A program made the position numbers and the translations under genes. Positions 1-29,289 of a stretch of 29,289 bases of DNA are shown here, one piece after another. The DNA comes from Gammaproteobacteria bacterium (GTDB taxonomy: Bacteria > Pseudomonadota > Gammaproteobacteria > Chromatiales > Chromatiaceae), in assembly GCA_041307205.1 (NCBI GenBank), contig JBFZDU010000076.1, positions 1-29,289 of the forward strand, read 5' to 3'. Below the pieces are notes generated by a model that searched no databases, was not told the origin of the DNA, and saw nothing but the letters and a program-made list of their open reading frames with translations. The number at the start of each line of letters is the position of its first letter. Positions within the stretch are counted from its first letter, which is position 1.

Positions 1-38
1 TCAAGTGCTGTTCGAGGTTGCCCATCGCGTTTCGCCAT
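1..38 (-). CDS. Possible 5' end of the next gene of the leftward polysaccharide operon (MAKRDGQPRTAL..., runs off window)
   Basis: Minus-strand ATG at 38 with GAGG 8 nt upstream (50..47), 22 nt after the epimerase stop; only 12 codons visible, product unknown. Confidence 0.35.
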   Translation of the reverse strand, partial: MAKRDGQPRTAL

Positions 39-60
39 CTTTTCGGCCTCTTGTGGCGAT

Positions 61-987
61 TCACACTCGCGGCGTGAACATCCAGCGCCAACTCTGCTCG
101 AGGCCCTCTTCGAGGCCGACACGTACGGTCCAACCGGTGACGCTTTGCAGCCGCTCGGTGTCCAATACTATCGCCTGAACGTCTGTCCCCCGCCCCGGGC
201 GACAAACCACACCGAGCTGCCGCCCTGTAGCCCGTGCGACGAGCTCGACCATCTCGGCGATGGAGGTCCCGCGCCCGCTGCCCAGATTGAACACCCCGGT
301 TGCGGCCGGTTGCCCGATCAGCCGCTCGCACGCAGCCACGGCATCATCGATATAGATGTAATCCCGCACCGCGCTGCCGTCTCCCCAGACCTCCACGGGC
401 TCACCCCGCAAAGCGCGCTCGAGCAGGGTCCGCACGAGACCGAAGCCACTGCGCAGATCCTGTCCCGGCCCGTAAAGATTGGATGGCCGCAGCACGGCGA
501 GCGAGGTCCCGTGGGCATGTGCGAATGCCTGGAACAGGGCTTCCAGTGCCACCTTGCCGGCGGCGTGATAGGAAAGGGGCTGTAGTGGGGCCTGCTCGTC
601 GACCGGGACCCTGGCCGGATTGCCGTACACCGAACCGCCGCTGGAGACGCATAGCACCCGGGCCGGTGGGGTTGCGGCCGCGATGCCCAGTAGGCGCGCC
701 GCAGGCAAAACGTTGTACATCGTGTCATGGACAGGGTCGCGCGCCGACGAGCCGGGCGTGCTGGTCGAGGCGAGGTGTACCAGGACCGGACAACGTTCGA
801 GCAGCGGCCGCATGACAGCCGGATCGTCCTGGCTGCCACGGTGGAAGAAGATGCCATCGTTTTCACCCGGCGCCGTGCTGCGTGAGACCACGTGGACCTC
901 TTGTCCGCTGGCCGCCAGGCGACGTGCGAGCGCGCGGCCATAGAAGCCGTTGCCGCCGACCAGCAGGATCGACTGTTCGGATGCCAT
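61..987 (-). CDS. NAD-dependent epimerase/dehydratase (extended SDR), 308 aa
   Basis: Start re-assigned to MASEQSILL (ATG at 987, just after the GT stop at 992-994). Rossmann GGNGFYG, VSSGGSVYG, LRPSNLYGPGQ, VRDYIYIDD, FNLGSG motifs. Active-site motif reads SYHAAGK (see findings). Confidence 0.9.
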   Translation of the reverse strand: MASEQSILLVGGNGFYGRALARRLAASGQEVHVVSRSTAPGENDGIFFHRGSQDDPAVMRPLLERCPVLVHLASTSTPGSSARDPVHDTMYNVLPAARLLGIAAATPPARVLCVSSGGSVYGNPARVPVDEQAPLQPLSYHAAGKVALEALFQAFAHAHGTSLAVLRPSNLYGPGQDLRSGFGLVRTLLERALRGEPVEVWGDGSAVRDYIYIDDAVAACERLIGQPAATGVFNLGSGRGTSIAEMVELVARATGRQLGVVCRPGRGTDVQAIVLDTERLQSVTGWTVRVGLEEGLEQSWRWMFTPRV

Positions 988-991
988 CGAT

Positions 992-2113
992 TTACAAGCC
1001 TTCCAGCAGATGCCGATAGGCCGCCACGCAACGCCTGGCATGATCGTCCCAGGTGCCGACGTGCTCGCGCAGCCACTGCCTGGCCCGCGGGCCGATCGCG
1101 TCAGCCGCTTCGGTGGCCTGCAGGGCCTGGGCCAACTGGTCGCGGCTGTCCACCAGCCAGCCGGTTTCGCCTTGGCAAAGCAGGTCACCGTGAGCCGGAA
1201 TCGCGCTGGCAACGACCGGCAGGCCGGATGCCATGGCCTCGATCATCACCTGTGGTCGTCCCTCGTCATGCCGGCTCAGTGTCAGCAGGCCGGTCGCGCG
1301 TGGAAACCAGCGGGCTCGCAGTTGCTCAGGATTGGTCGCGCCGCCATAGTCAATCCACTCGGGCAATGCGACCTGTTCTTGCATCGGTCCGAGCAGTCGT
1401 AGTTTCCGCCCTGTTCCGAACAGGCCGTCACCCCATTCCAGCAGGTCACCGAGCTTGTTGCGGGTGATCCGGGTCACCACCAGCCACTCAGGTGGGTTCG
1501 CTGGACTGCGTGGGACCGCAAACCAGTCGGGCAGGACGCCGAACGGGTTGGGCCGCACCGTGGCGACATCGCCGAAGTGCTCGGTCAGCTTTGCCGCCAT
1601 CCATTGTGCATTGGGTGCGAGCATGGTCGGACGGCGGCGGAACGCGCGACGCAGCAAGGGCTTCATGCCCGGCAGGTCCAGCAGCCCGAAGTCGCTGCCG
1701 AGCACGCCGACGTAGGCCGGACGCCGGTCTGCCGGCAGGCCGAACACCAATTGCAGCCAGTTGACGTGATACATATCGGGTGGGTTGGCCCGACAGGAGC
1801 GCCGCAGGCGCGCAAGCAGGCCTCGGGAATATCTGAGCCCAGCGAGCGGTCGTCTTCTGAGCAGGTGCGCGATGCCGCCGGCCTGGGCCATCTGCTCCAG
1901 CCAGGCGGCGTCCCTGGTCGAATCGGCGCTGATCACCCGGCCGGGCAGCTCGCCGGGCGGACCCCACAGCCGCAGTCGCGTCTGTCCGGTCCGATCCAAG
2001 GCGGCCGCCAGGTCGTAAATGAAACGCCCCTTCCAATCGGCGGCGTCGCGCGGATAGGAGGTCGTGGCCATGAATACGGAGAGGGGCGACTGGCCCGTCG
2101 CGGAATCGTTCAC
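992..2113 (-). CDS. Glycosyltransferase family 4 (GT-B fold), 373 aa
   Basis: N-terminal TTSYPR motif, C-terminal E-x7-E signature [19 protein letters not shown] followed by ETGWLV; GTG start at 2113 (alternative ATG at 2071). Confidence 0.88.
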
Positions 2114-2149
2114 TGGCCTGACGCCTCGGCTCCCTGTCGCATGGTCGGG

Positions 2150-2158
2150 ATACTAGCA
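2150..2158 (-). promoter_or_regulatory. Putative extended -10 element (TGC-TAGTAT) for the GT4/epimerase operon
   Basis: Minus strand reads TGCTAGTAT (TGn-TAnnnT) 36 nt upstream of the GTG start, in the divergent intergenic region. Confidence 0.5.
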
Positions 2159-2214
2159 GATGGCGGGCGGGGCTCATGCGCGTGCTGGGCGTGGGCGCGG
2201 CCGTACTGCGCGGG

Positions 2215-2220
2215 TAGAAT
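2215..2220 (+). promoter_or_regulatory. Putative sigma70 -10 element TAGAAT for aroC
   Basis: TAGAAT ends 7 nt before the aroC ATG; same hexamer recurs upstream of DUF2288 and cvpA genes. Confidence 0.55.
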
Positions 2221-2227
2221 ACCCGCC

Positions 2228-3331
2228 ATGTCAGGAAACACCCTCGGAAAACTCTTCACCGTCACCTCCTTCGGCGAGAGCCATGGGCCGGCCATTGGTT
2301 GCATTATCGACGGCTGCCCGCCCGGGCTTGAACTGGCGGAGGCGGACATCCAGCCGGATCTGGAGCGCCGCCGCCCCGGCAAGACCCGCCACACCACCCA
2401 GCGGCGCGAGCCGGACGAGGTGCAGATCCTCTCGGGAGTGTTCGAGGGCCGGACCACGGGCACGCCGATCGGGCTATTGATTCACAACACCGATCAGCGG
2501 TCCAAGGACTATTCCGAGATTGCCCAGAAGTTCCGTCCGGGCCACGCCGACTACACCTACACCCAGAAGTACGGCATCCGCGACTATCGCGGCGGCGGGC
2601 GGTCGTCGGCGCGCGAGACCGCGATGCGGGTCGCCGCCGGGGCGGTGGCCAAGAAGTACCTCAAGGTGCGCTATGGGGTCGTGGTGCGCGCTTATCTGTC
2701 GGCGCTGGGTCCGAACCGGCCGCGCAGTTTCAGCTGGGACCCGGTCGAGGACAATCCCTTCTTCTGGCCCGATGCGGCCCAGGTCGCCGACCTCGAGGCC
2801 TACATGGACGCGCTGCGCAAGGCGGGCGACTCGATCGGCGCCGAGGTGACGGTGGTTGCGCGTGGGGTGCCGCCCGGCTGGGGCGAGCCGATCTTCGACC
2901 GCCTCGACGCGGACGTCGCGCACGCCCTGATGAGCATCAATGCCGCCAAGGGCGTGGAGATCGGTGCCGGCTTCGAGTCGGTGCGGCAGAAGGGCACCGA
3001 GCACCGCGACCAGATGACCCCTGAAGGCTTCCTGTCCAACAACGCCGGCGGCATCCTGGGCGGCATCTCCTCGGGGCAGGATGTGGTGGCGCGGGTCGCC
3101 TTCAAGCCCACCTCCAGCATTCGCCTGGGCGGGCAGACGGTGGATGCCGCCGGCCACGCCGTCGAGGTGATCACCACCGGCCGTCACGATCCCTGCGTGG
3201 GCATCCGGGCGGTGCCCATCTGCGAGGCCATGTTGGCGATCGTGCTGCTGGACCACGCTCTGCGCCAGCGCGGGCAGAATGCCGACGTGACCCCTGAGAC
3301 CCCGGTCATCCCGCCGCAGGCCGGCTGTTGA
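2228..3331 (+). CDS. aroC: Chorismate synthase, 367 aa
   Basis: [20 protein letters not shown] start, [35 protein letters not shown] signatures. ORF-track start at 1577 is a spurious extension. Confidence 0.98.
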
Positions 3332-3387
3332 TCGCCCGCGTGACGACGACCGGATCCCGGTCCTGAGCCGCGGCCCTTTGCTACGTC

Positions 3388-4527
3388 ATGCCCTACTGGC
3401 GCCTGTCGGGTTACTACTTCTTTTACTTCGCGGCGCTCGGGGCCCTGGTGCCCTTTTGGGGCTTGTACCTGCAGTCGCTGGGCTTCGGGGCGCTGCAGAT
3501 CGGTCAGTTGATGGCCATCCTCATGGCCACCAAGGTGGTGGCGCCGCCGCTGTGGGGTTGGCTGGGCGATCACCTGGGGCACCGCATGCGCATCGTGCGC
3601 TTCGCCTCGGCGGTCTCGGCGCTGGTGTTCCTCGGCATGTTCTGGGTCGAGGGGTTTTGGACCATTGCCCTGATCATGGTCCTGTTCAGTTTCTTCTGGA
3701 ATGCCTCGCTGCCCCAGTTCGAGGTGGTGACCTTCACCTACCTCGGCGAGCGGGTGGCCCGCTACGCCCGCATCCGGGTCTGGGGGTCGGTCGGGTTCAT
3801 CATTACGGTGATGCTGCTCGGGGTGCTGGTCGACGCCCAGGGCCCGCGGGTGGTGCTGTCGGTGGTGCTGGTGCTGTACGTCGGGATCTGGCTGTCGACC
3901 CTGGCCGTGCGCGACCCGGCGCTGGCGGTGCACGCCGGGGCACAGCCCTCGATACTCGCGGTGCTGCGGCGCCCGGCCATCCTGGCCTTTTTCGCGGCGG
4001 TGTTCTTCATGCAGATGAGCCACGGCGCCTACTACGCCTTTTACACCATCTATCTGCAGGACTTCGGTTATTCCAAGACCCTGATTGGCCTGCTGTGGGC
4101 GCTGGGGGTGCTGGCCGAGGTGGTCCTGTTCCTGGTCATGCACCGCTTGCTGGCCCGTTGGGGCGGGCGACGGGTGCTGATCGCCAGCCTGTCGCTGGCG
4201 GCCTTGCGCTGGCTGGTGATTGCCTTGTACCCGCAGTCGCTGCCGTTGATGCTGGCCGCCCAACTGCTGCATGCGGCCACCTTCGGCACCTTTCATGCCT
4301 CGGCCATCCACCTGGTGCACCATTATTTTCGCGGCCGGCACCAGGGACGGGGGCAGGCCCTGTACAGTAGCCTGAGTTTCGGGGCCGGCGGGGCGGTGGG
4401 CAGTCTCGCCAGCGGCCTGACCTGGGAGACTCTGGGCGCCACCGTGACCTACCTGATCTGCAGTGCGATTGCGGTCATCGGCGCCGCGATCGCCTGGCGT
4501 TTTATCGACCGCGCCCATGACTATTGA
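3388..4527 (+). CDS. Major facilitator superfamily permease (HcaT/MFS_1_like type), 379 aa
   Basis: About 12 hydrophobic segments; YFFYFAALG...PFWGLYL N-terminus, YARIRVWGSVGF, QLLHAATFG and GQALYSSLSFGAGG motifs typical of this subfamily. Substrate unknown. Confidence 0.85.
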   Translation: MPYWRLSGYYFFYFAALGALVPFWGLYLQSLGFGALQIGQLMAILMATKVVAPPLWGWLGDHLGHRMRIVRFASAVSALVFLGMFWVEGFWTIALIMVLFSFFWNASLPQFEVVTFTYLGERVARYARIRVWGSVGFIITVMLLGVLVDAQGPRVVLSVVLVLYVGIWLSTLAVRDPALAVHAGAQPSILAVLRRPAILAFFAAVFFMQMSHGAYYAFYTIYLQDFGYSKTLIGLLWALGVLAEVVLFLVMHRLLARWGGRRVLIASLSLAALRWLVIALYPQSLPLMLAAQLLHAATFGTFHASAIHLVHHYFRGRHQGRGQALYSSLSFGAGGAVGSLASGLTWETLGATVTYLICSAIAVIGAAIAWRFIDRAHDY

Positions 4528-4540
4528 CGACGGATGACCC

Positions 4541-5617
4541 ATGACCGACACGACTTTCACCCTGGCGCACATCGCCGCCCTGCTCGACATCGCCCTGCCT
4601 GGCGACGGTGCCCTGGTGATACGCGCGCCGGCGCCGATCGAAACCGCCGGACCGGCGGAGATCACCTTCGCCGATGGCCCGCGTTATCTGCCGCAGGTGC
4701 AGGCGGGGACGGCCGGGGCAGTTATCGTCGGCATGGATTTTCCCGATCTGCCGGGACGCCGCCTGCTGCGGGTTGGACAGCCCCGCCTGGCCTTTCTGCG
4801 GGTATTGGAACTGTTCGCCCCGGTGCGCACGGTGACCGGCATCGACCCGCGGGCCGCCGTCGATCCCAGCGTCGTGCTGGGGTCGCAAGTCAGCATCGGC
4901 CCCTACGCGGTGATCGGTGCCGGGTCGCGGATCGGTGAGGGCACGCGCATTCATGCTGGGGCCTATGTCGGCGCCGGGGTGGTGATCGGCGCCGGCTGCG
5001 AGATCGAACCCAACGCCAACCTGATCGACGGGGTGCGGCTGGGCGAGCGCTGCGTGATCCACGCGGGTGCCACCATCGGTGGCGAGGGCTTCGGTTTCCA
5101 GTGGCTGGGTGACCATCACCACAAGATTCCTCATCTCGGCACCGTAGTGCTGGAGGACGAGGTCGAAATCGGCTGCAATGCCTGCGTCGACCGTGCCACG
5201 CTCGGAGAGACCCGCATCGGCCGGGGCACCAAGATCGACAACCTGGTGCATATCGCGCACAACAACCGGATCGGGCGCCACGTGATCCTGGCCGGGCAGG
5301 GGGGCACTGCCGGCAGCGTCAGCATCGGTGACGGCGCGGTCTTGGCCGGCCAGGTCGGCGTGAGCGATCACACCACCATCGGCGCCGGCGCCCGGATCGG
5401 CGGCGGCACCAAGGTGACCCGTGATATCCCCGCCGGCGCCACGATTTGGGGTGTGCCGTCGCGGCCCCTGGCGCGGGTGCTGCGCGAGCAGGCGGCGCTC
5501 GCGCGACTGCCGGAATTGCTCAAGCAGTTCAAGGCCCAGCAGCGTCAGCTCGCTGAACTGCAGGCGCGTCTGGACGGGCTGGCCGCCTCGCCCGCCGACC
5601 GCGACCTGTCGCACTGA
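4541..5617 (+). CDS. lpxD: UDP-3-O-(3-hydroxyacyl)glucosamine N-acyltransferase (LpxD family), 358 aa
   Basis: N-terminal uridine-binding domain (AGPAEITF), hexapeptide beta-helix repeats, GGEGFGF, EIGCNACVDRATLGET, KIDNLVHIAHN (catalytic His), C-terminal helical extension. Confidence 0.9.
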   Translation: MTDTTFTLAHIAALLDIALPGDGALVIRAPAPIETAGPAEITFADGPRYLPQVQAGTAGAVIVGMDFPDLPGRRLLRVGQPRLAFLRVLELFAPVRTVTGIDPRAAVDPSVVLGSQVSIGPYAVIGAGSRIGEGTRIHAGAYVGAGVVIGAGCEIEPNANLIDGVRLGERCVIHAGATIGGEGFGFQWLGDHHHKIPHLGTVVLEDEVEIGCNACVDRATLGETRIGRGTKIDNLVHIAHNNRIGRHVILAGQGGTAGSVSIGDGAVLAGQVGVSDHTTIGAGARIGGGTKVTRDIPAGATIWGVPSRPLARVLREQAALARLPELLKQFKAQQRQLAELQARLDGLAASPADRDLSH

Positions 5618-5669
5618 ACCTTCGGCCGGTCTCCGGCTCCAATTCGCGATTGGCTGCCCGACCCACGAC

Positions 5670-6923
5670 ATGAAGACCCCAGTGACGAAAATCCTGCTTC
5701 CTGTTGCCATCCTCGGCGCGGCGCTGGCGGTTGCCGTGGTGCTGGTCCGGACCAAGGCCCCGGCGCAGCCGGTGACGGTGCAGGAAAAGGCCTGGCTGGT
5801 CAGCGCGACGGCGGTGGAGCCGGGCACCTGGGCGCCGGTGTTGACCCTGTACGGCCGGGTCGAGTCGCTGTGGTCCAGCCAGCTGGCCGCTGGGGTCGCG
5901 GCCGAGGTGCTGGCCGTGCAGGTGATCGAGGGTGACTCGGTGACCGCCGGGCAGCAGTTGATTGCGCTGGACGAGCGCGACGCGCGCTTGCAGCTGACCC
6001 AGCGCGAGGCCGAGTTGCGCGAGGCCGAGGCGCGCATCGCCTCCGAACACAGCCGGCACGCCGCCGATCTGAGCGACCTGCCCCGGGAACGCGAGCTGCT
6101 GGAGCTGGTTCGTGCCGAGGTGCAGCGCCTGAGCGACCTGGTGCAGAAGCAGGTCGGGGCGCAGTCGCAACTGGATACCGCGCGCCAGGCCGAACAGCGT
6201 CAGGTGATCGCGGTGAACGCGCGCGCCGCGGCGGTGCGCGACCACACGGCCCGGCTGGCCCAGCTGGAGGCCGCCCGGGCCCGGGCCGAGGCCTTGCGCG
6301 ACCAGGCGCAGCTGGAGTTGGAACGCTGCCGCGTGGTTGCGCCCTTCGACGGCCGCATCGCCCGGGTGTTGGTGGCGCCCGGGCGCCGGGTGCGGGTCGG
6401 CGATCCGCTGCTCGAGGTCTATGACACGGGTGCGCTGGTGGTGCGGGCGCAGCTGCCCAACCGGCACCTGGCGGTGATCCACCAGGCCCTGGCCGCCGGC
6501 AAGGAGTTGCGTGTGACGGGGGAGATCGACGGTCAGCCGGTGCGGGCGCGCCTGCTGCAGCTGGCGGGGCAGGTGGCCGCGGCCACCGGCGGCGTGGAGG
6601 CCCTGTTCGAACTGGACGACGGCGCCGCCCTGTTGCAGCAGGGGCGCTTTATCCGGCTCGACCTGCGGCTGCCGGCCCAGCCGGATCGCATCGCGCTGCC
6701 GCACGAGGCTCTCTACGGCGGCAACCGGGTGTACGTCATCGATGCCGACAGCCGCATGCGCCCGGTGCCGGTGCGGCGGATCGGCGAGACCCGCACGGCG
6801 GACGGGCAGCCCAGGGTGCTGATCGAGGCGACCGGGCTGCGGGTGGGGGACCGGGTGGTGGAAACCCAGTTGCCCAACGCCATCGACGGCCTGTTGGTGC
6901 GGTTGCCGCAGCCGCGCTCCTGA
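5670..6923 (+). CDS. RND efflux periplasmic adaptor (membrane fusion protein), 417 aa
   Basis: Start MKTPVTKILL (ATG 5670), N-terminal TM anchor, lipoyl-like half motifs (VIEGDSVTAGQQL; VVAPFDGRI), long alpha-hairpin, directly upstream of an RND permease. Confidence 0.9.
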   Translation: MKTPVTKILLPVAILGAALAVAVVLVRTKAPAQPVTVQEKAWLVSATAVEPGTWAPVLTLYGRVESLWSSQLAAGVAAEVLAVQVIEGDSVTAGQQLIALDERDARLQLTQREAELREAEARIASEHSRHAADLSDLPRERELLELVRAEVQRLSDLVQKQVGAQSQLDTARQAEQRQVIAVNARAAAVRDHTARLAQLEAARARAEALRDQAQLELERCRVVAPFDGRIARVLVAPGRRVRVGDPLLEVYDTGALVVRAQLPNRHLAVIHQALAAGKELRVTGEIDGQPVRARLLQLAGQVAAATGGVEALFELDDGAALLQQGRFIRLDLRLPAQPDRIALPHEALYGGNRVYVIDADSRMRPVPVRRIGETRTADGQPRVLIEATGLRVGDRVVETQLPNAIDGLLVRLPQPRS

Positions 6924-6938
6924 GCCAGGCCGAACGTC

Positions 6939-9900
6939 ATGACCTTCGCCCACAAGACCGACCTGGTCGGGACCTTCGCCCAGCACAGGGTGGCGGCGAA
7001 CCTGCTGATGATCGCCATGCTGCTGGCGGGGGTATGGGCGCTGACCAATCTCAACGCCCAGTTCTTCCCCAACTTCGAGGTCGAGGTCGTCACGGTGCGC
7101 ACGGTCTGGGCCGGGGCCAGCGCCGAGGACGTGGAACGCTCCATCACCATTCCGATGGAGCAGTCGCTGCGCACGGTGGATGGGCTGGACAAGCTCAGCT
7201 CGACCTCCAGCCAGGGGGTGAGCCTGGTGACCCTGGAGTTCCCCGAAGGCACCGCCATGGGTGCCGCGACCGACCGCGTCGAGGAGCTGGTCAACGCGGT
7301 ACGCAACCTGCCGCTCGATGCCGAGCGGCCCGAGATTTCGCACGTCATCCGCTACGAACCGGTGGCGCGCCTGCTGCTGCACGGGCCGGAACGGCGCGAG
7401 GAGCTGCGGCCCCTGGCGCGGCGCATCGAGCGCGAACTGCTCGACCGCGGCATCGCCAAGGTGGACATCACCGGCCTGCCGGAGGAGGAACTGGCCATCC
7501 AGGTCCCGCTCGCCAACCTGCAGGACCTGGGGCTGTCGCTGGGCCAGGTGGCCGACCGGGTGGCCGCCGAGTCGCGCGACCTGCCGGCTGGCACCGTCGG
7601 TCGCGACGACGTCGGCCGCGAACTTCGCACGCTCAATCAACAGCGCAGCGAGCTGGGCTTCGAGGCCCTGCCGCTGCGGGCGGACCGGAACGGGCAACTG
7701 CTCCGGGTCGGTGACGTGGCCGAGGTCGAGCGACGGCCCAGGCCCAACCAGGTCGAGGTGATGTACCAGGGTCGGCCGGCGGTCGAGCTGAGCGTGCAGC
7801 GCTCGCCGAGCGCGGACTCGCTGGAGTCGGCCCGGATCATGGACCAATGGCTCACCGAGACCCGGCCGCGGCTGCCGCCGGGGGTCGTGATCACCGTCTA
7901 CGACGAGACCTGGCAGCTGTTCGAGGACCGCGTCAGCCTGCTGGTGAAGAACGGCCTGGGTGGACTGGTGCTGGTGGTCGGCATCCTGTTCCTGTTCCTC
8001 AACGGGCGGGTGGCCTTCTGGGTTACCATCGGCATCCCGGTGTCCTTCATGGCGACCCTGGCGGTGCTCTATATCGCCGGCGGCAGCATCAACATGATCT
8101 CGCTGTTCGCCCTGATCATGGCGCTCGGCATCATCGTCGACGACGCCATCGTGGTCGGCGAAGACGCGCTCACCCATTACCAGACCGGCGAGTCCTCGCT
8201 GGAGGCCGCCGAAGGCGGGGCGCGGCGCATGCTGGCACCGGTGCTCTCGTCCTCGCTGACCACCATCGCCGCCTTCATCCCGCTGTTCGCAATCAGCGGT
8301 TTCATCGGCAAGATCCTCGGCGACATCCCGTTCGTGATCGTCTGCGTCATTCTGGCCTCGCTGGTGGAGAGCTTCCTGGTCTTGCCGGGGCACCTGCGGC
8401 ACAGCTTCATCAATATGCATCATGCCGAGCCCGGGGCGTTCCGGCGGCGCTGGGACGCGGGCTTTGCGCGCTTTCGCAACGGCCCCTTCCGCCGCCTGGT
8501 GAGCGCGGCGGTGGACCACCGACTCGCCACGGTGGCGGTCGCGGTCGGCTCTGTGATCTTCGTCGCCGGCCTGGTCATGGGCGGAAGGCTGGGCTTCAGC
8601 TTCTTCCCGAACGTGCCCGGGCCGGTGGTGGTGGCCAGCGCGACCTTCGTCGCCGGCACCCCGCCGGATCGGGTGGAGAGTTTCATCGCCGAGGTCGAGC
8701 AGGCGCTGTACCGGGCGGATGAGGAACTGGGGGGTGGTCTGGTCCGGGTGGCCAGCGTCGCCAACGGCAAGGGATACTTCACCAATGCCCGCCAGGCGCA
8801 GCAGGGGGAGCAGTTCGCCTCGGTCACCGCCGAGCTGATCGCCAACGACCACCGCGAGGTCAGTAACGAGGAGTTCCTGGCCGCGTGGCGAGCGCACTTC
8901 GACGAGCCGCCGGGCATCGAGTACGTCACTCTGACCACCCGCACCGGCGGCCACCCCGGCACCGAGCTGGAGATTCGCCTGAGCGGCGCCGGCGCCGAGG
9001 AGCTCAAACGTGCCGCCGTCGAACTGGCCGAGGCCCTGGCCGCGATTCCGGGCACGCACGGCATCGAGGACGACATGCCCTATGGGGTGCAGCAGCTGAT
9101 CTACCGCCTGACACCCTTGGGCGAGGCCCTGGGCCTAAGTGTCGCCGACGTCGGCCAGCAGTTGCGCGGGGCACTGGACGGGCACCTGGCGCAAATCTTC
9201 AACCAGGGCGACGAAGAGGTGGAGGTGCGGGTGATGCTGCCCGATGCCGAGCGACACCGCCTGAGCCTGCTGGAGGACCTCAACCTGGTGTTGCCCAACG
9301 GCGAGCGCGCGCCCTTGTCGACCCTGCTGGAACTCACCGAGCGGCGCGGCTTCAAGGCCCTGCGCCATGCCGAGGGCAAGCTGGCGGTCACCGTGTACGC
9401 TGACGTCAACCGCCGCACGGCCAACGCCGGGGCGGTGCGCGAGCAATTGCGCACCGAGGTCCTGCCCGGGCTGGTCGAGCGCTACGGGGTGAACTGGGAG
9501 TTCACCGGCCGCGCCGAGGATCAGCGCGAGACCGCGGCGGACATGCAGCGCGGCGCCGTGTTCGCCCTGGCCATGATCTACATCGTGCTGGCCTGGGTGT
9601 TCGGCTCCTACACCTGGCCGCTGGTGGTCATGGCCATCATCCCGTTCGGCATCGTGGGCGCCCTGGTCGGCCATTGGGCGATGGGCGTCACCCCGACCAT
9701 CCTGTCGATGTTCGGGCTGTTCGCCCTGTCGGGCATAGTGGTCAATGATTCGATCATCCTGGTGGTGTTCTACAAGCAGCTGCGCGAGCGCGGCATGGCG
9801 GTACGCGAGGCCATCGTCGAATCGGCCTGCCAGCGCCTTCGGGCGGTGCTACTGACCTCGCTCACCACCATCGCCGGGCTGACCCCGCTGTTGTTCGAGA

Positions 9901-10133
9901 CCTCGCTGCAGGCGCAGTTCCTGATTCCCATGGCGGTATCGCTCAGCTTTGGACTGGGATTCGCCACACTGCTGGTGCTGGTGCTGGTGCCGGCGCTGCT
10001 CAGCGCCATGGAAGGCGCCCGCGCCCGCCTGGGTCTGATCGCGGCCCCGGTGGACGAGATGGGTCCGAATCGGCCCGAGGCGGGCCTCCTGCAGAGTCCG
10101 GTCCCGCCCGCAGCGCCGCCCCCGGCGCGATGA
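6939..10133 (+). CDS. RND efflux permease (AcrB/AcrD/AcrF-like), 1064 aa
   Basis: AANLLM N-terminus, TM4 GIIVDDAIVVGE (proton-relay Asp pair), TM10 GIVVNDSIIL, TM11 RLRAVLLTSLTTIAGLTPL; two large periplasmic loops. Confidence 0.95.
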   Translation: MTFAHKTDLVGTFAQHRVAANLLMIAMLLAGVWALTNLNAQFFPNFEVEVVTVRTVWAGASAEDVERSITIPMEQSLRTVDGLDKLSSTSSQGVSLVTLEFPEGTAMGAATDRVEELVNAVRNLPLDAERPEISHVIRYEPVARLLLHGPERREELRPLARRIERELLDRGIAKVDITGLPEEELAIQVPLANLQDLGLSLGQVADRVAAESRDLPAGTVGRDDVGRELRTLNQQRSELGFEALPLRADRNGQLLRVGDVAEVERRPRPNQVEVMYQGRPAVELSVQRSPSADSLESARIMDQWLTETRPRLPPGVVITVYDETWQLFEDRVSLLVKNGLGGLVLVVGILFLFLNGRVAFWVTIGIPVSFMATLAVLYIAGGSINMISLFALIMALGIIVDDAIVVGEDALTHYQTGESSLEAAEGGARRMLAPVLSSSLTTIAAFIPLFAISGFIGKILGDIPFVIVCVILASLVESFLVLPGHLRHSFINMHHAEPGAFRRRWDAGFARFRNGPFRRLVSAAVDHRLATVAVAVGSVIFVAGLVMGGRLGFSFFPNVPGPVVVASATFVAGTPPDRVESFIAEVEQALYRADEELGGGLVRVASVANGKGYFTNARQAQQGEQFASVTAELIANDHREVSNEEFLAAWRAHFDEPPGIEYVTLTTRTGGHPGTELEIRLSGAGAEELKRAAVELAEALAAIPGTHGIEDDMPYGVQQLIYRLTPLGEALGLSVADVGQQLRGALDGHLAQIFNQGDEEVEVRVMLPDAERHRLSLLEDLNLVLPNGERAPLSTLLELTERRGFKALRHAEGKLAVTVYADVNRRTANAGAVREQLRTEVLPGLVERYGVNWEFTGRAEDQRETAADMQRGAVFALAMIYIVLAWVFGSYTWPLVVMAIIPFGIVGALVGHWAMGVTPTILSMFGLFALSGIVVNDSIILVVFYKQLRERGMAVREAIVESACQRLRAVLLTSLTTIAGLTPLLFETSLQAQFLIPMAVSLSFGLGFATLLVLVLVPALLSAMEGARARLGLIAAPVDEMGPNRPEAGLLQSPVPPAAPPPAR

Positions 10134-10282
10134 GCCCTTGGCGGGGTCCGCGCGCGGTGGACCAGGAGCAAGCCCCGCGGACTCGCCGCAATATTGCTCA
10201 ACCCACCGCAAACCCTTGCCCCGACGGGCGCTACCCGAGGGCAGACGGCGCATCCGTCGTCTACCTTTGTGCATGAGTTCGG

Positions 10283-10789
10283 ATGGACCGGGGGGGAAGC
10301 GGCGCTGTGTCTGGTGGGTGGCGAATTACCTGGTTGGTCTTCGCGCTCTGGCTGGGCGGCTGTGCCGGGCCGGCGCGGGTGCCGGATGCGGCGCTGCTGG
10401 ACGATCCCCGGCCGCTGGACGAGCGCCGCCAGGCTCTGCTGCGGCAGGCCGACGGGCTGGTCGGCACGCCTTACCGCTACGGCGGGGCCGATCGACGCGG
10501 GTTCGACTGCAGCGGCCTGGTTCTGTACGTCCACCGCGCGATCGGCATCGCGGTGCCGCGCACCGCCGCGGCGCAGTGGCGGCAAGCGCGCAAGGTGCCG
10601 GTGACGGGCCTGCGTGCCGGCGACCTGCTGTTCTTCCGCATCGACCGGGGCAAAGGCGATCACATTGCCATCTACGCCGGGGGCGGGCGCTTCATCCATG
10701 CCCCGTCCGGCGGCAAGGCGGTGGCGCGCGCCAACCTGGCCGATCCTTACTGGCGCGGGCAACTGGTGGGCGCGGGTTCTTACCTCTGA
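10283..10789 (+). CDS. NlpC/P60 (C40 peptidase) lipoprotein, 168 aa
   Basis: Lipobox LGGC (Cys27), GTPYRYGG, GFDCSG (catalytic Cys), GDLLFF, HIAIY (His), FIHAPS. Start may instead be GTG at 10307. Confidence 0.9.
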   Translation: MDRGGSGAVSGGWRITWLVFALWLGGCAGPARVPDAALLDDPRPLDERRQALLRQADGLVGTPYRYGGADRRGFDCSGLVLYVHRAIGIAVPRTAAAQWRQARKVPVTGLRAGDLLFFRIDRGKGDHIAIYAGGGRFIHAPSGGKAVARANLADPYWRGQLVGAGSYL

Positions 10790-11103
10790 GCGTCCGGCGC
10801 CGTGTCTTCCTGCACCAGCACCCAGGGGGCGGTTACCACCGCCCAGAGTCCAGGCTGCGCCGCTGCCCAGCGGCCGGCATCGGCGAGGGTCGCTTTGCGC
10901 ACCGCGCCGGCGTCCAGCCAGTCGCGCATCTGCGCTGCGTCGTCCCGCACCAGGGTGGCGGCGACCTCCACCAGGTCGAGCGGCCGGGCGACGCACAACA
11001 CCACGCCGCGCGCGAAATGGCGCTGCAGTTCCGGCCAGCCGAGGCGCCCGGTCTGGGCGTTGAGCAGGTCGCGGAGGTCGAGGTCGGGCTGATCGGGGGT
11101 CAT
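10780..11103 (-). CDS. DUF2288-like small protein, 107 aa
   Basis: LNAQTGRLGWPELQRHFARGVV and LWAVVTAPWVLVQE resemble DUF2288 proteins from memory; start set at MTPDQP (ATG 11103) because the upstream ATG at 11136 overlaps the -10 element. Overlaps the NlpC/P60 stop by 10 nt (convergent). Confidence 0.75.
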   Translation of the reverse strand: MTPDQPDLDLRDLLNAQTGRLGWPELQRHFARGVVLCVARPLDLVEVAATLVRDDAAQMRDWLDAGAVRKATLADAGRWAAAQPGLWAVVTAPWVLVQEDTAPDAQR

Positions 11104-11134
11104 GCAGGGAGGCTCGCCGAGTTTGCGGCAGGTC

Positions 11135-11140
11135 ATTCTA
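11135..11140 (-). promoter_or_regulatory. Putative -10 element TAGAAT for the DUF2288-like gene
   Basis: Minus-strand TAGAAT 31 nt upstream of ATG 11103. Confidence 0.5.
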
Positions 11141-11188
11141 CTGCAGCGACCCGTGGAACGAGGCAGGTCCGCGGCGGCCCTGCTTGGC

Positions 11189-11194
11189 TATGCT
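11189..11194 (+). promoter_or_regulatory. Putative -10 element TATGCT for the Nudix gene
   Basis: TAnnnT hexamer ending 6 nt before ATG 11201. Confidence 0.45.
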
Positions 11195-11200
11195 TCACCC

Positions 11201-11848
11201 ATGGAGAGTTGGCGATTGGATCCCAGCGAACTGCGGCGGCGGTTCACCCTGCCGGGCACCCCGGCCGACTGGCCGGCCTGGCGCGCCGCAGTCCTGGTGC
11301 CGTTCATCCGGGAGGCGGACGATTGGCACCTGCTGTTTATCCGCCGCGCCGAGCGGGCGGGCGACGAGCACAGCGGCCAGGTGGCTTTCCCGGGCGGGCG
11401 GGCCGAGCCGTGCGACAGCGGTGCCCTGGCCTGCGCCCTGCGCGAGACACACGAGGAGATTGGCTTGCCGGCCAGCTGGGTCGAGGTCCTGGGGTCGCTG
11501 CCCCTGCAGTGCACCCGGGCCGGCTACCCGGTCCAGCCGATCGTCGGCATCGCGCCCTGGCCGGTCGCCTTGCGACCTGACCCGGGCGAGGTGGCGCACT
11601 GCTTCACTGTGCCCCTGGCCTGGCTGGCGGATCCCGCCAACCGCCGTCCGGTGCGTTACCTCGCCGCTGACGGCCGAATCGCCCAGGTGGCCGGTTTTCA
11701 TGAATACCAGGGCGAGCACGTGTGGGGGCTCACCGCCCGCATCGTGCTGGATGTCCTGACCCGCCTCGGCCGGGTGGCGTCGGCAAACGCTTCGCTCGGC
11801 GGGACGATCACGCCGGGCGTGGCAACGGGTGGCGCGGGCCCCGGGTGA
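11201..11848 (+). CDS. Nudix hydrolase, CoA pyrophosphatase (NudL/UPF0035) type, 215 aa
   Basis: AAVLVP, LLFIRRA...HSGQVAFPGG preceding the Nudix box GGRAEPCDSGALACALRETHEEIGL, and VWGLTARI. Start re-assigned to MESWRLDP (ATG 11201). Confidence 0.88.
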   Translation: MESWRLDPSELRRRFTLPGTPADWPAWRAAVLVPFIREADDWHLLFIRRAERAGDEHSGQVAFPGGRAEPCDSGALACALRETHEEIGLPASWVEVLGSLPLQCTRAGYPVQPIVGIAPWPVALRPDPGEVAHCFTVPLAWLADPANRRPVRYLAADGRIAQVAGFHEYQGEHVWGLTARIVLDVLTRLGRVASANASLGGTITPGVATGGAGPG

Positions 11849-11962
11849 AGGTTCCGCCGTCAGGGGAGACCTGCCTGCAGTAGGGAGAGTCGCACAGGCC
11901 GGGATGAGCGCAGCCTGCCCGGCGCCCCTGGACCCATGGCCCCGACCTCATCGCGCAGCGCT

Positions 11963-12850
11963 TTATTCACGGCAATTCTCGTCCCCGTGCGCCTGGCACA
12001 GCGCCATGAAGCGGCGTGCCGCGTTGGACAGGGTGCGGTCGCGATTGCGCACCAGTCCCAGGCGGCGCGACAGGCGCACGCCCTTGATACGTACCGGCAC
12101 TATCCCTTCGTCCAGCAGGGTGGCCGGCAACAGGCTCCAGCCGAGCCCGGTCGCGACCAGCATCTTCAGGGTTTCGAGGTAATTGGTGGACATGGCGACC
12201 TGTAGCTGCAGCCCGGCCGCGGCCACCGCACGCTCCAGGATGCCGCGGGTGTAGGTGCCGGCGCTGGGCAGCACCGCCGGCAGGGCGCAGATCCGCTGCA
12301 ACGGGGTTTGGCCGGTCTGGGCCAGCGGGTGCTCTGGCCCGACCACGAAATGCAGCGGGTCGTTCCAGAGGGTCGCCAGTTCCAGGTTTGCCGGTGCCTC
12401 GGTGGGCAGGGTCACCACGGCCAGTTCCAAGTCGCCCGAGCCGACGGCGGCGCAGGCCGTTTCCGAATCCAGGAATCGCAGGTCGAGCTTCACGTCGGGG
12501 TGCTCGCGGTGAAAAGCGCGCAATACCGGCGGCAGGCGGTGCAGCCCGATATGGTGGCTGGTCCCCAGCGCTAGCGGGCCGCTGACCTGGCCGGCCAGGT
12601 TCGACACCTGACGCTTGAGTTCCGCGGCATCGGCAAGTAGCCGTTCGGCGGCCGGCAACAGGATGCGCCCGGCCTCGGTGAGCGCAATGCGCCGACCGAT
12701 GCGGTCGAACAGCCGGCGGTCCAATTCCTTCTCCAGGCCGGCGATGCGCTTGCTGACCGCCGGCTGGGTGAGGAACAGGCGGGTCGCCGCACCCGAAAAG
12801 GATCCCTGGCGGGCGACTTCGGCGAAGGCTTGCAAGGCATCGAGTTCCAT
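11963..12850 (-). CDS. LysR-type transcriptional regulator, 295 aa, divergent from leuC
   Basis: HTH signature [42 protein letters not shown]..., effector domain with GLGWSLLP. Confidence 0.95.
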
Positions 12851-12857
12851 TTTTTAT

Positions 12858-12872
12858 ATTCTTTGTAGGAAT
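12858..12872. promoter_or_regulatory. LysR-type recognition box ATTC-N7-GAAT
   Basis: Perfect 4-bp dyad with T(12859)-N11-A(12871), 8 nt upstream of the lysR start codon. Confidence 0.7.
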
Positions 12873-12888
12873 GGAAAAAATGAAAAAT

Positions 12889-12907
12889 ATGAATTTGTTT
12901 TATTCAT
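12889..12907. promoter_or_regulatory. Second LysR-type dyad ATGAAT-N7-ATTCAT overlapping the leuC -35
   Basis: Perfect 6-bp inverted repeat, T(12890)-N11-A(12902). Confidence 0.6.
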
Positions 12908-12923
12908 CTTAGCCCACTATCTT
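12895..12923 (+). promoter_or_regulatory. Putative sigma70 promoter of leuC: TTGTTT-17 nt-TATCTT
   Basis: Hexamers at 12895-12900 and 12918-12923 with 17-nt spacing; SD GAGGA at 12936-12940. Confidence 0.55.
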
Positions 12924-12947
12924 TCCCGCATCACCGAGGACAGCGCG

Positions 12948-14351
12948 ATGCAAGCACGAACCCTGTACGACAAGCTCTGGGACGACCACGTGGTGCGCGT
13001 CGATGCCGACGGCACCGCCCTGTTGTATATCGATCGCCAGCTGGTGCACGAGGTCACCTCGCCGCAGGCCTTCGAGGGACTGCGCCTGGCGGGCCGCAAG
13101 CCGTGGCGGACTTCGGCCAACCTGGCCACCGCCGACCACAACGTGCCGACCACCGCGCGGGCCCAGGGCATCACCGACCCGGTGTCGCGGCTGCAGGTCG
13201 AGACCCTGGATCAGAACTGCGCCGAGTTCGGCATTGTCGAGTTCGGGATGAACGACCCACGCCAGGGCATAGTGCACGTGGTCGGTCCGGAGCAGGGCGC
13301 GACCCTGCCAGGCATGACCGTGGTGTGCGGCGACTCGCACACCTCGACCCACGGCGCGCTGGGCGCGCTGGCCTTCGGCATCGGCACCTCGGAGGTGGAG
13401 CACGTGCTGGCCACCCAATGCCTGATCCAGAAGAAGTCCAAGACCATGCGCGTGGTGGTGGACGGCACCGCCGGGCCGGGTGTGACCGCCAAGGACATAG
13501 TGCTCGCCATCATCGGCCGGATCGGCACCGCCGGCGGCAACGGCTATGCGATCGAGTTCAGCGGCCAGGCCATCCGCGACCTCTCGGTGGAAGGGCGGAT
13601 GACCGTGTGCAACATGGCGATCGAGGCCGGGGCACGCGCCGGTTTCGTCGCGGTGGACGATCAGACCATCGATTACGTCAAGGGCCGGCCCTATGCGCCG
13701 GGCCCGCAGCACTGGGAGCAGGCGGTCGCCTACTGGCGCACGCTGCACAGCGACGCGGGTGCCGAGTTCGACCGGGTGGTGGTGCTGGATGCCGCCGCCA
13801 TCGAGCCGCAGGTGACCTGGGGCACCTCCCCCGAGATGGTGGTGGCGGTCGGCGCCAGGGTGCCGGACCCGGCCGCCGAGGCGGACCCGGTCCGGGCCGA
13901 GGGCATGCGCCGCGCCCTGGACTACATGGGCCTGGCCGCCGGGACGCCGATCACGGAGATCGCGGTGGACAAGGTGTTCATCGGCTCCTGTACCAACTCG
14001 CGCATCGAGGACCTGCGCGCCGCCGCCGCGGTGGCCAAGGGGCGGCGGGTGGCGGGCAACGTGAGACTGGCCCTGGTGGTGCCAGGTTCCGGGCTGGTAA
14101 AGGCCCAGGCCGAACGCGAAGGCTTGGACCGCATTTTCATCGCCGCCGGTTTCGAATGGCGTGAGCCGGGCTGTTCCATGTGCCTGGCCATGAATGCCGA
14201 CCGGCTGGAGCCGGGTGAGCGCTGCGCCTCGACGTCCAACCGCAACTTCGAGGGGCGGCAGGGTCAGGGCGGGCGCACCCACCTGGTGAGCCCCGCCATG
14301 GCGGCGGCGGCGGCCGTCGCCGGTCACTTCGTCGACGTGCGCGGGTTGTGA
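12948..14351 (+). CDS. leuC: 3-isopropylmalate dehydratase large subunit, 467 aa
   Basis: [11 protein letters not shown] start with SD GAGGA; [20 protein letters not shown], Fe-S ligands FIGSCTNSR and [23 protein letters not shown]. Confidence 0.98.
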
Positions 14352-14371
14352 CGTTTAGGGGAGCTGGCAAC

Positions 14372-14512
14372 ATGAAACGACTGCTTGCGTTCGGGCTGGC
14401 CCTGGGCATCGCACTGCCTGCCCTGGGTGCGCTGACCGGCTGCGAGACCGTCAAGGGCTTGGGTCGAGATATCGAAAACGCCGGCGAAGCGATTCAGCGA
14501 TCGACGAGGTAA
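14372..14512 (+). CDS. Entericidin A/B family small lipoprotein, 46 aa (not in ORF track)
   Basis: ATG 14372 with SD AGGGGAG 8 nt upstream; translation MKRLLAFGLALGIALPALGALTGCETVKGLGRDIENAGEAIQRSTR*; basic N-region, hydrophobic core, lipobox LTGC, entericidin-like C-x-T-x-x-G-x-G-x-D-I-x-x-x-G-x-A-I. Confidence 0.9.
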   Translation: MKRLLAFGLALGIALPALGALTGCETVKGLGRDIENAGEAIQRSTR

Positions 14513-14515
14513 GGC

Positions 14516-15154
14516 ATGGAACCGTTCAAGATCTTCACCGGCGTGGTGTGTCCGTTGGACCGCTCCAACGTGGACACCGATGCCATCATCCCCAAGCAGT
14601 TCCTGAAGTCGATCCAGCGCACCGGCTTCGGGCCAAACCTGTTCGACGCCTGGCGCTACCTCGATCAGGGCGAGCCGGGCCGGGACAACAGCGGGCGCCC
14701 GCTGAACCCGGATTTCGTCCTGAACGATCCGCGCTATGCCGGGGCGAGCATCCTGCTGGCGCGCGAGAACTTCGGCTGCGGCTCGTCCCGCGAGCACGCG
14801 CCCTGGGCGCTGATCGACTATGGCTTCAAGGTGGTGATCGCGCCGAGCTTTGCCGACATCTTTTTCAATAACAGCTTCAAGAACGGCCTGCTGCCGATCG
14901 TCCTCGACGCGGCGGTGGTGGATGGATTGTTCGCGCGGGCCGACGGGCCGCAGGCGTTGCGGATCGAGGTCGATTTGGCCGCCCAGCAGTTGCGTCCGGC
15001 CGGCGGGACGCCGATCCCGTTCGTCGTCGATCCCTTCCGCAAGCACTGCCTGCTCGAAGGCCTGGACGATATCGGTCTGACGCTGCAGCACGTCGATGAG
15101 ATCCGTGCCTACGAGGCGCAGCGCCGGCAGCGGGCACCCTGGCTGATGTCATGA
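14516..15154 (+). CDS. leuD: 3-isopropylmalate dehydratase small subunit, 212 aa
   Basis: [54 protein letters not shown]. Confidence 0.98.
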
Positions 15155-15158
15155 ACTG

Positions 15159-15323
15159 ACCGCCAGGACGCCAGGCGCCGGCGAAGTCTTGGTCGGGCGC
15201 GCTGCCGGTGCCGATGATGGCCGGTCGACTAACAAATTTTCAACTGACAGGAGGCGGCTGGACGCAGGCAGGTCGGGGTGGTTGTCCGGTGCGACACCCT
15301 GGCGCTGTTGGCGTCCTGGCGGT
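15159..15323. repeat. 165-bp intergenic element bounded by perfect 15-bp inverted repeats
   Basis: ACCGCCAGGACGCCA (15159-15173) and TGGCGTCCTGGCGGT (15309-15323) are exact reverse complements; no target-site duplication seen. Confidence 0.75.
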
Positions 15324-15331
15324 AAAGAACC

Positions 15332-16408
15332 ATGAGCAAACGCATACTGGTGTTGCCGGGTGATGGCATAGGATCCGAGATCGTGGCCGAGGCCCTGAAG
15401 GTGCTGGACGCCTTGCAGGGCACGCACGGCCTGGACCTGGAACTCGACGAGGGCTTGATCGGGGGCGCCGCCTACGACGCGGTCGGCCAGCCGCTGCCCG
15501 AGGCGACCCTGGAGATGGCGCGGGCGGCCGATGCCGTGCTGCTCGGCGCGGTGGGCGGCCCCAAGTGGGAGCCGCTCGATATCTCTGTGCGCCCCGAGAA
15601 AGGCCTGCTCGGCATCCGCAAGGCACTGGGACTGTTCGCCAACCTGCGCCCGGCCATTCTCTACCCGCAACTCGCCGATGCCTCGACGCTCAAGCCCGAG
15701 GTGGTCGCGGGGCTGGACCTGATGATCGTGCGCGAGCTCACCGGCGGCATCTATTTCGGTCAGCCGCGCGGCGTGCGCACCCTGGAGAACGGCGAGCGCG
15801 AAGGCTTCAACACCCTCGTGTACCGCGAATCGGAGATCGAACGCATCGTGCGGGTCGCTTGCGACATCGCCATGCGGCGCGGCCGCAAGCTGTGCTCGGT
15901 GGACAAGGCCAATGTGCTGGAATGCACTGAGCTGTGGCGCGAGGTGACGACCCGCGTGGTCCGCAACGAGTATCCGGATGTTCAGCTCAGTCATATGTAC
16001 GTCGACAATGCCGCGATGCAGCTGGTCAAGTGGCCCAAGCAGTTCGACGTGATGGTCACCACCAACATGTTCGGCGACATCCTGTCCGACTGCGCGGCGA
16101 TGACCACGGGCTCGATCGGCATGCTGCCCTCGGCGTCGCTGAACGCGACGGGGCAGGGCATGTACGAACCGATCCACGGTTCGGCGCCGGATATCGCCGG
16201 TCAGGGCATCGCCAACCCTCTGGCGACCATCCTGTCCGTGGCCATGATGCTGCGCTACAGCCTGGACGAGCCGGCCCTGGCCGGGCGTGTCGAGGCGGCG
16301 GTGAGCCGGGTCCTGGACGACGGCCTGCGCACCCCGGACATCCTGTCGGCGGGGATGACGCGGGTGAACACCGAGCAGATGGGCGACGCGGTAGTCGCGG
16401 CGCTGTAA
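15332..16408 (+). CDS. leuB: 3-isopropylmalate dehydrogenase, 358 aa
   Basis: [62 protein letters not shown]. Confidence 0.98.
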
Positions 16409-16467
16409 GATTCCAATTCGCCTACGGCGCGGCGGCGCCGGGGTTCCAGCCCAGTGGGTAAGAGCAG

Positions 16468-17583
16468 ATGAAAAGAGTCGGATTTGTCGGTTGGCGCGGT
16501 ATGGTCGGCTCGGTCCTGATGGACCGGATGCGCGAGGAGCAGGATTTTGCGCTCATCGACGAGCCGGTGTTCTTCACCACCTCCCAGGTCGGCGCAGCGG
16601 GGCCGGAGGTCGGCAAAGCCATTCCGCCGTTGCAAGATGCCCGCGATCTCGCCGCGCTGGCGCAGCTGGATGCCATCGTCACCTGCCAGGGCGGCGAGTA
16701 CACCGGCGAGGTGTTCGGGCAGCTGCGCGCGGCCGGCTGGCGGGGTTACTGGATCGATGCCGCATCGACGCTGCGCATGCAGCCGGACGCGACCATCATC
16801 CTTGATCCGGTGAACCTGCCCGTGATCGAGCAGGCACTGGCCGACGGCAAGAAGGACTTCATCGGCGGCAACTGCACCGTCAGCCTGATGCTGATGTCGC
16901 TGGGCGGGCTGTTCAATGCCGGCCTGATCGACTGGATGAGCGCCATGACCTACCAGGCCGCCTCGGGCGCCGGCGCCAAGAACATGCGCGAGTTGCTTAG
17001 CCAGATGGGTTACCTGGAAGGGGTCGTGCACCAGCAGTTGGCCGATCCGGCCTCGGCCATCCTGGACATCGACCGGCGGGTTACCGAGGCGATGCGCGCC
17101 GACGATTTTCCGCATGCCAACTTCGGGGTGCCGCTCGCGGGCAGTCTGATTCCCTGGATCGACCGCCAGCTGGACAACGGCCAAAGCCGCGAAGAATGGA
17201 AGGGCCAAGCCGAAACCAACAAGATCCTCGGCCGTTCAGACCGACCGATTCCGATCGACGGTATCTGCGTGCGGGTTGGCGCCATGCGGTGCCACAGCCA
17301 GGCCCTCACAATCAAATTAAAGAAAGACGTACCCCTGGACGAAATAGAATCCATGCTGGCCTTAGCCAACGATTGGGTGAAGGTAATCCCGAACGATCGG
17401 GAGCTGACTGTGCGCGAACTCACCCCGACGAAGGTCACGGGCACTCTGGCGGTGCCAGTGGGTCGGCTGCGTAAGATGAACCTGGGACCCGAATTCCTGA
17501 CGGCCTTTACCGTGGGCGATCAGCTGCTCTGGGGGGCAGCGGAACCGCTGCGGCGGATGTTGCGAATTCTGTTGGCGGATTGA
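16468..17583 (+). CDS. asd: Aspartate-semialdehyde dehydrogenase (gammaproteobacterial type), 371 aa
   Basis: [21 protein letters not shown] (catalytic Cys), [35 protein letters not shown]. Confidence 0.98.
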
Positions 17584-17654
17584 CGCCGGCCACACGTCGT
17601 CGCCGTCTGCCTGCCGCCTCGCCGCCGCCTGTTAGGGACCAGGGTCCATTAGTG

Positions 17655-17701
17655 AAAGTACTTGATTTAAATATAGTTGGTTAAATTTTATCAAGTGCTT
17701 T
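17655..17701. promoter_or_regulatory. AT-rich inverted repeat upstream of fimV enclosing a TATAGT -10-like hexamer
   Basis: AAAGTACTTGAT (17655-17666) and ATCAAGTGCTTT (17690-17701), 11 of 12 complementary, 23-nt AT-rich spacer; TATAGT at 17672-17677. Confidence 0.55.
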
Positions 17702-17933
17702 ATTAGGAGTTCGCGGCTCTAAAGGGGCACCGGCACGCGCCGGCTTGGCGGTACGGCGCACGGAAAACGACAGCAACTCGCCTGCCGTTTTCCAGCTCCT
17801 ACGACGGTCCAAGGAGCGTCTTAGGGGGTGCCCCAGGATACCGCCGGAGACACCGGGTAAAGCGGTGCTTCGATTGGCGGAGGCGCGGCGGGAACAGGCA
17901 GCCGGAATAGCCGGCACAGGCAGGAGAGGATTC

Positions 17934-20864
17934 ATGGTCCGCAAGTTGGCGATAGCCGTTGCCCTGGCGCTGGGCAGTACCTCGATGACCGCTTATGGCT
18001 TGGGTTTGGGCGAAATCAAGACCCGCTCGGTACTCAATCAGGCGCTCGACGCGGAAATCGATCTGCTTTCCGTGGTGAAGGGCGAAATGGAGGGTCTGCG
18101 GGTGCAACTCGCCCCGGCCGAGGCCTTCGAGCGCGCCGGCTTGGAGCGCCCCTTCTACCTGGCGCAGTTGCGCTTCGAACCGGTCGGGCGCGCCAACGGC
18201 CGGCACGTGATAAAGGTCACCACCGAATTCCCGGTGCGGGAGCCCTTCCTCAATTTCCTGGTGGAAGTGAACTGGAGCAACGGCCGCCTGCTGCGCGAGT
18301 ACACGGTGCTACTGGATCCGCCGACCACCACCCGGCGCCAGGCGCCGCAGGTCAGTGGTGCGGCGGCGGCGGCGCGTCCGGCGAGCAGCGCGCCGCAACG
18401 GCTGGAGCCGGCAGCCGACACTTACGGGCCGGTGCAAGCCAACGATACCTTGTGGGGCATCGCAAAGCAGCTGCGCCCCAGCGGCGTGTCCATGTCGCAG
18501 ATGATGATCGCCCTGCTGCAGGCCAATCCGCAGGCATTCCTCGACAACAACGTCAACCGCCTGCGGCGCGGCCAGATCCTGCGTGTCCCGGGCCGCGACG
18601 AAATCCTCAAGTTGAGCCGTGCCGAAGCGCACGCGCTGTACCGCGAGCAGCAGGACGCCTGGCTGGCGGCGCGCGCCCCGGTTGCCCCGGTTGCCGCCCC
18701 CGCCGACGCTGCGACCGAGGGCGCAGGGGATCCGGCGGTGACCCCTGAGCAGGCGGCTGATCGCCTGCGGATCGCGACCGCCAAGGGCGAAGCCGAGGTT
18801 GCCGCGGCAGCCGGCAAGCCCGACGGGGAGGGTGCCGCGGCTGCGGACCTGAACGATCAGCTGTTGCTGGCGCGCGAGAATGCCGAAACCTCGCGCCTGG
18901 AGGCCGAGCAACTGCGCTCGCGCGTCGACGATCTGCGGGTGCAGCTTGAGGACATGCAGCGCCTGCTCACCTTGAAGAACGACCAGCTGGCGCGCCTGCA
19001 GGGTGCCGTGGCCAGTGCGGACAGCGCTGCGGCCGAGGTCGTGGCTGTGGAAGCAGCACCTGAAGTGCCGGTGGTCGCGACGCCGGACGCGGTTGTTGAA
19101 AGCGTTGCGACCCCGGATGCGGTGGCGACCGCTGGCGTAGACGCCGCTGCGGCAGCCCCGGGGCTGACCGAGTCCACGGCCACGGAACCGCCGAGCGACC
19201 AGCTGGCAGGGCTCGAGCCGCCGCCCGAACCGGCAGTGGAAGCCGCGGTGGATGCGCCGGCGGAGGACCTGGCGGCGCCCGACGCAGCCGAACTCAATGC
19301 GGCCCTGGCAGCGGCCGATGAGACGGCGGCGTCAATGGCGATGACCGAGGATGCCGCGCCGACGCCCGAGGAGCTGGGCGCTGAAGCGATCGGCACGACC
19401 GTGCCGGAGGTGGACGCGGCGGCCGAGGCCGCCATGGTCGCCGCCGCGCCGCCGGAACCGGTCGCTATGGAGGGCGAGCCGGTTGCCGCGACGACCGAGG
19501 CACCGCCGCCGCTAGTGGCCGAACCGGTTGTGGCGCCGACACCGGCGCCGGCGGCCGAGTCGTCGGGGGAAATCGAGAGTTCGGGTGACCTGCCGCTGGT
19601 CGCGGGCGGGGTAGCCGCGGTGGCAGCGCTTGGTGCCTTGTTCGGTCTGGTCGTCGCCCGCCGCAACCGCAGGGAGTCAGAGTCCGCCACGCTGGCGCCC
19701 GTCGATGACCTGATGGCCACGCCGCCGGGTGGCGCGGCCGCTGCCGCTGCTGGCGGTGTGGGAGAGGAACAGGACAGCGCCCTGCTCAGCGAATTGACAC
19801 CCAGCGACCTGGACGAGCTGCGGGACGACACCAATGATGTTGACCCGGTGTCCGAAGCGGATGTCTACATCGCCTACGGCCGCTACCAGCAGGCCGAGCA
19901 ACTGCTGCAGCAGGCCATGCAGAAGGACCCGCATCGACTGGCTCTGCCGCACAAGCTGCTGGAGGTGTACTACGCCATGCGCCGGCCGGACGCCTTCGTT
20001 GGCCTGGCGGGCGAAATGATGGCCGACGGCCGCGATCAGGCCGACGCGAAAGCCTGGGGCCGTGCCAAGGAGATGGGCCGGGATCTGGCACCGGAGAATC
20101 CCATGTTTACAGTGGTGGCCGGGGTCGCAGCCGGGGCCGCTCTGGGCAGTGCCGCGGCGAACGAGGGCGTTGGGCTCGAGGATTTGGAGTTGTCGGAACT
20201 GGCGTCGGAGATCGAAGGTGAACAGTCGTCCTCGATCGCCACGGACGACGCCAACCTGGATGTGGATGGCTTGCTGGATCTCGATACGCTGACCCGCGAG
20301 CTGGAGTCCCAGGCCATCGATGAGGACTCGCTGGCCTTGGACGATCTGGAGACCTTCGACCTCGACGTTTCGTCCGAGCAGTCGGGCACGGCTGTGGCGG
20401 CGGCATTGCAGCAGCCCAGCGCCGACGATGATCTGCTCGATTTGAGTGAAACCGCGGCCCCCGAAGGTGAAGCTCTCGGCGAAGACTCGGTGATGAATTT
20501 CGATCCCGACATGGATCCCTCCGAGATGCATTCCCAGCTCGACGACCTGAGCGACATGACCACGCTCGACGCCGAACTGGCCGCGCTGGGGGCCGACACC
20601 CATTCGGAGGAACCGCTGAGTCTGGACGCGGCGGTCGGGGACGAGGGCGGTGACGAAACCGAAAGCGTGCTCGAGCTTGACACGATGGATGGCGCGGCGG
20701 CATCCGGCGAGGACGAGGTCGACACCAAGATCGATCTGGCGCGGGCCTATGTCGAAATGGGCGACGCCGAAGGGGCCCGCAGCATCCTGGCCGAGGTCGA
20801 GGAAGAGGGGACCGCCGCACAGCAGGCGCAGGCGCGGGACCTGCTGGAACAACTGCCCGCATGA
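17934..20864 (+). CDS. fimV: FimV/HubP polar landmark protein, 976 aa
   Basis: ATG 17934 with SD AGGAGAGG; signal peptide then LGLGEI...S.LNQAL.AEI, GRLLREYTVLLDPP, LysM (VQANDTLWGIA), coiled coil, one TM (LPLVAGGVAAVAALG), DPVSEADVYIAYGRY TPR, acidic linker, C-terminal TKIDLARAYVEMGD. Confidence 0.95.
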   Translation: MVRKLAIAVALALGSTSMTAYGLGLGEIKTRSVLNQALDAEIDLLSVVKGEMEGLRVQLAPAEAFERAGLERPFYLAQLRFEPVGRANGRHVIKVTTEFPVREPFLNFLVEVNWSNGRLLREYTVLLDPPTTTRRQAPQVSGAAAAARPASSAPQRLEPAADTYGPVQANDTLWGIAKQLRPSGVSMSQMMIALLQANPQAFLDNNVNRLRRGQILRVPGRDEILKLSRAEAHALYREQQDAWLAARAPVAPVAAPADAATEGAGDPAVTPEQAADRLRIATAKGEAEVAAAAGKPDGEGAAAADLNDQLLLARENAETSRLEAEQLRSRVDDLRVQLEDMQRLLTLKNDQLARLQGAVASADSAAAEVVAVEAAPEVPVVATPDAVVESVATPDAVATAGVDAAAAAPGLTESTATEPPSDQLAGLEPPPEPAVEAAVDAPAEDLAAPDAAELNAALAAADETAASMAMTEDAAPTPEELGAEAIGTTVPEVDAAAEAAMVAAAPPEPVAMEGEPVAATTEAPPPLVAEPVVAPTPAPAAESSGEIESSGDLPLVAGGVAAVAALGALFGLVVARRNRRESESATLAPVDDLMATPPGGAAAAAAGGVGEEQDSALLSELTPSDLDELRDDTNDVDPVSEADVYIAYGRYQQAEQLLQQAMQKDPHRLALPHKLLEVYYAMRRPDAFVGLAGEMMADGRDQADAKAWGRAKEMGRDLAPENPMFTVVAGVAAGAALGSAAANEGVGLEDLELSELASEIEGEQSSSIATDDANLDVDGLLDLDTLTRELESQAIDEDSLALDDLETFDLDVSSEQSGTAVAAALQQPSADDDLLDLSETAAPEGEALGEDSVMNFDPDMDPSEMHSQLDDLSDMTTLDAELAALGADTHSEEPLSLDAAVGDEGGDETESVLELDTMDGAAASGEDEVDTKIDLARAYVEMGDAEGARSILAEVEEEGTAAQQAQARDLLEQLPA

Positions 20865-20897
20865 CCGGGCCAAGTTAGGCCGCCGGCCCAATGATCC

Positions 20898-20930
20898 GCA
20901 GGGCGCCGCGACGGGCGCCCTGCCGCTTTA
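20898..20930 (+). terminator. Possible intrinsic terminator between fimV and truA
   Basis: 10-bp stem GCAGGGCGCC/GGCGCCCTGC (20898-20907/20914-20923), 6-nt loop, followed by only a weak U-tract (CGCTTTA). Confidence 0.4.
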
Positions 20931-20937
20931 AGTCCTT

Positions 20938-21729
20938 ATGCGAATTGCGCTGGGTATCGAATACAACGGTCGGGCCTTCAACGGTTGGCAGACGCAGCAG
21001 CCGGGGGTGCGCACCGTCCAAAGCACGCTGGAAGCCGCGCTCGCCAGCGTGGCGGCCAGTCCGGTCGCGGTGGTTTGCGCCGGGCGCACCGATGCGGGGG
21101 TGCATGCCATCGGGCAGGTGGCCCACTTCGACACGCGCGTCGAGCGCACCCCCCGCAACTGGCTGCTCGGCGTCAACACCAAGCTGCCCGATGACGTGAG
21201 TCTATGCTGGGCGCAGCCGGTGGCGGACGAGTTTCACGCCCGTTTTTCCGCCACCGGACGCACTTACCGCTATGTCATCGTCAACCGCGAGGCGCGTTCC
21301 AGCATCCTGGCGGGACGGGCCACCTGGATCCACCGGCGCTTGGATGCGGAGCGCATGCACCATGCCGGGCAGGCCTTGCTGGGGAGCCACGACTTTTCCA
21401 GTTACCGGGCACTGGCCTGTCAGGCCAAGAGCCCGATCCGGGAGTTGCGCCGACTGAGCGTGCGGCGCGAGGGTGACCTGCTGGAACTGGTGGTAACGGC
21501 GAACGCCTTCCTGCACCACATGGTCCGCAACATCGTCGGGGTGCTGTTGGCCATCGGTCGGGGCGATCGGCCGGAGACCTGGGCCGGCGAAGTGCTGGCG
21601 TTGCGCGATCGGACCCTGGGCGGGGTGACGGCGCCGCCGGACGGTCTGTACCTCGCCGCGGTGGATTACCCCGGGCGCTTCGGCATACCGCGGCCGCTGG
21701 ATCTGCCGCTGTATGGTGGCGGCCTCTGA
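20938..21729 (+). CDS. truA: tRNA pseudouridine(38-40) synthase, 263 aa
   Basis: MRIALGIEYNG, AGRTDAGVHA (catalytic Asp), FHARFSA, ANAFLHHMVRNIVG, TAPPDGLYL. Confidence 0.97.
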   Translation: MRIALGIEYNGRAFNGWQTQQPGVRTVQSTLEAALASVAASPVAVVCAGRTDAGVHAIGQVAHFDTRVERTPRNWLLGVNTKLPDDVSLCWAQPVADEFHARFSATGRTYRYVIVNREARSSILAGRATWIHRRLDAERMHHAGQALLGSHDFSSYRALACQAKSPIRELRRLSVRREGDLLELVVTANAFLHHMVRNIVGVLLAIGRGDRPETWAGEVLALRDRTLGGVTAPPDGLYLAAVDYPGRFGIPRPLDLPLYGGGL

Positions 21730-21933
21730 ATCCCGTGCCTCGGGCACGTCGCTGCCTGGGCAAGCCCTGTGCTCATACCACCGGTGGCCGATCGGCAGGC
21801 CGCAGACCGCCCCCCGCTTGGGTCGCTTTCCCGCGAACCGCACCCGGGGATCCGACCCCGGACCGAATTGGCCAATTACCCTGCCGGTCCGGGCTGTTGC
21901 GCGCCGCGTGCTTCGTATATTTTGTGCTTAGGC

Positions 21934-22543
21934 ATGCGAACCCGGGTTAAAATCTGCGGCATCACGCGCGAACAGGACGCCCTGGAGGCGGTTCGCTGTG
22001 GCGCGGACGCGCTTGGCCTGGTCTTTTATCCCCCGAGCCCGCGGTGCGTGACACTCGAACAGGCCGCGACCATCACGCGCCGACTGCCGCCCTTCGTGAC
22101 CCTGGTGGGGCTGTTCGTCAACGCCGATCGTGAAACCATCGCGGAGGCCGTGGCAGCGGCCGGGATCAGTTTGATCCAGTTCCATGGCAACGAGTGCCCC
22201 GACTACTGTGCGGAGCACGACCGACCCTGGATAAAGGCGCTCCGGATGAAGGACGGCCTGGACCTCGAACAGGCGGCGTCCGACTATGGTGCGGCGGCGG
22301 CGCTGCTGCTCGATGCCTATCGACCCGGGGTGCCGGGCGGTACCGGCGAGACGTTCGACTGGGACCGGATACCGGCACAATTCGCCGGACGCATCATCCT
22401 GGCCGGGGGCCTGTCGCCGGCGAACATTAGCGAAGCGGTTCGGCGCGTCCGACCCTATGCGGTCGACGTGAGCGGCGGTGTCGAGGCTGCGCCCGGCCGC
22501 AAGGACGCCGGCAAAATTGCAGCATTCATGCGAGGAGTGCGAC

Positions 22544-22557
<14 letters not shown>
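21934..22557 (+). CDS. trpF: Phosphoribosylanthranilate isomerase, 207 aa
   Basis: [11 protein letters not shown] start (ATG 21934), [21 protein letters not shown]...[23 protein letters not shown]. Confidence 0.97.
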
Positions 22558-23754
<1,197 letters not shown>

Positions 23755-23758
<4 letters not shown>

Positions 23759-24561
23759 GCCGCATCGGGCCGCTGTTCGTGGACCTGCGCGCACAGGGCC
23801 GCAAGGCGCTGATCCCGTTCATCACCGCCGGCGATCCGCACCCCTCGGTGACCGTGCCCTTGCTGCACACCCTGGTCGAGGCCGGCGCCGACATCCTTGA
23901 ACTGGGCGTGCCTTTTTCCGACCCGATGGCGGACGGCCCGGTGATCCAGCGGGCCAGCGAGCGCGCCCTGGCGCATCATGTGTCGCTGCATCAGGTGCTG
24001 GACATGGTGCGAGCGTTCCGCGAGCACGACGCGACCACGCCGGTGGTGCTGATGGGCTATCTCAACCCGATCGAGATAATGGGCTATCAGGCCTTCGCCG
24101 AGCAGGCGGCGGCTGCCGGCGTCGACGGCGTTTTGACCGTGGATCTGCCGCCCGAGGAGGCCCATGAGCTGCTGCAGGAACTGCGTCGCAACGGGCTCGA
24201 TCCGATCTATCTGATCGCCCCGACCAGCAAGCGCGGTCGGATCGAGCGGATCACGGCCGCGGCCAGCGGTTTTGTCTACTATGTGTCCCTCAAAGGGGTG
24301 ACCGGGGCCGCCACGCTCGATGTGGCGGCGGTCCAGGCCAAGCTCGCCGAGATTCGGGCCGTGACCGATCTGCCGCTGGGCGTGGGGTTCGGCATCAAGG
24401 ACGCCGAGACCGCGGCCCGGCTGGCGGCGGTGGCCGACGCGGTTGTAGTAGGCAGCGCCCTGGTGTCGCGGGTGGAGGCCAACGCCGCAGAGCCCGGCCG
24501 GATTATGGCGGAAGCGCGCGCCTTGATCGGCAGCCTGCGCAAGGCGCTGGACGGCGTTTGA
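23755..24561 (+). CDS. trpA: Tryptophan synthase alpha chain, 268 aa
   Basis: GTGA overlap with trpB stop; [46 protein letters not shown]. Confidence 0.97.
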
Positions 24562-24601
24562 GCGCGGCCACCAGGCAAAGGCGTTTGACTCAGGAGAGGC
24601 G

Positions 24602-25465
24602 ATGAGCTGGTTCGACAAATTACTGCCCAGCCGTATTCGCACCGAAGGTGGCACCAAGAAGGCGGTGCCCGAAGGCTTGTGGGCCAAGTGCCCGGGCTGC
24701 AGTGCCGTGCTGTACCGCGCCGAATTGGAACGCAATATGGAGGTTTGTCCCAAGTGCGGTTATCACAACCGCATCACTGGGCGCCGCCGCCTGGAGGTGT
24801 TCCTCGACGAGGACGGGCGCGAAGAGATCGGTGCCGGCCTGGAATCGGGCGATCCGCTGAAATTCAAGGACTCAAAAAAATACAAGGATCGTTTGTCGGC
24901 AGCCCAGAAGGCGACCGGCGAGCGCGAAGCGCTGGTCGTGATGCGCGGTCAGCTGAAGGGAATGGGCGTGGTGGCCGCGGCGTTCGAGTTCGGCTTCATG
25001 GGCGGATCGATGGGCTCGGTGGTGGGCGAGCGCTTCGTGCGCGGTGTCAATGTCAGCTTGGAACGCAACATCCCGCTGGTCTGCTTTGCCGCCAGCGGCG
25101 GTGCCCGTATGCAGGAATCGCTGTTCTCCCTGATGCAAATGGCCAAGACTTCGGCCGCCATCCAGCGCATGAACCGGCGCGGCATTCCCTTCATCTCGGT
25201 GATGACCGATCCCACCATGGGTGGGGTTTCGGCCAGCCTGGCGATGCTCGGGGACATCAACGTCGGTGAACCGGGGGCCTTGATCGGCTTTGCCGGGCCG
25301 CGGGTGATCGAACAAACGGTGCGCGAAACCTTGCCCGAAGGTTTTCAGCGCAGCGAGTTCCTGGTGGAACACGGTGCCGTCGATCTGATCATCGACCGGC
25401 GCCAGATGCGCGACCGACTCGCCGCCATCCTGGCGATGCTGACCTCCCAAGTCACCCCGGCCTGA
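24602..25465 (+). CDS. accD: Acetyl-CoA carboxylase carboxyltransferase beta subunit, 287 aa
   Basis: SD CAGGAGAGG; C4 zinc ribbon (CPGC...CPKC), [36 protein letters not shown]. Confidence 0.98.
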
Positions 25466-25475
25466 TCGCGGCGCC

Positions 25476-26771
25476 ATGGGGACCGACCCGGTGGATGCCT
25501 GGCTGCAGGGCCAGGGGGGCCTCAATCCCCGTGACATCGAGCTGGGACTGGAACGGGTGCGGCGCGTGTGGGAACGGTTGGGTTCCCCGGCACCGGCGCC
25601 GGTGATCATCACGGTCGGTGGCACCAATGGCAAGGGCAGTGCGGTGGCGCTGGGCGAGGCCATCCTGTTGGCCGCCGGCTACCGGGTGGGCTGCTACACC
25701 TCGCCGCACCTGCAGCGCTACGCCGAACGGGTGCGCATCGGGGGAGCACCGGTGGCTGACGCCGAGCTGCTGACCGCGCTCCAGGACACGGCGGCGGCCC
25801 GCGCCGGCACGCCCCTGACCTACTTCGAGCTGGGTACGCTGGCGGCCTTGCGGCTGTTCGCGCGTGCCGAGCTCGATGTGGTCATTCTGGAAGTGGGGCT
25901 GGGCGGGCGCCTGGATGCGGTGAACCTGGTGGATGCCGACGTCGCCCTGGTGATGACGGTGGCGCTGGATCATCAGGACTGGCTCGGTCCCGACCGGATG
26001 GCCATCGGGCGTGAAAAGGCCGGTATCTACCGCAGCGGCCGGCCCGCGGTTTGCGGCGATCCGGATCCGCCCGAGTCGCTGCTGGCCTATGCGCGGGACC
26101 TCGGCGCCGACCTGTTGCTGCCGGGGCGGGATTTCGCGGCGGTGGTGACCGGCCAGTACTGGACCTGGCGCGGCCGCGGTGTCGAGCGCAAGGCACTGCC
26201 GCTGCCGGTACTGCGCGGGGCGCACCAGCTGCGCAATGCCGCCGCGGTGTTGGCGGCATTGCAGGCGCTGGCGGAGGTCCTGCCGGTCGATCAGCACGCG
26301 GTGCGATCAGGCCTGTTGACCGCCCGCCCGCCGGGGCGGTTCGAGGTCCGGCGGGTCGGGGACGCGACCTGGGTGCTGGATGTCGCCCATAACCCGGAAG
26401 CCGCCCAGGCGCTGCGGGACAACCTTGCTGCCCAAGCTGTGGCCGGTCGAACCTCGGCCGTGCTCGGCATGTTGCGGGACAAAGATGTGAGCGGCGTGGT
26501 CGCCGCCTTGTGCGATCAGGTCGATGACTGGCACTTGGTCGGACTCGACGATCCGCGCGGCCTGAGCGCCGCGGCCCTGGAGGCGCGGGTGCGGGCTGCG
26601 GCACCGGCGGCGCAGACTGCCACGCATGCCGCGCTGGGGGACGCCTTGGCTCGGCTCCGGGCCGGTGCCGGCAGTACGGACCGGGTCGTGATCTGCGGGT
26701 CTTTCCTTACCGTCGGCGGCGCCATGGATTGGTTGCAGGATACTCCGCGGGCCGCAGCCGAACCGCTATAA
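25476..26771 (+). CDS. folC: Bifunctional dihydrofolate/folylpolyglutamate synthase, 431 aa
   Basis: IELGLERV, P-loop GTNGKGS, YTSPHL, TYFE, LEVGLGGRLDAVN, DVAHNP, GSFLTVG. Confidence 0.96.
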   Translation: MGTDPVDAWLQGQGGLNPRDIELGLERVRRVWERLGSPAPAPVIITVGGTNGKGSAVALGEAILLAAGYRVGCYTSPHLQRYAERVRIGGAPVADAELLTALQDTAAARAGTPLTYFELGTLAALRLFARAELDVVILEVGLGGRLDAVNLVDADVALVMTVALDHQDWLGPDRMAIGREKAGIYRSGRPAVCGDPDPPESLLAYARDLGADLLLPGRDFAAVVTGQYWTWRGRGVERKALPLPVLRGAHQLRNAAAVLAALQALAEVLPVDQHAVRSGLLTARPPGRFEVRRVGDATWVLDVAHNPEAAQALRDNLAAQAVAGRTSAVLGMLRDKDVSGVVAALCDQVDDWHLVGLDDPRGLSAAALEARVRAAAPAAQTATHAALGDALARLRAGAGSTDRVVICGSFLTVGGAMDWLQDTPRAAAEPL

Positions 26772-26772
26772 T
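26767..26772 (+). promoter_or_regulatory. Consensus -10 element TATAAT overlapping the folC stop, probable internal promoter for dedD
   Basis: TATAAT contains the folC TAA (26769-26771), 40 nt before dedD ATG; no convincing -35. Confidence 0.5.
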
Positions 26773-26812
26773 CCGCGCACCCTGGTAGCAGTAGTACGAA
26801 TCGGGCCTACGC

Positions 26813-27316
26813 ATGGACGACAAACTGAAGAAACGTCTGGTGGGGGCCACTGTGCTGGCCTCGCTGGTGGTCATTTTCGTGCCCATGCTGGTGGAGCGGC
26901 GCGCGGAGCCGCCGGTGGTGGCGCCCTTGCCGAGTCTTCCGCCGCCCGCCCCCATGGCATTCGATTCGCAGTTGTTGCGCGAGGAGGTGCCGGCCCCGGA
27001 GCCGGTGCCTGGGGCCGCGCCCGATACCGGGGCTGCTGATACCGTGGCGGTGGAAGACCTCGAGCCACGCGTTGGGTTGAGCGTGTGGGTGATTCAGGTC
27101 GGTTCCTTCTCCAGCAAGGAGAACGCCGATCGACTGGTGCAGAAGCTGCGGGCAGCGGGCCTGGACACCATGGATGCCGACACCGTAGGCCTGCGCGGAC
27201 AGACGCTGTACCGGGTACAGGTGGGCCCGGAGGCGGATCGGGCACGCGCCGAGTCGCTGTTGCCCAAGATCAAGGAGATCACCCGCCTGGACGGGAAGAT
27301 CCTCCGCTATCCATGA
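26813..27316 (+). CDS. dedD: DedD-like SPOR-domain cell division protein, 167 aa
   Basis: RLVGATVLASLVVIFVPML TM, Pro-rich linker, SPOR domain (WVIQVGSFS...NA, YRVQVGP); position between folC and cvpA. Confidence 0.85.
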   Translation: MDDKLKKRLVGATVLASLVVIFVPMLVERRAEPPVVAPLPSLPPPAPMAFDSQLLREEVPAPEPVPGAAPDTGAADTVAVEDLEPRVGLSVWVIQVGSFSSKENADRLVQKLRAAGLDTMDADTVGLRGQTLYRVQVGPEADRARAESLLPKIKEITRLDGKILRYP

Positions 27317-27324
27317 GCCGGCGC

Positions 27325-27330
27325 TAGAAT
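27325..27330 (+). promoter_or_regulatory. Putative -10 element TAGAAT for cvpA-purF
   Basis: TAGAAT 39 nt upstream of the cvpA ATG. Confidence 0.45.
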
Positions 27331-27369
27331 CGCATTGTTTTCCGGCCTAGCACCGCGGGACTGAAGCCG

Positions 27370-27882
27370 ATGGCCTGGTTCGATTACCTCATCATCGGCA
27401 TCCTGCTGCTGTCCGCGCTGCTCAGCCTGATCCGGGGTTTCGTCCGCGAGGCCTTTTCGCTGGCCGTGTGGTTGCTGGCGTTTTGGGTGGCCTGGAGTTT
27501 TTTCCGCGCCCTGGCGGTGCAATTGGCGCCCTGGATAGGCACCCCCTCGGTGCGTTTGGGGTTGGCATTCGCCGTGCTGTTGCTGGTGACGCTGGTGGTC
27601 GGGGGTTTGATCAATTTCCTGCTCGTCCGGTTGATCGAGCGCACCGGCCTCAGCGGCACCGACCGGTTGGTAGGCATGGTATTCGGGCTGGCCCGCGGCG
27701 TGCTGCTGGTGACCGTGCTGGTCCTACTGGCGGGTTTGACCCCGATGCCGCAGGATCCGTGGTGGCGGGAATCCCAGCTGGTGCCGTATTTCGAGGAGCT
27801 GGCGCTGTGGTTGCGCGAGCTGCTGCCGCAAGACATTGCCGACCGCTTTCAGTATGCGGCGGCCGGCTGGAGAGGGGACTGA
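27370..27882 (+). CDS. cvpA: CvpA family membrane protein, 170 aa
   Basis: [45 protein letters not shown]; immediately upstream of purF. Confidence 0.93.
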
Positions 27883-27883
27883 T

Positions 27884-29289
27884 ATGTGCGGAGTCGTCGG
27901 CATCGTCGGCCAGGGTGCAATCAACCAGGCCTTGTATGACGCCTTGCTGGTGCTGCACCACCGCGGCCAGGACGCCGCCGGGATAGTGACCTTCGAGGGA
28001 AATAAGCTGCAAGTGCGCAAGGACAACGGCCTGGCCCGAGACGTTTTCGATACACCACACATGATCAACCTGCGCGGCAACATGGGTATAGGCCATGTGC
28101 GTTACCCGACCGCGGGCTGTTCATCGTCCGCCGAGTCTCAGCCTTTTTACGTCAATTCCCCCTATGGCATCGCCTTGGCGCATAACGGCAACCTGACCAA
28201 CGCCGAGGGGCTGAAGCGCGAGCTGTTCGTCGAAGATCGCCGGCATATCAATACCGAGTCGGACTCGGAGATCCTGTTGAACATCTTCGCCCACGAGCTG
28301 CAGGCGCACGCCACCGGCTTGAGTATCGACGAGAACGACATCTTCCGCGCCGTCGCCGGCGTGCATCGGCGCTGCCGCGGCGGCTATGCGGCAGTGGCCT
28401 TGATCCCTGGCTACGGGGTGATCGCGTTTCGCGATCCGCACGGCATCCGCCCGATCGTGTTCGGGGCGCGCGGCCAGGGCCCGGCAACGGAGCTGATGGT
28501 CGCTTCCGAGAGCGTTGCCCTCGACACCCTGGGATTCGAGCTGATCCGCGACATCGACCCGGGCGAGGCGGTGATCTTCACCCTGGACGGTGCGCTGCAC
28601 ACGCGCCAGTGCGCGGACCACCCGGTGAAGTCGCCCTGCATCTTCGAGTTCGTCTACTTCGCCCGGCCGGACTCGGTCATCGACGAGATTTTCGTGCACA
28701 AGGCGCGGCAGCGCATGGGCAAGAAACTGGCGCGCAAGATCGAGCGGGTGTGGCCCAAACATGACATCGACGTGGTGATCCCCATTCCGGACACCAGCCG
28801 CACCGCTGCCCTCACCCTGGCCAACGAGATCGGGCTGCGTTATGCCGAAGGCTTTATCAAGAACCGTTACATCGGGCGCACCTTCATCATGCCGGGGCAA
28901 ACGGTGCGCAAGCGCTCGGTGCGGCAGAAGCTCAACCCCATCGATGTTGAGTTCAAGGGCAAGAACGTGCTGCTGGTGGACGATTCCATCGTCCGCGGCA
29001 CCACCTCCCGGCAGATCGTCGAGATGGCGCGTGATGCCGGTGCGCGCAAGGTCTATTTCGCCTCCGCCGCCCCGCCGGTGCGCTTCCCCAACGTCTATGG
29101 CATCGACATGCCGGCCGCGAGCGAACTGGTGGCCCATGGCCGTAGCGACGACGAGGTCTGTGCCTGGATCGGCGCCGACCGCCTGATCTACCAGGATCTG
29201 GAAGATCTCATTGACGCAGTGCAGAAGAAGGGCAATACCAAGATCGACCGCTTCGACAACTCGGTATTCAGCGGCGAGTACGTCACCGG
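27884..29289 (+). CDS. purF: Amidophosphoribosyltransferase, 3' truncated by window edge (missing from ORF track)
   Basis: ATG 27884: MCGVVGIV (N-terminal nucleophile Cys), [40 protein letters not shown] motif [22 protein letters not shown]; no stop before 29289. Confidence 0.97.

Follow-up and report, generated by a model that had tools for sequence, protein, structure and literature searches.

Classical LysR-type transcriptional regulators (LTTRs) that activate a target from three sites, such as BenM/benA, CbnR, TrpI/trpBA and IlvY/ilvC, are the closest described systems to the leuC-linked regulator reported here. They share with it a divergently transcribed regulator gene and a symmetric T-N11-A regulatory site (RS) near -65 (the promoter details of BenM, TrpI and IlvY are general background), and their substrate-induced, late-pathway type of target is also proposed for the leuC regulator. 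Further shared features are a weak target promoter and a pair of weaker activation sites that overlap each other, ~10 bp apart, in the -35 region (PMC11495319). The leuC regulator differs from these activators in its half-site (ATTCY), in its target (leuCDB) and in the unusually strong conservation of its activation sites.

A second point of comparison is Escherichia coli LeuO (b0076), which is likewise an LTTR with leucine biosynthesis genes as neighbours and for which 2-isopropylmalate was validated in 2025 as an activating input (PMC12494820), a precedent for a 2-isopropylmalate feed-forward signal. LeuO is pleiotropic and lies beside the attenuator-controlled leuLABCD, whereas the leuC regulator has one genomic site and no attenuator. 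In yeast, alpha-isopropylmalate, the product of a leucine-inhibited isopropylmalate synthase, co-activates the later LEU genes with Leu3p; as Leu3p is an unrelated Zn2Cys6 fungal factor, its likeness to the control proposed for leuC is one of circuit design only.

To our knowledge, outside the enterics and a few Gram-positive regulators, bacterial transcriptional control of leucine synthesis is not well defined, and a full-text literature search found no characterization of a leuC-divergent LTTR. The architecture described below is a textbook one, and the novelty lies in the identity, the breadth and the exact operator of the regulator family.

The leuC gene run and its divergent regulator

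The window is a 29,289-nucleotide stretch of DNA from a Chromatiaceae genome, and its relevant features are collected in Table 1. Downstream of leuC, on the same strand, are an entericidin-like small lipoprotein ORF (ecn), leuD, leuB and asd. The ecn ORF has only weak NCBIfam matches to entericidin A/B (E 5e-6 and 3e-5), both below cut-off. A scan for plus-strand terminators between leuC and asd gave no convincing one, which suggests co-transcription through asd, where the leuC transcription unit may end. The otherwise tight gene run contains a 177-nt gap between leuD and leuB (15155-15331), with one minus-strand promoter-like match (15243-15214).

Table 1. Coordinates of features at the lysR-leuC locus (site centres relative to the predicted leuC start site)
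Feature	Position	Strand	Basis or remark
LysR-type transcriptional regulator gene, 295 aa, divergent from leuC	11963-12850	-	ORF, Pfam
lysR-leuC divergent gap	12851-12947		97 nt, AT-rich, GC 0.35
Predicted regulatory site (RS), ATTCTTTGTAGGAAT	12858-12872		Family consensus ATTCY-N5-RGAAT; centre 12865 = -65
Predicted activation site a (AS-a), ATGAAAAATATGAAT	12880-12894	+	Centre -43, 22 bp from RS centre
Predicted activation site b (AS-b), ATGAATTTGTTTTAT	12889-12903	+	Centre -34, overlaps -35 hexamer
Predicted leuC -35 hexamer, TTGTTT	12895-12900	+	3/6 to consensus, read from sequence
Predicted leuC -10 hexamer, TATCTT	12918-12923	+	17-nt spacer from -35
leuC (3-isopropylmalate dehydratase large subunit)	12948-14351	+	NF004016 816 bits, TIGR00170 791 bits
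ecn (entericidin-like small lipoprotein ORF between leuC and leuD)	14348-14512	+	Start codon uncertain
leuD	14516-15154	+	NF002458 303 bits
leuB	15332-16408	+	TIGR00169 506 bits
asd	16468-17583	+	NF005144 649 bits

The regulator belongs to the LysR-type family, with PF00126 (HTH_1) and PF03466 both found on the 295-residue protein. It gives full-length matches to many NCBIfam LTTR models, all under cut-off, and also matches solved LTTR structures; its named homologs are all labelled just 'LysR family transcriptional regulator'. The recognition helix TQPAVSKRI (residues 28-36) is nearly invariant in the regulator family, in agreement with the invariant operator described below. Additionally, S98-H99-H100 are conserved in the family, with H104 and R105 nearly invariant, and these residues would suit an anionic ligand if they line the effector pocket.

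The protein is distinct from LeuO and IlvY, and also from BenM and CatM. E. coli LeuO aligns with it in BLASTP over the HTH only (36% over 58 aa, E 8e-7); NF007063, which scores 573 bits on LeuO, is absent among the best 25 of the regulator's 53 NCBIfam matches, and LeuO is also absent among its PDB matches at E <= 1e-10. IlvY was rejected on NF008722 (108.3 bits vs a cut-off of 246). BenM and CatM score ~55-59 bits in the PDB search, which places the regulator in a different lineage.

The control region and predicted leuC promoter

The divergent gap, at GC 0.35 in a genome of ~67% GC, is bounded by the lysR start codon (complement of 12848-12850) and the leuC ATG (12948-12950). It holds two inverted repeats, ATTC-N7-GAAT at 12858-12872 (one in the window vs 0.10 expected from shuffles) and ATGAAT-N7-ATTCAT at 12889-12907 (one vs 0.01 expected, allowing up to one mismatch). 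A first-pass annotation had picked out both as LTTR boxes; its coordinates for the dyads, the promoter hexamers and the gap were all borne out on reading the sequence, and both dyads are beyond chance expectation.

Transcription of leuC is predicted to start at ~12930, ~7 nt past the -10 hexamer, giving a leader of ~18 nt that includes a Shine-Dalgarno sequence (GAGGA, 12936-12940) 7 nt upstream of the ATG. The predicted core promoter is weak, with 7 of 12 positions matching consensus and no call in a consensus promoter scan. A TAnnnT hexamer lies within 2 nt of the expected -10 place in 105 of 131 orthologous loci, and the median distance from the -10 to the ATG in the family is 34 nt. The -10-like hexamer of Halomonas is poorer still than that in the window. 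In Halomonas operators, the -35 TTG and the -10-like hexamer (GACACT or AGACTG) are also located 1 nt further upstream relative to 12894-12923 of the window; the 17-nt spacer is preserved and the AT-N11-AT sites are still in register. Minus-strand -10 hexamers considered for the lysR promoter, for example TATTTT (complement of 12884-12889), have no -35 partner or no conserved A as their second base, and none was accepted.

The predicted leader of ~18 nt leaves no room for attenuation, and the searches, in agreement with the first-pass view of leuC, revealed no Rfam leader, terminator or leader peptide at this locus or in orthologous loci. No Rfam leader was found in 11500-14500, even at permissive thresholds, apart from a snoR41 match (24.7 bits vs a gathering score of 40) that was dismissed as chance in AT-rich DNA, and the scan of 12600-13200 gave no terminator-like site. 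The leader peptide and terminator of a leucine-operon attenuator are thus both missing here; in E. coli, in contrast, leuL is annotated before leuA. Among orthologous loci, no Rfam leader was present at gathering thresholds in 20 with long gaps, and the 39 leaders of more than 60 nt contain no Leu-rich mini-ORF. In Halomonas loci such as L079, L081, L072 and L065, the gap between promoter and leuC reaches up to 365 nt, with neither an Rfam match nor a Leu-rich mini-ORF.

A three-site operator of fixed geometry

Comparison of 131 orthologous loci resolves the predicted operator into RS, AS-a and AS-b (Table 1), each a 15-bp AT-N11-AT site, with fixed distances between them. Conservation was assessed from 85 unique aligned operators, ungapped, whose regulators are 39-63% identical. 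The 12 most informative positions of this alignment are exactly the first two and the last two bases of the three sites, and the RS, AS-a and AS-b registers rank 1 to 3 among 62 possible registers. AT-N11-AT is present at RS in 83, at AS-a in 83 and at AS-b in 84 of the 85 operators, and the spacing among the sites is constant in all loci aligned. The family consensus is ATnAAaAanATGAAT for AS-a and ATGAATTtgttTTAT for AS-b, and the two sites are offset by 9 bp. Within AS-a, variation at A12880, T12881, A12883 and A12886 is absent or almost absent; within AS-b, T12900, A12902 and T12903 are invariant. All seven of these columns lie outside the alignment anchors.

These results modify the two-site architecture that was first proposed. 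Both of its sites are present, and a third, AS-a, had been missed. The second dyad (12889-12907) also proved to be shorter than the 19 bp assigned to it: across the 85 operators its left arm and its T-N11-A pair (T12890/A12902) are nearly invariant, but the outer right arm (12904-12907) carries ~0.2 bits per position, without conservation, so that the conserved element is the 15-bp AS-b. The RS edge is 7 nt from the lysR start codon in the window (family median 12 nt).

The canonical 'sliding dimer' geometry of LTTR promoters has been reviewed (PMC11495319), and the predicted arrangement at -65, -43 and -34, counted from the predicted start site at ~12930, matches that model. The locus has a high-symmetry T-N11-A RS near -65 of the predicted start, two lower-symmetry activation sites about one helical turn apart over the -35 hexamer, and a divergent regulator gene with the operator in the shared region. 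The number of complementary outer pairs (mean, out of 5) is 4.3 for RS, 3.1 for AS-a and 3.6 for AS-b; the highest symmetry at RS and lower symmetry at the activation sites are as expected under the LTTR model (PMC11495319). Compensatory changes in the two halves of RS were also sought. Variants with ATAAC/GTTAT exist; however, hybrids (13 loci) outnumber double changes (4 loci) and the loci are related, so these changes are weak evidence and were left out of the argument.

Proposed mechanism and ligand

Taken together, the sequence comparisons indicate that the divergent LTTR is probably a dedicated local activator of leuC-ecn-leuD-leuB(-asd). In the proposed mechanism, the regulator would act as a tetramer whose first dimer is anchored on the symmetric RS (ATTCY-N5-RGAAT) at -65, while the second occupies one of the two overlapping, less symmetric activation sites. 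Without inducer, the second dimer would sit on AS-b (-34) and cover the -35 hexamer; with inducer, it would shift to AS-a (-43), so that RNA polymerase would be freed and recruited at the weak promoter, as in the sliding dimer model. A weak core promoter fits the need for an activator. The same complex probably also represses lysR, as RS abuts the lysR start codon.

The inducer in this mechanism would most likely be the pathway substrate 2-isopropylmalate, the product of the unlinked leuA. We rate substrate induction by this compound slightly short of an even chance; leucine, 2-ketoisocaproate or 3-isopropylmalate fit the genomics equally well as ligand. LeuA is feedback-inhibited by leucine in other bacteria, and if this applies here, the demand for leucine would be reflected in the 2-isopropylmalate level. 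Since the regulator is not LeuO, a shared 2-isopropylmalate ligand would be convergent.

A signal from the end of the pathway, with leucine or 2-ketoisocaproate as an anti-inducer or co-repressor that holds the tetramer on AS-b and keeps the operon off, appears improbable. The overlap of AS-b with the -35 hexamer does provide a possible repressing position, end-product logic is also that of leu attenuation in enterics, where E. coli has an annotated leuL, and the sequence is equally compatible with either ligand. However, the weak core promoter argues that activation is needed, and LTTRs of late biosynthetic steps, among them IlvY, TrpI and the LysR of lysA, are typically substrate-induced. 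Moreover, E. coli LeuO responds to 2-isopropylmalate (PMC12494820), a result in an unrelated LTTR that qualifies the first-pass remark on the lack of an experimentally defined ligand, which holds for the leuC-linked regulator itself.

The operator accompanies the regulator and stays with leuC

Co-occurrence of operator and regulator was examined in 40 relatives and the window's genome with a 23-base operator pattern (up to three mismatches) and the reversed pattern as control. Exactly one operator was found in each of the 16 regulator-positive genomes (16/16) and none in 24 of the 25 regulator-negative genomes, while the reversed pattern gave 0 everywhere; these counts come from related, non-independent genomes, which overstates their statistical weight. 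The sole match in the regulator-negative set, in G031, is at the mismatch limit, and its block 2 is unrecognizable.

Three genomes carry leuC and the regulator gene on separate contigs: G295 (loci L117/L153) and G416 (L128/L154), which are of one genus, and independently G013 (L003/L156), which is from the window's family. The operator is still upstream of leuC in its usual orientation in G295 (40.7 bits) and G416 (49.1 bits), and ~60 nt before the leuC ATG in G013; no operator was found beside the relocated regulator gene in any of the three. Across the family, the operator lies at a constant position from the -35 and -10 hexamers of leuC, but anywhere between -8 and 286 nt from the lysR start.

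The operator is also unique within the genome. In a position weight matrix scan of the 3.56-Mb genome, the full operator scores 83.8 bits at leuC and occurs once, the next best site reaching 18.2 bits; block 2 alone scores 51.8 bits at leuC vs 20.1 for the next best. Scans with the full operator, with box 1 alone or with block 2 alone gave no second site in the genome, hence no sign of a wider regulon. The leuA gene, which is on another contig behind a pssA-like gene, has no operator. The one-to-one co-occurrence, the unlinked cases, the fixed position relative to the promoter and the unique site together point to a local regulator dedicated to the leuC unit and argue against a global AT-binding factor. 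The first-pass proposal of a dedicated LTTR on the leuC promoter is therefore supported by co-occurrence, unlinked loci, operator uniqueness and geometry, and in the orthologous loci motif conservation upstream of leuC extends to all three sites.

The same data bear on the possibility that the LTTR reads only ATTC-N7-GAAT and that the invariant block at 12880-12903 belongs to something else, namely another factor of the Lrp or IHF type, an UP-element or the lysR promoter. This possibility deserves consideration because activation sites of characterized LTTRs tend to be weakly conserved and difficult to recognize (PMC11495319), whereas this block is more conserved than RS; it is also AT-rich, like Lrp, IHF and UP sites, and the lysR promoter must fall somewhere in the gap. 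We nevertheless regard it as very unlikely. The block occurs only in LTTR-bearing genomes, at a fixed 22/31-bp phase from RS, and the bases that are invariant in it follow two AT-N11-AT registers of the same form as RS. It remains with leuC after lysR has moved, and so is not a lysR promoter element, and the many genomic sites expected of a global factor are at odds with the gap between 51.8 and 20.1 bits for block 2. Least probable of all is that the regulator only autoregulates or controls another process, beside a constitutive leuC that adjoins it by an accident of synteny: regulator-negative relatives do make leuC without it, but in three genomes, which represent two families, the operator has stayed with leuC and not with the regulator gene; it also keeps its place relative to the leuC hexamers and not to the lysR start, and has no second copy in the genome.

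Distribution and significance of the regulator family

A single-copy ortholog of the regulator is present in 132 of 400 genomes drawn evenly from the class Gammaproteobacteria, representing 99 of 309 genera, and in 15 of the 40 relatives. As leuC was found in 305 of the 400 class genomes, the regulator-positive genomes correspond to ~43% of the leuC-bearing ones (132 vs 305). The closest named loci are from Sedimenticolaceae, Chromatiales and Solemya-symbiont genomes, followed by Thiothrix, Halomonas/Vreelandella and Nevskiaceae. Among the loci fetched, which are the only ones that the adjacency figures cover, the regulator is divergent from leuC in 90 of 96 and in most of a further 48, whose regulator identity falls as low as 39%; genuinely unlinked regulator genes are among the exceptions.

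Pseudomonas aeruginosa PA3122, presumably divergent from leuC (PA3121) within the same leuC-leuD-leuB-asd-fimV-truA synteny, offers a lead as a candidate Pseudomonas counterpart of the window's regulator. The supplement of PMC8041468 lists it (PA3122/PA14_23730) as a plus-strand LTTR gene, 3504879-3505772, and it is among the most conserved core LTTRs, where it is grouped with uncharacterized ones (PMC10926688). The leu- lesion of strain PAO1161 lies in leuA rather than in the regulator gene.

On a broader reading, which we advance tentatively and with rather less than even confidence, this unnamed LTTR lineage, whose effector domain is unrelated to that of LeuO, would have independently evolved the sensing of 2-isopropylmalate, and would then be the main transcriptional control of late leucine biosynthesis in about one third of Gammaproteobacteria, possibly including Pseudomonas through PA3122, in place of attenuation. 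This would give the feed-forward design at least three origins, those of LeuO and yeast Leu3p being the other two.

The predicted operator is precise and testable, as it consists of three AT-N11-AT sites with invariant positions accompanied by a regulator family signature, and hosts of the regulator include culturable Halomonas and Thiothrix. With sites and protein so strongly conserved, a function established in one species would carry over to thousands of genes whose present label is just 'LysR family transcriptional regulator'. Should the ligand prove to be 2-isopropylmalate, the regulator would in addition supply a ready-made biosensor part for the engineering of branched-chain pathways.

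Related sites were noted at two further loci. At L157 (G004:C44), a partial operator remnant, GGAAT-N7-ATAATAAAGGTGAATTGGAATTAT followed by TATGCT, is located ~100 nt upstream of leuC. G004, analysed with 1500 of its bases withheld, is a relative in the same family and has no detectable regulator; the left half of RS is missing at L157, and a ppdK-like gene lies upstream. The remnant may reflect recent loss of the regulator, and part of the leuC promoter function may accordingly be independent of it. The second site is a better box-1 palindrome than that at leuC, a perfect ATTCC-N5-GGAAT (TATTCCAAAATGGAATA) over the start codon of a gene in G000 (contig C497:3985-4911). This gene encodes a second LysR-family protein (303 aa, 29% identical to the window's regulator), and its site has the same half-site without block 2. 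The palindrome may serve in the autoregulation of a paralog whose DNA specificity is similar.

Follow-up and report, generated by a model that had tools for sequence, protein, structure and literature searches.

An entericidin-family lipoprotein gene between the isopropylmalate dehydratase genes leuC and leuD of a gammaproteobacterium

The 3-isopropylmalate dehydratase subunits LeuC and LeuD form an obligate heterodimer, and the window (the whole stretch of 29,289 nucleotides of gammaproteobacterial DNA that was analysed) carries a short reading frame with the features of a secreted lipoprotein between the genes for them. What is a lone relative of the entericidins doing in a leucine operon, and does its product or only its position matter? 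Entericidins are present in diverse Proteobacteria, and their function is largely unclear beyond one 1998 study in E. coli and a few phenotypic reports.

Anatomy, family and conservation of the small gene

The features of the locus are collected in Table 1. The true ATG of leuC (12948) is preceded by GAGGA, and its stop codon TGA occupies 14349–14351. The ORF that follows, here called ecn, encodes the 46-aa product MKRLLAFGLALGIALPALGALTGCETVKGLGRDIENAGEAIQRSTR and ends with TAA at 14510–14512. The longest mechanically defined ORF begins upstream, at GTG 14348; ATG 14372 is the better start because a Shine-Dalgarno (SD) sequence is present and because it yields the MKR n-region common to the homologues. 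In 35 of 36 genome loci the homologous ORF has an SD-like motif in front of it. The signal peptide is composed of this n-region, a hydrophobic core and the L-T-G-C24 lipobox (Cys24 codon 14441–14443), and both the lipobox and the cysteine are kept in all 36 homologues from genomes. The hydrophobic moment of the mature peptide is 0.69, compared with 0.23 ± 0.11 for shuffled sequences, none of which reached that value in 2000 trials, and AF2 run from the single sequence predicts helices at residues 3–22 and 24–45, the latter with a pLDDT of about 84–90. The own SD, the lipobox LTG-C24 and the 23-residue amphipathic mature peptide described in the initial annotation are all confirmed. Its term "hidden" for the gene holds only with respect to the ORF cut-off used there, since the exact protein is already public with PF08085 precomputed (P0001).

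Table 1. Features of the leu/asd region of the window
Feature	Position	Strand	Basis or remark
LysR-type regulator gene	11963..12850	-	divergent from leuC; Pfam HTH_1 and LysR_substrate
Perfect palindrome ATGAAT-N7-ATTCAT, candidate regulator binding site	12889..12907		AT-rich LysR-leuC intergenic region; read from sequence
leuC, 3-isopropylmalate dehydratase large subunit	12948..14351	+	Pfam Aconitase 597 bits; NCBIfam TIGR00170 791 bits
SD of the entericidin gene, AGGGGAG	14357..14363	+	8 nt 5' of ATG 14372; sequence
Entericidin-family lipoprotein gene, 46 codons and TAA	14372..14512	+	PF08085 33.1 bits; EcnA 45% identity; purifying selection
Type II (lipoprotein) signal peptide, residues 1–23	14372..14440	+	lipobox L-T-G ahead of Cys24; sequence
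Mature 23-residue peptide CETVKGLGRDIENAGEAIQRSTR, predicted lipid-anchored amphipathic helix	14441..14509	+	hydrophobic moment; AF2
SD of leuD, GAGG	14506..14509	+	within last sense codons of entericidin ORF; 6 nt 5' of leuD ATG
leuD, 3-isopropylmalate dehydratase small subunit	14516..15154	+	NCBIfam TIGR00171 272 bits; ATG 3 nt past entericidin stop
leuB, 3-isopropylmalate dehydrogenase	15332..16408	+	Pfam Iso_dh 466 bits
asd, aspartate-semialdehyde dehydrogenase	16468..17583	+	Pfam Semialdhyde_dh and Semialdhyde_dhC

The assignment to the entericidin family, proposed from the letters alone, agrees with the Pfam Entericidin model (PF08085), which matches residues 26–44 with 33.1 bits against a gathering score of 23.3 (E = 5.2e-8); homologous gap peptides from relatives likewise pass this model. 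Neither of the NCBIfam equivalog models is reached (EcnA, 26.9 bits against a cut-off of 86; EcnB, 23.9 bits against 94). Over its full length the peptide shares 45% identity with E. coli EcnA and 33% with EcnB, and residues C24, T26, G29, G31, D33 and G38 are invariant across both E. coli proteins, the leu-type peptides and other family members. When all six frames of the window were scanned with the HMM, one entericidin copy only and no tandem partner were found, as had been noted before, and lone entericidin genes are common in the family (PMC7296081). Entericidin paralogues can occur elsewhere in a genome. Matches in annotated plasmid records of Cupriavidus and Ralstonia megaplasmids were considered as leu-linked copies and rejected as stand-alone paralogues. 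A word-seeded protein search with the 46-aa query, which is too short for such a search, returned only six relatives, one of them (P0002) in a leu context and two elsewhere.

Of 79 related genomes, 36 have the same lipoprotein gene in the leuC-leuD gap; among 80 metagenome loci chosen by peptide similarity (motif) alone, 51 do. Differences among the homologues are distributed over the three codon positions as 0.35/0.18/0.57, and pN/pS is 0.42 in frame versus 0.86 and 1.85 in the shifted frames, where stop codons occur as well. That the ORF arose by chance in GC-rich intergenic DNA would be in keeping with the many spurious ORFs that such sequence yields and with the numerous overlapping ORFs seen in the window, but it is hardly conceivable beside a Pfam match that exceeds the gathering score and a frame-specific constraint kept in more than 85 independent loci. 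Because of this match, and because dozens of genomes keep the ORF and its frame, with purifying selection acting on them, ORF 14372–14512 is, on the comparative evidence, a real coding gene. The initial annotation had held that a missing entericidin HMM match together with a lack of translation evidence, or absence of the ORF from related leuC-leuD gaps, would speak against it; the match was found, and so was the ORF.

The order leuC-ecn-leuD was found in Burkholderia, Cupriavidus, Duganella, Massilia, Zoogloea, Thauera, Methylophilaceae, Gallionellaceae, Sulfuricella and others. The arrangement is thus widespread, and it is already in public annotation for Betaproteobacteria. Its presence in Burkholderiales, proposed earlier, is borne out by these genomes and by the annotation of B. 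cenocepacia J2315, in which BCAM0983, BCAM0983A and BCAM0984 are leuC1, the entericidin gene and leuD1 (PMC3417382). The ORF adds a member to an established family, in an arrangement that is already known but for which no dedicated study was found. The LeuCD tree requires at least 14 gains or losses of ecn, and the nearest neighbour of locus L005, L007, is without the gene. It is kept across most beta-type lineages and is sporadic in the non-beta gammaproteobacterial lineage of the window; ecn is dispensable in evolution. Gaps of about 100 nt without the ORF in the close relatives L007, L008, L014 and L018 were considered as decayed ecn and rejected, as they bear no similarity to ecn DNA. The gaps of L008 and L014 contain palindromic REP-like repeats.

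The leuD junction and expression of the operon

The stop codon of ecn is followed by the leuD ATG at a median distance of 3.5 nt in the 36 genome loci (at most 10 nt in 25 loci, with overlap in 7), and 49 metagenome loci have a median of 0 nt, with ATGA, TAATG and TAAATG as the dominant junctions. In loci without ecn the median distance from the leuC stop to the leuD ATG is 12 nt. The earlier observations that the leuD SD lies within the small ORF and that leuD starts 3 nt past its stop can be read directly from the window, and the tight stop-start junction is conserved. Because the leuD SD is placed in the last ecn codons and the stop only 3 nt before the leuD ATG, ribosomes finishing the peptide may be passed directly to leuD; the short ORF would then stand in for leuC, the upstream coupling partner in genomes without the insert. 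Five genome loci keep the conserved peptide at 50–102 nt from leuD, and coupling is therefore not universal. Coupling enforced by structure was rejected, as mRNA folding compared with shuffled controls revealed no excess structure at the ecn-leuD junction (z = -0.09) or at the leuC-ecn junction (z = +0.28). Since no structure forces dependence and leuD has its own SD, leuD translation need not depend on ecn.

The conserved stop-start junction and the SD of leuD inside the ORF could also mean that ecn is a mere translated spacer, which sets the LeuC:LeuD ratio and whose peptide product is irrelevant. Such a spacer is hard to reconcile with selection on the amino-acid sequence, visible in the six invariant residues, the lipobox and the coding-type codon-position pattern, or with the retention of the same peptide at the larger distances from leuD mentioned above and at junctions without leuD. 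The conservation pattern largely refutes this explanation, and we regard it as very improbable.

Expression data come from Burkholderia. The genes BCAM0983, BCAM0983A and BCAM0984 are co-induced 2.9-, 2.0- and 2.1-fold, respectively (PMC3417382), and in a Burkholderia relative RNA-seq contigs from three studies run without a break from leuC through ecn to leuD. Such contigs speak for continuity rather than for translation, and contaminating DNA can affect them. The B. cenocepacia expression tables were the only trace of the leu-entericidin link found in the literature, and no study of its reason was found. No promoter-like, terminator-like or Rfam element was found in the leuC-leuD interval of the window, nor a sigma-70-like promoter in its leuC-ecn interval, and known RNA elements, promoters or terminators were sought in the operon interior without success. 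The sequencing runs holding the window are DNA metagenomes only, and the listed RNA runs of the same study share at most 1% of sampled words. Co-transcription of leuC-ecn-leuD is supported in Burkholderia; in the window, the missing promoter and terminator motifs are compatible with it.

The divergent LysR gene could be suspected of governing ecn. In the window, in L005 and L036 and in 23 of 43 loci without ecn, leuC is preceded by a LysR homologue; this regulator gene belongs to gamma-type loci with or without ecn and is missing from beta-type ecn loci. Linkage of LysR to ecn was rejected, as the presence of the divergent regulator does not go along with that of ecn from locus to locus. An identical copy of the palindrome ATGAAT-N7-ATTCAT is found upstream of leuC in locus L007.

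Possible roles of an entericidin in the leucine operon

We are fairly confident that the window encodes a genuine translated entericidin-family lipoprotein, an integral cistron of the leuC-ecn-leuD-leuB(-asd) unit, most likely with a non-lytic envelope role. Translation would start from the SD of ecn itself, and the precursor, once exported, would receive a lipid on Cys24 and be processed by signal peptidase II. The product would be a 23-residue, net-neutral amphipathic helix tethered to the membrane surface, for which the E. coli +2 rule would predict outer-membrane sorting from Glu at +2. The amount of peptide would follow the expression of the leucine operon, and its function may lie in membrane homeostasis or in protection against stress when amino acids limit growth and biosynthetic demand is high. 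A non-lytic role seems most likely because ecn has no adjacent antidote gene and because it holds a permanent seat in an essential biosynthetic operon.

The opposite assumption, that ecn encodes an EcnB-like bacteriolytic toxin, would imply programmed lysis when leucine starvation derepresses the leu operon, or a selfish addiction element. The founding EcnB is described as bacteriolytic in the E. coli annotation and in a statement of PMC7296081 that cites Bishop 1998, the B. cenocepacia orthologue is annotated as "entericidin B-like bacteriolytic toxin" (PMC3417382), and tandem entericidin pairs resembling ecnAB are present inside the leuC-leuD gap of L121, L162 and L165. However, an antidote gene is absent from the window and from most leu loci, a potent toxin is hard to square with constant co-expression in an essential operon, and the gene seems to be inherited with the chromosome and its operon, not as a mobile element. 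By both the bit scores and the identities given above, the peptide is marginally nearer to EcnA than to EcnB. Moreover, the only lone homologue assayed, the EcnB-like Atu8019, is surface-exposed, membrane-binding and associated with outer-membrane vesicles, and lyses neither cells nor liposomes (PMC7296081). A toxin is thus an improbable explanation.

The lipoprotein might have a more specific bond with its operon. Further positions of the same peptide type are the leuB-asd and DUF520-asd junctions, the region upstream of leuB, and the region ahead of a leuA/cimA-family gene that precedes leuC; asd is the final gene of the conserved leu/asd cluster. Among the loci with alternative junctions, L090, L097, L115 and L119 probably belong to a single lineage. 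Altogether, 58 of the 76 metagenome loci with readable context place the gene in the leu cluster. A net-positive basic tail, IQ[KR]S[TS][KR], is carried by 81 of 94 leu-cluster copies versus 7 of 18 copies elsewhere (Fisher p = 6e-5), and the tail of the window peptide, AIQRSTR, fits the leu-cluster type. These four further leu/asd junctions, sometimes with a tandem pair, and the distinctive basic tail of the leu-cluster copies are new here. It is conceivable, though less likely than not, that the leu-cluster entericidins make up a subfamily of their own (mature peptide of 23 residues, N or E at +2 and the basic tail) whose co-expression with the cluster is itself selected; the sign of this would be that the gene has moved to at least five junctions of the cluster and has been duplicated in place, never leaving it.

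A direct functional tie of the peptide to the leucine/aspartate-semialdehyde cluster, with selection keeping their co-expression, could take the form of an envelope response to branched-chain amino-acid limitation, a modulation of intermediate transport, or a protection linked to the oxygen-sensitive Fe-S dehydratase; these are possibilities. The occurrence of one subtype at at least five junctions of the leuA/cimA-leuC-leuD-leuB-asd cluster, the enriched basic tail, the retention across most beta-type lineages and the H2O2 hypersensitivity of a Xanthomonas ecnA mutant (bioRxiv 10.1101/505081) point in this direction. Nevertheless, the literature search found no experiment joining any entericidin to leucine metabolism, losses of the gene are frequent with no compensating change visible in the loci examined, and relocation inside a single cluster could be due to a bias in local rearrangement, not selection; several alternative-junction loci probably share one ancestry. 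We therefore consider such a tie rather unlikely.

The wiring of one entericidin subtype into the leucine operon across much of Betaproteobacteria and part of Gammaproteobacteria, usually ending at the leuD start codon, provides a testable handle on what a lone entericidin does, in amenable hosts that include Burkholderia, Cupriavidus, Ralstonia and Thauera. It also raises a second question, that of a short secreted-peptide ORF as translational coupler of the two subunits of an obligate heterodimer. If true, a subfamily with selected co-expression would imply an unrecognised envelope lipopeptide link to branched-chain amino-acid or aspartate-semialdehyde metabolism, one option being an envelope adjustment set off by amino-acid limitation. 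For annotation, the lesson is that the leuC-leuD "spacer" of roughly 150 nt in carrier lineages is a gene, and deletions or insertions in it may be polar on leuD.

Comparison with known entericidin loci

An ecnAB locus of the E. coli type is defined by an RpoS/OmpR-controlled promoter of its own and by a bacteriolytic member, EcnB, that the antidote EcnA neutralises. The window peptide and E. coli EcnA/EcnB are alike in their Pfam family, type II signal peptide and Cys-anchored mature peptide of 23–27 residues, the mature length of the window peptide being that of EcnA; they have in common the motif C-(N/E)-T-x-x-G-x-G-x-D-I-x-x-x-G and strong amphipathicity. The window peptide differs in Glu at +2 and in its basic C-terminal tail. 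Whereas the E. coli genes are a tandem antidote-then-toxin pair adjoining efp, a stand-alone stationary-phase/osmotic locus, the window holds a single gene without a recognisable promoter of its own, inside a biosynthetic operon.

The Burkholderia leu locus of the BCAM0983A type and the window have the identical order leuC-ecn-leuD-leuB, and in the Burkholderia locus L061 the homologous lipoprotein passes the Pfam model and transcripts span it. The two differ in the divergent LysR gene, which lies upstream in the window and is missing from beta-type loci, in the residue at +2 (E in the window, N in Burkholderia) and in the ecn-leuD junction, 3 nt in the window and 66 nt in L061.

Atu8019 of Agrobacterium tumefaciens resembles the window gene in being a single entericidin-family lipoprotein gene without an EcnA partner; the two are likened without a claim of orthology. 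Atu8019 lies in a non-leu context and has a longer mature peptide, of 32 aa. It is the best experimental model for a lone member of the entericidin family.

An entericidin-family gene between leuC and leuD

The short ORF separating leuC and leuD in the window (ecn) is a genuine entericidin-family lipoprotein gene within the leu operon, and both its identity and its operon membership are well supported. The sequence as read agrees exactly with the initial annotation of this stretch, and the interpretation placed on it there is supported. The mechanical ORF list includes a longer form of ecn starting at GTG 14348; the ATG at 14372 is preceded by a Shine–Dalgarno (SD) sequence and opens with the MK(R/K) start common to the homologues.

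Features of the leu cluster in the window and gene orders of metagenome loci with ecn at other junctions of the cluster
Locus	Feature	Position	Remarks
Window	Inverted repeat ATGAAT-N7-ATTCAT	12889-12907	Perfect; in the AT-rich 97-nt LysR-leuC intergenic region
Window	leuC	12948-14351	Flanks ecn; unambiguous
Window	leuC stop TGA	14349-14351	
Window	ecn SD AGGGGAG	14357-14363	8 nt ahead of ATG 14372
Window	ecn ORF	14372 to TAA 14510-14512	Product MKRLLAFGLALGIALPALGALTGCETVKGLGRDIENAGEAIQRSTR
Window	ecn signal peptide	residues 1-23	n-region, hydrophobic core, L-T-G lipobox; signal peptidase II type
Window	ecn Cys24 codon	14441-14443	
Window	leuD SD GAGG	14506-14509	Within the final sense codons of ecn; 6 nt to leuD ATG
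Window	leuD ATG	14516	3 nt beyond the ecn stop; identity of leuD likewise unambiguous
L147	leuC-leuD-leuB-ecn-asd		
L115, L119	leuD-leuB-DUF520(YajQ)-ecn-asd		
L090, L097	DUF520(YajQ)-ecn-asd		
L131	ecn-leuB-asd		
L104	ParA-like, ecn, LeuA/CimA-family synthase, then leuC		

Residues 26–44 of the product match the Pfam Entericidin model with 33.1 bits (gathering score 23.3), which bears out the family assignment made earlier from the sequence alone. The NCBIfam equivalog cut-offs were missed for both EcnA (26.9 bits vs 86) and EcnB (23.9 bits vs 94), and the peptide is a family member orthologous to neither of these E. coli proteins. Alignment with the annotated ecnA and ecnB products of E. coli K-12 gave full-length identities of 45% and 33%, respectively, and C24, T26, G29, G31, D33, and G38 are invariant in all 13 aligned sequences, EcnA and EcnB included. 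The 23-residue mature peptide has a net charge of zero and a helical hydrophobic moment of 0.69, compared with 0.62 for E. coli EcnA and 0.23 ± 0.11 for shuffled mature peptides, none of which (0/2000) reached the value of ecn. AlphaFold2 run on the single ecn sequence modelled residues 24–45 as one helix. Sorting to the outer membrane is predicted from Glu at position +2; under the E. coli rule, which is not universal, Asp at this position means retention.

The gene had been described as hidden, which holds only with respect to the ORF cut-off then applied, as the exact protein is already public with PF08085 (P0001 of the protein collection). The leuC-entericidin-leuD order, suggested earlier for Burkholderiales, is indeed annotated in Burkholderia cenocepacia J2315, where leuC1, the entericidin gene, and leuD1 (BCAM0983, BCAM0983A, BCAM0984) were co-induced 2.9-, 2.0-, and 2.1-fold, with leuB also up (PMC3417382). 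Together with the naming of family members as 'entericidin A/B family lipoprotein' by NCBI PGAP, this makes the arrangement already public. Our literature search found no paper on its role or any test of it; ecn adds one member to a known family, and its arrangement had been annotated before, yet not studied.

Distribution and selection

Related leu loci were collected through LeuD proteins (66–82% identical) from 80 named genomes, plus one metagenome contig, yielding 79 loci with leuC immediately 5' of leuD. The size of the leuC-leuD gap is bimodal (2–60 nt or about 100–320 nt), and 36 of these 79 loci have the longer gap occupied by a homologous lipoprotein ORF whose product shows the motif G-C-(N/E)-T-x-x-G-x-G-x-D-x-x-x-x-G; the carrier peptides tested passed the Pfam Entericidin gathering score. 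Carriers include Burkholderia, Cupriavidus pauculus, Duganella, Massilia, Aquabacterium, Zoogloea, Thauera aromatica, Pseudogulbenkiania, Methylophilaceae, Methylotenera, Methylobacillus, Sulfuricella, Sulfurimicrobium, Gallionellaceae, Sideroxydans, and several gammaproteobacterial MAGs. The gene is absent from the sampled loci of Pseudomonas, Ectopseudomonas, Halopseudomonas, Pseudoxanthomonas, Sedimenticola, Chromatiaceae, and Acidiferrobacterales. On a neighbour-joining tree of LeuC+LeuD, ecn occurs in most lineages of the betaproteobacterial type, with scattered losses, and sporadically among those of the gammaproteobacterial type, a distribution requiring at least 14 gains or losses; the window itself clusters with one relative carrying ecn (L005) and one lacking it (L007). 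A MAG labelled Xanthobacter sp. (L038) and a Zoogloea MAG (L037) share the same entericidin peptide and gap geometry, which, together with their near-indistinguishable placement on the tree, suggests a mis-binned contig.

Within the first 20 codons of the mature peptide, pairs of sequences differed on average by 0.35, 0.18, and 0.57 at codon positions 1, 2, and 3, and pN/pS was 0.42 in frame as compared with 0.86 and 1.85 when the frame was shifted; the two shifted frames also contain stops, in 8/36 and 14/36 sequences. The codon-position pattern and the in-frame ratio indicate purifying selection on ecn at the protein level.

The gaps have other contents as well. Those of Sideroxydans (L031:2699-3001) and Gallionella (L040:2714-3004) encode secreted proteins of ~95–100 aa instead of the 40-aa lipoprotein, in which a signal of the signal peptidase I type (AFA|EE) is combined with repeats of KKGGEA / GIEKGAE. 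These proteins reach only 11–14 bits with the leu-type entericidin HMM built here, fall under the Pfam cut-offs with a weak 'Senescence' match, and may represent a repeat-expanded entericidin derivative minus the lipobox. In Pseudogulbenkiania ferrooxidans 2002 (L035:2680-2967), the gap entericidin is a 95-aa lipoprotein (above the Pfam Entericidin cut-off even so, at 38 bits) with the segment GGEAVGHA repeated three times ahead of a Pro-rich tail. Two gaps of ~105 nt (L008:2897-3000, L014:2892-3000) contain no ORF and carry long imperfect palindromes, e.g., GCGCAAAGGGACGCAAAGA...TCTTTGCGTCCTTTGCG; these resemble REP-like intergenic elements, and their reading as entericidin remnants was rejected. 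A 222-aa glutathione S-transferase family gene in the 770-nt gap of a Magnetococcales MAG (L029:2302-2970) indicates that the junction also tolerates other inserts.

Probable co-expression with the leu cluster

In the window, ecn is followed by leuD, leuB, and asd, and a divergent LysR-type gene lies upstream of leuC. The remaining genes (aroC, an MFS transporter, an LpxD-like gene, an AcrB-type pump, DUF2288, NUDIX, FimV, truA, trpB, folC) make the DNA outside the leu cluster ordinary chromosomal housekeeping DNA. Its source is an uncultured soil gammaproteobacterium; the window was present in DNA metagenome runs only and in none of the RNA runs searched. For a close relative (about 97% identical) of a Burkholderia locus with the same gene order (L061), RNA-seq contigs of 5.8, 5.6, and 4.9 kb from three independent studies span leuC, ecn, and leuD unbroken, and a 1.1-kb contig from a fourth library connects the 3' end of leuC with leuD across ecn. 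Between leuC and leuD of the window, searches for promoter-like and terminator-like sites and for Rfam matches were negative. Co-transcription is thus supported in the relative and would be expected in the window.

The distances at the junctions were compared in 36 genome loci with ecn, the window included and the duplicate L038 left out. The leuC stop precedes the ecn ATG by a median of 17.5 nt, with an SD-like motif in 35/36 loci, and the ecn stop lies a median of 3.5 nt from the leuD ATG (≤10 nt in 25/36, overlapping in 7/36). In 49 metagenome loci the latter median is 0 nt, mostly through ATGA, TAATG, TAAATG, or 1-nt spacers, and in the 43 loci devoid of ecn leuC and leuD are separated by a median of 12 nt. 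These distances place ecn where terminating ribosomes could re-initiate at leuD, and the window junction, with its 3-nt spacer and the SD within the ORF, is typical. Since mRNA structure at both junctions showed no excess over shuffled controls, the coupling would follow from geometry and not be enforced by structure. The conserved peptide lies 50–102 nt away from leuD in five genome loci and is therefore more than a mere spacer.

The suggested control by LysR can be viewed against the distribution of the regulator gene, found divergent to leuC in the window, L005, another carrier locus (L036), and 23/43 loci without ecn, and absent from the betaproteobacterial-type ecn loci compared. It belongs, as a lineage trait, to the gammaproteobacterial-type leu operon, without a specific tie to ecn. 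The palindrome in the LysR-leuC intergenic region, which contrasts in its AT-richness with the otherwise GC-rich window, recurs identically upstream of leuC in L007 (1387-1405) and is a candidate operator for this regulator.

Metagenome contigs were also scanned by peptide alignment with the pattern GxG[KRQ]D[ILV]E[KN][AG]G, ignoring neighbours. Among 80 loci, 51 had the gene between leuC and leuD, 7 had this peptide subtype at a different junction of the cluster, 18 had it elsewhere, and 4 were cut by contig ends. A net-basic C-terminal tail characterises 81/94 leu-cluster copies vs 7/18 of those elsewhere (Fisher p = 6e-5), and the +2 residue of leu-cluster copies is N in 89 and E in 5 of them, with D absent. 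Together with tandem copies inside the leuC-leuD gap of three loci, this pattern points to maintenance of co-expression with the leu/asd cluster, beyond one historical insertion, although several of the loci with alternative junctions may be of common descent and a local rearrangement bias may have contributed.

Relation to characterised entericidins

Little has been published on the function of family members. In E. coli, ecnAB is reported as an antidote/bacteriolytic pair. Atu8019 of Agrobacterium, a lone EcnB-like lipoprotein, is exposed at the surface, associated with outer membrane vesicles, membrane-binding, and not lytic (PMC7296081). Moraxella ecnAB mutants show reduced adherence (PMC3735583), and a Xanthomonas ecnA mutant combines reduced biofilm formation with hypersensitivity to H2O2 (bioRxiv 10.1101/505081). 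As for physiological role, we infer that ecn most likely supplies a lipid-anchored amphipathic helix in amounts proportional to leu operon expression, that this product probably acts in the envelope in a non-lytic manner, and that translation of ecn most likely delivers ribosomes to leuD.

Entericidins also occur in other contexts. One family gene (P0004, L003:3248-6616) lies among the small stress proteins CsbD, Pmp3, DUF2383, and PRC-barrel, with an ECF sigma factor and a response regulator alongside, a general-stress-type neighbourhood contrasting with the leu context. In L110, L135, and L138 (about 1947-3787 each), an acidic-tail entericidin gene separates the genes for EF-P hydroxylase (EpmC) and NAD kinase; E. 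coli ecnAB lies directly 3' of efp (L085), and this recurrence of EF-P-related neighbours in two lineages may be a coincidence.

The statement that ecn has no partner holds within the window; stand-alone paralogues elsewhere in Betaproteobacteria make a partner possible elsewhere in its genome. In three loci (L121:2290-2614, L162:2360-2632, L165:1560-1833), leuC and leuD are separated by two entericidin lipoprotein genes in tandem. As far as our literature search went, neither these copies nor the spread over several junctions had been reported. The tandem copies, formed within the leu operon, resemble the E. coli ecnAB pair.
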